Assembly: GCA_965112735.1 (NCBI GenBank)
Contig: OZ218960.1
Span: forward strand, 2,046,001-2,110,000
DNA from: Phaeosaccion multiseriatum
Lineage: Eukaryota > Protista > Ochrophyta, other classes
Reading direction: 5' to 3'
DNA: 64,000 nt
The notes below the pieces were generated by a model that had not been told where the DNA came from, did not search any database, and worked only from the letters and a program-made list of their open reading frames with translations. Positions 1 to 64,000 of the stretch are shown piece after piece. Numbering within the stretch: position 1 is the stretch's first letter; each line of letters opens with the position of its first letter. Both the position numbers and the translations under genes were made by a program.

Positions 1-87
1 TCATGCTCGCTGAATCCTTCTGGTGCCTTGAGGCTCTCTAAGCTCAAAGCATCTTGCTGCTGCTGCTGCTGCTGCTTCCTCTCCCAG

Positions 88-2324
88 GGAATTCCTCGGC
101 CTCGGCTACGCGGTCATCTACCTCCACCGCAAGGGCTGTTCGGCACCTTTCGCTCGCACCTTCCAGCAAGTGCTTTCCAAGCACGTCGATCTACGCCTTA
201 TGGAGAGCCTCCGGGTCACTCCGAGGGGCGGGGTGCACGTGGCAGGGTCCGCGGACAGAGCGGATGGGCAGCAGGTGAGGGCGATACGCAGACACCACAT
301 CCATTGGCTTGACTCAGCCAAGAGTGGGCTTAATCAAGTCTTGTGTGGGGGGCGATAGGCAGGGTAACCTCTGGGGCTCGGCACTACTTCCTTCCTCCAC
401 ATGGACCAGCCGCTGCCATACCTCTCGTCCATCGGCTGCCATCTGATCATTCATCCGTGCCATCCATCTGCATCACCCATCCGCCGCCATGCATCTGCAG
501 GCGACCACTGACGAGGAGCTGGCGCAAGCCGTCATGCGGTACCGAGACGCTGTCGGGCAGTCCCTCTTGCTGCCGCTCTCGTTTGTGAGTGTGGACGAGT
601 ATCTGTGGCTGCTGAAGCTCGTGTGCGAGGAGCTCGAGCCCTTGGGGAGACAAGCCATGTTGTTCCTTGCGGCCGCTGTTAGCGACTTCTTCGTCCCCAA
701 AGAGGAAATGGCGGCGCACAAGATACAGTCCGCGAATGGGTGAGTCACAAGCATCCGCCACACTGCGGTACTATCTGCGTACCACCACCCGTCCCTCGCG
801 TTCAGAGGCTATGCTCCGATGAGGCCTCTCCCGTCCCGTTCCTTTCTTTCTCGCGGTGAAGGTGGTGGCGTCCGCTGCTGCTTGCGTCGTTCCGTTCCGC
901 CTCCCTGCCTGCCCGCCCACCAACCTGCCCGTGGCCGCCTCCCCTTTCATGCTTCGCGCTGCCTCTGCAGAGCAAAGCCTCAGTCGTCCCTTCCCCCTGT
1001 CCATGTCGTTGTGTTGTGTTGTGTTGTGTGTTGCTGTCCTGGCCTGGCGGAGGCAGGGGCTTGACCCTCCATTTGCAGCCCGTGCCCAAGTGCCTAGGGC
1101 TGGTGAGGTCAGTGTGGGCGAGTGAGGCCTTCTGCGTATCCTTCAAGCTAGAGACGGACGAAACCATTCTCATGCAAAAGGCGCTGGGGGCCATCAGTAG
1201 GTGGGTGGGTGCGTGTGTGTGTACGTTTATGCGTGTGTGCGAGCGTGAGTGTGTTTGTCTCTCGAGGTGAGGCTGCTTGGCTTGGTGCGGGGATGCGGCG
1301 GGCTGGGAGGGGTTCGCTAAGACGCAGAAAAGTAGCCAGAGCAAGTGCACAGCTTATGCTTTCGGCCCTAAGCTAAGGGACACTCCCTCCTCCTCCTCCG
1401 CAACCCCCCGCTCGTATCCTTACCAAACACACACACACACACGCGCACACACACACATGTATGTGAAGGTACGGGGTGCACTTGGTGGTGGCTAATGAGC
1501 TTCACAGCAGGTACAAGAGGGTGACTCTTGTGGAGTCGAGTGAGAGTCAGCAGATCATCGACAAAAACGACAAGGATGCGCACATCGAGCGAGTGCTCTG
1601 TCAAGAGCTCGCAAAGTGCCACTACGGGTAAGCAATCGGAAGCAGGAGAAGGGGCGTCACACACACACAGATATACATATGCATACATAGAGAGAGGGAT
1701 GGAGAAAGTGGGGTCCTGCTCTGCGCTACAGTGCGCCTATAGCATGGGGTATGGGGGCGCAAGTTAGTAAGGCGGGGGGGGAGCTGACCCTCTGATCTCC
1801 TTCTCGCCCCACCCACTCGCTACACACACTGCTCGCCCATGGCAGATACATGGCAAGCGGGGATGGTCCTGCGAACGGCGAATCGTCCGCCTCCGGTGCT
1901 GCTGCCACCCCCAAAGGAAGCAAGGCCGGGCTGCTCTCTCGCCCCAGCAACCCTCGCAGGAGAGCCGCGTCCAAAGCCCTCGAGGTAGGTTTACGTATGT
2001 GTATGTGTATGTGTGTATGCCGGTTGTGAGTACATGTACGTAGGCGCCAGTTGCGAGGCGCGAGGGAAGGGAAAGGGAGAGTCCTACGTGTATGTCCGGT
2101 CTTCCCCCTCTTGACACCCCCCCCCCCCTCCCTCCTCTCTCTCCCTCTGCTTCTCTGGTCAGGTGGGACGAGATGTGGCGGCTCATTTGTTCATCCCTTG
2201 TGTGTCTATCCTACTGTCCGTGGCGCTGCAGCGGCTCGTACAAGGAGGGATCCACGCGTATCGGGAGGGGCAGGGCAGAGGCGGGGCAGGAGAGTCCTCT
2301 TCGGCTCGGGTCGCTACCCGATGA
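88..2324 (+). CDS. PPCS: Phosphopantothenate--cysteine ligase (PPCS/CoaB), 5' part lies outside the window; exons ~88-274, 501-739, 1057-1200, 1469-1627, 1846-1984, 2163-2324
   Basis: Spliced translation gives EFLGLGYAVIYLHR, FLAAAVSDFFVP..HKIQS, LQPVPKCL, VSFKLETD and YGVHLVVANEL, all characteristic of eukaryotic PPCS. GT-AG boundaries are phase-consistent. Confidence 0.93.
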
Positions 2325-2349
2325 GCGGCGACTTTAAGACATGTTTGTA

Positions 2350-3300
2350 ATGGGTGTGCCAGTAAGTTCCCTGGGAGCCAGTCTTCTCCAGGCGATCAGA
2401 CCAAGCCGAGGGCTCACTGCATTGGCGGGGGCTCCTCCGCCTCTGGGGTGCTCTTCTTGAGAGAGCTTCCTTGATCGGCACAAGAAGGTACTTCAACTCC
2501 CTTGATCAGCAGAGGAAGGTACTTCAACTAGGCCCGGAAGTTGTTGGTCGCTTGCCTTGCAGAGGGTGGATTGATTAGCCCGTCGAGCGTCCAGCAGCCC
2601 CCTCTCTGCCGGCAGGCCCGGGCGTCTCGTGGCGTCGTTCCTCCTTGGGCCTCCTCTGCGAACATCCTCTGTGCGCTTCTCTGCCTCCCTCTTCGCCCTT
2701 GGACGGTCGCTATGGCGGGCCGCGGGCCGCAAGACACCCCAAGTCCGTCAGGTCCATCATGGAGGTGCTGCAAATCTGACGAAAGATGGGCCAGGTTTGC
2801 AGCGCTACTCACTGATGCAAGTGATGGACTTTGATTGACTTGTGCACCAACGGAGGCGAGCAGGCTGACGCACACGGTCGCAGACTCGACCCTTCCCAAG
2901 GGGTCGCCCCTGCCACGTGAGCATGATCCAAGCATGGATAAAGATGGTTGGGTTGGGATGGATTCGCAGGCCTTTCGGACCGTACCCAGCTTACTTGCTT
3001 CCCGGACAGCGAATTTCGATCCAGCAAGCATGTCGAAGAGGAAAGGCAATGTCCCAATACGAGGCGAGTGGGTCAGTGCGGCTTCTTCGGTCTCCATTCA
3101 GAGCAGCACCGTGAGCAGCGGGAGAGGGAGAGAGGGACTACAAGCTGAGAATCTCTCTGTGAGCTTTTTGCACGATTGGGTATGGAGGACATTCTGCTAT
3201 GACTTCCTTCGATATCGACATCCAGCGTCGTGTCGGCGTCGTATCGGGACCGGAGGGGCCTGCTGTCGTGAGCACCCGCCATTCAAGCCTTGAAGCCTTG
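2350..3300 (-). mobile_element. Possible heavily decayed LTR-retrotransposon (gag-protease) remnant
   Basis: Minus-strand fragments resemble a broken CCHC knuckle (CRY.RK..SH.IAECP, ~3185-3222). They are followed by TLPFLFDMLAGSKFAVREASKLG...LGRVESATV, which resembles a retropepsin (L.DTGA..F..) that has lost its motif. Multiple stops/frameshifts and no splice structure. Confidence 0.3.
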
Positions 3301-3606
3301 GAGCCTTAGACCGCAAGTTGGCCAAGCATTCGTCCTCTCTCGCTGTGTCACGACTTTCTCCCGCTGAGCCCTTTAGTACATGGAAGAAGGATGAAGTCAA
3401 GAGCCAGAAAGGTGGTTCGGGGAGGCGCACCGACTGGGTGCACAGAGACGGGCTTCAGATGGTGAACAGAGACCGAGAGACCGAGAAATAAGTAGACATG
3501 GTCCAACCATTTAATCCAAGTGAGAGGATTTATGGAGGAGAGGAAGGGAGGAGTAAGCTGTGCTCTAAGTGAAGAAGATAGCTAAGTGCGCTCGGTGCGC
3601 TTCTTG

Positions 3607-6084
3607 TTATAACATCGCACGGTCCACCGGCACATGTCTCTCTGCTTCTGCTTCCGCCGCGGACCGGACTGGGCTGAACCCCTTGGCGCGCTGCTCGTTG
3701 GCAGGCCTCGCCATTGACCACAGGGCTGAGTATGTCACAGAGAGAGCAAGAAAGCACACGGGGCTCGAAAAGGGGTAGACCCAGCCCGTTCGTAGAAAGA
3801 GGCTGACAAAGACTGGACCCCCGAAAGAGCCCATGACTTCTCCCGCCAGCAGCGAGCGGCAGTCCATCCACGCTGCCTTTCCCTCTGTGCTGTGGTGCTG
3901 TCGGCATGCAGACAACTTGCAGCCTCGAGCGAGGGCCAGAGCCAGCAAATTGGCAGCAGCAGCAAGCACAATAGCCAACCATGCCAGTGCTACCGGCAGG
4001 CCGATGGACACCAGGGCCGACAGCAGCCCCACGAGCAGCATCAGCGGAGCGAGTAGACCAACGGTCGATCTCAGATGCGCTCCTCCCGCCTCTGAGAGAT
4101 ACGCGGGCGTTAAGGCCGTGCTGAAGAGCCCCACATAGCAAAGGCCCAGAGAAGCACCAGTCACGAAGAGCACGAGCCCAGTCTGTCCTGATGACCACCC
4201 CAGACCACCCGAACCTTTGCCCAGCCACAGGTACAGGGGGAGGACCTCACGCATGGCCACGAATGAGGCATAGCTTTGTGTGACCAAAGAGTTAAGGGGG
4301 GGGGGAGGGTGGGAGAGCGGGCGGGAGGCAGAAAGAGAGTGAATGGGGTGGACGGGGTTGGATTTGCTGAGCTTTCCGATTTGGAAGACCCGCTGCAATA
4401 GCGGGGCGAGGCTTAGCGACGTGTGCCCCCCTCCTCTCATCCTCTTTCCCACTCACTCACTCACTCAGCTCACTCACAAGGCCCTTACTCACTCACCAAT
4501 CCCTCACTCACTCACTCACTCACTCAACTCACCTGATGCTAGACAAAGCGGGCCCTGCTGCAGGGGAGAGTCGGTCTCGCCGCCTTGCACAAAGTGAGCA
4601 GACACCGCACGGGACGACCAACTCGCCTCTGTCCTGCCCCGCTCCCTCTTCGTCTTGTTGGTTCCGTATCAAGCCTCCCTGCTTCTCCCTCGCGGTTAAG
4701 TTCCGAATCGAGTGGGATCGTCCCTCGGGCGTTCTCTCCCGCCTTGTTCCTCCTCCCCCCCCCCCCCCTCCTCCTCCTCCTCCTCCTCCTCCTCCTCCTC
4801 CTCCCCCTCCCCCTCCTCCTCTACCCGCCTCCTCTTCTTCATCATCTTCTCCTTCCTCCAAGCCCCCCCCCCCTCTCCCCCCAAAGACAAACTGGCGCGG
4901 CAAGGGCGAAGAAGCGTGTGCCTTCCCGTATCCTGCTAGCTTCGTAGTCGCCTCTTGCGGACGGGCGTGGGCTGCCTGAATGGCCAGCACAGTAACATCT
5001 TCATCGTCCAAACCCAAACCCGTGTCAGAGCATGTCCTCTCAGAACCTCCTCCCAGTTGGGCAGCCTCTCGATTGAGCACGAAGCTCTCCTGCCGAAGAA
5101 CCCACTCCCCGCGTCCCTTGTCGTAGCTAAACTTGTTCTCGCCACCCAGAAAGGCGTGCCCTTGGTTTTGCCCTCCTCCTCTTCCTCCTCCTCCTCCTCC
5201 TTGCCGCCGCCGAGCTACGGCGCCCCTCACTGCCCCTAAGCCCCGCCCGGCCAAGCTCGTCAACGCCCCTCCCACCTTCCAGACGACTCCTGGCGCTCCT
5301 CCTCGCCTCCGCCGTTCCTGCCAAACCGCCCCGTCATCATCCTCTTCACCTTCACATTCATCGCCGCCATTGTGACCGACGTTGTTGTGGTATCTACTCT
5401 CGCTTCCTGAGGAGGTTTCAATCGAAAACAACTCCACGACTTGCTCCACATCGTCCTCATCCTCGTCCTCGTCTCCTTGCTCGCCGCCATTGAGACGCTG
5501 TACAAAGGCCCTAAGCGCAGTCTCTTCGCTAGACGAGCCCAGTTCGACGCTGCTGCCGCCGTAGCAAGGGGGAATGTTCTCCAACGCGATGTGCTTGGCC
5601 AAAGCAGCGGTGATGCCTCGGCGACCCACCACCTAATACAATGAAATGTACGTGTGCGGGTGTGTGCATACAATAGATCGATCGATCGTACGCCGACATC
5701 GACGAAAGTGCACAGTGCGTAGGGAAGGAGGGAGTGAGTGAGTGAGTGAGTGAGTGAGTGAGTGAGTGAGTGAGGACCGCACAACGTGTCGGAGAGCAGA
5801 AGGGAGGGGCCACTCATTCTCCCCAATAAGAACATCACGCCCTGCCCTGTCCTCCCTTCATCCTTCCTTTCTTTCTTTCTTTTTTCTTTCTTTCTTTCTT
5901 TCTTGACCTGTATCTTTCGCTGCGTGTTCTCATTGAGCATCGGGCAGATACCCTTCCAGATCAAGCTGAAGTAAGCCGGAGCGTTGATGATGAGCATGCA
6001 GCGAGAGCGCTCTACGTAGTGGTCCTGCAGGGAAGGGCAGACAGAGAGAGAAGGGGAGAGAGAGAGAGGGGAGAGAGAGAGAGA

Positions 6085-6160
<76 letters not shown>

Positions 6161-8500
6161 AGGGAGGGAGGGAGGGAGGGAGGGAGGGAGGGAGGGAGGG
6201 AGGGAGGGAGAGAGAGGGAAACTTAGCACAATGATCACTAAAAAAAGCGACTAACCAGCCTCACCGCACTCAAGCCAAGATCGATGGATGGCGCCCCACA
6301 CACTAAATCATGTACGTACTTGCACGATTTTCGTTGCGCGTTTGAGGTATTCCAAGGCCTCGCCCGCCAGAGCCGAGAGGCTCACTCCAGCAAGGTCCAG
6401 CACGGTGATTAGCTGAGAGAGAGAGGGAGCAGAGACAGAGGGAGGGAAAGGGATAAGGAGAGAGGGAGAGGGATGGGGAGAGAGAGGGTGAGAGGAAGAG
6501 AAGGAGGGAGGGGGAAATGGAGCCCCTCTTCCACCATTGAGCCAGCAAACCACACACCCCTGACCCAAACTGGACGCTTTCAATTCACTTGGGAGGGTGC
6601 AGCGGCCCAAGGAAGGGAAAGAAATTAGCTCTGCGCACCTTTCCGTCATCCTGGTCAGGCTCGATGATCTTCCACAGGTACTCCGTCTCAAACAAGTTGT
6701 TGGCGAGCATAGCCTTATTTGGGGGGGTGGGGGGAGGGCGGGGTGAGAGCATGCGAGAGAGGTCTGAGAGAGCCCTTTTCGCCCAGCGTGTTGGTTGGGG
6801 AGGGTGGACTGAGCGATGAGAGGTGAGAGGTGAGATGGATGAGATCGCTGATAGATAGAAGATGCCGATAGCTCACTGCTAAAGGATAGACTAGATGATG
6901 CCGAATGGTTCAATAGCTCAATGACAACCAGAGATGTTGCCGATAGCTCACCTCCACAGAGATTCCTCGCTGCTTCATGGCCTCCAAGTCGATCTTACCC
7001 AATTGCTCAAAGTACACAGGGTGTCCCTCGAGGCCCCTCCCTGCAGGGCCGTCCGCCAAGAGCAGAGGATGGGAGGGAGCATGGGTGGAAGGTAAGATTC
7101 TGGTCTGTCAGCCAGGTACACACCAACCAATCAAGAGGAGGGAGAGCGAGACGAAGGAGAAGGGAAGGGAAGAGAAGGGAAGAGAAAGGCAGAGGAGGGC
7201 ACCACTTCGCGACGACATACCGTGGAAGTAGTGGGGATACATGGTTTTGAGGGCGGAGAAGAACGGCTGAGGCTTGGTGAGCACGTTGTCCACGTCGCAC
7301 TCCTGCCTCCACTCGAGTGTTAGCTGCCATCTCCGCGCGGCCTCCTCCGCATCCCCCCCGCATCCCTGCAAGTACCGTTTGGGCACTTCGGAGCTGAGCC
7401 CTCCCGCGCTGCTGCTCATCGCCGGCGGAGTCGATTCTAGACTCTCGCCTCCCCGCCCTCCCTCCCTCCCTATGATCTGAACCCCAGCCCCACGGGCAGT
7501 GTCAGTGTCAGTAGTATAAGCTGAGCTGCCAGACGAGAGACGGCGTAGAGCAGGGGTACCCTCCGCCAACTCGTTGAGGCTGACGCTCCCCAGCGCGAAG
7601 GTCGGTGGGGAGGGGACGAGGGAGCGCTCCCCAGGCTCCACCCTCCTCTCCTCGCCACTCCTAAGGCTCATGCGTCTCCACACAAGGGCGGCTCCCAACG
7701 CCCCGAAGATATAGAGTGTCCCTGCCACACCAGAGAGAGTGGCCAGAGGGTACTTGGAAGGTTTCGCTCCCCACAGGAAGCCCCCCAGCAAGGCTGCCAG
7801 TGAGGCACACATCGACACACAAGGGGTAAGGGGTGGGTCAAGGAGCGGGGCACAGTGAGCGACAGGGAAAGGGAGTGCACAGTCTCGGCGTCAATCGGTT
7901 CGTGACGACAGGCAACTCACCTCCAAGCACCAAGCCCATAGCAGAGGGGGGCAGGTCTCTGGACACTGGGTCCCACTCGCCCCCGTCACCCTTGCCCTTC
8001 ACATCCCTGCTGTTGCCGATGGCGCTGTCCATCAGAGACACTCCAAGCATGTACTGGAAGGCGGCCAGGACCCCCATGACCAGCCTCAAAGGAAGCACCC
8101 ACGCGTACGTTGCTCGTGTCGTCAGCCCCAGACAGCAAAAGGACCCCAAAAGGCAGGCCAAGAGTACAAGTAGCTTGGAGACAGTCGCCACGGGAGGCCC
8201 GATGGAGAAGTAGACGCGCGACAGGAGCAAGGCACCCGATCGGCCCAGGAAGAAGAAAGACGAGAGCAGAGCCACCCACAGCACTATCAGTGCCGCCTGT
8301 TTGGCGTCATAGCTGCCGTGGGTAGTATCCGCCCCTCCTGAGCCGACGATGATCCACCCACCCAGCGCAGGCAAAACAGGGAGCAGCAAGGAAGAGCAGA
8401 ATGCATCCCCGAAGAGGAGAAAGTTACCAAGAGCCCCCGCCGCTAGGGAGGGGGACGCGAGAGTAATCTGCACCGCCGAGTGCTGGGGGGGGAGGAGCAT
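3607..8500 (-). CDS. MFS transporter (ZIF1/ZIFL-like) with a Sec14/CRAL-TRIO domain inserted between its N- and C-halves; exons ~8500-7921, 7793-7221, 7040-6951, 6713-6639, 6412-6320, 6024-5908, 5632-4533, 4273-3607
   Basis: N-half TM helices end in ALLGGFLWGAKPSKYPLATL. Sec14 motifs: RYLQGCGGDAEEAARRW..TLEWR, YPHYFHG...GHPVYFEQLGKID, ITVLDLAGVS, HYVERSRCMLIINAPAYFSLIWK.ICPMLNENTQRKI, IALENIPPCYGG. The C-half starts EVLPLYLW...GGLGWSS. All splice phases match. Confidence 0.8.
6041..6220. repeat. (GA)n/(GAGG)n microsatellite in an intron
   Basis: Directly visible simple repeat. Confidence 0.95.
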
Positions 8501-8627
8501 TGGAGCATGTTAAGCCCTTTGTTTCGCCATTTTGCGTTTGGTGAGAGTTGTGCAGTTGAAAAAATTTGAGTGCCGCCTTTGGGCCGTAAAGATCCCCATT
8601 GACATATTGGAATGCCTCCACACCAAT

Positions 8628-8680
8628 TATTTCTTACCGAGCCCCCCCCCTGTATATTTCTTACCGAGCCCCCCCCTGTA
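8628..8680. repeat. Tandem duplication of TATTTCTTACCGAGC(C)nTGTA in a divergent promoter
   Basis: Two near-identical ~27-nt copies immediately before the ATG at 8685. Confidence 0.9.
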
Positions 8681-8684
8681 GGGG

Positions 8685-10989
8685 ATGGGCCCCAAGCAGG
8701 TCGTGAGCAAGAGGCGAAAGAGAGAACCCGAGAGGGCGGGCTTGGAGAAGCAAGCCCCACCCCCTTCCTCTGAGGGTGAGGGAGCCTGTAAGGATGGCCA
8801 AGAGAAAGATAAGAAGGCTAGGAAGAAGCTCTGGTTCCTTCGTTCCCCGCTGAGAGTACTTGCCACGCTCACGGTGCTCCTGGGGGGCCCTCGCATCACT
8901 GCCGTGGCCTACCATTGGCTTCACCTGCGCTCGACGCTTCTGGGAGGGCTGGGTCCTTTGGATGTCTCACAAAAGAGGCAGCTATTGGTTGTCGGAACCA
9001 TGGGGGCAGGGACAAGTCAGATGAACTTAGAATTGAAGGGTTTGGGCCTGGAGACGGGGCACGAGGTGTCGGACTCCGAGCACGAGTACTGCAGGGAGGG
9101 GACGGTCAGCCATGCACACGCCCTCCGCTTCTTCCAGGTGGGTGCACGGGACACGGGTTCAGATGCATCTCTGCCGTACTTACTACCTCAGTGGGGTCCC
9201 AGAAAGCCCACACCCTCACACTTGTTCAATTGTTTTGCTTGCACGAACGCGGCGCGGCCACAGGGAGTTCCCAACACCAAGCTGCTGTGCAGGGAGCCTC
9301 GATTCAACGTGAGTCCCAGCTGCTTTGGAGGGCTCTTTTTTTGAAAGCCCTACTGGACAGGATCTGAAGTCCTACGCTGTCCCTGTCCCTGCCTATTGTG
9401 CCACAGGCCTACCACAGTAGCATGATGAGGGAAAGTAAGGAATGCTCCTATTACTTTCGGTGGTGGGACGAGTGCTGGGCGCGCGAATGCCGAGCTGTCA
9501 CACTCCAGGAGTACGGGTGCGCCGTGAGTGGGGGCAACAACACTTGCATCACCCCGTTCGCGCGGAGCTTACTCCAGGTCCGCCACCCCCTTCGGACCAT
9601 CGCCAGGTGAGTGGGTGAGGGAGGGAGTGAGTGATTGAGTGAGGGAGGGGGGGGGGTGGGTAGTGAGTGAGTGAGTGAGGGAGGGAGGGAGGGAGAAAGG
9701 GAGGGAGTGAGCGAGTGAGCGAGTGAGCGAGGGAGGGAGAGGGTGGGTGAGCGAGTGAGCGAGGGAGGGAGGGAGAGGGTGCGTGAGCGACTTGCTGAGT
9801 CAGTGGATGAGTGAGTGAATGAGTGTGTGAGTGAATGAATGAGTAAGTGAGTGAGTGAGTGAGTGATTGAGTGAGTGAGTGAGTGAGTGAGTGAGTGAGT
9901 ATGGGAGGGAGGGAGCGAGTGAGTGAGGTAGGGAGGGAGTAAGTGAGTGAGTGATTGAGGGAATACGGGAGTGAGTGTGTGAATATGGGAACGATTGAAT
10001 GGGTGTGGGAACGATTGCGTGAGGGAGCGAGTAAGTGAGTGAGGGAGCAAGTGAATGAATGAGTGAGTAAGGGAGCGAGTGAACCCTAACCCTACAACCC
10101 TAACTCTAACCCCAACACCAGCCTGGTGTACAAATCGGGCGGGGAAGAGACCGCGTGCTCCAACGGAGAGCATCAGCTGGCTGTGATCCAGTCGCTGCTT
10201 CCCGACGGCTTTGTGCGGCGCCACTTGGGCCTTCCGGACTTCCACTGGGCAGACAAGCTTGGCTGCAGGGAGCAGTTCGCGTGGTATTGGGTGCTATACA
10301 ACAAGGCAGTGATGCCCCATGTCGACGGGTGGTACCGGGTGGAGGACACTCCCCCCTGTAAGGTGGCGCGTATGGCGGGGTTCTTGGATGAGGACTATGC
10401 CGCAGGACAGGGGAAGGGGAGGCCAGACTTGGAGCAGACTTGCAGGGACAGACTCGCCTCTTCCGACGGGCCCGGGCGAGGTGAGGCTCACGGGTACCAC
10501 AACCGCAAGGTGAGGAAGAGGTTGGGATGGGCTGAAGGGTTGTAGAGGGAGGGCAGTAAGGCAGTAAAATTGGTAGGAGCAGTGGCCGCTGCGGGGGGGG
10601 GGGGGGTATAATAGACCGTTTCCCCTCTGCTCGGAGGGCCGGTCAATCACTACCCTGGTCAGCGAGACGAGAAGCCTCGATTCCCGAGGACCTCACAACA
10701 ACATCTATTGTTTTCCCACCTTCTCTTCCTCTGCTCTGTGCTGTCACCCCTCCCTCTGGTCCGCACTGTACTAAAGAACACGGGTAATCTCGTTGTGTCG
10801 TGGCAAGACTTGATGGACATCTCGCCAGAGCTTCACAACGAAGTGGCCCGGCTGGCAGCCGAGCTTGGCTATTGGGATGCGCCGAAGGTGGAGGAGCAGG
10901 AGCAGGAGGAGGAGAGCGCGAAGAATAAGCAGCCGGAGCGGAGCCCTGGCAAGAAGAAGAGAGGGGGCTGGACCAGGGGAGGGGGCTGA
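8685..10989 (+). CDS. Type II membrane P-loop/sulfotransferase-like protein; exons ~8685-9137, 9264-9308, 9407-9606, 10122-10509, 10777-10989
   Basis: Basic N-terminus plus hydrophobic segment, then LLVVGTMGAGT (5'-PSB-like), GHE, LQVRHPLRTIAS (3'-PB-like), YRVED and C-terminal LAAELGY. Introns are phase-consistent. Confidence 0.65.
9607..10121 (+). repeat. Intron made of (GAGT)n/(GAGG)n microsatellite ending in degenerate (CCCTAA)n telomere-like repeats
   Basis: Visible repeats; AACCCTAACCCTACAACCCTAACTCTAACCCCAAC at 10082-10116 lies just before the AG acceptor. Confidence 0.9.
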
Positions 10990-12033
10990 GGATATGCCCC
11001 CGAGCTTTAGGGTGGGCTTCGAGACGCCTACCTTCGAACGGCCGAGAGATGGAGAATTGCAGCGGCCCTTCCACGCTTGTAGCTCTCGTCGATATTTCTT
11101 GCCTCCTCTTGCTTTTGATGGGAGTGGGCGCGGGGCATTCGAAGTGGAGGGAGGGCGCAGAGCGAGCACCAGCAACGCTTTGTGGGCACCACTCACTTGC
11201 CACTGCTCTGTCCCCATCGGCAGCAGAGGAGGAGCAGGAGAACATGAACAGCAGGAGCAGCGGCAGCAAGAGCAGCAACGACAGCCCCTGCGGCCCCCTG
11301 CAGCCTTCCCTCGCAAGTGCCCCTTGTTGGGCCTTGTCGTGGGCCTTGACCATAACAGGGGACGACGTGTCGAGAGCCCAGGCTATGGTGCAAGCCTCAC
11401 TCGGGGTAGGCCTTTGTCGAGTGGATGAGCAGTGCTGAGTCGCGCAGCAGGGCAACAGGGCAACAGGGCCGGTCGCCGCTCGAAGGGTTTGCCCTACGGC
11501 GGCTGCAAGGGGCAGGTAGACAGTTAAGCAGGAGGCCCACCAGGCAGGCATGCAGGCAGACAGGCAGGCAGACAGGCAGAAAGGCAGGCAGGTAGGCAGG
11601 CAGACCGACAGCCAGACCCGGGCAGACACGGGCAGACACGGGCGAAGCTCGGCGGATGTCGCGGAAGATCAAGGGCGCTAGCCACTGACTCGATGCAGCC
11701 CTTCTAGGCAAAGGTGAAATTGTGTTGTTCTCGCTCGAGAACAACTCTTATCTATCCTGTGTTGCCCGGCATCCTTTATCTCTCTCTCTATCAAATGTAA
11801 CTGTAGGACCGCCAAAGCCCGTAATGCAACTCTAGAACCGCCAAGGGATTGCGTCGGCTTGTAAAAAAGACGGTCAGTCTCAACACTTGTTCAACCTGTG
11901 TTGTGGCTCTACCTCTCTGTAAGTGTGGCTCCTCCTTCCTCCCTCTATGTTCCTCCCTCTCTCTCTAAGTGTGGCTCCTCTTTCTCTCTCTCTCTCTCTC
12001 TCTCTCTATCTCATAATGTGTATGTGTCTCCAT

Positions 12034-15213
<3,180 letters not shown>

Positions 15214-15475
15214 GGTAGCACTCTGTGGGGGAAGGGGGGGGGAGGGGGGCTGCCGCCTTCGGAACGCGAAAAAAAAGGGGGAACAAAATACTCTAGGAAT
15301 CGAACACGGGACCGCTGACTAAACGCTTTTTGGCGGGACCGATGAAATCATGGATGGCACTCAATGGTAAACCCTCCGCCCCCCATCATTTCCCCAACCG
15401 TACAACCGACTTCCATTCCCCCTCCAGGACAAGAAGGCAAAGCTCGCCGCTGCTGCGTTCCCGGAGGCCCGTAAA

Positions 15476-16974
15476 ATGACGTTCGGAGGAGCGTCTGCTT
15501 GTTTCCTCCTCCTCCTGTGGAGTAGGGGGGTCAGCGGCCGACTGAGAGGGACGGGCGGAGATGAGGACAGCAACGTGGTGGAAAGCGTCGACGCCGTGTT
15601 GGAGCGCGCTGAGAAAGTGAAGAAGAGTGTCCTCGTTACAGGATTTGAGGCCTTTGGCAAGCTTGGGAATGCTACAAACCCAGGTAAGAGTTGCACTGCC
15701 CGCGGGAAAGCCTTTCCTATTTCCCTATTTCCTCACTTCCACCGCTGTGTGCCCCCCACAGCGGCGGAAGCGGCCATGAGGCTGCAGGGCAAGTGCAAGA
15801 CTGTGTTCTTGGAAGGTAATGCCCCATTAGAAGTTTGCTATGAGGGCTGGCAGTTGCCTGTGAGCTTCGAAGGCAGCTCCCGGGTAAGCCTCGCCCTGCA
15901 AAAGACGCCCAATCGCTGGAGTGCAGTCATTCACCTGGGCTACGAAGCGGAGTCGAAGGGGCTGAGGCTCGAGATCGCGGCCGCCAATGTGAAGGCCAAC
16001 GAGGAGCTGGGCTCTACGGACAACTTCCTGGTGCCCTGCAACAAGGGGCCAGACTCGCCTTTCGAGGACATCGTTGAAGGGTGGGTGATGAGGGAGGAAA
16101 GAGGGTGGTGGGTGTCGCTCACCATCTCATTGCTGCTCGAACTATGTCCTAAGCTACGTACGCGCCGTTCCATGTTCCATCGTCTCTTACAGGGGTCCTT
16201 GTCTCCAACCGACGACAGCACCAGTTTCTAACTTTGATCTGACTGACATCCAAGCCATGCTGGCCGTGCACGGCGTGGGCAAAGGAGTGGTCAACCACGA
16301 CACGACGTGGAGCAGGGACGCTGGGGCATACTATTGCAACGATGCTTACTATCGAACGCTGGTGAGGGCAGAAGGGAGGGAGGGAGGGGCGGAGCTGGTG
16401 TCCCCTCCACTCGTTTGGGTCTTGTTGCGGACAGCTGGGCTGGTCTTCACCCCGATCCTCCCAAGCAATGAGGATACTTTGGCGGCCAAGTCCTTCCGCC
16501 TCATAGTCTCCCCCCCCTTGTGTCTTTTTCTTCTCGCGGCCCTGCTGTCTCTCTCACCCGTCTTTGTGGTGGCTAAGCTCCGCCCATCCATTACTTTCCC
16601 TTCCGCCCTGACCAGTACACCATCCGAACGCAAGGCCAGCACATGCTTCCTGCCCTCTTCATACACGTTCCTCCAGTGCACATCATGCCCGCGGAGGTCA
16701 CCTCCAGGTAAGTACAATGGTGCAGTGATCAATCAATCGTGGGGCCTTGGTTGGGCTCTGATGCCTGTGCTCTGACTCCCGAGGGCCAGGGACCGCTGAG
16801 CTCACCTTGCCTATTGCCTATGCCTTCGCTTAGCTGTGGATGGCGCTGATGCCTCCCACCGGTCTCCGCCTTGGGTGTATCATGTGCTGCTCCTCCGCCC
16901 TCTCCTGATCTCCTCTGCGCTCCTCTGCCAGGCTGGTGGAATACGTGGCGGAATCCATTCTGATGGCCAAATAA
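15476..16974 (+). CDS. Pyroglutamyl-peptidase I (peptidase C15) with N-terminal signal peptide
   Basis: VLVTGFEAFG...NP, VIHLG...LRLEIAAAN (catalytic E), SRDAGAYYCN.AYY (catalytic C), FIHVP (catalytic H). Five exons in phase. Confidence 0.9.
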
Positions 16975-17324
16975 GTGATGGGAGGCGGCGACAAGGCGGA
17001 GAGAGAGGCAGGCCAGCACCTACCGGAGCAGCTGCTCCAGTGGAGAGGGAAACACCGCGCTGCCTTATCCGTCGGTTGAGAAGGTTACAAGAGTAACATG
17101 CCTATTAGCTACAAGGTGAGAGAAAGAAAGCCTCTTGCGGCCCACCAATGTACAGAGAAACGCACACTGGGTAAGCTCTTAGCTTGTGGGGCGAGAGACT
17201 TCCCCCACACGTATGAGAGCTCTGTGCGATAAAACATACAAGAGAACGATATACGCACTCCTTTTGCCCGGGTTGCCCGGCCTCTCTTCTTCTTTCGGTT
17301 CTAGTAGTATATTCCAAGGCCCCT

Positions 17325-19276
17325 TCACGACGCGCTGGTGTAGAAGTGATGTCTGTGTAGGTAGAGCAGCATCTTCAGCGCGTACTTTGAGCCGCTGTCG
17401 AAGAGCGGAATGCCTTCAAAGAGCCCAGCCACGCCGGCCGCCACCGGCCGGAGGGACCGGTCAAAGAGCGGCGAGCGGAGCAAGTAGAACAGCCACATCA
17501 TCTTACGTCGCTGAAGCTCGGCCTGTTCTGCACTCCTCCTCCCATCGGTTCTTGCTGCCACTCCTGCCGCTCCTCGCCTCAGTGCCACCATCCCCTGGTG
17601 CCCGCTCTCCGCCCCTGCATCATCGGGGAATACGGCCTCTCTCGCCGATTCAAACCTGCTGCTGCTGTTCAGGCTTGTGCTGGTGCAGTGCGCGGAGAGC
17701 ACATCCATGGAGAGCGAAATACCCCAGGCCAGCCAACTTCGCTCGCCGAACTGCGCACAGCACTGGCTGTACACCACGGGCCTTGCAATGTGCAGAATCT
17801 CTCCCGTGTACATCCAGACAGCCCCCCTGGGGGAGTCCAACTTGCCAAAACGACTGGCAGTGTGCGAATCCACACCACCTTTCCCCGCCTCCTCCACCTC
17901 CTCCTCCTCCTCCTCCTCCTCCTCCTCCTGCTGCTGCTGCTGCTGCTGCCCGTTCCCTTCACGGCTCTGCGACGCTGGACTGTCCTTCGGTTCCACACTG
18001 TCGCCCACGCTTCTGATGGGTAGGCTGAAGCACACTCCGCTCCTCTTTCCGTGGTACACGGTCCCGCCGCCTCCGCTGACAGGGGCCAGTGACCTCTCCC
18101 CCCCCCACCGCCCCCCTCGTGGTCGCTTAGCGGCTAGCGGCTGTTGCCCCTCGTCCAGGGGGGGAGACACAGTCTGAAGAGTGTTGGACAAGGCAGTGAA
18201 GAGCGGTGGAATAACTAATGAGCTGAGACAGGTTGGGTAAAGTGGCACCTCACTCCAACACGACTTACATGCCCGCCTCCTTTGATCATCTCCTTGGTCT
18301 TCATTAGGATGAAGAGTCGGCAGACAGCCTGAGCAAGTAAGTGCAAGGGGGAGAGGGAGGGTACAAGGGAGCGGGGGAGGGAGAGGGTGAAGGAGTGTCA
18401 GCAGCTCCACTGTCGAGAGGCGGACGGGGAAAGAGGCTTAAGCACCACGGTACCACTGTAGCAGAGGGAAAGTCCCCTCATACGCTCAGTCCACCCCCTC
18501 CCTGCAGTCTCCTCACCTTGATGAGCTCCAGCAGGGTAATGAGCTTTCGGCGACCTCGCTGCCCGCCGACTTTAAGCCCCACTTTCTCCACTATAACCTC
18601 TATTTGCTTCAGAACAGTCAGCGCCAGCCGAAGCTGCTCCAGCCTGTAGCACGATATGGGCAGAGAGAGACACACAGGGAGACAGGGAGAGAGAGGAGAG
18701 AGGGAGAGAGAGAGAGATCAGCCCAAAGATTGTGCTTAAGGATAGGTATCCAGCCAGCGCCCCATACACATCTCGTGAAGAGGAAGAGAGTCATGCCCCT
18801 TGGAGCAGACTAGGACCGGCAGCCCCCCTCGCCTCCGGTCGCACCTTTTCATCCAGAGCGGGGAGCGAGGGGCGGAGTTGCTCCCCTGCAGCAGCTGCTG
18901 TGTCTCCTTCCATCGTCCCGCCCCCCCCGTCAAAATCAAGTCGTGCAGGACAGCCAGCAAACTGCTCACGCAGTACCCTCCTTCCGCCGCCAGCTCTCTA
19001 TCGGGAAAGAGGGCCGCCGGAACTAAGAATCCTGAGTATTGCAGCAGCTGCTCCACCCCGCGAGCCGCCAGGGGATTGCTGCGGACTCGGTCGGCATACC
19101 CTTCTATCTTACTGAGGATAGGCTTACGGGTGCTGCCCCCACCGCTGCTCCTGAAAACAGATACGCATCCAGACAAGGTGAGTGGGGACGAAGCTTTAGC
19201 CCTTTATCAACGAAGCGGCGGGAAATAGGACCGCGGGCAAAGTCAAAGCACACAAACGTGAAGCCACTCACTCCAT
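17325..19276 (-). CDS. PEX16: Peroxisomal biogenesis protein PEX16
   Basis: Y...VRSNP, ELAAEGGY..SSLLAVLHDLIL, LTVLKQIEVIVE, GEILHIARPVVY, SWLAWGISLSMD, ELQRRK..WLFYLLRSPLFD, C-terminal HHFYTSAS. The first coding exon is 5 nt (ATGGA, 19276-19272). Confidence 0.92.
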
Positions 19277-19426
19277 CTTGGCTAACTTCCTGTTGCGCCA
19301 GCCGTCTGAACAAAAAGAGGAAAAAAAAAAAAAAAAGGAATTACCAACACGTCAAGCCGTCGGAAAAGTCGGTACAGAATTTTTTCCTTTTTCCTTTTTC
19401 TGAGGCTGGTTTGAAGGTTTGAAGAG

Positions 19427-20180
19427 ATGCCCAGGCGCAGAGTCCCAAAGAGACTCCAAGCGGACTTCTTCACAGCCTGCCATGGACTGTGCCTCGGTGG
19501 GACGCAGCCCAGCGAGGAGGAGGAAGGCCTGCAGAGGGTGGAGGAGGTGATTAAGGAGGCCAAAGTCGCGGGCATGGCATTTCACCTCTTGGCTCTTTCG
19601 TATGAGGTCGCCACCGGGCCGTGGGGCTCGGGAGCTCTAGATCCTAGCGACGCTATGTGTAAGAGATTTCGCCAAAGCACGGAGGTTTACCGCCCATGGG
19701 TTTGCCAGGATGAGAAGGCATGGAGGCCCCCAACAGGTACCTGCGTCGTTTGAGATCGGCGTTGGGTTGTTTATTGAGCGAGTGGTGTAACATTTGCATT
19801 ACCCTAAACTCCACACGACAGGCTCACATCCCGAGATGGGTGACAGCATCCTCCATGTTGCCGTCAAGTGCGGATGCGCGGCTCTTGTAGACCTCCTCCT
19901 GAGGGAGCACAGGTCCCTCTTGCAGAGGAAGAACGCTCTGGGCAAGACCGTTCTACAAACCGCCGAGGAGTACGGGCAGCTGGGGTTGATTCAGCAAAGC
20001 CTCGTGGCGGTATCGCGCCCAGCAGCGTGCGGGGAGGGGGGAGAGCAAGAGGATATGGCGGCGTCCACGGGAGACGCTTGCAGCCTGCCCCCCAGCTACA
20101 TGAGACCTAGTTTGACGCCGTTCCAATTCTCAAAGAGCCTAGCGGGCGCTGACTCGCGTAGATATTTGCATATGTCTTAA
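19427..20180 (+). CDS. Small ankyrin-repeat protein (2 exons)
   Basis: GDSILHVAVKCG..LVDLLL and KNALGKTVLQTA ankyrin motifs; phase-1 intron ~19737-19821. Confidence 0.7.
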
Positions 20181-20379
20181 TAGTACACCACCACCACCAC
20201 ATCGTCAACGACAAAATAAAAAAACAAAAGGTGGAGATCCGTTTTTGTACGTTTGAAGTCCATCGGCTGCTGCCCTTTTGTCCAGAAGCAAAAGGTTGGG
20301 CGGCGTGAGCTCCCTCGTATGGGTCCTGTGGGCGCTGATGGTTCGGCCTAGGTCGGCCTAGTTCGGCATCCGCTTACCC

Positions 20380-21963
20380 TCACACATATGCTGCGGCGCC
20401 TCGTGCCGCCGCGCGAGCCTGATCTGGGTTGTTCCTCGCAAAGTCTGCTCCGGCCTTGGCGATTGCGCCTTGATTGTTTCGTAAAAAGTCCTTCCCCTCT
20501 GACTCTAAATCCTTCCGTTGCTGGTTCTCCTCCACCTCGGGGTACTTTGGGAGCGGAAGGGCGAGAGAATTGAGAAGAGCAAGGGGGATTCACGAGAGAC
20601 GGGACCAGTTAATGAAAGTGAATGGAAATGGAAAAGTTTCGTGTGGAATCGAAACACGCATAGCACCATAGCACGACCCCCACGCTTACCTTACAAATGA
20701 CGTAAAGGTTGAAGGCCGCGTTGGAAACCATTGCAACACCGGATACTATCCCCAGAATCGAGCCAAAGCTGAAGCAGATAATGCCGACAAACAAGAGGAA
20801 AAAAGTCCGGCCCTTGGCGTTATACAAGAAGCCGAAGTTGTTGGCGACAGTCTTTGCGACGGCCTTCAAGTGCGTCTCGAAACAGCACAGGAGGCATGAG
20901 AAAGCACTGGAGAGAAAGGGGGGGGCGGGTGGAGGGTAGACAAGCAGGTGCGGGAGGACGTCAGCGCACGGGGTGGACAGACTTCAAACTTCGTAAAGGA
21001 GGCCTGTGTTTGTAGCAATACATCAATAACAGACTTGTGCTTTCCACTCCCACAAATGGTAAGGGCAGAGCTGGTGGGGAGAAAGGCGAGGAGGGCAACT
21101 AAGCAGCTGTGGGAGTACTACATGCTTCAAAAAACGTAAGAAGGGTGGTAATGTATCAGTAACAGGCTTGCTTCCCCACCCCCACGAATCGTAAGAGCAC
21201 ACGTACGGTAAGGAGGGCCTGCGTGTGTGGCCATGCCTCAGTAACAGACTTGCTTTACCACCTCCACGAGTGGTAAGAGCGGGAGGAGGTAGGAGGACAA
21301 CAAAAGAGCCAGAGCAGAGCGGATGGAGAGTCAAGGCGAGTACCACTTACAAGAGGTAGCAGGCGAGAACCCCCGCCGAGATTCCTGGGGTGCCGATCAG
21401 CTCGAGAGCGGCAGTGGCCGACAGAAGCACGGACAAGACGACGTTGATGACTCTCATGTACAAGACCATTTTGGGCACCTCTGCAGCCCGAGCGGCCCGA
21501 GCTGCCTCACTCTCCGCTGTCGGAGCAGCAGAGGCGGCAGCCCTTGCTGGCCCGCCTCCCGGGGGTGGGGGAGGAGGTGGCGCACTGCCCCCTCCGCCCC
21601 CCCTTAGCCACGCTGGGGCGTCTCCGTCACCCCCCCCCGCCGCTGCGTTATTCGAAGACCGCGCGGCAGAGACAGACGGGTCCTGAGAGGAGGGAGAACA
21701 TTGGGAGAGGGAGGGGGGGGTGAAGGGAGGGGGACGAACATCTGGAAATACCCCACTCCCCTCCCAGCAGTCTCGCCACCGAAATAGAGATATCAAGCAG
21801 TAGGAAGGGGGCCTAGGCAATGGAAAAGGGCGGGCTTGCGCTTTCGTTCCTCTGCCCCCCCGAGCTGTTGCTTGGAATAGCGTTCTCACGCCTCCCCCCC
21901 TCGGTATCTCTCCCACATACTCACGGCAAAGGGATTGTCGTTAGCTGGTTGCGCCCACGCCAT
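20380..21963 (-). CDS. COPI-associated / TVP15-family Golgi membrane protein
   Basis: MRVINVVLS..., YLFAFSCLLCCFE, NFGFLYNAKGRTFFLLFVG (TVP15 signature); N-terminal DNPF motif; 4 exons in phase. Confidence 0.85.
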
Positions 21964-22159
21964 GCTTTCGAGAAACTCGTGTGTGTGATGGAGCCAAAGG
22001 AGAAGCAGGGAAGGAGGGAGGGAGGGGCAAGAGAGGAGAGAGAGGAGAGGAGAGGGGAGAAAGGAGAATTGAAATTTTTCTTCCTTTTTGGGCGAGCTGA
22101 AATCTCTTTTTACTTTTCGCGCGCGCCAAACGCCCTCCACAGAGCCAGAGCAGGGCCTG

Positions 22160-25100
22160 ATGAGGGCTCTACTCTGTTGGACGGTGCTGAGCTACTGGAT
22201 GTCTTTTGGGAGTGCGTTCAACACGCTCATGGTTCGCCGCGGTGGGTTGAGGATGCAAGCAGCGACTGAAGGAGGGGTAGAACCAGCCCCAGTGGCAATT
22301 GCACCAGCTGGACAAAAGAAGCTGCCCTGCAAACTCAACAGGCTTCCTTTCATGGACCAATTCACTCAGCTTGGCCATGTCTTGATGCCGTCCACAGCAA
22401 GAAGCGCAGCCGCGGGGGTAGGAGACATGAGTGTGGGACCGGAGTTGGCCAAGACCGTGCTCTACGATCTCGAGAAGGTCAGGAAGGAGGTCAGGAAGGA
22501 GTCTCAAAAGGTTATGATGCCCTACGACAGGGAAAACGAAGAAGACGACGAAGACGGGGATGCGGCGGCCGTCGATGATGGCGCGCAGAGGCGGCAGCAG
22601 CAGGGCCCGGGAAGGAGCTTCGACTTGCCTTTAGAGTATTGCGCGGCCCTCTTCTTCCTTGGACGATTGACAGCAAGGGTGAAAGACACCCATCGTGAGC
22701 TGTACGCTTCGTTCAAGTTTGTCAACAAGAAGAACGGACTGGGAAGGCACATTCTCGCTGTGGAGACAGGGCAGTACCCTCTTCTCAAGGCAGAGAGGGA
22801 CATACGGGCTGTCATGGTGACCATTGAGAAGAGTATTTGCGAGGCAGAGATGGTCCTGACTGCCTTCAATACGCTTCAGCGGTCGCATACATCTGGGGTA
22901 GAGGCAAAGCCGACAGGGTTTGGGGGTGGGAGTCCCGAGACGCAACAGCAACAGGACACTTCGATACGAGAGGACTTCCTTTGGGGCCTTCGACCGCTGC
23001 TGGAGCACTGCCAAGGGCGCAATCGAGCCGAGATAGTTGGTGTCTACACCAGAGGTAGGTGTGTGTGACTTTCATCCATCGCAGGTGGGTGAGAAGGTGT
23101 GTGTGACTTAAATCCATCTCTCTCTCTCAAAATCTGTCAGGCCTTTTTGGTGTGTATTTTGGCAAGCACAAGAACCCCCTACTCGAGAAAGGCGCCTATC
23201 GCTCTATCAAGGAGGCCTTCCCCGGTGGAGCGAACCAGAGAAAGAGGGACAGAGTGGGAGCGGGTTCGGAGGGAGACACTCGTCCACAACCCACTGCCTC
23301 TGCCCGCCTAGGGGGCAGGCTGGCATGGCCGTTTCTGCTCTTTGCGAGGAGGTGGTACCTGTCACCCTTCGGAGCGGACACACCGGGAGATGTGGACGAG
23401 CTCGTGCGGCAGTTGATGCAGGCAGGGTATAGCGTTATAGCGGTGGTTGCTTGTGCTAAGGAGCGCAAGGCAGGGCAAGGGGTGGACCGCATGCTCTTTG
23501 ATAGCGCTCCTCTCACAAACAAACACGTTTGTGAACACAGGCCAGCCCAAGTGGGGAGACTCTCCGGTCACTGCACCGGTGGCTCTTCGGCATGCTCAGG
23601 TGAGGTGACAGGGAGACACATCTTTATTCGTGCTTGTCCATTGCGGTTTGTTGACTGCGTGTGTCTGATTGCAGCCTGAGTGCGCAGGAGGCAGACGACT
23701 CGTTTTCTGATACTATCTTCCGCAACGGAGACCCCCTCTTCATCGACGGCAACAAGAAGCGGCGCCAGCGGTGGCTCAAGGGGCAGTCGGAAGTGGGGCT
23801 CTTGGTTGGGCTCATGGCCGAGGGCTGCAGTAAGAAGGGCCTGCGAGGCAAGGAGCTCGTGCAGCACGTCAACTTCATCATGTTCGTACCGGCCTTTGTG
23901 CGAAGACTGCCCTTAAACTCTAAGGGAAGGGCTCCCTACGAGCGAGTTCTCAAGCGAGCGTCCATGGCAGAGCTATCGCCAGCCGAGAGGGAAAGGCTCT
24001 CTGCTCAAGTCTTGGAGGTGGGTGTCCATCCAGTCCCCCTCCCTCCCTCTCTCTCTCCCTCCCTCCCCCCCTCCGTTTTGTTTTCTCTCTCCTCTCGGCG
24101 CGTGCATGCGTGTGTGCGCCCGTCTCTTGTGTGTTCGGGGCGAGGCCGCGAGTGTGTCCTGACCCTTTGCTGACGCCTTTCCTTCCTGCTTTCCTTCCTT
24201 TGTGCCTCTATATACGAAAGGTGTTACAAATGGCCCTCGTCGACTTGTTGGGAGTGACACCCGAGGAGGCACAGACGCAGGCTTGTCAAGCCTCCATTTC
24301 CGTCTTTCTTCAGACGTGGAAGGCCCCCCATCTCCTCACTGACTATTACAACATGCACAGAAACAACCCGTCCGTGCTGGGTGTGTTCCAGCGCTTCTTA
24401 AGAGCCCTGTTTTCTGTGTCCGACGAGACCGTAGCGGACCTTCGCTTTAGAGACTCTGCCAACGCTGCCCACCTCTCGCTCTTCAATGAGAAGATTCGGC
24501 GCAGATGGGAAGGTAAGGCTCCTAGTTGGGCGACGAAGGAAACGTAAATGAAAGAGGAAGGAGGAAAGAGTCTCCCTCCTAAACCCCCTACACCCCTGTT
24601 CGTTCGTTCGTTCGTTCCCACAAGCAGACGTGGAGGGCGTGCTGGCGGGCACCAACGACCCGGAGACCCTCTTCCGCCTCGGCGAGGACACGCGATCGTG
24701 CATGGCCATCAACCCCGCCAACAGGAAGTCCAACGCGGCGCTGCTCGGCTACCTCCTGCAGGGCAACTCCCGCCTGCTCTTGGTGCAGGATGAGGAGGGG
24801 GCGGTGCTTGCGCGGTCAGTGGTGCGGCTCTTGGCGAGGGGGGACACAGGAGACCCTGTGCTCTGGGCCGATATGGTATACTTCGCTTCTGGGGTGGACC
24901 CCGCCTTGGAGAGGCTGATTTGGGAGCAGGCACTGAGGCTGAGCAAGCAGATGGGTGTGCCGGTGTATCGGGCAGAGGACACGCTTCCTCCCCCACCCGC
25001 CCACCGTCTGAACAGCCCGTTCATTGAGACGCAGAGCCTCAACACCGTGGGGAGAAACACGGAGGGCTCCTCCGGCTGTGCTGATGCGGATGGAGCAGAG

Positions 25101-25322
25101 CTTATTGAGCTTGATGGAATATCCAACTACATTCACTCAGACGCGGTGAGAACCACCGGGGAAGGGCGGTTGGGTGCAGACTGCTTCTTGCGGCGGCCTC
25201 CCGTGCTGCCGTTGGAGCAAAGCGAGAACGAGGAGGGGACAACTCTTGAGGCTGTGGATAGCCGCGGCGCTCGACAGCTGGCTTTGGCCAGACTCAGCTA
25301 CTCCGCTACGCCGGCTAGATAG
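22160..25322 (+). CDS. Large predicted plastid-targeted protein of unknown function with a bacterial-type C-terminal domain; 6 exons
   Basis: Signal peptide ending GSA-F followed by an R-rich transit-like stretch. Spliced ORFs join in frame (one GC-AG intron required). C-terminal TNDPETLFRLG..TRSCM...LLGYLLQGNSRLLLVQDEEG.VLARSVVRLL...PVLWADMVY. Confidence 0.75.
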
Positions 25323-25740
25323 AGCTCTCTCTCTCTCTCTCAAAACTGGCGAAGCGAGAAACGTCGCGGTAGAGTGTGTTCCGCTCCCAGGGGATTGTGC
25401 GCCTTCCACATAGAGAAGCGGGGGCAGCCCTAGCGCTCAATGAGGGCGCGAGTGTGCGAGTTGACGGTTGGCGACTGCCTCAGATGTTGTGGTGCAACAG
25501 GACTCGAACCTCGGAGAAGGGGGGGGGAGCGTCGTCTCCTGCCACGCAGCAGGACGGGTCTAGAACACTTGGACGCCGCACTACCAAAGCCAACGAACAA
25601 CGCGGAGGAGACACGTCAAGTTCACGATTCGGTGCGTAACTTCAAAAGCGGTTGGAAAAGCGAGGTGGCTGTCTCAGTCCTTTTAGTGCTGCTCATCCCC
25701 TCGGGAGTTGCTGGAGTGGCTGCACTGTGAGGGCCCCGTC

Positions 25741-28700
25741 CTATAGGGCCCCTTCCGGTAGGGCCCCTTCCTGTGATTGCTCAGCCCTTTGCTGAGAATC
25801 ACTCCCGTCCCTGACCTCCTGTGCTGCTCGCTCTTCTCTCTCCTTTGCTCGCTCTTCTCGCTCCCTCCGCCACCTTCGAACCCTCCTCTTTACCCTCCTC
25901 AGCAGCCGCCTGCCTGTCCGACGAATTGGGTACGCCCCTGAGAGGGCCTTGATGGGGTGGATCACTTGCGGGTCGCTTCGGACGTCCCACGCGTACTGCA
26001 TGTGAGCGAGGACGGGGATGAAACAGAGGAGCCCGATGCACAGCGGAGCAAACACCACGAGCCAGCTTATGTGGTCTGCCCACGGCCGCTTTCCATCGAT
26101 CCCGTCGAGCCTCAGGGAGAGGAGAGAGAGGAAGAGCAGCCACGGTGCAGAGCCTCTCCGCCACACGTCTGCGTAGATGGGCTTGATGGTCCACAGTTGG
26201 GCCCAGGCTACGAGGCTAAAGGCGGCCTGGGGCAGCATGAGGACAAGCAGCCAAGACGACTCAAGCTCGGGCTGAGCAGATCCCAGCTTCTGCAGAACGA
26301 GGCCGGCAGATACGAGGAGGATGAACCACGGGATAGAGAAGAGCACTCCGAATCGGAAGATGAGGCAAAAGCCCCCCAGCCCCAGCTTTGCTCGACCTTT
26401 CCAGAAGATGCTGTGAACAAGTAGTAGAATATGTGTTGGGCGGACGGGGAAACAGACAAGAAAAACAAAGGGAGGCAAGGCGGCAAGCATTTGTGTGCGT
26501 TTGCTTATGAGCAAGGACTCAAGACTTTCAGGCACCAGTAGCAGAAGGAGAGTTTTAAGAACTGACAATATACACGCCCCCCACTTACTCACTCCCTCAC
26601 TCACCCCGCAAAGTGCACGGTGATACCCGCAATGAAGGCGGCGCTCGCGAGCAAGTAGGGCAGCACCAGCAGCTCTGCCGCCGCATTCTCGGCCATGAAG
26701 CGTGACCCCAGCCACGGCCACAGCACCGCCAGGGCCAACACAATGGTGTACAGCAGCGTGGCCAATGGGCGGGCCGTCCTGTCCTGAACGAAGCGCATCT
26801 GATGGCCGAATACGTGGCGCGCCTCCTCCCCATTCTGATATGCCACATCGTACGTGAGATTGCCTCGAGCTAGAGTCACCGTCCCGGGGTACCAGCTGCG
26901 TGTACAGTGTGGAGCATGCAGCGTGCGAAAGAGGCGAATATGAGCGTCAGGACAGGATACTATAGGGTGCGCGCCTCCATCATGGCCCGTATTGGGCACC
27001 CCCCTCCCCCCCAACCCCCAACTCCCCGTCCCTTTCAATACAACGCACCTGTAGGCCACTCGATTGGCCCAGCTCTCAATCCTGTCCCCCGCCTCGTAGC
27101 GCTCCCTCCCTTCGAGCACTCTTCTCGGCACGGAGGGCGCGAAGGTCGTGTGCACATCTCTCCTGAACTTGAAGTTGTACTCGATGCGCTTGCTCGGGTC
27201 GGACACAAACGACAGACCCAAGAAGCTCTTGACCTTCCTATGGACGCTGCTGAACCTTCGAGCCTCGTGACGGTACCTCTTTCGGCTCTTGCGGAAGGCA
27301 AATCTGGAGTATACCATGACGTAGCACGCTGCCACACGGAGGCGGTCCTTTGGCGACACCTTGCCTGTTGTCTCGTCGGGCACGGCCGGCTCCACCGCTT
27401 CCAGCTCAATTTCCTCGTCAAATGATGTCAGAAAGACCTCCCGTTCTTGTGGTAGTCCGTCTCCTTCTCCTTCTCCTTCTGCTGCTGGTGCTGCCTCTAG
27501 CGCCATTTTCGCCCCTTTCGGGTGCTGCTGAGCCTTGGCCGACGCGGCCCCTGCCTCCTCCAGGCCCCCTGCCTCATCGTCAAAGTAAGCAGACTCCATT
27601 TTCAGCCCATAATCGCTGCAATCGCTGTCCGTCGTCTCCGTATCTGCATTGGGATTCGCGTCCCTCGCAAACCCTCTGAACACCTTCGCAGTCCCCCCAT
27701 CACCCCCCTCTGCGTCGGAGCCTTCGCCCCCCTCACCCCCCATGTCGGCCCCACCTCCTCCTGTGCCTCCGTCGAGCTCCATCTTACGCGCAAGGCCCTT
27801 GCGCGGCTTGTACGTGCACAGAGTGCCGCACTTGCTGCAGCCCGGAGCTTTGGGCTGTTGCACGAATTGAGCGTACAGCTGCTCCTCGTCAAGTTCTTTC
27901 CGCTTGAACACCGTGCGAATTTGGCGCCCCTCTTTTCCGTTCCATTCCAGTGGAATGAAGTTCTCCGTCCCACAAATGATACAGTTCCATTTGTTGCGGC
28001 TGCTGATTCTCGATGTCGTTGCTTGCGAAAATTGCCCCAGCATGACAGGCATCTTTGCCTGGGCCTTTTCAGCAGCAGCTCCATTGCCCTGCGTCGAGCC
28101 GAGGGCATTACCCTCCGGCTTCGGCTCTACGAGCAAGACGCGACTCCCGCCTCCCTTCTTCGGCTCCTGCTGCGCACGAACCTTGAGTGCAGCCTCCCTT
28201 TCTACTACCGGCAAGCCGGCACTACGGTCGCTGTCGTTTCCCTCCCCCGCTTTCTCGCTCAGTTTCCCTTCCTCTGCTCCCGGTCCACATTCCAAGTCAA
28301 CAGCTGCTGCGGCGTCTTCTTGTCTGCCTTCTTCACCTGTGCCTGCCTTGCCACCCTCTTTTTCGGTATCATCCTGTTCTGAAGGCTCTCCTGAGAGTTC
28401 CCTCTCTCCGGCGACAGGGTCCTCTCCATCTTTTTGGGCATTCGAAAGGCCTACTTCAAGATCACGTGCGCCCTCTTCCTTGGAAAGTGTATCCTCACCA
28501 CCGGGGGAGCGGGGATCTGGCTCGGCAGCGGCTGCATCTGCAGGGCTCAGCTCTCCCTCACGCTCGCCCTCCCTGCCCTCCACGCTGTGCGTATCATTTC
28601 CTGCTCCATCATCACCTCCACCGACATCTCCTTGTGCTTCAACAGCTGCGGACGAATCTTGGCCTTCTGCATCCAGTTGGCTCTCTCCCATGTCACCCAT

Positions 28701-29423
28701 GTCATCCTCGCTGCCTTCGACTGTGTCCTCTCGGCCCTCATCGTCGTCATCAATCATGACCGGCTCAATTTTGGCGGCACGGGTCAACGACAGCCTCGGG
28801 CACGACACCTTCCTCCACGCTGCTTTGAGCTGGGGAACCACATCGATCCCCGGAAGGGGCAAGGCGATGCTGCCCAGTGCGAAGAAGAAGCCGACCATCT
28901 CTTCTCTCTTTTGCATGCAGACTTTTGCGTTGGAGGCAAAGCACCCCTTCAGCAGTACCAGCCCTCCCAAAGGGATGAGGGGTAGGAGAGTCATACAAAC
29001 CAGCAGATTTTGGGCCAGATTTCCACTATCGCTATCTTGACCGACACTGGACATGGAAAGGGGCATCAAAACACTCCAGCCGAAGAGGATTAGAAAGTAG
29101 AGCCACTCCCAGATTCGGCTGGAAAAAATGTTGTACAATATCCACACACCCCTCGGCACTGCCTCCTCCCCTCTTCTTCTTTTCTCCCTCTCCCTGTGTA
29201 GCCTCTCCTGCTCCCCAGGCACGAAGAGGGGCTCAAAGTGCTTGGGAAGGCGCGCCTGGATCACGGAGATTTCCTCCTCGTGGTCCTCGTAGGCCGGCGC
29301 AGACTCCTTCTTCTGGACTCTTCCAAGCCAGGCCTTCTTCTGGGCGTCATAGTCGTACGGCCTCGCTGCAAGGTAGCGCACAGCGTGCGTTAAAGTCTTC
29401 TCCTCGTCCAATAGTAGCGCCAT
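25741..29423 (-). CDS. Multi-pass membrane protein with C4 zinc-ribbon, Tudor/Agenet-like and TMEM185-like segments
   Basis: Long ORF plus two phase-consistent introns. WNCIICGTEN...CSKCGTLC; YEAGDRIE..SWYPGTVTLARGNLTYDVAYQNGE; LRLDG...SWLVVFAPL. Confidence 0.7.
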
Positions 29424-29537
29424 AAGTGTGCACGGGGGGGGGGGGTGACATAAATTCTGTAACAGCAGCTTCACGTGCTTGGGTATTGGCTCGGACCCAA
29501 TTTCCCGTTCGCCCCTTTTCTCCCGATCGGGCTAAAG

Positions 29538-30488
29538 ATGCGTCCATTTTCTCTCCTGTGCTTTGCTGGAGTGCTCAGTGTCAGTACTTGCTTCTTCCTT
29601 GGTATTAGCAACGTCTCAAAAGTAACCAGGTGGGCTTAAAGAATTGGAGTATGAGGGGAAGGTTTGAAACCTCATATTCATACTCCCTTCCCTTCTCCCC
29701 TCTCCTCGTTGTTCCTCGTGCCTTCCCAGTTCCAGTTCCGGTAGAGGAGCAGCAGGAGCCAGCACATCTTTCACAGCAAGGCAGTCCTCTCCCAGAACCA
29801 TCTTGTAAGTGGTCTCCAGACGTATTTATTAGTCCTCGTCTCCCTCTCTGACTTCCCTGCTCTTGCCCCCCCCCCCCATCTTGGCCGATAACACCTTGTC
29901 GAAGCAGAGCAATGACTTCCCTCGAGTTCGCGAAGGACCAGATCGCCACGAACGATGTGGTAGTCTTCTCCAAGAGCTACTGCCCGTACTGCAACAGCAC
30001 GAAGAAGCTGTTCAAGGACATGGGAGTCGCCGCCGCCATCATTGAGGTGAGCAATGTCATTTCAAGGGCGAAAGGTGACTCTTCTAGCCACTGACACCCT
30101 CCCTCCCCTCTCTTTGCTATCTCCCAGCTGGACAACAGGTCCGATGGAGGCGACATCCAGGATGCCCTGGAAGACTTTACGAAGCAGCGTTCCGTGCCGA
30201 ACGTCTTCGTCAAGGTAAGGAGTGAGTGCTTCTGAATCGAGTTGACTCCACTCCCTACCGCCGTCCGTCTCCCTCCTCCCTCCCTCCGTGTCCCCTCGTC
30301 GCTCCACTCCCTGACCCGCTCCGTCCCTCAACCCCCCCTCCTCCCTCCTCCGCTCCTTCTCCTTTTTACTCTTACCCGTCCCCCTCTGGCTCGGACAGGG
30401 GACGCATGTGGGCGGGAACGACGCCACACAGAGTGCGGCAAAGAGCGGCGCGCTAAAGGAGCTGTTGGACGGGGAGAGGAAGGCGTAA
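29538..30488 (+). CDS. Dithiol glutaredoxin (CPYC) with bipartite plastid-type presequence
   Basis: VVVFSKSYCPYC, QRSVPNVFVKGTHVGGND. Upstream exons 29538-29629 and ~29744-29804 add MRPFSLLCFAGVLSVSTC-FF... in frame. Confidence 0.92.
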
Positions 30489-31184
30489 GGGTTATCCACT
30501 GTGGGTCATCCTGCGTAGGTAGAGCCAACGAAGGGCCAGGGAGGGGGCGATACGCGAATAGTGCCTTTAGAAGCACGAGTTGTGCGGGAATGATTCACCC
30601 CCCCCCCCCCAAGAAGTCTGAGCAATGTTCATGTAATGCCAATCTAAAGGCAAAAAAATGGACCCGCAATATCGACTCAAAAATCGCTATCACATGCTTC
30701 TGCGCTAAATTTTTCCCTTTTTTCCCTTCTTCCAGTATCACCTTCCTAATGAAGAATGGGTGTTAAAAGTGGTTGGTGTGTTTGGTGTCCGGTTTGTTGT
30801 CCATTCCCCGCTGTCGTAGTCAGCCCCATGCACGCCTAGCGGCCTAGGCCTATTTGGGAAATTGGCCGGCCTAGCGAGGGCCGTAGGCCCTCGGCCTATT
30901 TATGTGCCGCCGCCTAGGGCAGACGCCAACAACTTCAGTTTTAAGCAAAGAATGGGATTGGAAGGGAGGAGCAGACTTGGTTCGTGTTGTCTCTTTCCAC
31001 CTCGCCGGCCCTACGAGGAGTGCAGGCCTACAGGTGTGCTGCTACCCACTGGCTGGGCGGCACCACGCACGTTTGGCCGATGATAGTGAGGACACCACCT
31101 AGAACTCAAACTTTGTTGACTTTTCCCGGCCCTCAACTGCTCGCTCCTCTCCTTCTTGACTTTGACGCTGGGAGGGGAGCCGCA

Positions 31185-32815
31185 ATGCTGTCCCCCTCTG
31201 CTTTTTACGCCCTATGCTTTGCACTAGGCCCTATGTACCTGCTTGGCGGCGTGTTGGCCACGAGGAAGCTCGTTCGCATCCTTGATGCCACTGCAAACTA
31301 CAATGCGAAAAGGTATACGTCTCCTTCTCGCAAAAACAACTCAAGAGGCTTCCATCTTCGGTCACCACTCTCCTTCTCTTCTCTCCTTCTTTGTCTTGCT
31401 TTCCTTTCTTAAGCCCAAAGCTTCAGCTCTCAGGACTCGTCGGGGGGCCTTCCTCCATCAGCGGCGGCACAGTGGCCTCGTTTGCGCGCTCTCTGCGCTC
31501 TGGAGGGCCCTTGACCACACAAACGGTTGTGTACATACTTATCTCCTGCACCTTCTTGCTCCGCGTCGCGTGGGTGGTGGTGGCCGCGTTTGCGTATGAC
31601 GCTGAGCTCGGCGAAGTCAGCGCAGGAACAGGTTTGTCCCAGTGCCCAGAAGACCCCCTCCTTTTGTTTCTCACGTCCCACGCTCCTGCCACCGTGCCAC
31701 CGCCTCCTTCCTCCCGAAAGGCCTCCGCCTGGCCTTCTACTTCCTGGACATGGGTCCACAGGTGCTGTATCTCACCACGCACGTGTGCCTGGCCATGTTT
31801 TGGGCACACACGTTCTACACGGCAGCAGGCGATGTATTTGCCTTCCAAAATGTGGGTACTTTGTACTACTACCGCGGCTTGGGAGCTTCAAGTTCTGAGC
31901 AACTTATCTCGTGGGGGGGGGGGGGCAAAGATACACAAGGGGTCAGGACGGGAGGGCAATCCCTTCGAGGCTTGCTGTCCGTGCTTCATCTATTGGTCGA
32001 CTGACTCCTCGTCGCGCACGTCCTTATCTTGCTCCTTGGCACTGACCTTCCAGGGCGTCTTGCCGCTGTGCCGCCTTGGAATCAGCCTGCACTGGGCAGC
32101 CGCCGTCATTATCGGGGTCTTATACGGGTCGCTTTGGAGCAGCTTCTCCTACTACGTCAGCCCGGCCTGGGCAGCTCTCACATCCTCCTCTTACTTGCTC
32201 GTTGCCGCCGTGCTGGCGGGGTTCGCCCACAAGTCAACAAAGGTGGGGGAGGAGGGAGGGGTGGTCTTGCTGAAAGGAGGGCCAGGGCTCTTCTCAGACG
32301 TGGACCTTTGGGCTGAAAGGGCTGTACTGGCATGTACTGTTACTGGCATGCCCACCAATTTCTCACGCGCACGCACACACGCACATCCTCCCTGTCTACT
32401 TGCCCTCCTCCAGGAGCTTCAGCTGGTGCCTATCGACCTCCCCATGCGCACCAAAAAGGTGACCGACGTAACCGGCATTACCGTCATCCTGTGCACTGTG
32501 TGCATGGCGAGGGCGGCTCTTGTACCTTTCATGATTCACAAACGCATTCCGGTGGACACCGCAGCGACCGCTCTAGAGGCCTTTCTGTACTTCTTCTGCT
32601 TGGAGACGCTCCCGCAGCTCCTTGTCATTGCGTACAATCGAAAGCTCCCTTTCGCGCCGTCGCGCTTCCACAGCACAGCAATGGGCGGCGGCGAGGATAT
32701 GAGTTTTTGGGGCGGGGGTGCCGCAGCAGCACCGGCAACAGCTCAGGGCGATTTGCAGCTGGAGCCTACAGAGACGGACCCCCTCACCGCTGGAGGGCGA
32801 AGGAGGGCTGGTTAG
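31185..32815 (+). CDS. TOM1/THH1-like (DUF1084) 7-TM protein
   Basis: FLDMGPQVLYLTT..LAMFWA, PIDLPMRTKKVTDV..ITVILC.VCMARA, YFFCLETLPQLLVIAYNRKLP. Confidence 0.8.
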
Positions 32816-32974
32816 AGGAAGATGAGTCTGTAAGGAGTAGCCCGTAGTAGATAATTGATAGCACTCTCCAGAGTGTATTCCTTAGTCTTTCATCAAAGAG
32901 AGCTACCAGGGGGTGATGAGCAACGCTTCGCGGCCTGAGGCGGCGACCAGCCAGTCTTCTTCTTCTTCCCTTAG

Positions 32975-33271
32975 GGCTGTGACCGTTCCTCTCGGTGTGA
33001 CGGCACTGGCTGCTTCTGCGTGCTGCTGGGCGGCACGCTGACTATTGTGATCGGCACCCATCTGCAGCTGCCCCTGTCCACCACGCACTGCATCGTGGGC
33101 TCCCTCGTGGGCGTGCACATCGCGGAGGGGCGGCACGGGCTGCACTGGCCCAAGGTGTTGAAGGTGTTGGTGGGGTGGTGCCTCACCATCCCCATCACCG
33201 CTCTCTTCTCCGCCGCCATCTTCTCCCAAGCGGGTACTCCCCAAGCATATCCAGGAGCTGAGCTGAGCTGA
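32975..33271 (+). pseudogene. Orphan 3' fragment of a PiT/PHO4 phosphate transporter
   Basis: LQLPLSTTHCIVGSLVGV....LHWPKVLKVLVGWCLTIP is the PiT C-terminal signature. The rest of the gene is absent; the upstream gene stops at 32815. Confidence 0.75.
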
Positions 33272-33588
33272 GTGGCCGAGCAGTCGGATACACCAAGGGC
33301 GTAATCGGATAATGCATGAAGCGGTGTCGAATCACACACTTCAGTACAGCACATGGACTGCCATCTGACTGGCCCGAAGCAAGGATGGTTACACAGGTGA
33401 GCCGAGGATGCGTTGCTGCTGCTGCTGCTGCTGCTGCTGCCAAGGGGGGGGGGGGGAGAGAAGACTCTCGCCCTCGCAGTCGCATCCAAGTCCATCCACG
33501 AAAGTTGTACGTACGTAAGAAGTACAGTACGCCAGTGATGGTGTGGAAGGACGAGCATTCACCCCTTCACGAGAACATTCATGACACT

Positions 33589-36500
33589 TCACGAGAAGGT
33601 TCTGGAGTACTTCTTGATCTCCTGCAGGATGGCCTGTGTGGACACGATATCCTTGAAGAAGGGCGGCTGCTGCCCTCTGCGCTGCGATTGGAAGCCCCTG
33701 CGCACCCGCTCCTGGAAGCGCGTGTTGTAGAGGAGCAGCTGCGTGAGGGCTTGCTTGAGGATCTCCATGCCGTTACGGAAGTTACTGCGAAGGGGAAGGA
33801 AGGGGGTATTGGGGGGAGGGGGGAACGAGCCGGGGGGGGGGGGTAGACATCAGGCCACAATACCCGCCGCTTAGCGAGGACAGGAGCGCCCAATATGCAT
33901 AAATAGAGGACGGCCCTCGTAAGTGTTACGTTAACGGTCTCGGGGTCGCCCCACGCCAAGCACGCACACCATCATCCCAACCAGACCCTCCCAGACACCC
34001 CCTCTCCACTCACATACACGCACACCCACACGCACGCTTGCTGCGCTGCGCCAGAGCTCCCCCATGTCGTGCCCGCCGCGCCTCGTCCCTCCCCCCCCAC
34101 TCTGTCATCGATGCGAGTACTCACTACACTTACACTCACCTGAAGAACGCCAAGATGTCTGCGTGAATGCCCTCGATGCCCGCCATCCACGTGGAGGCAA
34201 ACTCACGCACGAGGTCCTCCGCTTCCACCTGTCGGGCATGCAGGGGGAGGGGGGTTAAAGGGGGGAGGTTAGTGGGACACACAGGGGGGGCTTGCGTGCT
34301 TCTTTCCCTCGTGTCTCTTGCAGAGACAAGGAGAGGTGAGGGTCAGAGTGCCGCCCGCTGCCCTCCTCTTACCCGCTTCCTGCCCTTCTCCTGTCCTCCT
34401 TCCCTCCCCTCATCCTGCCCTCCTCCTCTTGCCACCACCCTCCTGCCCTCCCTTTTCTTGCTCTCTCTCGCGTCCTGCCCTCCCTTTTCTTGCTCTCTCT
34501 CGTCCTGCCCTCCCCCTCTTCTTTCTCTATATCCTCTTGCCCTCCTTTCTCCTGCCCTCCCTCTCCCTCCCCTCCCTCGTCTTGCCCTATCTCCTTCCCC
34601 CCCCCCCCCCAACCCTTGCCCCTCACCTCGTCCAGCGGCTCGTCTGCCGACACTTCCATCCTCTTGACGAAGGCGATCATCTGTCCAAAGCGCTCCATCA
34701 GCTCCTCCTCCACAAACACCTCCCTCTGTCTGTGGAGCAAGTCCTCGAACTTTGAAGTCTCGTCGCTAGGGAGGGAAGGGAAAGGAAGGGCGGGAGGGAG
34801 GTATTGAGAAGGTTTTATTTACGTAAGCTAATAGGGGGGAGAGAAAGGAAGGTGATTTAGAATCTACTTCATTCCTCGAAAAATGCTGGCATAGGCTGGT
34901 AGGCTGCCCCCAATAGGCTCACAACATCACAAGGTCTTACCTCATGATTCTCCTCTCGTTGAACACAGTGAGCACTTGATCGTAGTTGTTGATGAGAAAC
35001 ACCATGCGCTCCTTCTCCTTGTGCGGCCCCAGCCTCTCGCTCATGCGCTGCAGGAGGCGCACAATCTCGGTCCTCAGCTGCGCCAAGTCGTTGAGAAGCA
35101 TCTCCTCCCCGCCCAGGCCCGCGCCGCTGTCCACTCCGCTGTGCTCAGAGGGATACAAATTAAAGGGCAGGAGCAGGAGCAGGACAGACAGTAAGTAGGG
35201 AGTCAGGCGGGAAGGGCGGTGGAGCCAGTTGGGGCCAGTTGGAGACAGCGCATCAGCGCAGGGGAAGTGAGGGCGAGGAAATGGGGAGTATGGAATTGGG
35301 GGCGCGTGGAAGGAAGGAGGGTGGGGATGGGCCCCTCGTCCAAAGCCTTGTGACAAGTGAGTGCGCGGGCCAAACGAACCTGTGCAAGGCGAGGATGGAG
35401 GCCGTGAACTCCGCGTAGCGCCTTGTGACGTAGTGCGGGTGCCGCTCGATGATGCCCAGCTTCTTCGCGTTGGCCGTCTCCACGCTGAGTAAGGGGGGGG
35501 GGGATGGGAAGAGAGGAGACAGAACAGGGCTTTGGTCAAAGGCAAACGACGAAGCGTTCCCTTACTTCCTGCTCTCTTTCTCTCTCATCTCACTGCCTCC
35601 AGGCCTTCTCTCTCTACTACCTGCCTGCCTGCCTCCCTGCCCCACTACACTCACTCACTCACCTCTTGAGGTTGGCATCAAACACCTTCTTGAATCTTCC
35701 CCATAGCAGCATGTTGACGCGATCGAAGAAGCTGTCAAGCACAGGTACTCTCCTCCGCTGCATCACCAGGCGATGCGCGAGGGTGAGCTTGATCATGAGC
35801 AGCAGGCCGATGGAGTCGAAGCACGTGTCTGGCGAAAGGTAGTTCTCGAGGTTCTCCAGGCAGAGGGAGAGGGTTTTGGCGAAGATCTGATTGAAGGTCT
35901 CCCGAGAGCTTCCCTGCAGAGATTTGATTTGATTTTAGTTGGTTTGGTTTGGCGCAGGGGTGGGCGGGGAGGGGCGGAATGGAAAGAAGGAGTAGAGGGG
36001 GGGAGGTTGAGAAGAGGCCACTTAACCTGACCTGACTGGCATGGCACGGCCCGGCAATGAGCGGCAGTGGATGGCAGTGGATGACAGAGGGATGGCAGGG
36101 ATGGTACGGCAGCAAGGACTGGCATGCATTCATTGGCTTACCTTGAAGAACTCCAACGTGAAGAGGTACTCGCTGGTGGCGCTGTCCATAAGGTGCTTCA
36201 TGACGCTCCGCATTATCACCTCGTACGTGTAGTGCTGCTCCTCCGCCTACAGGGAGGGATGGGGGGGGGAGGGGGGGGAGTGAACATCACAAGCGGACCA
36301 AGTGCAGTCAGTCGGGTAGAGCAAACAAAGTAAAAGCTCGAGTTGTGGAGGTGGGTGGGAGTGCGTTGGTTGGTTGGTTGGTTGGTGAGGTTGGTTGGTT
36401 GCACGGGACAGGACCGCAGCTCAGCTTAACGCCTACGCACCTGTGCCACATGCACAAGGATGGGCTGCGCGTCCACCTGGTCCAAGATGTACTCCCGGTC

Positions 36501-38917
36501 GCCGAGGTTGAAGGCGTCCCCTCTCTTGCTCAAGTCCACCTGCTTATTCATTCAAAGGCAGGTGTTCATTGAAAGTGTTCGAAAGGCTCAGAGAGGCGCA
36601 GAGGCACAAGGTTCCCTTTCTTGTTGTCGGCGAGCAAGGAAAGAGCGAGGCGGACAAGGCGCGCCAGGCAGGCAAGTGGAGCAAGGGGAGCAAGGAAGGC
36701 AAGCACGGGGAGCAGAGCAGGCCAAAGCAAGCAGAACAAGCAAGCAAGGCAAGAAGAGGAGAGCAAGCAAAAGCATCCCACAGCACCTTGCTTGAGAAGA
36801 TGCCCCTGACTGCCGCCTCCTCCACCGCAAGGAGATCGTGCCGATTGGCCACCTGTAAGGAGCCGGAGCCCAAGCCGAGCCACAGAGACGAGCCAATCAC
36901 CACGGCCGAGGCGAAGAGGGCGGAGTGAGACACACGAAGGGGGACGGGGGGTCGGGAGGGTCAGCAGAGGGAAGATCAGTCATCTGCCGGCCCCAAGGCC
37001 ATATGAAGCAAGCAACCTACACATGCCCAGGCCCGCCTCGATGTCCACAAGCCCACCCACCTCTGAATGGCGCTTGATGAGGGCCATGTGGTAGAGCCTA
37101 AACACGTTATAGATGGTCCTGCCCATGCTCTCCACATAGAAGGTCCGAGCCTCCAGGGCCATGCTGGGGGCGTTCTCGTTTAGAAAGTCCATGAGGAAGC
37201 TGAACTTCAGAAGGCTGTTCTTCTGCATTATCTGTGTATGTGTGTGTGTGTGTGTATGTGCGTGTGTGTGTTAGGAGGGGGGAGGGGAGGGGGGCGGGAG
37301 GATGCAATGGAGAACCCAAGCGTTGTAGTGCAGGAAGCGAAGCAAAGGGCTGGAGTCAGGTCGCGGAGAAGTGTCGGTAGCCTTTGGGAGCACGGCACGC
37401 GTGGCCAAAGTAATGGATATGGAGGTGAATGCAATGCCGCGAGACAAGACTCCACACACCGCACAGACCACAGACCTGAATGTTTGTTTTCGGCTTTCGG
37501 AGGTCTCCGATTTTGGCCAGGAGATAATCCCGGGCCTTTGTACACGCCTGCGCTCGCAACTGCAGGGTGACAAGAGGGGATAGAGGGAGGGAGGGAGGGA
37601 AGAGGAGGAGCGAGGTCGTTCTGGCTCAGTTTCACTCTACAGCAACGAATTTATTCATATTCGGGAAGGTCCTCCTCCGGACCTGTTCCAGGTGCGGGCC
37701 AATTTCCTTCGCTGCAGTCGTGTCTTTGGGAGCCACGTCCAAGCTGCTTCCGTCCGCGGCAGGCTTCGTCTGGTTTAGGTACTTGACCTGCACAGACAAC
37801 ACACCAATGTCAGGAATGAAAAGAGCCGTGTCGGGCCCAATTAGCTTGGCTCTTTGCGCAGGAACATGTATGCAAGTCGCCGTTACCTTGCTGTTGAGCG
37901 CAATAATGTAGTCAAGATAGGCGTCATTAACGGAGTCCGCACAGATAGCAGAGGCCAGCGACGGGGGAAGAACCACATTGCCCAAGAAGCTGCAAACGAA
38001 GGGCAAGAAGCGCGGGGCAGGATGAGGATGAGGATAGCAGAGGCGTAGCGCGAGCCATATGGAGGTAGGCAGGGAGGCAGAGAAAGAGACCAACAAAACA
38101 ATCACCTCACCTTCCCAGCTTCTCCTCCGCCGCCCTCCTGTTCTTGAGTCGAATGTTCATGCTGATGCTCTCGTCTTGGAGGTTCTTGATCTCATCGCTG
38201 ATGCCGCCCAAGTCGGCCTGGAAACCAAGCAGCATTTCCTGCATCCGCGCCAAAATTGCATCGCACGCCTGTGGGTATGTATGCATAAGGCCACTGGGTC
38301 AGATACTCCTTCCGCACCAGGAGAAGACAGGCGACCAACACAAGCATCCTGTAAGGGGAGTAGCGCTCGAGGAGCTTCTCTGCTCTACTTGCCTGGATAT
38401 CGCTGTGCAGCTCCAGCACCTTGTCGGACTGAGACACGTACTCTCGGACGCTCTCGGCCTCCACCTGAGCAGGACACAGTAGCGGCAGCCACGAGGAAGG
38501 GCTATTAGGAGGAACAGCGCACCCTTGCTGCAGGGCGATGTACAATAGGCGGGCCACGGGGCGCTTGTACCGTAGACAAGCGTCCGAAGGTGACAAAGAG
38601 GGTGCCAGAAATTTGCTCTTAACAGCCAGGACGGACTGCCCCCTCCTTAGGGCGTGCTCACTCTGGCGAGGGCCGGTCTTGCGAGTATTCCTCTTAAGCA
38701 CAGCCTCTCTCTCACTCACATCTCTCAGCTGGTTGTCTATGTCCGTGGTGTATGCCCTCAGGTCAACGCCTTGCTGAAGGGCCAAACTAATGACCTCATC
38801 TTGCTTGAAGCTCTCCAGTTCCTCGTCTATCCCGTTGAAGTCCGTGGGCTCGACAATTTTCACTCCCTTGAGCCCTTCATCAGCGCTGCTATTACTACTA
38901 TTGTTGATTGCCTCCAT
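33589..38917 (-). CDS. VPS52: GARP complex subunit VPS52, ~16 exons
   Basis: ALQQGVDLRAY, LHSDIQACDAILARMQEMLLGFQADLGGISDEIKNLQ, KPKTNIQ.MQ, LMDSATSEYLF, CFDSIGLLLMI, PHYVTRRYAEF, FLINNYD, QLLLYNTRF. Confidence 0.96.
34370..34565. repeat. Pyrimidine-rich minisatellite (TCCTGCCCTCC...) in a VPS52 intron
   Basis: Repeated TCCTGCCCTCC units with CT-rich spacers. Confidence 0.8.
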
Positions 38918-39508
38918 ATCGAGACACACACAATGGGGCGACAATGGGAACTGTGCCCCAATCCCAAGCACTATCATCATCTGAGTGCGATTGGGTTTTT
39001 CGATCCGGGCCCAACTTTGGGCTTACGGGTGTGGGTGTGGATGCAAACGATCAAACAACGAGAGACCGACAATAAAAACATCAGGAAGACTCATTCCGCT
39101 TAACATTGTACTGAATTGAACCCGGAGCCTGCAGCAGATTTCCGCAGCTTTAAAGGTGGGGGGGGGAGTTTGCCTGGGGCACCAGCTGCACCCGCAGCCA
39201 GCCGACCACAGAGCCAAGAGTGGAGGAGCAAGCGTCGGGACCACCCAGCGTCAATAGCGGCAACAGGAGGGGCAGGTCCGAAGGGGGGGGGCGCCCGGGG
39301 GATTATCTTGGGTTGAACCCTCTTTGTTCTGATCAAGTCGAAGAGATAGGGCCTTGGAAGACAGCTCACTCGGCTACTTGCTGCTCTGTGGGGGAATTGA
39401 AGACTAGCAGTAGCAGGGCAGGGACTTTACACGACTCGTTTGGGAAAGACTTCCAGGCCTCGGTGAGCGCGTCTTTCCTTGGTACGTGTTGGTCAAGCCT
39501 CCTGTTGA

Positions 39509-40819
39509 ATGAAAGCGTCAAAGTTTCCATCCAAGAACTTGAATGCGACCCTCAAGCCGCCGGCAGGGGGGGGGGACCTCTCCCGCGATGGGGGTGGGGC
39601 GGGCAGCAGCACTAGAGGTAGAGGGGGCAGCAGCCAAAGAGACCCGAAGCGTTTGACGTTCCTTGGCGGAAAGGACAAAAGCGCTTCTATCCGAGTGGGA
39701 GTATCGGCACCGGTGCCTATCAACACTCCATCGTTGCGAACGGAGAAGAGGAGTGATGGAGTCGAGGTGGCACCTGGTGTCTCCACTCTCAGCAAGACTG
39801 GGTCATCGGGCGGAGCCGTGTGGGGGGCAGCCGGAGGGGATGCGGGCGGAGCGGGGCAGGGTGGAAGCGGCAGTGGCAAAGAGCAGCGGGGACTACCCAG
39901 GGGCCTCATGGGTGCGGCGGGGGGAGTTATGGAGAGGCACTTTCCGGACCTTAAAACGGCCTCGGAGCGGGCCAACAGCAGCAATGCCCCCACTATCATT
40001 AGTCAGCAGACGAGGGCGCCGGCCGCCGCGCCGAGTGGGGGTGCCGGAAGTGGGTCAGGACCTGGCACCAGTCTCATTAGTAACGTTAGCAATAGGGGGG
40101 CGAGTAGCTCGGGAAGCAGCCAACAGCAGCAGGATCAGCAGCAGCAACAGCAAACGAAAGTGCTCAAGCCGTCGACCGGCTTGAGGCCGAAAGGGATGCT
40201 GCGACCCGGGGGAGCAGGTGGGGGCTCTCTGCTGTCAGCCTCTACAGCCACTCCGGGAGGGGGGAGGGACGATTCCCGGCGGATCGGAGGGGAGGGCGAT
40301 GGAAGGAGAAAAGACTTTTCCGGGGCTCCCAGGGGGGAGATGAGGGGAGACAGGGAAGGGGGTACCGACAGGGGAGGAGGTGGCGGACTGAATTTCACGG
40401 GCGGACCTGGGAGCAGAGGAGGTGGAGGAGGAGGGGGGGGGGGGGCACAGATCAATGTCCCGCCACCTGTCGTGCTCGCCCCGGGGGGATACGTCCCGCC
40501 CCCGTCGAGCTTCGAAGAGGAGCTGGCATTGCAGAACAGGAGGGTGGAGCGCTCTGCAGAGCTTGCCAAGATACTCAATGAGTGTGGCGCTAAGGTGCTT
40601 CCCGGCTCCAAGGCAGCTTCGAAAATGGGCACGGAGTCAGGGCATCAGCAGCAGCAGCAAGGGGTGGTGGCGGGTATGGGCAGCAAGGGTCGTGATAATG
40701 ACCCCTACAAGCAGCAGAGTGCGTCTCCACCCGCTCAAGCGGTAGCGACTGTTTCATCCTACACGAGGACACACGGCCCGCCGCCTCGATTGGTCGGTGG
40801 AAACCCTCCGCAGCAGGAG

Positions 40820-40854
<35 letters not shown>

Positions 40855-40900
40855 GGAGGAGGAGGAGGAGGAGGAGGACTTCCGACAGACAACCCCAGGG

Positions 40901-40935
<35 letters not shown>

Positions 40936-41915
40936 CCAGCAGTATCAAAATCAGCAACAAGCACAGCCACAGCCACCACCACGACAGCAACGACAGCAAC
41001 AATCGCAGCAGCCGCACCACCACCAGCAACAACAACCGCAACCACAACTATCACCTCCAGCAGAGAAGGTGGGAGGTGGACGAATGGGGGGGCTGGGCCC
41101 TATGGGCAGCGGGACAGCGGCCGACGTGGTGCATCAAACTTGGGAGGAGCACCAGCAGGATGAGGCCGGGGGTGAGTACACAAGGAAATGGGGGCCGCCT
41201 CCGCGTGCCCCTGCCCCGGCCTCGGCGGCTGTGGCCTCGGCAGGGGGAGGCAGAGCTGTTGCAGAAGGAAGTGAAGGGGTTTTGGAGGGGGGCATGAAGG
41301 GGCTTGAAGTCTCAAAGAGGGCGGCAGATTTCCAGCGGGCAGCCACGGCGGCAGCGGCCCCGCCAGAGCCTATGAATACGCGCTGGAAGGAGGCGGGGGC
41401 CGCCCCAGCCCCAGAGCCGCCTAAAGCCACGAACTCGAGGTGGCGGGACCCCAACAAGGAACCTCAGAAGCAGGAGCAGCAGCCGCAGCAACAGCAGCAG
41501 CAGCAGGCTTTTGGGCAGCAGGCGACGAACAGCCGGTGGAGGCAGCAAGAAGGCCTGTCGAAGGACGTGAACGGTGAGCAGCTTGGCTTCCAGGCAGGGC
41601 ATTACGCATACAACGGCCAGCAGCAGCAGCCGCCGCCGCAGCAGCAGCAACAGGAGACTCGGCATCACCAGCAGCAGCCTCCATCGCGAGGCAGTGGGCG
41701 CAGTCGGGAGGGTTCTGGCTTGGGCAATGGACTGGCGGAGGACAGCGCCCCCCCAGTTGGAGGAGGGTCCAGCAGTAGGTTCAGGAGAGGCAAGGAGGCG
41801 CAGATGCAGCAGCAGCAGCAGCAGCAACAGCAAACTAGCAACTTTGCCCTGGAGCCAGAGCATCCGGCGGAGCCGAGACCAGAGAGACTTCTGGCGAAGA
41901 TCCCTGGCGCTCACA

Positions 41916-41966
<51 letters not shown>

Positions 41967-43023
41967 CACCGCAGCAGCAGCCGCCGCCGCCGCAGCAGCA
42001 GCAGTCTCAAGAGGAGGAGGAGGGTGCGGAGCACGCAGTGGATGTAGGCGCAGATGGTGTATTTGGGAAGGCTGCTGAACGGACTCTGCTGCAGGAGCAA
42101 GAGCAGGCCACGGATGCGCTTGTGGGCATGCAGTCTCCGCAGCAGTACCCGCCCCAGCAGAGGCAGGCTGAAGAACAACAGCAGCAGCCAGCGCAGCCAG
42201 CACAGCAGTCTCCTCCCCCGCCGCCTCCTCCTGCACCGCAAGAGCAGCAGCACCACCACCACCACCACCAGCCGCAGCAGGAGCAGCCTGTCCAGCAGCA
42301 CCCGCAGCAAGTGCAGGAGTCCATGCCGTCAGCGATGCAACAGCCCATGCAGGCTGAGGGAGGGACAGGAGGCGTAGGCCGCCCGAATGCTCCCATCGGC
42401 AAGATGCCAATGCCTGGTCTCGTGGACTGGAGCAGCAGTTTCAGCCAGCCGAGCGCTAGTCGTCTGTCTTGGGAGGCCGAGGGGAATGGCAGTGGAGGTG
42501 CAGGGCAGTCCCCTGGGAGCGGTCCCAACCTGAGTGGAGCCAGCCTGAGCGGAGGGACCGGCGAGAGCGCGAGTAACATGCACCCGATCGCTGACCAGGG
42601 CTTGGAGGACTTGGATAAGCGGCCCAGCTACATCAACGCCTTCAGCCAGTCTCCGAGCCAAGGCTCTCTCATGCCGCGCATGGAGCCCCCTCCCTTGCCC
42701 CACGGCATTGGCTGGGACGCCGCTTCTCACCAGCAAGGGGGCTTCGGGTCTCAGATGCATCAGCAGCAGCAGCAGCAGCAGCATCCCCCACCGAAGTACG
42801 TGCCGCTTTCCCAGCGTCAGATACAGCAACAACAACACGGCCACCAGCAGCAGCAGCGGCAGATGGGCCCGCCGGAGTCGAGCGGCATGCCTGCTGCTCC
42901 TGTCTCAGTGGCGATGGGACTTGGAAGCCCCTTTGGCGGGGCATTCAGTGGCTACGGGCAGGCAGCTTTTGGCCACCCACCACACCACCCTTCGCAGCAC
43001 ATGCAACATCACCACCAACACCA

Positions 43024-43066
<43 letters not shown>

Positions 43067-43219
43067 CAGCAGCGTCACCCGCAGCAGCAGGGGGGGGATG
43101 GGCACCAACAACAGCAGTTTCAGGGGTGGGTGTATCACCAGCAGCACCTTCATTTGCCACACCAGCCGTCGTCGCCACAGCAGCAGCAGCAGCAGCAGCA
43201 GGAGGAGGCAGATTCTTGA
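39509..43219 (+). CDS. Intronless 1236-aa low-complexity protein with BAT2/PRRC2(MOS1)-like N-terminus and polyQ/polyE tracts
   Basis: KFPSKNLN...LTFLG...PVPINTPSLRTE...GGAVWG and HFPDL resemble BAT2_N motifs (NLPSLK.E, GW, FP.L). Single long ORF. Confidence 0.65.
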
Positions 43220-43400
43220 ACAGTCATGTTCACTACGTACCATACGTTCACCCGAGCTAAAAAAGGTAGAGGAAACACGGACCCAAGGGAAAGTGAGGCA
43301 TTTATTTGTGGCTCCGAAATGTGCGAGTAATTTGCTGAATGAAGAAATGATGTCATACTACTTCCACGCAATCTTTTCATCGGTGTCACAAGCAGCTCAC

Positions 43401-44456
43401 TCAGTCCTCGTCCTCGACTCTCTGGAGTATGAAGAGCGTGCCCTTGTTGCCTCTGCTTAGCCGCAAGGTACCCTTCGGCGAGAGGTATGTAACATCTATC
43501 CAACCCTTCACCTCATCCCCGAGAATGCTGAAGGGCACCGGGTAGGGAATACGAAAGGGGAGTGGCTTCAGGTCGAAACCTGCGTTGTCAAATTTGAAGT
43601 CGATGCGTCTCTCTGGGTTGGGGGGCACCTTCGTTTCGCTAACGCCAAAGAGTTCAAGTCCCAGGATTCTGAGAGGCGGCAAGGCAGCAAGTAGAGCACG
43701 TCAGTTTGCGAGTCGCTGGTGTCGGTTCTCGGTCCTCCACAATATACGGACCTGCCATCACCCTTACGGGGCTTAAAGCCTGGGAGGGGCTTGGCTTGAC
43801 AGCTCGCAATTGCCTCGACTTTGAGCTCGCCCAGCTGATGCCAAGTCCAGGGAAGCGCAAAAAGAGTCAGAGGCAGCTTGTTCGCATAACAAGTTCACGA
43901 GCCCTTCTCACCTTGCCCCCAAAGTCGACTATATTCGCGACCGTGGGCGGCCTCTCCCCAAAGATGTCTATTGTCTGGTATATTTGAAAGGCTTTCACAG
44001 CGACGAAACTCTTCTGGATGGGACTCGCTTTGCCCTTCGAGACAGTGAAGAGTAGGCGCTGCAAGCGGGTGGGAGTGGAGGAGGGACATGAGCTTCGAAT
44101 AGGCTTGGAACTACGTGCACGGTTTCTCTCCGTACCCATTTGCCGTCGACCGCTGATGAAATTGGAGACCCACCAGTCTCCTCCAAAGCAGCGACGGCCT
44201 TCTCGACCCGCTGGTCAGAGCCCCCCTCTGAGCCCCTGCCCTGCCCCGCGGCAGCAATGGCATCCAGCAATTCCTGCTCCGGCTGGGAAGTTCCCTTCTT
44301 CCCTCCCATTGAAAGTCTTACTATTAGGGGGGTTGATGACTTCCGGCATTGTCCACCTCCCCAAGTGGCTATTCTTTCTGCCCCCGGTGAAGAGGAGAGG
44401 AACGCCTCTGCCGCAGCAAGGAAGAAGGAGAGGAGGAAGAGAAGGGCGAAAGCCAT
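43401..44456 (-). CDS. Plastid lipid-associated protein / fibrillin (PAP_fibrillin)
   Basis: Signal AEA-F; LLDAIA..GRG, V.ALE, VDGKWRLLFT, GWIDVTYLS..LRLSRGNKGTLFIL. Four exons in phase. Confidence 0.92.
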
Positions 44457-44652
44457 CTCTTTTTCTTTTTAGCTCGATACGCAAGGTTCCCCCCCCCCTT
44501 TTATGGTTGGAATCTGATTGCCATTTGTAGGCGATCTCTCCGGGGACGGCGCTCGCTGCGCTCCTGGCCGTCGCGCTTTCTTTTCTCCGTGCTCTAGCGC
44601 TCGTTCCCCTAACTACCAAGAGGAAAGAGCTGCGTGCTCGCACTTTGGGAAC

Positions 44653-47600
44653 ATGGCGACTCACAAGACGCCGGCGATGAACACCGCGATGGAGATAGTG
44701 AAGGGCTCCATGGCCGCGGTGCTCGGCTTCCCGATTGGACGCTCGACGCTGGGAAGTAGACTGAGCGAGGGCAACAAGGGACGGATCACGGTCATGTGCG
44801 GCTTGACCGAGCAGCCGTCCGACGCAGCTGTACAAAAGGTCAAGCACGGGCTGAAATGGGGGGGGGATGCGTGTGGAGAGGAATGAGGATGCCGAGTGCA
44901 CCTGCCCCCTACCTTCTCTCTAAGTGCAAGTGCATATGTGTCTCACTCCTCCTGTGTGTACCTTCGACTGGATGCTAGGTGATGGAGGTGGCCAACGAGA
45001 CAATTGAAAAAGATGTGCCTGTCTACACGTTCACCATGTCGCGGTCAGTGGCGGAGGGCAAGTACGGGGATGCAATGTTCGATAAGGTGAGAGGGAACCA
45101 GAGAGGCGGGACCTGTTCTACCACTACTGCCACTGCTGCCGCTGCTGCTGCTGCTGCTGCTGGCATGTCGTTGCGGAGATAACTATACATGCCTGCCGCC
45201 CCCCCCCCCCATCCTGCCCTGCTGAGCCTCCCCTACCTGGCCTGTGTTGTTTGCCACAGTTTGAGGTCCCCGCGGAGGTGACCGAACTGACCATGTGCTA
45301 TATTGAGGGCCTCAACCTGCACGCCTCACCCAACAGCTTCCTGCCCAGTACAGGGCAGGTGGGAGAGATTAGCATAACCAAGGTACGGACGGACCTCCGG
45401 GTAGAGCCTTCGTTTTGCTGTGCACGGAAAGGACAGTCAAGGAAGTGTCCTCAACGGTTACGCCCGAGTACAATCCTCTCTTCCGTCGCTCTTGCCCTCT
45501 CTCCCCTCGCAGTTGAAGTTCAGGGGCAACAAGCAGGAGATGGAGATAATGTTTTCTGCCAGCCCCTTAGGCGACGCATCGTGTGTGCCCAATCCCAGCT
45601 GCGAGCCGCCCAGCGCAGACAGCATCGGCCTGCTTAACAGCGCCGAGTCCACAGTGGACACCGAGGGGGGGGGGAAGGGAGAGGCCTCTACAGAGGTGCG
45701 TGCACAGCTGGTCCCATTCTCGGTGGCACGTCACTTGACTTTGTCTTTGCCACTCCCTCCCTCTTACTGCGCCGCTTGCCTCTCTGTGGCAATAGGCGGC
45801 GTCTCTAAGCTCTAGCGAGGCGGCAGGAGGCGGAGGAGACGGTCAGAATGTGACCCCCTGGGCAGTGGAGGCGGACAAGGATGGCATCGACTACACGAAG
45901 CTTGTGAAGCAGTTCGGCAGCCAGCTCATCACAGAGGATCTTATTGCTAAGGTCAGAAGCGATGTGGGGGGAGTGGATGGGTTGGGTGGTAGGAGACACC
46001 TAACCTCTCTGCATGCGTGGTGACCTGACGTGGTGACGTGACTCCCTCTGTTCGGGCGGACAGGTGGAACGCTTGACGAACAAGCGGGCCCACCGCTTCC
46101 TCAGGAGAGGCCTGTTCTTCAGCCACAGGGACTTGGCCAAAGTGCTGCATGCGTACGAGAAGGTGCGTCTTGTCGTCTTACTTATGCGTTGCAAGAGAGC
46201 CCTTGCAGCTCTCTTCTTTCCCAATCAGGGGAGGGGGAGGGCTCTTTGTTTGGCCTTTTAAGGGAACAGGCGGGAAGTCCTCCTTACATGACGGCTTTAC
46301 TTCACTCTTCCCCCGCTCTCTCTACTTCCGTTTCTCACCACCCGATGCTCCGCGTGACTTGCTCCTTCGCCGCCCATGGCACTGGTAAACTCACTGGCAC
46401 CAGGGGGAGAAGTTCTACCTCTACACGGGCCGCGGCCCCTCCTCCGAGTCTCTGCACATGGGGCACATGATCCCCTTCCAGTTCACACAGTACCTACAGG
46501 AGGCCTTTGACGTCCCGCTGGTCATTCAGGTGCGTGTCGTGTCTCACAAGGGCGAGCGTCTTTGTGTTGGGCGTGCTTGATGAAGAGAGAGCAACAGAGC
46601 CGTCAGTCAGCCCCTCCACAGCCCTCCTTCATTCATTTACCTCCAACTTGGAATGTTTTGCTATGTCCCTCCTCTTCCAGCTGACGGACGACGAGAAGTT
46701 CCTGTTCAAGGACGATCTCCCCTTGGAGGAGGCCCACCGCCTTGCCTACGAGAACGCCAAGGACATAATTGCCTGCGGCTTCGACCCTGCCAAGACCTTC
46801 ATATTCAGCGACTTGGACTACATCCAGCACATGTACCCCATGGTCCTCAAGATACAGCACAGGTCAGTGCACCCGTCCCAGGTCACCTCCCCTCCCCTCT
46901 CCCACCCCTTTCTTGCTCTCTAAGATCGCTACCCTCCCACCGCCTTGCTTTCCAGCATAACCTTCAATGCGGCCCGGGGCTTCTTCGGCTTCACGGATAG
47001 TCACAACATCGGCTGTCAGGCGTTCCCGGCAGTGCAAGCAGCCCCCTCTTTCCCCGCCACCTTCCCCATCCCTCTCAAGGGCGCTACCAAGATGCCGTGC
47101 CTCATCCCCTGCGCCATCGATCAGGACGCGTACTTCAGACTTACTCGCGACGTCGCTCCCAAGGTGTGTGCTGCTGCGCTACTCTGCTGCGCGGAACTGC
47201 TTGCGAGACGAAACAACAAAGGATTCCCAGTGCCCAATGTTGTTTTAAAAGCCGCCGCCCTGCCCTTCCTTCCACAACTCTCTCAGCTCGGCATGCTCAA
47301 GCCAGCTCTGATTCACAGCAAGTTCTTCCCAGGGCTGCAGGGCCCCAAGGGGAAGATGAGTGCCAGCGTCTCCGCCTCGGCAATCTACGTGACGGACACA
47401 CCCAAGCAGGTGGGTAGGCGGCCAAAGTCAAGCAACCCCCCTGCCTAGCCCAGCACCTGTGTTTGCCAACAGGAGCATCTTGCTAATGAGGCTCTTCAAA
47501 AGCAAATTTGGTCGTACGTGTCTCACTCCTCCCCCCTCAAACGCCGCAGATCAAGAAGAAGGTGGGAGGGAGCTTCAGTGGAGGCCAAGAGACCCTTGAG

Positions 47601-48015
47601 GAGCACCGCGAGAAGGGTGCCAACATCGAGGTGGACGTGGCCTATCAGTACCTCACCTTCTTCCTCGAGGACGACGACGAAGTAAGTAAGCAAGAAACGA
47701 AAGAGACCGTTGGGCGGCGGTGCGCATCTTTGGGAATCCTTTCGCTGGTTTCTCGCGCCAACCCCAAGGCCTTCTGACCCTCTTCTGAACCCCCTCCCCC
47801 CACCCAATCCGCCTCCTCTACACCCTTCCCACCCGCCTGAGCAGCACCGGTCTATCGGGGAAGAGTACGCCGCCGGCCGCATGCTGACTTGCGAGGTGAA
47901 GCAGCGGCTCATTGACTTGCTCACGGAGATGGTCACTAGCCACCAGGAGAGACGCAGCAAGGTCACCGAGGAGATGCTCGCCCAGTTCATGGCTGTGAGG
48001 CCATTAGAATTCTAA
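44653..48015 (+). CDS. WARS: Cytosolic tryptophanyl-tRNA synthetase with N-terminal AlaX-like extension
   Basis: [79 protein letters not shown]. Confidence 0.97.
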
Positions 48016-48155
48016 GCACAGCTCCGCGCCTGGAGTGTGCTAACGCAGCCTGTCTTGTGTATTGCAGCTCGTCGACGTTGGTGGCACGCCCACCTTTGGC
48101 GCGCCTTGCACCGTTCCCCTTCGTTCTCTCTTCAGGGCGTACACCACACACAACA

Positions 48156-49692
48156 TCATTCCCCCTTTTCTGCTTTCTCTGCGGCTCTCCTTCGGTCTCG
48201 GGCGACGCACGCTCGAATGTAGCTGGAGCTAAGACTGGCGGCCTCTGTCCGCCTCGTCACCACAATCTGGAGCGGCGCCATGCCCTTCTCAAGGCGGATG
48301 CTGTTAATCTTTTCGGCCCCCTTGGTGGTTTCACTGCTCACAACGATGGCCTGGAAGCCTGCCTCTTGCACGGGAGGGCCAAGGGGGTCTTGGATCTCCT
48401 CCACGCGCAGATTCAGACTGGGCTTCATCACTTCGAGGAAGGAAGTCACCAGGGCTATGCGCTCGTCTACGGGGCTGATGAGCTCCTTCAGACTCTTCTT
48501 ACTCAGCATGGCGTCGTTCGTCACCTGTGTTTCGGAGCGAAGCAAGGGCGCAACCGTTATAACAACGCCCCTCCTCGCCCCTGGTTATCTTACTCGGACG
48601 TACATAGATGAATGACCAACACACAATTCGTACTCACCCCAACTGTGAGTGTGTCAGTGCATATGCTGGCTGCGAGCGTGAGCAGCTTCTTGTGGCCATT
48701 GTGCATATGGTCAAATGTGCCCCCACATGCAACCCGCTCGAAGCGCGGCAGCACAGCTCCAGGGTGCGGGTCCTCTAGGTAGACGTAGTTGTTGCTCCAA
48801 GCCTCTTGGGACACGGACCAGAGACTGGTGAGCGCCAAGTCGGCCAGGCCTGCCTCCGAGCGGCGGGCATTGGCGAAGTGCAGAAGCTGCTGCCCGTCCG
48901 CAGGGGGTTCGTCCGTCAGAAGAAGCTGAGAAGGAGGAGGAGAGCGCAAGTAAACACAGTGGAGATGGGGTTGGGCGGGAGTGTATTAGCATCTCCCCCA
49001 GAGTCATCTGGACAAAGTAATCAGCAGTGATGAGGTACCTGCACGTCGTGCTGCATGAGAGCAACGCTCCAGTCAGCCATGTCCTCTCCGCCGCCCTCCT
49101 CGGGCAGCAGCACCTGCACATCCACCAGCTCCCTCTCCACCACGCACGCCGCATCCCACAGGCGGCTGTACAGCTCTGCCACGTACTCCCTCACGCGCCC
49201 ACTGGGTTGGTCCTCGGCCCCCTTCAGCACCACGAGGAGTTTCGCAGTGACCGCTACGGCGAGTTAGACGTACAAGCAGCAGCAGCAGCACATAGAAGAA
49301 GAAGACGGAGAAGAAGATAAGGAGGCTGGGGAAGGGGAATCCCAAAGCAGTCCAGGATGTGAAGGAGCAGGGTGCATCTACTGTAGGACGACTGGCTCAC
49401 CCTGGAGAGCGTGGAGCATGCAGGCATCGTTCCGAAGCGCTTGCTCAAAGCCGCCAGCGGATAAAGGAGGCATGCGCAAGTGCAAGATTCCTCCCACGGC
49501 CTGTCCTCCATGTGCTCCTGCGTCTTTACCAACCGCTTTGATGTTCCCTTTCCTGGTGCGTCCCTTTTTGGCAGTTGCAAGCGGCGAGTGCACGAAGGCC
49601 GATGATCGCGTCAGTCTCTTTACCAGCAGGGCGAGACCCAGGAGGGGAATTATCCACCGCACCGCGTTCCCACCGCTTCCAGATCGCGTCAT
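48156..49692 (-). CDS. Phosphopantetheine adenylyltransferase (PPAT, eukaryotic CoaD/COASY-type), 4 exons
   Basis: VACGGTFDHMHNGHKKLL (HxGH), VGVTNDAML, IQDPLGP, AIVVSSET..GA..IN..R, SLSSSYIR. No dephospho-CoA kinase domain follows. Confidence 0.92.
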
Positions 49693-50001
49693 TTGTCTTT
49701 TTACTTCTTGCTTTCGGCCGCAGGCGCCTCAGGCTTCTGCTTATCGAGGCAAGAGAGAGGGACGTTTAGGGGGCGAACATCCTAAATTGTGAACTGATTA
49801 CTTTTACCAACCCCGCGAGCCGACTTGTTACCGAACCGAAAATACAACACACGCGCACAGCACCAACAAGAAAGGAACATTCTCAAGGGAGAGCACTCCT
49901 TGGGAGAGTGTGGAGAAGTGGCGGGGTAGTGGAGGGGTAGGGAGGATAGAATTTCTAGAGCGGCGGCGAGCTCTGTCTGGTGCCGCGTGGCGATTACCAA
50001 C

Positions 50002-53000
50002 ATGGTTCTCTTTCGTCTCTGCGTCGTCTTGTTGCTGGTACTTGTGTCGCGCGTGGCGGGTGCATTCGGCCCCTCGTCCAAAGTCAAGGATGTGGACGAC
50101 AAGAGTTTCTCAAAGAGTGTGCTCAAGAACGAGGGTGAGAAAGTCGTCAATGTTTCTTCCTCTCTTCTCTCTCTTGAAAAGGCTTGTCGGCAACTTGCTT
50201 GTGCTTGTCCGGAACCTTCTGCTTGGCATTGAAGACCTTTGCGAAGCGAATCAGGTGACCTCACAGCTCCCCCTCCGTTGCTCTCCACCACCTTCACTTT
50301 CTGGCTGTGGCCTTTGCTGCTAACGTGGGCGTGACCGGTGCTGCTGCCCAGGGTAAGTGGCCTCCTCTTCTGCTTCTTTGTCTTGTTCTTCCTCGCTGAG
50401 CTTGCTGTAGTTTCTTTCCAAATCCTTCTCCCTGTAGCGCTCTTGCCCCTGCGTCTTCAATGTCGGTCCACGCTGACTTGCTCTTTCGCTTCCCTTGTCC
50501 TCCCCCCCCACCCTGCCGCTCGTCAAGTATTGTGATTGTGGAGTTCTACGCTCCGGTAAGATAAGAGCGCCTCACAGTGGAGGCTTTGGGGGGGGGGGGG
50601 GAGCAGCATGCGGAAGCCACGATTCCCAACTATGGCCCCTTATCGTAACCTTGTTGAAAGTAGCTCATTGGGCCCCTTCCTCTTGTGTGTGTCTGTCTCC
50701 CTCACCCACGTCGCGGATATCTCGTACCTGGCCTCCGATCAATACCTACAACTGACAGTGGTGTGGTAAGTTCTCAAAAGCGCCGATGGTGGCTGCCGCG
50801 GATCCTCTGTCCTTTGAGCCTCCCTCCCTAAATGCCTTCTTTCCTCTGCGCCTGTTCAGGCCATTGCAAGAGCCTGGCTCCTGAGATGGAAAAGGCTGCC
50901 GCTCTGCTTCAGGGGGTCGTTACTGTTGCCGCCGTGGACGCAACGCAATCGGAGGCTCTGGCCCAAAAGTATCAAATCCAGGGCTTCCCCACCATCAAGG
51001 TGTGCTGGCCGTTCGTTGTCTCGGCGTGTCTTGGGAGTGTCTTGGAGTGAGCGTAAGTCGTGATGAGCTTGAGAGAGGAGTAGTATCACTGAGTGCTCCG
51101 TGTCGTGGCGTGCTTTGCGCAATGACTGCAGGTATTCGGGGCGGACAAGAAGGCCCCTGTGGACTACCAGGGGCAGCGGACGGCCGATGCCATTGTCACC
51201 GAGGGGATGAAAGCCGTACGGAGGCTGGTGTCCGACAGGCAGAGCGGGAAGGCCAAGAAAGAGAAGGGGTAAGGGGTAGGAACCCACTGGAGGCAGTCTC
51301 GGCGGTGCTCTCCATTGGCGAAGCCTGTTCGTTCTGACCGTGTCCAATCTCCCTCTCTCGTGTCCCCCTCCCTCCCCTTACTCAGAAGTAGTGGTAGCAG
51401 GCGCCCAAGCCCGGCTCCTCGCGGTGGGGGCAAGAAGCGCGACGTGGTGACTGTAACGGCGGACAACTTTGACACAGAGGTGCTCGGCTCTGACGAGGCG
51501 GTGTTTGTCGAGTTCTACGCTCCGGTAAGATAACAAGAGCGCCTCTCAGTGGAGGCTTGCATACGGGAAGCACAACTCCCCAACTCCCCAACAGTCGCCC
51601 CTACTTAGAAGCTCGTTGAAAGTTTCTCATTCGACCCCATGTTACTGTGTGTGTGTCCGTCCTATCCCTCCCACGTCGCGGGTGTCTTGTGCCTGCCCTC
51701 CGACCAATGCCTGCAACTGACTCAGTGGTGTGGTAAGTGGTCAATGGTGCCGATGGTGACTGCGGCTGATTCTCCATGCTTAATGTATCCTTATAATCCG
51801 TTGCTATCAGCTTCCCTAAAAGCTCTCTTTGCTCTTCGCTTGTTCAGGCCACTGCAAAAGTCTTGAGCCCGAGTGGGCTCAGGCAGCTACCGAGCTCAAG
51901 GTGAGAAAAGGACAGCCATCCTGGCCATCGTGTGCCCGCAATGACGAAAGCAAAAGCATGAGAATGTGATCTCTCACGTTTCCCCTCCAACCTCTGCTCT
52001 GTTGTCAGGACTCCGGGGTGAAGCTTTGCGCTGTAGATGCTACTCAACACGAGAACTTGGCTCGGCGCTACGGCGTGTCTGGCTACCCCACCATCAAGGT
52101 GTTCCCACCAGGCCCCAAGAGTGCAGAGCCCACCCCTTACAACGGACCAAGAGTAAGTTCTTTGCTCTGCACTGGGGCTGTGTGAGGCTGACATCCGCCT
52201 CAAGTCGTGTGCTGGCTGACCCCGCTGCGCCCCCTTTCTCCTCTCCGCATCGCACAGGACTCAAGTGGAATCGTGGCCTTTGCCCTGAATCTCATGGAGA
52301 CGAGTGACTGGGAGCCCGGCGTACCGGAGCTCACAGAGACGCAGCAGCTATCCCAAAAGTGCCAGGGTAACAAGATTTGCGTCATCGCCGCCCTGCCACA
52401 CATTCTCGACAGCGGCAAGGAGGGGCGAGAGGACTATATTGCCACCCTGGTGTCAGCAGCCAAGAAGGTAGGTTTCTTGTGAGGGCAAGGGTCAAGATCT
52501 AGGGGAACCGCCGCTATATCCGGTCTCTAGTCTAAGTCTCGACCGACCGTTCCGCGCCCTCTCCGGACGCAGGCCAAGGCCGCCCACTTTCTGCTCATGT
52601 GGACGGAGGGAGGCGTGCAGGGCGAGTTCGAGGAGGCCATGGGGCTCACGTTTGGATACCCCGCGGTGGTGGCCTACTCCAAGGAGAAGGGGGCCCGGGC
52701 GGTGCACGTGGGCAGCTTCAACACAGAGGCCGTCGGGAACTTCCTCAAGGGGTAAGGGAGTAAGGGTGCTTTCCGTCCTGTGCTGCCTCCTGCCTCCTCA
52801 TCCAATTGTGCTCGTGACTTACCCGACTTTCTTTGCCTGTATCCACCATCCACCCCCGTGCCAGGCTCATGACCGGGAGCACCAAGACCATTCCCTTGGC
52901 GACCGTGCCCAGGATTCTCTCAGTCACACCCTGGGACGGAGAGGCGCCTGTCCTGGAGGAGGAGGAGGAGCCGTTCTCTCTAGAGGACTTTTTGAACGAA

Positions 53001-53009
53001 GATCTTTAG
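50002..53009 (+). CDS. PDIA6: Protein disulfide isomerase A6 (P5/ERp5) with a 1-nt exon (50352) and two 7-nt exons (50759-50765, 51726-51732)
   Basis: Signal peptide; two Trx domains EFYAP|WCG|HCK, GFPTIKVF and YPTIKVFP; b domain ICVIAALPHILDSG; acidic tail ending NEDL. Confidence 0.93.
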
Positions 53010-53362
53010 GCCCTCCCGCTTCTGCGCTTCTGCCTTAGGGGAGGGGTTGAGCTCGAACCTTCGTTTGGCTCCTGACAAGGTTCTGAGGCGACCCAGCCCA
53101 GAACCTGGAACCTGGCCCGCTGGCGAGGCTTGGCAGAACAGCCTTGGCCCTCATCACTGCCTTATTACATGGCTTTCCCCCAGAACCTGGAACCTTGGTC
53201 GCCTCAGAACCTTGTCATGGGCCGAATCAGGCCGGTTGCGCCGGCCGTAATCAGTGATCGGCCGTCAGAAGCAGAAGAACAAAAAAAAGAAAAAAAAAAA
53301 AAAATTGAAATTGAAACTGGCTCCTTCCCACGCCCTTCATCTTCATCTGTTTTCGTCTCGCC

Positions 53363-54616
53363 ATGGAAACAGCCTCCTCTTTCTTGCCCTTGTCTCTCTT
53401 GGTGAGCTTGTCTCTTCTCGTCGTGGTCAGAGTGGACTGCTTCGCGACTGGTGTGGTGAATAGCAGGGGGACGAAGACCAGAAGCAGCAGGAACAGCCGC
53501 AGCTTTGGAGCTCCCTCTGTAGCACCACGAGCAGCTGTCTTATTACCACACTGCTGCCATTCCTACACACGACTTGTTCGGCGTGGGAAAAAGAGGGGAC
53601 GAAGAGAATCCTGGCTCTCGGCAACTGATCACGTTCCACACAATGACAACGATGGGCGGCAGCCCGAGGAGATTGCAATTCGTGCGAGCCAAAGGGGCCA
53701 AGGAGAGCAAGAGGGAATGTACATCAGGAATAGTGGCGTAGAGAATAAGGGCGACGAGTCTGATGCGATTGTGAAGAGTGCTACAGGGAAAATCGACAGA
53801 GCTTTGCGCATGGTGTTTTTGGAGTACTACAGCAACCACGAGGTGGAGAGTTGCATCCTTCCTTTGCGGCATGTTGTGGACAATAGCGCACCCCTACTCC
53901 GAAAAAAAGTAGTGAACGCCGCGGAGCTCGCTGAGGTGGTGATTGCTGGTCTCCTGGGCCGGGCGGAGAAGATAGAGCTGAGGCTTCCAGAGGTGACAGG
54001 GGCAGGGGAGAGCGTGATGACGTCGGCGGCGCTGGGAACGCCCAGCATACGCTTAGAGCTGTGGTGGAGAGGGAGAGCCTACCACGTGTACGAAGATGAC
54101 ATTGCGGCCGTGGCGCGCTGGATGGAGCTTATAGTGGAGACGATGCGACAGACAAAAAAGTACGGATGGGCTGGTAGCCGAGACGAGGAGAAGGACGAGG
54201 AGGAACGGTGGGCAGGCGCCGATGCCATGGCCAGGCTGCAAGAGGAGATTGAGCAGCAGAGGCTGATGGAGACGGATGGGGTTGAGGCGGCTCAAGGCCT
54301 AGTCAGCCTGGTGTGCAGGGCCATCCGTGACGGAGTGGCGCCGCAGGCCATCATCACGGAGCGAAACATTCGGAGCCAGGACTACCAAGACCCTCTCTTG
54401 GCGCAGGCCACGCCCTCCTTCGATGACGACGAGGCAGAAAGCACGCCCATGATGGTCAAGAAGGAGCAATTCGAATTGCCTAAAGAGGGCAGACAGTCCG
54501 CCGAGGAGCAAGAGAGAGACGAGAGGAGGGCCGAGAAGTTGGCTTTAGACAGGCGGAGAGCACAGCTGGAGGTGCACCTCGTCGCGGAAGCCTACGCCTG
54601 GTGCACCCGCGAATAG
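53363..54616 (+). CDS. Intronless protein of unknown function with signal peptide (possibly plastid-targeted)
   Basis: 417-aa ORF; hydrophobic signal ending VDC-F followed by an S/R-rich stretch. Confidence 0.7.
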   Translation: METASSFLPLSLLVSLSLLVVVRVDCFATGVVNSRGTKTRSSRNSRSFGAPSVAPRAAVLLPHCCHSYTRLVRRGKKRGRRESWLSATDHVPHNDNDGRQPEEIAIRASQRGQGEQEGMYIRNSGVENKGDESDAIVKSATGKIDRALRMVFLEYYSNHEVESCILPLRHVVDNSAPLLRKKVVNAAELAEVVIAGLLGRAEKIELRLPEVTGAGESVMTSAALGTPSIRLELWWRGRAYHVYEDDIAAVARWMELIVETMRQTKKYGWAGSRDEEKDEEERWAGADAMARLQEEIEQQRLMETDGVEAAQGLVSLVCRAIRDGVAPQAIITERNIRSQDYQDPLLAQATPSFDDDEAESTPMMVKKEQFELPKEGRQSAEEQERDERRAEKLALDRRRAQLEVHLVAEAYAWCTRE

Positions 54617-54618
54617 AA

Positions 54619-55668
54619 CTAATTACACTTTGGGGCATCCCGAATAGTCTCTGCCAGGCTGCAAAATGTCTCCCAGTCCACTACTCTTTCGCCCGATGTA
54701 CGTGCTTCAAGACGCAGGGCCTCTCGGACGGCACCCTCCGTCACGTCCACATCCGCGCCGTAGAAGGGCTTGAGTGCAGAAACAGCTCCAGACACAGACA
54801 GCGCCTGCTCCTTCGGCTGGAGAGCAAGCTTGAATGCGACTCGATCCACGGCCTGTTGGGGGGGGGAAATCCATGCCTTCGTTCAGATAGAGTTCTCCCC
54901 ACACTATGAGCTCAAACTCTCCTCACTCACCTTTCCTCCAAACTCTCTGGCGATCCTGCGTAGGAGCCCTTGCCGTTGTCGCCGAGCCGTTTGCACGTGC
55001 GCCTGCTCGAGCTGGATGCGCTCCGCCCAGCTTGAGTCTGACGCCTCCACGTCTTCTTTCTGCACTGCCTCAAGCTCTTCCTGGAGCAGATGGAGTCGAC
55101 TGTACTCTGCCTCCTTCCTCTTTTGCAGGCTGAGATGCAGCCGAGAATTCCCCTCTTCGTGCGCACGCTTTTCAGCCTCGAGTGCGCGAATGGAGGCCTG
55201 TACCTCTCTTAGGCCCACAGTAAATCTTGGCGGAACACAAGAGAGCTTGCGCTTTGCCCCAGCGAGCTGCCCTTTCCTGGCCCCCACGCTCCTCGCAGCC
55301 TCCCTTCCCTCCTCGTCAAGCCGATCCTGCGCCTCCCGTATCTGCTCGTTGAGGAGTCGAAGCTCTAGGACGCGTTCTCTCATGGAGAATTGATCCGTCG
55401 CTGTTCTTTCATGAGGGTCTTGTGGAGCTACTGGAGCGGCGTGGTCTTCTTGCACAAACATGCCCACCTCGTGGCTCAGTGCCAACGTCTTTTGCAGCCT
55501 TTTAAAGTGCTGCAGCTCCGCCTCTGCCGCCCCCAACCGCGCCGATAGGCTCTTTTCCTCCTCCAAAAGCTCTCCCCTCTCTTGGTCGAGGGCGCACAAA
55601 CTCTCCACCATCATCTCCTTATCTGCAAACTCAGGTCCACGTTCATTCCATCCATCATATTCATTCAT
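54619..55668 (-). CDS. Coiled-coil protein (2 exons), C-terminus possibly EF-hand-like
   Basis: Long E/Q/R heptad-rich ORF joined in phase 0 (GGK|AVDRVAF) to the 54619-54852 exon. Confidence 0.7.
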
Positions 55669-55859
55669 TCTACCTAGTTTGTAATTGGGTAGGGGCAAGG
55701 GGAAAGGGGAAAGAAAAGCAAAAGGGCAGGGAGAAGAATGACGTGGGATGCCATCGCCCGTTACACTTTTCTTTTGTTATTTCAACTTCTCACACATTCG
55801 TCTTGCTCATTTTCCTTTTTTCTCCTCTTTTCCCGTATACCCAAAGTAGAAGGCTGCAA

Positions 55860-57098
55860 ATGGAGCCCCTGCATCGATTGCAGAACAGGAGGTTCAGGCT
55901 GTTGGGTAGAAAAGAGCTGTATGAGTGGATTGAAGGGACCGACGCCATACTTGGGTGCAGAGAAGCCAGGGCTCTGCAAAGAGAAAGAGAGAAAGCAGCC
56001 CTTGCGATGGCATCGTACTCCCTTTTGGTCCTGCGACGATGGCGGCGGTTCACCTTGCAAGCCCGACAGCAGGAGAGGAATAAGACGGCTGTTCTCGCTG
56101 CGGCTCGGGTGAAGAAAGGGCAGCGTGTCCTGGAGGTTTACAAGTCGGTCGCGTGCCGCCGAGCTTGGAAGAAATGGAGAGAGCTCGACGAGAGGGGGGC
56201 GATAGCTCTCTCGCGGGTAGGTCAGGCAGACGAAGTTTCCAGAGAGCGTCAGCCATTCCACTCTGACATGTGCTTTCTGTCTTTTCTGCTGCAGCGTATA
56301 CAAAGGCGCACTTTCGATAGGTGGGGGGCGTGGATGATGGCCAGACGGGAAATGAAGCAGCAGCGGGAGGACGCCCGAGCTCAGGCGGCTCAGGTTCTGC
56401 TCCGAGTATGGCAATGTGCCTTGCTTGCAGCCAAGTGGCAAGCTTGGACCGCGATGCTAAGCCAGCACGGGAGCCTTGAGCCCGCACCCTCGGTTGCTGC
56501 TCCTGCTCCGGAACCCGCATCCTCATGTTCGGCTCCTGCTCCTGCCCCTGCGGCTTTTGCTGCTGCCCCGCTAGTGGAGGAACACTTGGAAGAGCAGGAT
56601 GCAGAGACAATACCCGTTGAGGTCGGCCCTAAGAGTAGAAGAAAGCTCCTTGTCGAGAAGAGGGGGAGGAGGAGACAGAGACACTGCAGGTGCGGTAGGC
56701 ACAGTTGGCTCGCACACAAGTCGGTTTCTATCATGGAAACGTCTAACGCTCTGTTGTCTGTCTATTTCATGTCCAGGTGCGTGTATATGGTGGCAGAGGG
56801 CCAGCACTGCACTTGTATGCCGCTCAGCCACGTCTTGCACAGAGTGGAGGAGCTCCGTAGCCTGGTTACGTTCTCCCTTCACCAATGTCGTCCGGAGTCC
56901 GGGGCACTGTCAGCAGCCCAGCGCAAGCGGACTGCCCAAGCTGCCCCAGCGGAAAACGACTTGCGTAGAGGCGTGGGGGTTGCCTTGCATTGTGCTTCTG
57001 CTGGATCAAAAACGCCGCCTCGAGCTGTCCCAAAGGCAGCCTGCAGACGGGGGGGGAGGAGAAGAGAGCCCCCTCTGCACAGTATGACGCGCTGGTAG
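55860..57098 (+). CDS. Protein with SFI1-like (W..W/RRW) centrin-binding-type repeats
   Basis: LRRWRRF, RRAWKKWR, RRTFDRW, AAKWQAW; two in-frame GT-AG introns likely. Confidence 0.55.
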   Translation: MEPLHRLQNRRFRLLGRKELYEWIEGTDAILGCREARALQREREKAALAMASYSLLVLRRWRRFTLQARQQERNKTAVLAAARVKKGQRVLEVYKSVACRRAWKKWRELDERGAIALSRVGQADEVSRERQPFHSDMCFLSFLLQRIQRRTFDRWGAWMMARREMKQQREDARAQAAQVLLRVWQCALLAAKWQAWTAMLSQHGSLEPAPSVAAPAPEPASSCSAPAPAPAAFAAAPLVEEHLEEQDAETIPVEVGPKSRRKLLVEKRGRRRQRHCRCGRHSWLAHKSVSIMETSNALLSVYFMSRCVYMVAEGQHCTCMPLSHVLHRVEELRSLVTFSLHQCRPESGALSAAQRKRTAQAAPAENDLRRGVGVALHCASAGSKTPPRAVPKAACRRGGRRREPPLHSMTRW

Positions 57099-57152
57099 GG
57101 GGCCACGCGGCCCATCCTGGAGAGTGCCAACACCCCCTTCTCATCGAGGTTC

Positions 57153-58546
57153 TCAGTTTCCCCCTCCAAGGCTGAGGAGGGTGCTGAAGAAATCTCCTCT
57201 AGGCACACCAGTGGCTTGCTCGATGAAAGGCGTGGCGAGGAAGGCGAAGAGAGTGGCGAGAAAGAACGGGCCGGCTGGCCTGCTCCACACACCCGCGCAC
57301 CCGCACAAGAAAACAAAACACATGAATACAATGTGGGAGAAAGGTCTTGTGAACTTTCACGGCTCCAAGTCTTACCTGGTGGCCGCAACAATGTAGCTCA
57401 TGTACATCGTCTCGCTTCCGGCAGCATCAGCACCTCCTGTTGGGGCAAACACCGCATGAGGTCGAGAGGATAAGGGGTAAAGGATCTAATCGAAACTGCA
57501 AGGTGCGTCCGTCAGCGCCTGTGCGTTGGTTAAGGCGACCCTTCCCATCTTCATCCCTCTACTCTCATTAACTTACCGTAGCCGGATGGGCGAATTGCTG
57601 CAAGAGCCGGGTTGCGAACCACCTGTGAAACAACAACGAGAGATAGCCCAATGTCAAGGGAATTTGACCAAAACGGAGAGGCGGGCCGACACGCCAACAC
57701 AAAGGCGCACCAAACAAGTTACCCTACACCGCACCATTTCAATGGCTTCGTCCCTTCCGAACGTCTCCGCGAACTGATCAAGGGTGGCTGAGTACTTCTC
57801 CGTGTTGTAGATCATAACTTCGGGAAGAGATTTGACCTGGCCAAAGAGAAAGGGTGTGGGAGGGGAGAGTGAGCACCCGTGCGTGGGAGGATAGGTGAGG
57901 TGAGGTGATGAGTGAAGAGACTGACAAACATTGCTCCATTTCCAGTCCTCACCATCTTCAACGCATTCTCTGTACCGTAAACCGCTGCGGTATTCTCGAA
58001 TGTTTGCGCCAAAGTCTGTAGAGCACAGGGAGATGGGGGGGTTACAAGAGAAAGGAAGGCGCCTAGGGAGAGCCGAGAATCATGCCTTTTCAAGTGAAGA
58101 GAGAGACCAACCTTTTCGTCCACTTGGTATCGCTCCGACTTGCGGGAGCCCTTGTACTTCGTAAAGAGGCTTATAGCTTTTGCAGTGTTGCGGTGGTTGA
58201 CAGAGCATCGCAAGAGGAGGCAGGAATTGGAGAGAGAGAGAGGTTTGGTTTGTTGAGAAGAGGGCGTGGCGAGAGCAGACGGAAGAGGTGGAGACAAGGA
58301 AAGAGAGAGAGAGACACACACACACACAGAGAGAGAGGACCGAGGAAACTCACCCTCCTCGCACTCCGGGCTGTTGGTCACGGCCTTGCCTTTGCCTACC
58401 ATGGCTCGTCTCACCCCTGCCTCTTCCCGTCGGCCTGAATATTGCTGACCTCCCTGCCTCGCGAGGGCCAACCCTTGGCCTTGGAAGAAGGCCGTGGCAA
58501 GAGGGACATTGGCGATCAAGAGCGCATAGCAGAGAAGAGAACGCAT
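57153..58546 (-). CDS. Predicted plastid protein of unknown function with C-terminal TM segment; 7 exons
   Basis: Signal ATA-F; spliced AVYGTENALKMVKSLP, FGRDEAIEMVVRNPALAAI...YG, MYMSYIVAATRPAGPFFL. All phases consistent. Confidence 0.75.
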
Positions 58547-58720
58547 GGCTTCCTTTCTCTGTCCTGATTTTTTCACGCCATGCGTGGCCCTCCTCCCTTT
58601 TTACAATCAAACCTCTCATACCTTTTTTGCCCCCTCTTATTATTTCCCTCCCCCCCTGCCACACCCACTCTTCCATCTCCTCCTCCTCCCTACTGCTGGT
58701 GCTGCAGTACGTAGGGGTAA

Positions 58721-60290
58721 ATGGAGGGAAACTATGGGTCCTTCGTTGCATTATCCATGGAGAGGCGTCATCAGGTGTTGGCAACGGTGTGCAAGAGAAG
58801 CCACACCATTCCAAAGGAATCTCTAATCAACTTTGTCTGTGAGTTGCTGGAAGACGAGGGCGCGGGGACTGTTGACAGGGGCTCAGCCAGGCTCCTTCGG
58901 ACACTGTGTACCTGCATTGTTGCAAGGGGTGCGTGTACGAGGGGCAAAATCCAGAGAGCCTTGCAGAGACTCGAATCGGCCGTGGGCTCCGATGCTCGCC
59001 TTTGTTGGTCAGCTGTAGTCCCGGTAGCAGGAGCAGGAGGAACAGCAGGTCAAGGTCCAGGAACCACAGGTCCAGAAACAGCAGCAGCAGCAGCAGCAGA
59101 AGAAGAAGAAGCAGTGCGGAAGGGGGAGGATGTGGGCGAGGAGGACGCGAAGGAGGTTAGTAGAGAAGAAGAGGGTCCCAAACCGAGCAAGAGGCCCAGG
59201 CTCTCGCCCGCAGCACCAGAGGACACGAGCCATTCCCGCACGCATACAGACACCCTAGCGAAGGAGGGGGGTTCCGCCCTGCCCGCGCGTCCCGCGGCCT
59301 CCTCAAAAGCCGTGGTGGAAGTCCGGGAGAAGGTGGTCATGGCGTCGGCGAAGGGTTCCAACTCAGGGGACGTTCTTGCCGCGGCGCATGCTGTCACGTT
59401 GCTTTTAGGGGAGGCCATGGCGGGAAACACTGCCCGCGATGCGGACAGCGTTGTGGCGCTGTGTGCTCAGATAGGCTTGACGGAACGTGGCTGCTGTAGC
59501 GATGACGTGATACTGAAGGTACAACTACACTTACCTACTTTGCGCCCCAGTCTTCGATTTTGAGAATGTGACTACCTGACGCCATCCTCTGCTGCTGCTG
59601 TAATAGGTCGCGGATCGACTGGTGACGCCGCTCTTGTCGGGGGGCAGCTGTGACTTGTTCGTGCGCGGTGTGTTTCTACCGCGGTGTCGAGCGCTGACGG
59701 CTCCAGCCTCAAGAGTGCTTGTCACTGCCGTTTCGCACGTCGCCAAGCAGCGCCCCGATGCCGTAGTCAATGGCCTCATTCTGGCTCTGCTCTGCGGTGG
59801 AGCAGATGCTTTTCAAGTCGGGTCTGCGCAGTGCGAGCTCTGTACGCGAATGCTCAAGACCACTCTCTCCAAAAGGTACACGGAACCTGTTCTCTGGACC
59901 CTCTGCACCCAGCACTACAACGCAGGGCCTGCTCGTTCGGGGCCCAGTGGTGGCTTTAGAGCATCGGAATATGCTTCTGGGAGGGGTTCATTGCCGCCTT
60001 GCGTGTGGACGGAAGCGACGGTCCCGGTCATCACGATGCTCATCAACCAGAAAATGCCCCTCTCGGATGAAACGATGGAGCGTCTCGTCCAATGCATCGA
60101 GAGTTCGTCCGAGGTGCCCGAGATGCAAAAGAGTCTGAAGTTCACAACCCTGGTTCACAGTGTCATTACCAAGTACGGCCCACAGGCCCTCACGCACGCT
60201 CCGGTGCTCGAGGCCTCTCTGCGGCGCTGCAGCACTTTCATGGTGAAAACAGCGCTGGCCGCACTGCAGAGGCAAGTAAAGGGCTTCTAG
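58721..60290 (+). CDS. FANCE: Fanconi anaemia group E-like protein
   Basis: FLPR..LTAPASRVLVTA, GSAQCELC, WTE....VI, KSLKFTTLVHSVITKY, TFMVKTALAAL match the FANCE C-terminal domain. Confidence 0.85.
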
Positions 60291-61397
60291 TCGCGCAGCA
60301 GAGGGTGAGGAGGAAAAGCAGCGCAGCTGCAGGAAGAGAGGACGCAGGGTTGGCTACAGGAGGAGGGTGCAGCGGCTCCGGGAGGGAGGCAGGGAGGGAA
60401 GGAAAGGAGTGGGAGGGCAAAGAAGGCTGAAGTGAGTGAGATGGGCGAGCTTGTTGCTCTCTCATATCCGCGTGAGCGGGGTCGAAGAGCGGGTACCGAC
60501 GTCTTGGTCAGCTGTACTATGGGGAATTACGGCTTGCTCCGTCCAGCTCTGCCTCAGACGCTGCCACGACGCTCGCGTCTGCAGCCACGTCCGGAGAAGA
60601 ACAGACATACCCATTCGCTAGGGTGTCAAGCCGCACGTCCATTGTTGGTGAGTGGGCGTGTGAGGGGTAAGGGAGTGGGATGGAAGAGAGCGATGGAGAG
60701 AGGCCTTGCGAGCTCAAGGATCCGAATCTGTTTGGCGTTTTCTTCAGCGTTCAAGTGCCACAGAACGAGGGCTGGGGTGAGACAGGCAGAGATATGAGAG
60801 CTGGGAGTCACAGATAGTAATGTTCGTTCTCCGACGACATTGTGACGTTCTCCTCTGACGTCTTGAGCTTCAGTGTCTGCCAGGGGGCTGGCATCTTCGT
60901 CGCTTGGTGTGGGGGGACGCTGGACAATTTATGATATGGTCTTTGTAAGTATTTGTACGTACGATGAATAGAATACACGCGTGTGCAGACGACGGGAGGG
61001 GCGATGGATTACTCAGGCTTGCGCTTATAATTTGTATACATTTAACGAGCAAAAAGGCACTTCACATGTCAAAGCGCCCGGTGATCCGAGCCTGTGTGCG
61101 TACTGCTCCATGCTATCGTTACACATTGTTATCTCTTTCCTCTTTGCCGCCTGATCCCGACGGGCTCACGCAGCGACAAGGGGGGCAATCTCCTTCCGTC
61201 TCCGAAAGCCCGAACGCCACTTCAAAGTACTTTTATGGGGGGGGGGGGGGGTGGTGATAGTGGTGAAAGTGGTGGTAGCGGTGGTGGTGGTGGTGATGGT
61301 GGGGTGGGGATCACTCTCTCGAGGGTAGAGGGTAGATATGGTCCTCTCCGCTACGCCCGGTTTAGGGGTGGGGCGCCACGACATCAGAAGAAGGTGA

Positions 61398-62273
61398 TCA
61401 GAAGAAGATGGTCTGGTACTCGCATCTAGATCCGTAAAAGCCCTGGAAGCACTGGCAGAGGCCAACTCCGTAGTCGCAAATGCCTCGGCCGGAACAGTCG
61501 CGCCCCTCTGTCGCTCCGTCGCCGCCCAGGATATCCTCGCCGGAGGGGCACTCCTGCAGGGAGCAGTCGGGTCCACGATAGTACATATCGCAAACGCAGC
61601 CCACCTCCTTCTCAGCGTCCCAAGGGGCACTGTAGACTGCAGTAGCATCCGCTGCCAGCTGCTTCTCAGTGAAGCAGAATCCGTTTCCAGAGCAATCGTT
61701 GGGGCACACCGTACGCTCGCAAGCAATACCTTCGTATCCCTCGTAGCAAGCGCAGTCTCCCGTGCCGCGGTCGCAGGAGCCCTTTCCTGAGCACTCCACC
61801 TCGGGGTGGGCGTCGTTAGCTGCAACAGCCTCAGCTCCCCATGCAGAGCCCCTGCGAAGTGAGAGAGGGAAGGAGAGGGGATGATGGAGAGGGAAAGGCA
61901 ATTGATATCGTGAATGCGGATGCGCCATCACGGCGAACGTCAAGGCTACCCGGACACGACGAGAATCAGTTGTCGAAACGGTCACGTCTTCTCTTTTGGA
62001 ATAAAAATGCCATCGAGGTTCCCCTCCTTTCCTCTTGCACAGACCATGAGCCACCAGAGAGCGCAAAGATGGACTCAAAGGGAAAGAGACTTACTGTGGG
62101 CACGTGCGCTGCGAGCAATCGGCTCCTGTCCATGCAAAGTCTCCGTTGGGTCGCACGTAGCACGTGCAGATGTCGTGTTGACCGCACGAGCCGTGCCCGC
62201 TGCAGCTGTTGGGGCAGTAGGCCATGGTGCCCACTACCAGTGTAAGTACACACAAGACTACTCGAGCAAACAT
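61398..62273 (-). CDS. Secreted EGF/tenascin-repeat protein of the Sig (Sig3)/tubular mastigoneme family
   Basis: Signal peptide; [74 protein letters not shown]. One intron. Confidence 0.85.
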
Positions 62274-63658
62274 GGTGGTAAGTAGTGTGTGGTAGAAGTC
62301 TCCCACCGGAAAGGAAAGGGAGAGAAAAGGAACGCGTGGGAGCTGTAGGCCTTGGGTGTTTGCTGCGTTTCGATTCTTTGTCGTCCTTCTACTCTTGCCC
62401 TCTTGTCTCCTCTACCGCTCCTGCTACTGCTGCTGCTGCTGCTGCCGGTACTACTGCTCCTTGCGGCTTGCTGCGGCTCCTTGATGTGGTCCTGGTGCTT
62501 CCTGTGTCCTCGAAACGGCTATCAAACTTGTAGTCAGTTATATATTTGGATAAGGCAGTACCGTTGACAAGACGTAACGGTTTGGGGGTTCTAAGTCAAT
62601 GAACAGGCATATGGGTATCCCATCCCTCCTCCTTCTCTCTTTTCTGCCTGCCGTCGTTGATGGCCGACCCCACCAGCCTCATCTTCCAGCACCGCGCCTT
62701 CAACACCTCGGACCCGCTCAGTCACAGCTGCAGCGGCCGCCGCCGTGCCCCGAACGAAATATTTCTCAACGGCACCGGCACCAGATCTTCCTCTTCCCGC
62801 CAACACTCACGCACCGCTAGCACAGCGACCGCAGCATGGAGAGGCGCAAGAGGGGGACGAACAACTCCCCCTACTCATGAGCCGGAGGCCGCAAATCTTT
62901 CCGGCGCCGGCAGAGGACCAGCACGCCAACATCAACAACAACAAGACGAGGACGACGTATTGACAACCACCCCCACCCGCAGGGGCAGCACCCGCTCCCC
63001 GCGCCGATGAAGCCTGTCGCACTCCTTCCCTCTCGCCAGACTCCACCACCGCGGCTCCCACAACTCGGAACCACCTCCTCCAATAGGCCACCCCCTTCTC
63101 TTCTCCTTTGCCCTAGGAGGCACCTTCTCCCCACAGGAACCTACATAGCTGGGAAAAGAATCGAACAGGGCCTGGGAAGTATCAAACAGAGAGCATAGAA
63201 GTATCAAACAGGGCCTGGGAGGCTTCCGCAGGGGGGTAACTGCAGCAGAACAGAGGCAGTATTGCAGTCGCAGCAGTGGCGAGACGCCTCGGGGGGCGGC
63301 TGTGTTTGCTTCCGTCGCTCATCTTGCCTGGTGGAGAGAGCCTCCTGCGGAAGGTGGTGCGTGTGGTGCTCAAGGACGAGAGACTGAATCAACCTGTGCT
63401 GGGTATCGCTCTCCACGGGCATCAACGCGTCTCTGCTCGCCGCCCTCCGCCCCGATGCCCACCACAGCCAGCACTGCTCCCTGCTGCACCTGCACGCAAG
63501 CAACAAGCACCACCACCGCTTCCTCTCTGGGGGATGCGGGTTACTGGTGAGTGATGGGTGACACCAGGGGCATGGTGAGTAATGGATGACACCAGTCTCG
63601 TCGGTAGACTCGTTTTTAAGGAAGTCAGTGAGTTTTTAAAAAAATAATAATACACAAG

Positions 63659-63925
63659 TTACAATATCATTGGCGACACCTCCGCACTTGTGTCGAGTTT
63701 ACTCTCGCCTCGGCTCTTGGTACTGCATAGTTCGCGCCTAATTTCAGGAGTGATCTGGGGGTGGTGCTGCACCTTTAGCAGGTCCTTGAGTCTCTCTTTG
63801 TCGGCAGCCTTGATGTCTAGCTTGTAGCGCTGCGCAAAAGTCAAGATGCTCTGGTGCCACAGCACCGGAAGCTCTCGCGTTTCCTTGACGAAGCCCACAA
63901 AGTGGTCCACCAGCCTGTCGATGAC
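63659..63925 (-). CDS. BYSL: Bystin/Enp1 last exon (gene continues beyond window)
   Basis: VIDRLVDHF...LPVLWHQSILTFAQRYK...HPQITPEIRREL. Confidence 0.93.
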   Translation of the reverse strand, partial: VIDRLVDHFVGFVKETRELPVLWHQSILTFAQRYKLDIKAADKERLKDLLKVQHHPQITPEIRRELCSTKSRGESKLDTSAEVSPMIL

Positions 63926-64000
63926 CTGTTTGTTGCACACACGCAAGGGACAGGGATTGGGGTAGAGCAGCAAGGAAGGGGGTGTAAGTACAAAACAAAC

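Follow-up and report, generated by a model that had tools for sequence, protein, structure and literature searches.

In the window (the whole 64,000-nucleotide stretch of DNA analysed), the minus strand between positions 8500 and 3607 was found to hold one intact gene for a predicted polytopic membrane protein, in which six transmembrane (TM) helices are followed by a Sec14/CRAL-TRIO domain, a long, disordered loop rich in glycine and acidic residues that contains a conserved motif, and six further TM helices. The membrane body is probably, though not proven to be, a divergent MFS protein of the drug:H+ antiporter (DHA1) type. Our preferred reading, to which we tentatively assign a probability of roughly 40%, is that of a working carrier whose activity would be set by a built-in lipid sensor.

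The gene was rebuilt from the sequence as eight exons, which joined in frame as an earlier note on this DNA had claimed, with the same start and stop. All seven introns are of the GT-AG type, and the joined coding sequence of 3,294 nt specifies 1,097 amino acids with a single terminal stop, free of internal stops and frameshifts. A tblastn search with P0001, a protein of Phaeothamnion confervicola, matched each of the eight exons at the coordinates of the model (E values from 5e-28 to 9e-4), and a three-way alignment with relatives was colinear across every exon junction. Identical DNA of the locus was present in contigs of four DNA runs from one sample; there was no RNA run among the sequencing runs containing the locus. 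The exons and the loop motif are given below, with individual tblastn matches to P0001 in brackets.

Exon 1, 7921..8500, minus strand: ATG at 8500, TM1-TM4 and the start of TM5, residues 1-193 (8470-7922, E 5e-28)
Exon 2, 7221..7793, minus strand: end of TM5, TM6, Arg-rich exit, a weakly conserved linker of ~95 residues after this exit, and the first recognisable Sec14 helices (7434-7222, E 2e-17)
Exon 3, 6952..7040, minus strand: Sec14 domain, G-H-P-V-Y-F-E-Q-L-G-K (7038-6922, E 3e-6)
Exon 4, 6639..6713, minus strand: Sec14 domain, 25 codons (6716-6636, E 9e-4)
Exon 5, 6320..6412, minus strand: Sec14 domain, L-I-T-V-L-D-L (6460-6320, E 5e-7)
Exon 6, 5908..6024, minus strand: Sec14 core and gating-helix region, D-H-Y-V-E-R-S ... 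N-A-P-x-Y-F-S ... N-E-N-T-Q-R-K-I (E 3e-15)
Exon 7, 4533..5632, minus strand: end of the Sec14 domain, acidic stretch, Gly-rich stretch, loop motif, Gly run and Cys-rich patch (5632-5489)
Loop motif in exon 7, 4955..5158, minus strand: A-F-L-G-x-x-N-x-F-x-Y-D-x5-W-V-L-R ... D-E-D-V-T-V-L-A-I-Q-A-A
Exon 8, 3607..4273, minus strand: TM7-TM12, C-terminal tail and TAA stop at 3609-3607

The layout is common to at least six loci, which form two well-separated clades (support 100/99) with full-layout members in both; an architecture search had been among the checks proposed earlier. Specifically, an environmental relative (L001:6001-8598) holds the same order in one intronless open reading frame of 865 codons, and the layout was also found in L004, L005 and L007, and partly in L008. 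As the relative carries it in a single uninterrupted frame, the present gene model does not join separate genes by mistake, and the one-gene claim of the earlier note stands on this locus together with the P0001 matches to every exon. The named members come from Phaeothamnion and the brown alga Choristocarpus, the others from sequencing runs and metagenomes. A phmmer search of the exon 8 product against 1.84 billion representatives returned only seven relatives; its two top matches are long proteins, aligned over their C-terminal part. In the literature, no paper describing an MFS-Sec14 combination was found, in agreement with the earlier note, which knew of no characterised insertion of this kind.

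Hydropathy and the secondary structure of AF2 models place six helices before the insertion and six after it, so that both the expected count around PF00650 and the previously noted order of MFS-like N-half, linker, Sec14 domain, acidic/Gly-rich region and C-half were borne out. Lysine and arginine residues number 21 on the predicted inside and 3 on the outside, and this positive-inside bias puts the N- and C-terminus, as well as the entire insertion, on the predicted cytoplasmic side. The central loop of ~640 residues contains a folded domain, flanked by tethers of ~95 and ~340 residues. Identities to the relatives P0001 and P0002 amounted to 42% and 32% for the N-terminal TM part, 54% and 47% for the Sec14 part, 49% and 43% for the loop motif, and 44% and 33% for the C-terminal TM part, with only 15-31% for the linkers. 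Conservation above the level of the linkers argues for selection on all three parts of the protein.

The loop motif is invariant at seven residues across seven members and, from the secondary structure in the AF2 model of P0002, is predicted to form a beta-hairpin and a helix. Searches against Pfam and the PDB gave no match at E<=10 for this family-specific motif. Exon 7 furthermore contains a run of 24 Gly (approximately 4739-4889) and, immediately before TM7, a Cys-rich patch; its conserved blocks share one frame of a single 367-codon open reading frame. Long open reading frames are also present on the opposite strand of this low-complexity exon.

The Sec14 part spans approximately 7383-5540, close to the ~7390-5490 noted earlier, from its first helices (R-Y-L-x-G-C-G-G-D ... 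W-R, from ~7383) to its end in exon 7 (I-P-P-C-Y-G-G, to ~5540). Exon 6 alone matched the Pfam CRAL_TRIO profile (PF00650) with 35.8 bits (E 8.6e-9; cut-off 22.6), and P0001 and P0002, to the first of which this part aligns gap-free, scored 107 and 99 bits over profile positions 2-153. Residues 325-560 of P0001 aligned with residues 53-265 of yeast Sec14p (E 3e-23). Similarly, Foldseek matched the model of P0002 to Sec14p, Sfh1 and AtSFH5 (E 1e-8, TM ~0.5) in a region with a model pLDDT of 60-74. On the Pfam match and the similarity to Sec14p, the Sec14 identity of the inserted domain is secure. The domain had been called complete, which is slightly too generous, the N-terminal lobe being partial: CRAL_TRIO_N (PF03765) was not matched by any member at E<=0.1, and the match between P0001 and Sec14p starts at about residue 56. 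Only the last helices of this lobe align, and helices A1-A2 of Sec14p, its first ~50 residues, are absent or unrecognisable here.

For the lipid-binding residues, we take the PtdIns barcode to consist of R65, K66, E207, T236 and K239, and the PtdCho barcode of Y111, Y122, Y151, S173 and T175. The numbering, reportedly that of Schaaf et al. 2008, was checked with an offset of +3 against the residue types in the P0001-Sec14p alignment. Mapped via P0001, the equivalents of Y122 (exon 3), T175 (exon 5) and E207, T236 and K239 (all in exon 6) are kept. From the PtdIns barcode R65 is replaced by Cys and K66 by Gly/Asn, and from the PtdCho barcode Y111 is replaced by Phe/Val and Y151 by Thr, while S173 falls in a gap.

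The assignment of the membrane body is less direct. The earlier proposal of MFS halves found support in language-model neighbours, weak matches to VMAT2 and NorA and the 6+6 topology, and none in Pfam, hhalign or the PDB profile search of the C-half. Among the ESM-atlas neighbours of the N-half (score 0.96), all listed sets with a Pfam family were MFS_1; those of the C-half (0.94-0.97) all belonged to the MFS clan (MFS_1, BT1, OATP, PUCC, Acatn and MFS_2). When ten MFS Pfams were excluded, the named families above 0.87 were MFS_Mycoplasma, Folate_carrier, FPN1, ATG22 and UNC-93, with PTR2 at 0.86, all of which we take to be MFS-clan members; the first named non-MFS neighbour was VanZ at 0.87. 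As MFS is the largest membrane family, language-model neighbours may be biased in its favour. In the PDB, the N-half profile gave 12 matches, 11 of them to VMAT2 or NorA at E 0.5-7.5, where the E of 0.5 for VMAT2 is by itself not significant. These alignments are colinear over TM1 (L-L-L-D-N..P..P), TM4 (R-x-x-Q-G), TM5 (G-x3-G-P-x-x-G) and TM6.

In contrast, the C-half profile gave no MFS match in the PDB, and Pfam MFS models were not matched at E<=1 by the halves of this gene, at E<=0.1 by P0001-P0007 or at E<=10 by five N-halves. Comparison by hhalign with E. coli MFS alignments or the MdtL family performed no better than reversed controls, and hmmsearch --max did not separate eight E. coli MFS proteins from eight other membrane proteins. 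The two halves showed no mutual similarity in hhalign (probability 1%, P 0.05, out of register); detectable similarity between halves is also missing in many true MFS proteins. The suggested AlphaFold check of whether the halves pack as one MFS fold did not deliver: with alignments of 5-10 sequences the AF2 models were poor (pLDDT 46 for full-length P0002, 59 for the C-half of this gene), and Foldseek, ESM-atlas and VIA fold searches of the membrane parts from these models returned generic helical bundles with Z <= 7.1.

Motif names A, B, C and G are used in what we take to be the MFS/DHA1 sense of Paulsen et al. 1996. In exon 1, TM1 carries a conserved Asp (L-L-F-x-D-A) as well as L-P-V-L-P-A-L, and the loop E-W-D-P-V-x-R-D is conserved. 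The canonical motif A was, as noted before, not evident, its position being occupied by a degenerate G-R-S-G-x-L-x3-R throughout the family; motif A stabilises MFS conformations. TM4 shows an invariant R-x3-G-x3-A (motif B) aligned to R-x-x-Q-G of VMAT2. TM5 has G-x3-G-x3-G-G, which is motif C without its Pro, and TM11 has G-x3-G-P, corresponding to motif G. Such short helix motifs can be chance occurrences. Exon 8 further conserves R-E in TM7, a G-G-L-G loop, an Asn in TM10, a Cys/His loop between TM10 and TM11 (K-L-S-A-C-R-x-H-H ... A-A-W-M-D-C) and a C-terminal hydrophobic tripeptide. Conserved charges within helices comprise the TM1 Asp, TM4 Arg, TM7 Arg-Glu and TM11 Asp/Glu.

These intrahelical charges argue for a working carrier and suggest coupling to protons in the transport of a charged or amphipathic solute. 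In the preferred mechanism, the two halves of the carrier would rock against each other, and the loop between them would bear the Sec14 domain on flexible tethers. The domain would load or release lipid at the cytoplasmic leaflet. Together with the loop motif it would then dock on the cytoplasmic face or come off it, whereby the rocker-switch movement would be permitted or blocked. Given the length of the tethers, coupling to the rocker switch would need such docking. Sensor domains on carriers have a precedent in SPX-MFS proteins.

A possible but doubtful alternative is that the body, as an MFS-type protein, flips or exports lipids or lysolipids and that the tethered Sec14 domain is its dedicated cytosolic carrier; it is just as doubtful that this domain would feed lipid into, or take it from, a cytoplasmic or lateral opening. 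The architecture fits such a hand-off as it does the lipid-sensor reading, MFS lipid transporters exist (MFSD2A, Spns2, LplT, LtaA), and the long flexible tethers would allow reach to the bilayer and the carrier mouth. Moreover, by type the domain belongs with the transfer-competent Sec14p/Sfh1/SFH proteins: its gating-helix region is intact, and equivalents of E207, T236 and K239 are present. However, the conserved buried charges of both signs and the DHA1-like pattern of motifs recall small-solute antiporters, neither the phosphatidylcholine barcode nor R65/K66 is kept, and Sec14 modules of multidomain proteins mostly have a targeting or regulatory role and do not carry lipid in bulk. Invariant intrahelical charges and twelve helices at 32-44% identity across two old clades would not be needed if the body had lost transport and only fixed the Sec14 domain to one organelle, e.g. 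at a membrane contact site. We consider this anchor function unlikely, and similarly unlikely that sorting or tethering signals would lie in the loop motif or the C-terminal tripeptide, even though both are conserved, the tethers are long, motif A is degenerate and neither half is recognised by an MFS profile.

Lack of MFS support in Pfam, hhalign with controls, hmmsearch --max, the PDB profile search of the C-half and the fold searches would also be expected if the protein had another or new 6+6 helical fold, MFS-like only in composition and helix count, with Sec14 in an unclassified membrane protein. This is rather improbable in our view: the neighbours of both halves, searched independently, came from the MFS clan only, with non-MFS families appearing first at 0.87, and the two independent PDB proteins that match the N-half best both belong to the DHA1 MFS type and align in the right helix order. 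The topology is that of MFS, and G-x3-G-P in TM11 and R-x3-G in TM4 point the same way. A chance in-frame succession of two or three adjacent genes, or a pseudogene, is hardly credible; the other-strand frames of exon 7 would fit it, whereas the identical order in the intronless relative, the colinearity of six loci, the 3,294 nt clear of stops and frameshifts, and three conserved exon 7 blocks in one frame speak against it.

Compared with known systems, the inserted domain resembles yeast Sec14p, Sfh1 and plant SFH (Sec14-nodulin) proteins as a true CRAL_TRIO member by its sequence and fold match, and the P-x-x-Y-G-G end of Sec14p is kept. Unlike these proteins, which are soluble or bear C-terminal nodulin or GOLD modules, the domain here lies within a polytopic membrane protein. 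With DHA1 antiporters (VMAT2/SLC18A2, NorA, MdfA, EmrD) the body shares 6+6 helices, both ends predicted inside, a TM1 Asp followed by P-x-x-P, and patterns resembling motif B in TM4, a Pro-less motif C in TM5 and motif G in TM11. It differs from them in that the similarity falls short of significance (E 0.5 at best), motif A has a degenerate form, Pfam gives no match, and the short amphipathic linker is replaced by the ~640-residue loop with its folded domain. MFSD2A, Spns2, LplT and LtaA offer an analogy for lipid hand-off, as examples of MFS bodies that transport lipids or lysolipids; they were not singled out among the Foldseek or PDB profile matches, and we know of no built-in lipid-transfer domain in any of them. 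SPX-MFS vacuolar phosphate transporters of the PHT5/VPT1 type combine an MFS carrier with a fused soluble domain, which senses a ligand and thereby sets transport activity. Their SPX domain is N-terminal and senses inositol pyrophosphates, not lipids, whereas the Sec14 domain lies between the halves; they are the nearest functional analogy for the mechanism we prefer.

Reading of the minus strand between 8500 and 3607, in a window of GC-rich (~0.6) eukaryotic DNA, revealed a chain of open frames, which were joined as eight exons:

8500-7921, minus strand, exon 1
7793-7221, minus strand, exon 2
7040-6952, minus strand, exon 3
6713-6639, minus strand, exon 4
6412-6320, minus strand, exon 5
6024-5908, minus strand, exon 6
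5632-4533, minus strand, exon 7
4273-3607, minus strand, exon 8

The joined coding sequence of 3,294 nt has a single stop at its end and encodes 1,097 amino acids, and all seven introns start with GT and end with AG. The in-frame, eight-exon model proposed in an earlier note on this DNA was thus rebuilt with identical start and stop. Four sequencing runs contain the locus, all DNA of one sample and none RNA. Their sequence is identical to the window DNA, and simple repeats are the only places at which their contigs break. Apparent joints in these contigs were rejected as artefacts, their sides comprising just 20-21 letters at simple repeats. Such repeats fill the introns and flanks (window 4450-4535, 5745-5800, 6040-6225, and 9451-10245), and the contigs of all four DNA runs end there with false joints. 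The (TCAC/CTCA)n tracts of introns and flanks appear in ORF lists as S-L-T-H repeats, and intron 5 contains long (CT)n/(CCCT)n tracts. The flanking long ORFs at 8685-9344 (plus), 10643-11629 (minus), 2528-3097 (minus), 802-1350 (minus), and 15476-16231 (plus) gave no Pfam match at E≤0.01, and the neighbouring ORFs of the window give no indication that the transporter gene belongs to a functional cluster.

The encoded protein is a single polypeptide of six helices, a Sec14 domain, a loop, and six further helices, and all three of its parts are under constraint. The family is rare: with exon 8 as phmmer query, just seven relatives were found among 1.84 billion representative proteins. The best two matches, P0001 (1,008 aa, an NCBI gene model of Phaeothamnion confervicola) and the environmental protein P0002 (865 aa), are long proteins matched at their C-termini, and both carry CRAL_TRIO in their centre (107 and 99 bits, respectively). 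The window model aligns with them from the first to the last helix, the exon junctions being undisturbed, and tblastn with P0001 gave a match in each of the eight window exons at the model coordinates. The gene of P0002 is free of introns. An ORF of 865 codons without interruption, it lies on a metagenome contig of 19.9 kb (L001:6001-8598) and recurs on a contig of an independent run (L002). One reading frame therefore encodes six helices, Sec14, loop, and six helices in this order, and P0002 is decisive evidence for one gene. Two intron positions are seemingly common to the window gene and the Phaeothamnion gene (locus L003):

position 1, after D-x-G-K/Q and before L-[IV]-T-V-L-D
position 2, after K-I-Q/T and before the [VI]-x-G-[RK]-R-G stretch

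The remaining relatives (P0003-P0007) gave shorter phmmer matches, all to the C-terminal half only. Judged from their contigs, P0003, P0004, and P0006 are the last exons of genes of the full-layout type; at loci L005 and L007, exons for N-half, Sec14, and C-half follow one another in order, and the last two thirds of the layout are present at L008. The contig comparison covered the relatives other than P0007, whose contig has 1,377 bases. A metagenome scan with alignment A3 added one new locus (L004). In word-indexed protein searches, limited to 8,000 candidates, only queries or one known member appeared among the matches listed; some words were of low complexity and little weight is placed on absence. 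P0005 of Choristocarpus tenellus (L006:4153-5409) is annotated with 418 aa and the C-terminal six helices only, and the 4.1 kb upstream showed no N-half or Sec14 exons. Either the model is truncated and the gene contains a long intron, or the locus is a genuine paralogue of half size. In the tree of C-halves, two clades separate (support 100/99): clade A comprises the window protein, P0001, P0002, and Choristocarpus P0005, and clade B comprises P0003, P0004, P0006, and P0007. Full-layout members occur in both. The fusion predates their split if the root lies between the two clades. The named family members are Phaeothamnion and the brown alga Choristocarpus only.

The Sec14 identity of the insertion is well founded. 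Exon 6 alone exceeds the Pfam CRAL_TRIO threshold, and the corresponding segment of P0001 aligns to yeast Sec14p with an E-value of 3e-23 over Sec14p residues 53-265, followed by Sfh1, plant SFH5, and human SEC14L2-4. The poor AlphaFold model of P0002 has Sec14p, Sfh1, and AtSFH5 as top fold matches (E 1e-8). The earlier description as a complete domain was slightly too strong, as the Pfam model CRAL_TRIO_N matched in no family member; only the last helices of the N-lobe are recognisable. For the barcode residues of the Sec14 literature, the mapping was made on the P0001-Sec14p alignment and transferred to the window protein via its alignment with the relatives (chain index +3 corresponds to native Sec14p numbering, as checked on S173/T175, Y111/Y122/Y151, E207, T236, and K239). 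Compared to Sec14p, the window protein keeps the equivalents of E207, T236, K239, Y122, and T175, whereas Cys-Gly replaces R65/K66, Phe replaces Y111, and Thr replaces Y151; the position of S173 is lost within a four-residue gap. The inserted domain is predicted to form a Sec14p-like pocket, with the barcode only partly kept.

The loop that connects the Sec14 domain to TM7 in the window protein has ~340 residues, mainly acidic or Gly-rich, with 24 consecutive Gly and an identity to relatives of 15-31%. The (GGA/GGG)n tract encoding these Gly residues lies in exon 7 (window 4739-4889, minus strand); run contigs end on both sides of it and its length may vary. Within the loop, one block is 43-49% identical to relatives, with seven invariant residues across seven members. 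It forms a hairpin and a helix in the AlphaFold model and had no Pfam or PDB match at E≤10. In clade A, TM10 and TM11 are joined by a Cys/His-rich loop (K-L-S-A-C-R-x-H-H ... A-A-W-M-D-C), and a Cys patch immediately precedes TM7; both are predicted to be cytoplasmic, and the TM10-TM11 motif is absent from clade B. These two elements may bind a metal or be acylated. All complete members have a hydrophobic C-terminal tripeptide (AML, RFL, QFV, RLM, QLV, or EFV), which may serve as a sorting or ER-export signal.

4955-5158, minus strand, loop motif, A-F-L-G-x-x-N-x-F-x-Y-D-x5-W-V-L-R, then D-E-D-V-T-V-L-A-I-Q-A-A
3895-3975, minus strand, Cys/His-rich loop
4545-4610, minus strand, Cys patch
3610-3618, minus strand, C-terminal tripeptide (also at the C-termini of P0002-P0007)

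Hydropathy and two AlphaFold secondary-structure predictions agree on six helices on each side of the Sec14 domain, the arrangement expected previously. Membrane-proximal Lys and Arg residues number 21 on the side with both termini and the central loop and 3 on the opposite side. The predicted helix topology is the canonical MFS topology and places Sec14 on the cytoplasmic side. For the N-half (TM1-TM6), all language-model neighbours were MFS_1 clusters (0.96), and those of the C-half (TM7-TM12) were MFS_1, BT1, OATP, PUCC, Acatn, and MFS_2 (0.94-0.97). In a specificity control with ten MFS Pfams excluded, the best named families left were MFS_Mycoplasma, Folate_carrier, FPN1, ATG22, UNC-93, and PTR2, all of them MFS-clan families; outside the clan, the first named family was VanZ, at 0.87. 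A profile of five N-halves (alignment A5) gave twelve weak matches to PDB sequences, eleven of them to VMAT2 or NorA. The VMAT2 alignment is colinear (TM1 L-L-L-D-N..P..P, TM4 R-x-x-Q-G, acidic loop, TM5 G-x3-G-P-x-x-G, TM6), and the TM1 Asp residues of both proteins align. The family invariants R-x3-G-x3-A in TM4, G-x3-G-x3-G-G in TM5, and G-x3-G-P in TM11 lie where 12-helix drug antiporters have their motifs B, C, and G. Compared to MFS proteins, motif A is degenerate, consistent with the earlier remark that its canonical form is not evident.

Other searches were negative or uninformative. Pfam MFS models matched neither window half, none of the seven relatives, and none of the five N-halves; single halves gave only noise against PDB sequences, the C-half profile found no MFS in the PDB, and hhalign detected no similarity between N-half and C-half. 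With eight MFS and eight other membrane proteins of E. coli MG1655 and 80 MdtL relatives as references, hmmsearch --max and hhalign did not separate MFS references from controls, and reversed alignments scored equal or higher; the MdtL set (71-100% identity) was too uniform for a deep profile. The AlphaFold models, built from 5-10 sequences per alignment, reached a pLDDT of 46 (full-length P0002) and 59 (window C-half), and Foldseek PDB, ESM-atlas, and VIA-wide searches with the membrane parts of these poor models returned generic bundles only. A 22-row alignment (A6) made for a deeper MSA was discarded: MAFFT had laid the first ~120 residues of C-half fragments onto N-half columns. As hhalign finds no such similarity, we regard this overlay as an artefact of the alignment; conceivably it is a weak remnant of the internal duplication expected of MFS proteins. 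The assignment of both halves to the MFS in the earlier note is thus backed by topology, language-model neighbours, and the weak VMAT2/NorA matches, and is weakened by the unmatched Pfam models, the C-half profile, the dissimilarity of the two halves, and the degenerate motif A. The membrane body is probably an MFS with DHA1-like features.

Buried charged residues in the helices are conserved across clades A and B, namely TM1 Asp, TM4 Arg, TM7 Arg-Glu, and TM11 Asp/Glu; TM10 Asn is likewise kept across the two old clades. This conservation would fit a proton-coupled working carrier better than an inert anchor, and a lipid-transfer protein anchored by a retired carrier is, for that reason, an unlikely reading. 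In multidomain proteins, Sec14 modules mostly sense or target and rarely haul lipid, and carriers with sensor domains exist, for example SPX-MFS proteins. On these grounds we tentatively prefer a lipid-gated carrier (probability of about 0.4), in which the Sec14 domain and the loop motif would bind to the cytoplasmic face in a ligand-dependent manner, and this docking would control the rocker-switch. A lipid hand-off machine is a less likely alternative; if lipid is indeed passed on, one polypeptide would both extract it from a single leaflet and carry it across the membrane or out of it.

Unmatched Pfam models in all members and a C-half profile without any PDB MFS would also be expected of a membrane body with a non-MFS fold, and the family would then be an unclassified membrane fold, interesting in another way; the language-model neighbours in the MFS clan and the weak, colinear N-half match to VMAT2 argue against this, and we consider it improbable. 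That the whole layout is an annotation artefact is hardly credible, since P0002 carries the same order in one intronless ORF. The furthest-reaching view, which spans gating and hand-off, is speculative: these proteins would be the first carriers to have a lipid-transfer domain in the hinge between their rocking halves, either lipid loading of Sec14 gating the MFS rocker-switch or Sec14 and the MFS cavity passing lipid between them, with the hairpin-helix motif as docking latch, and would represent a new class of lipid-coupled transporters confined to the brown-algal lineage.

The architecture is real, conserved, and undescribed. No paper describing an MFS-Sec14 combination was found by full-text literature search, in accordance with the earlier note, which knew of no characterised insertion of this kind; the only discussion of a stramenopile Sec14 found concerns a soluble periplastid protein (PMC5756292). 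The small size of the family and its intronless member make it a workable subject for assays of expression, lipid binding, and transport. The placement of a Sec14 domain in the loop that joins the moving halves of a carrier would be a natural experiment in coupling lipid composition to transport, or lipid extraction to translocation. The parts belong to known families, Sec14 certainly and MFS probably, and the novelty lies in their combination. To our knowledge, Sec14 domains and MFS carriers have both been studied very well, and always separately.

Follow-up and report, generated by a model that had tools for sequence, protein, structure and literature searches.

How is a protein disulfide isomerase gene kept in frame where its first exon and the next recognisable exon do not fit together in phase? 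The question was raised by a gene of the PDIA6/P5 type in the window, meaning the whole 64-kb stretch of DNA that was analysed. The earlier note had proposed that a single G at 50352 is a real exon of one nucleotide. The parts of the gene concerned are the following:

50002-53009, + strand: PDIA6/P5-type protein disulfide isomerase gene, 13 coding exons and 440 codons (gene model and translation)
50002-50134, + strand: exon 1, encoding a putative signal peptide and the beginning of the first thioredoxin domain; ends GAG G, phase 1
50528-50555, + strand: 28-nt exon, a T followed by the codons for IVIVEFYAP; needs phase 2
50759-50765, + strand: 7-nt exon TGGTGTG, encoding W, C and the first base of G in the first WCGHC site
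51726-51732, + strand: 7-nt exon TGGTGTG, for the second WCGHC site (gene model)

Translated from the ATG at 50002, the 13-exon model with 50352 included gave an open frame of 440 codons, in which a putative signal peptide is followed by two thioredoxin domains with WCGHC sites and a PDIA6 C-terminal domain, the protein ending in NEDL. In Pfam searches with exon translations, PF00085 (Thioredoxin) matched exons of both thioredoxin domains, and PF24541 (Thioredox_PDIA6_C) matched exon 11 with an E-value of 0.0012, which falls short of the curated cut-off when this 70-residue piece is taken alone. Both PF00085 and PF24541 are present in full-length homologues, which JGI names PDIA6. Identity to proteins named PDIA6 by their sources was 47-56% over the full length. 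The domain order of PDIA6/P5, two CGHC thioredoxin domains followed by a PDIA6-type C-terminal thioredoxin-like domain, was found in the model. Its hydrophobic N-terminus and its NEDL tail, a candidate ER-retrieval motif, were read from the translation; the tails of the homologues are of the EL type. Judged by its sequence, the gene at 50002-53009 is the PDIA6/P5 orthologue of an ochrophyte alga related to the brown algae. Both 7-nt exons were required for the two WCGHC sites, and the introns flanking the second are homologous to those flanking the first. The 7-nt exon at 50759-50765 shows that splicing of this gene copes with very short exons.

Exon 1, which aligned with the N-termini of the homologues up to ...VLKxx, ends with ...AAC GAG G at 50134 in phase 1 and is followed by GTGAGA. 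The acceptor CAAG/T sets the first base of the next exon at 50528, from which ATT GTG ATT GTG GAG TTC TAC GCT CCG is read up to 50555. Joining 50134 straight to 50528 gave ...N E V L and then a stop, two codons into the new exon sequence. With 50352 included, the junction read ...KNEGIVIVEFYAP, with the codon G/G/T and the residues ...NEGIV. In the verified genomic DNA, the phases of the two exons differ by exactly one base. The segment KSF...VLKxxG....VEFYAP was gap-free in 26 of 26 aligned homologues, the junction residue was Gly in 10 of the 11 closest, and the second thioredoxin domain of the same gene also aligned gap-free across the segment. Since the homologues are gap-free and the Gly at the junction is conserved, exactly one base is missing, and it is expected to be G. 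The restored codon and spacing matched the homologues, including those without an intron here. Translation thus bore out the earlier claim that phase 1 meets a need for phase 2 and that direct splicing creates a stop, and the open frame, the gap-free homologues and the conserved Gly upheld the claim that one extra G is needed.

A candidate source of this G lies between the two exons:

50135-50351, + strand: upstream intron, 217 nt, GTGAGA...CCCAG; donor of 9.1 bits, weak pyrimidine tract before the AG
50320-50324, + strand: branch-site candidate CTAAC, with its A at 50323, 28 nt before the last base of the upstream intron
50352, + strand: proposed one-base exon G, middle base of the Gly codon G/G/T; the sole internal exon with the family spacing and the conserved Gly
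50353-50527, + strand: downstream intron, 175 nt, GTAAGT...TCAAG; donor of 11.8 bits, strong pyrimidine tract

GCTAAC occupies 50319-50324 and is followed by CCCAG/G/GTAAGT, with the AG at 50350-50351, the G at 50352 and the donor at 50353-50358. A single base is therefore placed directly between an AG acceptor with a branch candidate and a GT donor, and the outer donor, GCTAAC, AG/G/GTAAGT and the outer acceptor were all located where they had previously been reported. The 11.8 bits of the donor at 50353 equal the best confirmed donors of the gene. The branch candidate of the downstream intron is CTGAC, whose A at 50476 is 51 nt from the end of that intron; the distances of 28 nt and 51 nt compare with 38-48 nt in the other introns of the gene. 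The acceptor at 50351 is pyrimidine-poor (Y 0.59, six G in -20..-4) and scored -3.5 bits with a position weight matrix that was built from the sites of only 10 introns and is overfitted, so this low score is reported and not leaned on. The acceptors before both 7-nt exons are equally pyrimidine-poor (Y 0.53). The downstream acceptor at 50527 is AAG, and the other 11 acceptors of the gene are CAG. The lengths of 217 and 175 nt are near those of the other introns (94-203 nt). Together with the required base, these signals make it highly probable that the G at 50352 is spliced in constitutively as an exon of one base.

The missing base might instead reflect a true frameshift, either because one base was recently deleted from a run at the exon 1 boundary that used to read GGGG, producing a pseudogene or a strain-specific null allele, or because assembly and reads share an error. 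A priori, a frameshift is more common than a one-base exon, and the junction lies within a short G run. The run search returned DNA runs only as holding this locus, and short-read contigs from four of them, at 45-535x, were compared with the window. All four are from one sample, possibly the assembly's own, a circumstance that favours a frameshift. The contigs were identical to the window over 49500-50601, with an intronic poly-G tract as the sole difference, yet the same contigs do show indels elsewhere in the stretch, at 50587, 51360 and 49724. Read depth of both half-introns was single-copy. The agreement of the four runs ruled out an assembly error in the GGG run and excluded the scenario, named in the earlier note as a refutation, that the G run at 50133-50135 is one base longer in raw reads. 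The other 12 exons are intact, in frame and conserved, and a deletion would have had to hit the exon boundary exactly and also to coincide with an internal AG/G/GTAAGT. On this evidence a true frameshift is very improbable.

Canonical splicing with other sites did not restore the protein. Single GT/GC-AG introns that keep an open frame numbered 41, none of which kept both the length and the VEFYAP strand. The sole single intron of the same length, 50151/50543, changed IVIVE to EKVVN and used poor sites. The existence of another donor/acceptor pair that restores the frame, which would have spoken against the exon, was thus checked, and no acceptable canonical pair was found. Among internal exons of 1+3n nt, 44 were in frame; 50352 alone added no residues, had a GT donor and restored Gly, and all others added residues or used a GC 'donor' without consensus. 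An in-frame ATG at 50460, taken as the start, would lose the signal peptide and the conserved VxxxDDxxFxxxVLK segment. As an explanation of the long gap, a structured RNA or snoRNA was rejected, with a fold z-score of +1.06 and no Rfam match in the region. Introner-like or repeated introns were rejected as the origin, the half-introns matching neither each other nor the rest of the window beyond CT-rich low complexity.

These results bear on the remaining frame-restoring routes, namely another combination of exons, an alternative first exon, ribosomal frameshifting or base insertion at the RNA level. The canonical alternatives all insert 1-42 low-complexity residues or replace a conserved strand, and no homologue has a gap in this segment; the late start and the structured RNA fail as described. 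Such a route is scarcely credible. No support specific to the PDIA6 locus was seen for any of these routes.

The frequency of the internal site was estimated in two ways. The strict motif YAG-N-GTRAGT occurred twice on both strands of the window, versus 1.67 expected, corresponding to about 0.005 expected per 393 nt. Among 200,000 simulated intron-like Markov sequences of 380 nt each, it was present in 0.25%, with N=G in 0.05%, and in 0.005% when a CTRAY branch motif 10-45 nt upstream was required in addition; the looser AGNGTRAG was present in 2%, all of these chance figures being partly post hoc, as the motif was found by a reader seeking such a site.

These figures are relevant to a further alternative, a single 392-nt intron with the ends GT...AA (50135-50526) or TG...AG (50136-50527), in which the internal AG/G/GTAAGT would be coincidental and the mRNA would likewise read GAG GGT ATT. 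Because 50135 and 50527 are also G, the mRNA sequence cannot tell this intron from a one-base exon. A cDNA with AACGAGGGTATTGTG, proposed earlier as a test, is accordingly not decisive for the one-base exon, since a single GT-AA or TG-AG intron gives the same mRNA. The frame-restored cDNA is predicted to read GAGGGTATT, and the splice-site motifs are what point to 50352 as the probable origin of its extra G. The weak pyrimidine tract at the 50351 acceptor also suits a single intron, and a single long intron could make equally good use of the strong branch site and pyrimidine tract before 50527. Such an intron would, however, use a dinucleotide found in none of the gene's other introns, all of which are GT-AG, would be nearly twice as long as the longest of them if the whole 393 nt are counted, and would require a coincidence of about 0.25% or lower for the internal consensus site. 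A single non-canonical intron is thus considered unlikely.

With a one-base exon at 50352, the 393 nt between exon 1 and the IVIVEFYAP exon would consist of two complete adjoining GT-AG introns, 50135-50351 and 50353-50527, each with its own donor, branch-site candidate and acceptor, and removal of both would yield GAG G/G/T ATT. Both introns would probably be removed one after the other in an intron-definition manner, because the stretch that pairs with U1 at the second donor (-3 to +6) includes the AG of the first acceptor and the two sites would not be occupied together. Given its consensus donor and strong pyrimidine tract, the downstream intron would probably be removed first, placing real exon sequence behind the weak upstream acceptor. 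A message in which 50134 is joined straight to 50528 would stop after two codons and could not make the enzyme. The suggestion that skipping switches the gene off stands insofar as skipping creates a premature stop; nothing indicates that skipping is regulated, and regulation by skipping of 50352 is unsupported. The proposal of a real one-nucleotide exon is backed by the need for the base, the DNA and the lack of a canonical alternative, the exon itself being predicted from the sequence.

The intron pair around 50352 was absent from the three related genomes that were readable, Ectocarpus sp. 6, Tribonema minus and Chrysoparadoxa australica. A single exon encodes the segment in Ectocarpus and Tribonema, and in Chrysoparadoxa an intron lies 4-5 nt farther along. 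The closest proteins in the protein collections were 56% identical, with no transcript-derived one above 56%, and two homologues (P0126 and P0120) are on contigs without introns. Two scans of metagenome contigs, with an exact and a degenerate DNA pattern, returned no match, and the window's 417-codon ORF was not found in the contig collection.

If real, the exon would add a photosynthetic stramenopile to land plants and fungi as the third eukaryotic lineage with one-base exons. PDIA6 is a housekeeping enzyme of the ER, and losing the base destroys the protein. Gene finders cannot model a one-base exon, so the PDIA6 gene would be annotated as broken or truncated. The proposed one-base exon and the two 7-nt exons in the same gene suggest that the algal spliceosome uses intron definition with almost no lower limit of exon size, which would make ordered splicing of abutting introns directly testable. 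A methodological point is that cDNA alone cannot prove a one-base exon whose base equals the outer intron border bases. More tentatively, 50352 could belong to a genome-wide class of obligatory 1-7-nt exons in this alga, derived from new introns gained beside or within a few bases of others at AG/G/GT-like sites, with the order of splicing fixed by strict intron definition. Were this so, the alga would be the first stramenopile, and among the richest known organisms, for single-base exons, and standard annotations of its relatives would systematically break conserved genes.

Several known systems resemble this arrangement in part. Ratchet points are zero-length exons, AG/GTAAGT, which leave no base behind and serve very long introns. 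They share with the PDIA6 site the side-by-side 3' and 5' splice sites and the stepwise removal. The PDIA6 site, in contrast, would keep one base: the AG is followed by GGTAAG, with the GT one base later, so that a zero-length reading, AG/GGTAAG, is without a GT donor, and the total is only 393 nt. The description of the site in the earlier note as recursive-splicing-like therefore fits the stepwise removal but not the zero-length class of ratchet points, which are discussed in PMC4674806. A second comparison is given by fungal introns within introns, in which two introns also lie in one gap between exons and are excised consecutively. These spliceosomal twin introns, or stwintrons, consist of an outer intron with a splice signal that is split by an inner one, and no sequence between the two is retained. 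The two PDIA6 introns, unlike these, would both be complete and side by side, with one base retained.

One-base exons are known but rare in plants and fungi. They have been described in Arabidopsis APC11 (A333) and in plant APC11 and VPS55 (Guo and Liu 2015, PMC4674806; Yu et al. 2022, PMC8831610), where they were proven by base substitution with cDNA reading, RT-PCR and RNA-seq and are conserved across land plants, and where the authors propose stepwise removal by intron definition (PMC4674806; PMC8831610). As proposed for PDIA6, each is a single base that is flanked by two GT-AG introns, is spliced in constitutively, is needed to keep the frame and is missed by annotation. The base in APC11 is an A, whereas that in PDIA6 is a G with G on both outer intron borders, which is what leaves room for non-canonical boundaries.

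In the CYP621A P450 genes of Fusarium, a one-base AG/G/GT exon provides the second position of a conserved Gly codon (Nelson and Syed 2026, PMC12940212); its conservation extends to 20-24 orthologues, and SRA reads confirm it (PMC12940212). That support differs from the algal case, which is read from sequence, as do the kingdom and the gene family. The PDIA6 site nevertheless shares with it the AG/G/GT motif, the Gly middle base and an upstream phase 1 with a downstream phase 2. The enclosing 'intron' is far longer than typical in both, and both exons were deduced with an intronless or gap-free homologue as length marker. In Coprinopsis cinerea, long-read RNA gave 13 exons of 1 nt, 57 of 2 nt and 27 of 3 nt among those of <=3 nt (PMC12230235), a set obtained from RNA, unlike the algal exon from DNA. 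The two have in common very short exons, an intron-dense genome with short introns and gene models that break if such exons are omitted, and the PDIA6 gene has its two 7-nt exons besides.

A 13-exon model of the PDIA6 gene was built on the forward strand, running from the ATG at 50002 to 53009, and it was open over 440 residues. The translated protein starts with a hydrophobic stretch, carries two thioredoxin domains with WCGHC sites and then a third domain, and ends in NEDL. Pfam Thioredoxin was hit by exon translations from each catalytic domain, and exon 11 gave a weak match to the PDIA6 C-terminal Pfam family. Homologues were gathered by searching the whole library with exon 11 in HMMER and by a profile search. 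Full-length homologues had 47-56% identity, several being named PDIA6 in the source, and no protein in the collections searched was above 56% identity to the model. The nearest homologues came from brown algae (Ectocarpus, Pylaiella, Undaria), the raphidophyte Fibrocapsa, Chrysoparadoxa and Tribonema, which places the source of the window among ochrophytes akin to brown algae. The short features of the gene, all on the forward strand, are:

50002-50134: exon 1, starting with ATG at 50002 and ending in AAC GAG G, followed by GTGAGA
50319-50324: GCTAAC, within the 393-nt gap after exon 1
50350-50358: AG/G/GTAAGT of CCCAG/G/GTAAGT, within the same gap, with AG at 50350-50351, G at 50352 and the donor at 50353-50358
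50528-50555: next recognisable exon, T after TCAAG, then ATT GTG ATT GTG GAG TTC TAC GCT CCG
50759-50765: 7-nt exon TGGTGTG at the first WCGHC site
51726-51732: 7-nt exon TGGTGTG at the second WCGHC site

Splicing 50134 straight to 50528 gave N-E-V-L-stop. This stop, the exon ends, CCCAG/G/GTAAGT and GCTAAC were all present as the earlier note had described them. The alignment from a conserved Phe through VLK to VEFYAPWCGHC was gap-free (two alignments, 26 homologues), and the second domain of the same gene (DNFDTEVLGSDEAVFVEFYAP) aligned with KSFSKSVLKNEGIVIVEFYAP residue by residue. Gly occupied the junction in all but one of the 11 closest homologues. Given this spacing and the junction Gly, the junction codon must be G-G-T, and the homologues indicate that exactly one extra base, which should be G, is needed. 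This supports the claim of the earlier note that one more base is required to keep the frame.

Splicing alternatives were enumerated. All single GT/GC-AG introns between 50040 and 50550 that left the frame open numbered 41, and each lost conserved residues, gained 9 to 69 low-complexity residues or placed its acceptor within the IVIVEFYAP exon. The sole intron of the right length converted IVIVE to EKVVN and had poor splice sites. Among all 44 internal exons of 1+3n nt, only 50352 combined zero added residues with a GT donor and Gly. C 50438 as a one-base exon would be followed by the 'donor' GCTCTT and would encode Ala. No other canonical donor and acceptor pair that restores the frame, the option by which the earlier note could have been overturned, was acceptable in either set. 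One intron with a non-canonical end, either GT...AA (50135-50526) or TG...AG (50136-50527), would yield the identical mRNA, GAG GGT ATT, as 50135 and 50527 are both G; finding GAG GGT ATT in cDNA would consequently show that the frame is restored, not that the G derives from 50352, a caveat that the earlier note missed. Such dinucleotides were used by none of the other introns of the gene, and a single intron of this kind also needs AG/G/GTAAGT to lie inside it by chance. It was considered improbable.

A search for sequencing runs with this locus returned four DNA runs, all of one sample, and no RNA run. The DNA itself was checked against contigs assembled independently from the short reads of these four runs, with word depths of 45 to 535. 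These contigs were identical to the window across 49500-50601, except at a poly-G tract in an intron (50588-50601), which differed in length. The same comparison reported indels elsewhere (49724, 51360), so comparable differences near the exon 1 boundary would have shown. The match establishes GGG 50133-50135, AG/G/GT and the acceptor at 50527 as real DNA of the sample. No longer G run at 50133-50135 was found in the reads, and an assembly error there, the other objection raised beforehand, was ruled out by the contigs of four runs.

The poly-G tract counted 14 G in the window and 15-16 in the contigs of three runs, while those of the fourth broke there; its length is uncertain or variable and the reading frame is unaffected. 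At 51360, contigs with one more C in a run of C within an intron accounted for roughly half the depth in each of the four runs. This probably reflects an indel between alleles and demonstrates that variants of this kind survive in the contigs. Upstream of the gene, 49634-49767 reached about 8-9 times single-copy depth, with an extra C after 49724 in most copies; this element of the promoter region is moderately repeated. Directly after the stop codon lay a MITE-like element (53064-53226) with 33-nt terminal inverted repeats, 88% complementary and 97 nt apart, whose read-contig depth rose to about 400 times single-copy in all four runs.

Both halves of the gap resemble introns of this gene. They measured 217 nt (50135-50351) and 175 nt (50353-50527), compared with 94-203 nt for the ten other introns; taken as one intron, the 393 nt would come close to double the longest of these. 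The donor GTAAGT at 50353 scored 11.8 bits, equal to the best confirmed donors. In the upstream half, the A of CTAAC lay 28 nt from the intron end; in the downstream half, CTGAC stood at 51 nt and a strong pyrimidine tract came after it. Similar motifs stood at 38-48 nt in other introns of the gene. Two weak points were found. The acceptor before G 50352 had a pyrimidine fraction of 0.59 with six G residues and scored -3.5 bits on an overfitted PWM trained on ten acceptors; the acceptors before both 7-nt exons were equally pyrimidine-poor (0.53). The downstream acceptor was AAG, compared with CAG in all eleven others. With both WCGHC sites on 7-nt exons, splicing of this gene must already handle very short exons. 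A candidate 2-nt exon, CCAG/CG/GTGAGG, was seen at 32788-32789 (minus strand); the tract upstream of it is rich in pyrimidines (0.82), and CTAAC lies 22 nt ahead of AG.

Counting both strands, the window contained two YAG-N-GTRAGT sites where 1.67 were expected, showing no general enrichment, and a stretch of 393 nt would be expected to contain about 0.005. The motif was present in 0.25% of 200,000 Markov sequences based on intron interiors of the gene, with N=G in 0.05%, with N=G and an upstream branch motif in 0.005%, and as the loose AGNGTRAG in 2%, figures that are partly post hoc since the site had been searched for. A fair estimate of the likelihood ratio supporting a functional site at 50352 is at least 50 to several hundred. 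RNA structure across the region was not unusual (z +1.06), no Rfam match was found in it and the half-introns were not repeats.

In Ectocarpus sp. 6, the entire segment ...VLKSDGVWLVEFYAPWCG lay in one exon. Exon 1 of Tribonema minus continued through ...VEFFAPW, and Chrysoparadoxa australica had an intron after the next codon (GGG GTG/GTAGGT), 4-5 nt past the Phaeosaccion position. Two metagenome scans gave no match. Among the genomes compared, the intron pair was therefore specific to the Phaeosaccion lineage. The deposited C. australica protein P0003 (locus L002, 2001-4125) carried about 50 inserted residues and a C-terminus divergent from all homologues, both probably due to splice sites missed in annotation.

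The phase-1 intron after WCG was common to Ectocarpus (locus L001, 4420-4530) and the window (50759-50860) and the intron before W was not, so the 7-nt exons probably originated when a second intron was gained 7 nt away from an older one. In Chrysoparadoxa an intron lay inside the W codon (TG/G) and in Tribonema one lay directly after W. By analogy, the candidate one-base exon may plausibly have arisen through intron gain beside an older intron. The introns flanking both 7-nt exons were homologous between thioredoxin domains 1 and 2 (50556-50859 and 51525-51847), one pair with 71% identity over 210 nt and the other with 79-83% over two blocks, and the final exon codons ahead of them were nearly identical. 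This pattern points to gene conversion, or duplication of an exon-intron block, long after divergence of both domains.

U1 pairs with donor positions -3 to +6. A one-base exon would leave no room for two spliceosomes and U1 at the second donor would overlay the AG of the first acceptor, so removal of the introns would have to be sequential. The downstream intron, with its consensus donor and strong pyrimidine tract, would be expected to leave first. Skipping of G 50352, proposed earlier to switch the gene off, does produce a premature stop, whereas there was no sign of regulated skipping. The expected downstream-first order would parallel the potato invertase 9-nt exon, as cited in PMC4674806.

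Arabidopsis APC11 (PMC4674806) and the APC11 and VPS55 genes of plants (PMC8831610) have proven one-base exons, and 13 are reported from Coprinopsis cinerea (PMC12230235). No paper dealing with very short exons of stramenopiles or brown algae came up in the library searched; the candidate at 50352 would thus be a known exon type in a new lineage. The one-base exon of Fusarium CYP621A (PMC12940212) is likewise AG/G/GT and likewise provides the middle position of a codon for a conserved Gly.

Follow-up and report, generated by a model that had tools for sequence, protein, structure and literature searches.

A P5/PDIA6-type gene with predicted 7-nt exons at both active sites

The window (the whole stretch of DNA analysed here, 64 kb in length) comes from an ochrophyte alga related to the brown seaweeds. 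Positions 50002-53009 of its forward strand hold a gene for a P5/PDIA6-type protein disulfide isomerase (PDI), which we resolved into 13 exons. The features on which the argument draws are the following:

50002..50134, + strand: exon 1, with the start codon, a hydrophobic N-terminus and the beginning of thioredoxin (Trx) domain a; donor G/GTGAGA, phase 1; the N-termini of orthologues align with it
50352, + strand: candidate 1-nt exon (G), between ...CCCAG and GTAAGT, which would make a Gly codon (G+G+T)
50528..50555, + strand: exon 2, T ATT GTG ATT GTG GAG TTC TAC GCT CCG, encoding ..IVIVEFYAP
50556..50758, + strand: intron A1, 203 nt, phase 0 before the Trp codon, GTAAGA..ACAG; paralogous to B1
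50759..50765, + strand: predicted microexon A, TGGTGTG, encoding Trp, Cys and the first base of Gly in the first WCGHC
50766..50859, + strand: intron A2, 94 nt, phase 1 in the Gly codon, GTAAGT..TCAG; paralogous to B2
50860..50999, + strand: exon 4, GC CAT TGC AAG.., encoding HCKSLAPEM...GFPTIK
51386..51524, + strand: exon 6, the linker and the start of Trx domain a', ..AVFVEFYAP
51525..51725, + strand: intron B1, 201 nt, the copy of A1
51726..51732, + strand: predicted microexon B, TGGTGTG, in the second WCGHC
51733..51847, + strand: intron B2, 115 nt, the copy of A2
51848..51900, + strand: exon 8, GC CAC TGC AAA.., encoding HCKSLEPEWAQAATELK
52009-52152, 52258-52467, 52573-52751 and 52865-53009, + strand: the last four exons, with the rest of a', a PDIA6-type b domain and the C-terminus ..NEDL

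Exon translations were searched individually, and the joined reading frame was computed for frame and stop checks. With both microexons included, the 13-exon model gives a protein of 440 aa with two WCGHC motifs, which runs from the hydrophobic N-terminus to a C-terminal NEDL (orthologues end in -EL) and is closed by a TAG stop codon at 53007-53009. Pfam Thioredoxin was matched with E-values of 8e-12 (exon 4), 1.4e-3 and 7.5e-7. In the case of the b domain, a single 70-aa exon scored 19.6 bits against PF24541, under a 27-bit cut-off that applies to whole proteins; its assignment to the PDIA6 type is indicated by the end-to-end alignment of the exons with PF24541-bearing orthologues (JGI name PDIA6).

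Both 7-nt exons have canonical flanks, with AG before and GTAAGT after. The initial annotation had predicted them at the two WCGHC sites from the letters alone, and every coordinate proved correct to the base. The upstream 1-nt exon would be needed for the frame, because exon 1 ends in phase 1 and exon 2, which has one leading base, would otherwise be out of frame; the corresponding alignment column holds Gly in four of five orthologues and Ala in Tribonema. Frame and conservation suggest that the microexons, and hence the introns around them, are used in the mRNA, and most likely microexons A and B are constitutive. The gene is present in four DNA runs of one sample, whose genomic contigs carry no splice joints. 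As the contigs from all four runs are colinear with the assembly across the whole gene, with the length of a poly-G run near 50587 as the sole variation, the arrangement is not an assembly artefact. One brown-algal PDI gene model omits the entire a-domain active-site region, and a catalytic WCG on a 7-nt exon is a case that automatic annotation will miss.

The introns around the two microexons are homologous

Each microexon forms, with its two introns, a cassette, and the two cassettes are alignable along their length, as had been claimed for both intron pairs. In global alignments, A1 and B1 match at 152 of 215 columns (71%, z=16) and A2 and B2 at 75 of 115 (65%, z=10), with z derived from 300 dinucleotide shuffles, and the motif blocks quoted by the initial annotation are visible in the alignments. 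Ungapped identity is 80.4% and 79.8%, respectively, equivalent to JC K values of 0.23 and 0.24. After the splice consensus was stripped, local z was 47 for A1/B1 and 12.9 for A2/B2, and no other pair among the 10 introns of the gene tested, on either strand, exceeded z 2.6. BLASTN joined both cassettes in one alignment of 367 columns (50541-50875 against 51510-51863, E=1e-43), and a comparison of the whole 64-kb window with itself gave no match at E<1e-6 besides this pair.

The similarity takes in the 3'-most 15 nt of exon 2, which are identical to 51510-51524, spans the full length of the introns, the interiors of which are 76% identical, and fades about 16 nt into exon 4 (50875). Intron 1 hardly varies over its first ~35 nt, with 23 of the 24 aligned positions after GTAAGAT identical, and fewer indels occur within 40 nt of splice sites than further away (P 0.005), so that some constraint beyond the core splice signals is possible. 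The difference in substitutions between positions near splice sites and the intron middle was not significant (P 0.23), and simulated neutral decay reproduced the patchiness of A1/B1 (P ~0.2). We also considered a relationship between A1 and A2, which share short words (AAGAGCGCC/AAAAGCGCC and CTCACAGTGG/CTGACAGTGG), and rejected it, since these matches are due to chance and the overall similarity is not above that of shuffles.

The two thioredoxin domains are far older than the shared tract

Over 97 aligned codons, domains a and a' are 50% identical in amino acids and 35% identical at third positions, which agrees with the earlier description of the two domains as an old duplication. The comparison of intron identity with synonymous divergence, which had been proposed as a check, showed that the introns are more alike (80% ungapped) than the silent sites around them (35% at third positions). 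Inside the tract, the same codon is used for all eight identical residues (EFYAPWCG), versus 15 of 41 (37%) outside it, and silent differences return directly after intron 2, at His, Lys, Ser, Leu and Pro. No intron position outside the cassette is common to a and a'. A young duplication of the whole domain is ruled out, first, by silent-site saturation beyond the tract and, second, by exon orthology, because the exons of a and a' outside the cassette are closer to the corresponding than to the other domain in five ochrophyte orthologues. In Saprolegnia, the a exon ties between the domains.

Relatives have an active-site intron in domain a and none in a'

The P5/PDIA6 orthologues of Ectocarpus, Pylaiella, Tribonema minus, Chrysoparadoxa australica and Fibrocapsa japonica have the same a-a'-b order as the gene described here and are class-level relatives, with 55-59% protein identity. 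Intron positions, the mapping of which had also been suggested, were determined in those four of them for which genomic sequence exists: Ectocarpus, Pylaiella, Tribonema and Chrysoparadoxa, which belong to three ochrophyte classes other than that of the present alga. As in the present gene, an intron lies at the WCG codons of domain a, or next to them, in all four. In Ectocarpus and Pylaiella it splits the Gly codon (G/G, +7), the same position as A2; in Tribonema it follows the Trp codon (+3), and in Chrysoparadoxa it lies inside it (+2). In contrast to the present gene, this intron is single, there is no microexon, and the a' WCGHC is uninterrupted in 4/4. None of these four relatives has an intron at position 0, where A1 lies. 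Because the relatives have an a-domain intron and an intron-free a' site, domain a would be the older intron-bearing site and the likely donor, and B1 and B2 would be derived.

No protein more than 60% identical was found, either by a representative search with the 70-aa exon or by word-index searches with the Chrysoparadoxa protein and the exon-seeded alignment, and a metagenome scan with a 34-mer from exon 4 gave no match. A protein-guided metagenome scan recovered two distant loci, one with a contiguous WCGHC (L007) and one of 24% GC (L008); two metagenomic PDIA6 loci (L004 and L005) are intronless and uninformative. Our literature search on microexons in stramenopiles or brown algae, and on introns in PDI active sites, found nothing relevant.

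Intragenic intron transfer as the favoured explanation

We favour, with a probability of roughly 0.62, a single ectopic intragenic conversion (intron transfer) of about 335 bp from a to a', followed by neutral decay. Ancestral domain a would have carried two active-site introns 7 nt apart; the first would have preceded the Trp codon, and the second would have split the Gly codon at a position also occupied in brown algae. One event at the DNA level, probably ectopic intragenic gene conversion or template-directed break repair, would have copied ~335 bp of domain a to the homologous site of a', ~970 bp downstream. The near-identical exon sequence coding for EFYAP/WCG/HCK may have primed it, and this flanking homology is short (15, 7 and ~12 nt). 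The copied tract would begin near the GAG of EFYAP, include both introns with the 7-nt exon between them, and end about 16 nt into the following exon; a' would thereby have received two new introns and a microexon, that is, an intron gain by intron transfer. Since then the copies would have diverged neutrally to ~80% identity, with many indels, and the splice signals (GTAAGA/GTAAGT donors, CTGAC/CTAAA branch-like motifs and pyrimidine tracts) would have been kept through this drift. By analogy with plant microexons, for which sequential removal of the flanking introns is a likely mechanism (PMC8831610), the introns of each cassette would also be removed one after the other, since a 7-nt exon is unable to hold both splice complexes at once.

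The observations that this reading brings together are homologous introns that occupy the same positions and phases in two paralogous coding sequences, and a continuous tract with exon flanks that look co-converted, as judged from the colinear alignment, the codon identity in 8/8 cases and the equal K. The equal K of the two intron pairs and the 76% identity of the interiors fit one event and a uniform decay. The initial annotation had proposed a recent gene conversion of the cassette. Its conversion part is supported by the equal K, the identical codons and the intron-free a' site of the four orthologues, but 'recent' has to be taken with some reservation, as the copies already differ by ~20% substitutions and many indels.

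The donor itself may be another one. The same copying could have run in the opposite direction, with a' as the source, or both sites could have been supplied by a third gene in the genome that encodes a PDI or a thioredoxin-domain protein. The search for copies covered one 64-kb window, and only the +7 position of A2 is common to an orthologue, the A1 position being without counterpart in the four relatives; however, since 4/4 relatives have an intron within or adjoining the WCG codons of domain a and 0/4 have one in a', another donor is rather unlikely. Reverse splicing would also place introns at exactly homologous positions and phases: excised A1 and A2 RNAs would enter the identical a' exon context (CCG/TGG and GTG/GCC, the same at both insertion points in a and a') of the same or another transcript, and reverse transcription and recombination would follow. 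This route requires two separate events in one molecule with the correct pairing, and it predicts no homogenisation of flanking silent sites, whereas 8/8 codons are identical in the tract against 37% outside. Copying of DNA is a simpler source of a single colinear tract of equal divergence, and we hold reverse splicing to be quite improbable. The identical target sequences in a and a' could equally have attracted mobile introner-like elements, if two families had each inserted independently at the same two targets in both domains. A common dispersed repeat had been named as a finding that would speak against conversion, yet there is no further copy in the 64 kb, and the summed depth of read contigs over the cassettes is about single-copy, whereas a true dispersed repeat at 53070-53230 shows 100-300x depth. 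Terminal inverted repeats and target-site duplications were not found at the cassettes, and A1 shows no relationship to A2. It would be unparsimonious to assume four insertions, all identically paired and equally old, and we consider this explanation very improbable.

A different kind of explanation, also raised by the initial annotation, is that selection has kept the similarity, through a cis-acting splicing module or an intronic RNA that ensures inclusion of the 7-nt exon and so controls the supply of the nucleophilic cysteine. A GCCTC-N6-GAGGC hairpin 13 nt into intron 1 has its stem intact in both copies, within the near-invariant start of that intron, and the depletion of indels near splice sites points the same way, as does the dependence of plant microexons on stronger intronic signals (PMC8831610). 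On the other hand, the ~80% identity extends over the whole alignable length, with no significant excess of substitutions in the intron middle, whereas selection on islands would have left the remainder randomised after an ancient duplication, and the blocky conservation fits simulated neutral decay. The energy of the hairpin is ordinary (z -1.1 in both copies), a two-sequence comparison of the A and B hairpins offers no compensatory changes, and folds of the hairpin and of the regions around the microexons were no better than those of shuffles. Rfam gave no match in the cassettes at E<0.5, and at E up to 1 a single chance-level match outside them, with no snoRNA or other RNA family. A complementary 14-mer that spans microexon A is not retained in B, and no similarity to the cassette introns was found in the active-site introns of Ectocarpus, Tribonema or Chrysoparadoxa (z <=1.2). 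Moreover, selection alone cannot make non-homologous introns alignable, so that a copying event is needed anyway, and we regard maintenance by selection as unlikely.

The broader proposal of a microexon-based control system fared no better. Skipping of either microexon would lead to a premature stop (at 51208 or 52019), by which an on/off switch via nonsense-mediated decay is formally possible; nevertheless, such skipping only shifts the frame into a stop, and the active-site introns of the orthologues have no sequence in common with those here. It is thus very improbable that the cassette is a selected splicing module in which an ER oxidoreductase needs the inclusion of 7-nt exons, and of an upstream 1-nt exon, for both of its catalytic cysteines, with PDI output tuned by skipping and nonsense-mediated decay and a spliceosome that handles exons of 1-7 nt routinely.

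Comparison with known systems

Spliceosomal intron gain is still argued mostly from indirect cases, and transfer between paralogues by recombination is among its least documented routes. If the conversion reading is true, the present gene is a rare clean example of intron spread by DNA copying, and it would show that a microexon can be duplicated along with its introns. Donor and recipient adjoin in one gene, and the sequence itself would give an almost direct record of the event, because the introns have kept 80% identity next to saturated exons and the recipient introns are missing from the outgroups.

Introners and introner-like elements are known from Micromonas, Aureococcus and fungi, where they occur as many copies in unrelated genes; in algae they have transposon ends and target-site duplications. 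They resemble the cassettes in that introns in different places are mutually alignable, which implies recent gain. In contrast, the cassettes exist in exactly two copies in the 64-kb window, lie at homologous codons of one gene and have no such ends.

Intron transfer is an already proposed mechanism, for which a 2012 review gives three indirect cases: it was proposed between paralogues for the globin genes of Chironomus, and further indirect cases come from Mycosphaerella and Aspergillus (PMC3443670). As in those cases, an intron appears here at a homologous, formerly intron-free position, and the introns can still be aligned despite the age of the coding sequences. Unlike in those cases, the transfer would have taken place within a single gene, between domains ~1 kb apart; a 7-nt exon would have moved in one tract together with the intron on either side, and the flanking exon homology is very short.

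Constitutive microexons of plants can be ultra-short, at <=15 nt (PMC8831610), and a single-nucleotide exon is described in Arabidopsis (PMC4674806). Like the predicted exons of the present gene, they are coding exons only a few nucleotides long that lie within a conserved domain, have strong, canonical splice sites and easily escape annotation. The plant exons are supported by RNA and conserved across land plants, whereas those described here are predicted from the DNA of a stramenopile alga; and, unlike in plants, one gene has two of them, paralogous to each other, each of which falls on a catalytic WCG of a PDI.

Exon structure of the PDI gene

A P5/PDIA6-type gene lies at 50002-53009 on the + strand of the window, which has a GC content of about 58%. 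Protein searches were run exon by exon; in Pfam, translations of single exons gave two Thioredoxin matches and a weak match to the PDIA6 C-terminal domain, and P5/PDIA6 orthologues align with the exons end to end. The closest proteins (53-59% identity) come from Fibrocapsa, Ectocarpus, Pylaiella, Undaria, Chrysoparadoxa and Tribonema, in agreement with the placement of the host as an ochrophyte alga. In the protein collections searched, we found neither the PDI protein of P. multiseriatum itself nor that of a close relative. Of two metagenome scans, one with an exon 34-mer gave no match and one guided by protein gave two distant loci. A scripted frame check of the 13-exon model gave 440 residues with two WCGHC motifs; the exons listed are predicted, from frame and sequence comparison, to be spliced together.

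Exons of the PDI gene
50002-50134, +, exon 1, start codon
50352, +, exon 2, single G, candidate 1-nt exon
50528-50555, +, exon 3, ends ..EFYAP
50759-50765, +, exon 4, microexon A
50860-50999, +, exon 5, begins HCK..
51132-51268, +, exon 6
51386-51524, +, exon 7, ends ..EFYAP
51726-51732, +, exon 8, microexon B
51848-51900, +, exon 9, begins HCK..
52009-52152, +, exon 10
52258-52467, +, exon 11
52573-52751, +, exon 12
52865-53009, +, exon 13, stop at 53007-53009

The 1-nt exon proposed in the initial annotation held up as a candidate, since the frame requires an extra base: the exon 1 donor (G/GTGAGA, 50134/50135) is in phase 1, and joined directly to the exon 3 acceptor (..CAAG/T, 50527/50528) it leaves the sequence one base short. 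The lone G at 50352, preceded by ..CCCAG and followed by GTAAGT, would supply this base and so give a Gly codon; Gly occupies that column in four of five aligned orthologues, with Ala in Tribonema.

Contigs of four genomic runs from one sample bore out the assembly over the gene. Their only difference from it was the length of the G14 run at 50581-50594 in the intron upstream of microexon A, where contigs of same-sample runs differed by one or two additional G; this is either a homopolymer sequencing or assembly problem or real length variation. Just 3' of the stop codon, at 53070-53230, lies a short dispersed repeat, single copy inside the window, whose contig depth, summed for the DNA runs, is about 100-300x that of its flanks and which shows many variant joints and loose ends. 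In a brown-algal gene model (P0233, listed under eukprot), ..SDGVWL joins directly to GFPSIK, so that the entire a-domain active-site region is missing, an example of annotation failing around an active-site intron.

Two similar intron-microexon-intron cassettes

Both WCGHC sites are split alike (..TTC TAC GCT CCG / intron / TGG TGT G / intron / GC CAY TGC AAR..), and all coordinates initially annotated for the microexons and their introns were correct: A1 (50556-50758) and A2 (50766-50859) in thioredoxin domain a, B1 (51525-51725) and B2 (51733-51847) in domain a'. The proposed similarity between these introns was also confirmed against shuffled controls: A1 (203 nt) and B1 (201 nt) match in 152/215 alignment columns (z=16), and A2 (94 nt) and B2 (115 nt) in 75/115 (z=10). 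With the splice consensus stripped, z was 47 and 12.9, respectively, and 2.6 for the next best pair; among the ten introns of the gene that were tested, no other pair was similar on either strand. BLASTN placed the cassettes in a single colinear alignment (50541-50875 against 51510-51863, E 1e-43). The window has exactly two copies of the 14-mer AGTGGTGTGGTAAG (chance expectation 0.16, one mismatch allowed), and self-comparison of the 64-kb window gave no repeat besides the cassette pair.

This similarity is unexpected given the age of the domains, which, as initially stated, are an old duplication: over 97 aligned codons they share 50% of residues and 35% of third positions, an identity so low that their silent sites are saturated, whereas the introns are 80% identical in ungapped columns (A1/B1 80.4%, A2/B2 79.8%; JC K 0.23 and 0.24). 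Beyond the cassette, exons of a and a' are nearer to the corresponding domain of ochrophyte orthologues than to each other's domain, which makes the duplication older than these ochrophyte classes. The remaining introns of the two domains are at different places (after PTIK in a, after ATELK in a').

Origin of the cassette pair

Three results favour one copying event and subsequent neutral decay over the conservation of functional islands. First, the two intron pairs have diverged to the same extent (JC K 0.23 and 0.24). Second, stretches within 40 nt of a splice site were 82% identical and intron interiors still 76% (P 0.23); indels alone were rarer near splice sites (P 0.005), an effect expected from ordinary spacing constraints. 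Third, in simulations that evolved A1 under uniform substitutions and indels until it reached the observed identity, followed by realignment, window-to-window variance was as extreme as observed for A1/B1 in about 20% of trials, and longest match runs in 70-90%; A2/B2 fitted marginally (P 0.01-0.03), owing to a single large indel. The eight exon codons within the tract of about 335 bp (EFYAP, WCG) are nucleotide-identical between domains, compared with the same codon at only 15/41 identical-residue codons outside it, and silent differences start again immediately 3' of the second intron.

We compared the genomic loci of four orthologues.

Active-site introns in orthologues (a' contiguous in all)
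Ectocarpus, L002 2511-2721, a intron TGGTGCG/GTGAGT...CAG/GACAC, in Gly codon (+7)
Pylaiella, L006 about 2200-2357, a intron at +7, as Ectocarpus
Tribonema minus, L003 1159-2384, a intron after Trp codon (+3)
Chrysoparadoxa australica, L001 3222-3305, a intron within Trp codon (+2)

The Ectocarpus intron shares place and phase with A2. The a' site TGGTGYGGNCAYTGC is uninterrupted in 4/4, so B1 and B2 are derived in the P. multiseriatum lineage and a is the older intron-bearing domain; the cassette was therefore likely copied from a to a'.

All ochrophytes examined have an intron at the a active site, but four different positions are occupied across a 7-nt span: +7 in Ectocarpus and Pylaiella, +3 in Tribonema, +2 in Chrysoparadoxa, and both 0 and +7 in P. 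multiseriatum. The a' site, though sequence-identical, is intron-free in the others. Sliding, or repeated gain at one site, could have produced this cluster.

The initial annotation had alternatively proposed a conserved cis-module, an intronic RNA or a microexon-based control system, for which we found no support. An Rfam search of the cassettes gave no match, the GCCTC-N6-GAGGC hairpin was no more stable than shuffled sequences (z -1.1 in both copies), and a 14-nt complementarity across microexon A is absent from B. The orthologue introns shared no sequence with A1, A2, B1 or B2, and so give no hint of a deeply conserved intronic element. Computed skipping shifts the frame into a stop (51208 for microexon A, 52019 for B), which leaves message loss as the only possible output and no cysteine-less isoform. 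The first ~35 nt of intron 1 may be under some additional constraint. Both microexons are probably constitutive, judging from their canonical AG and GTAAGT flanks, the restoration of frame on inclusion and the need of the PDI protein for both WCG triplets.

Intron gain by intron transfer, that is, recombination or gene conversion between paralogous sequences, is the best reading, and the initial proposal of a cassette copied between domains is supported, with the conversion step itself inferred. Ectopic conversion, or break repair in a' with a as template, would have been primed by short, near-identical exon sequences on both sides and would have carried over two introns and the 7-nt exon as one piece. 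In plant microexons, flanking introns are removed one by one, often the downstream one first, helped by strong intronic signals (PMC8831610); by analogy, sequential removal may apply here too. Several introns of the gene carry a branch-point-like CTGAC, ATGAC or CTTAC just 4-7 nt before the 3' splice AG (50750-50758, 51715-51725, also 51120-51131 and 51377-51385), an unusually close spacing that would further crowd a 7-nt exon.

The significance is moderate and concerns chiefly intron evolution and the annotation of very short exons. A 2012 review lists only three indirect cases of intron transfer (PMC3443670); the PDI cassette pair is a new variant of a kind of event already known but poorly documented.
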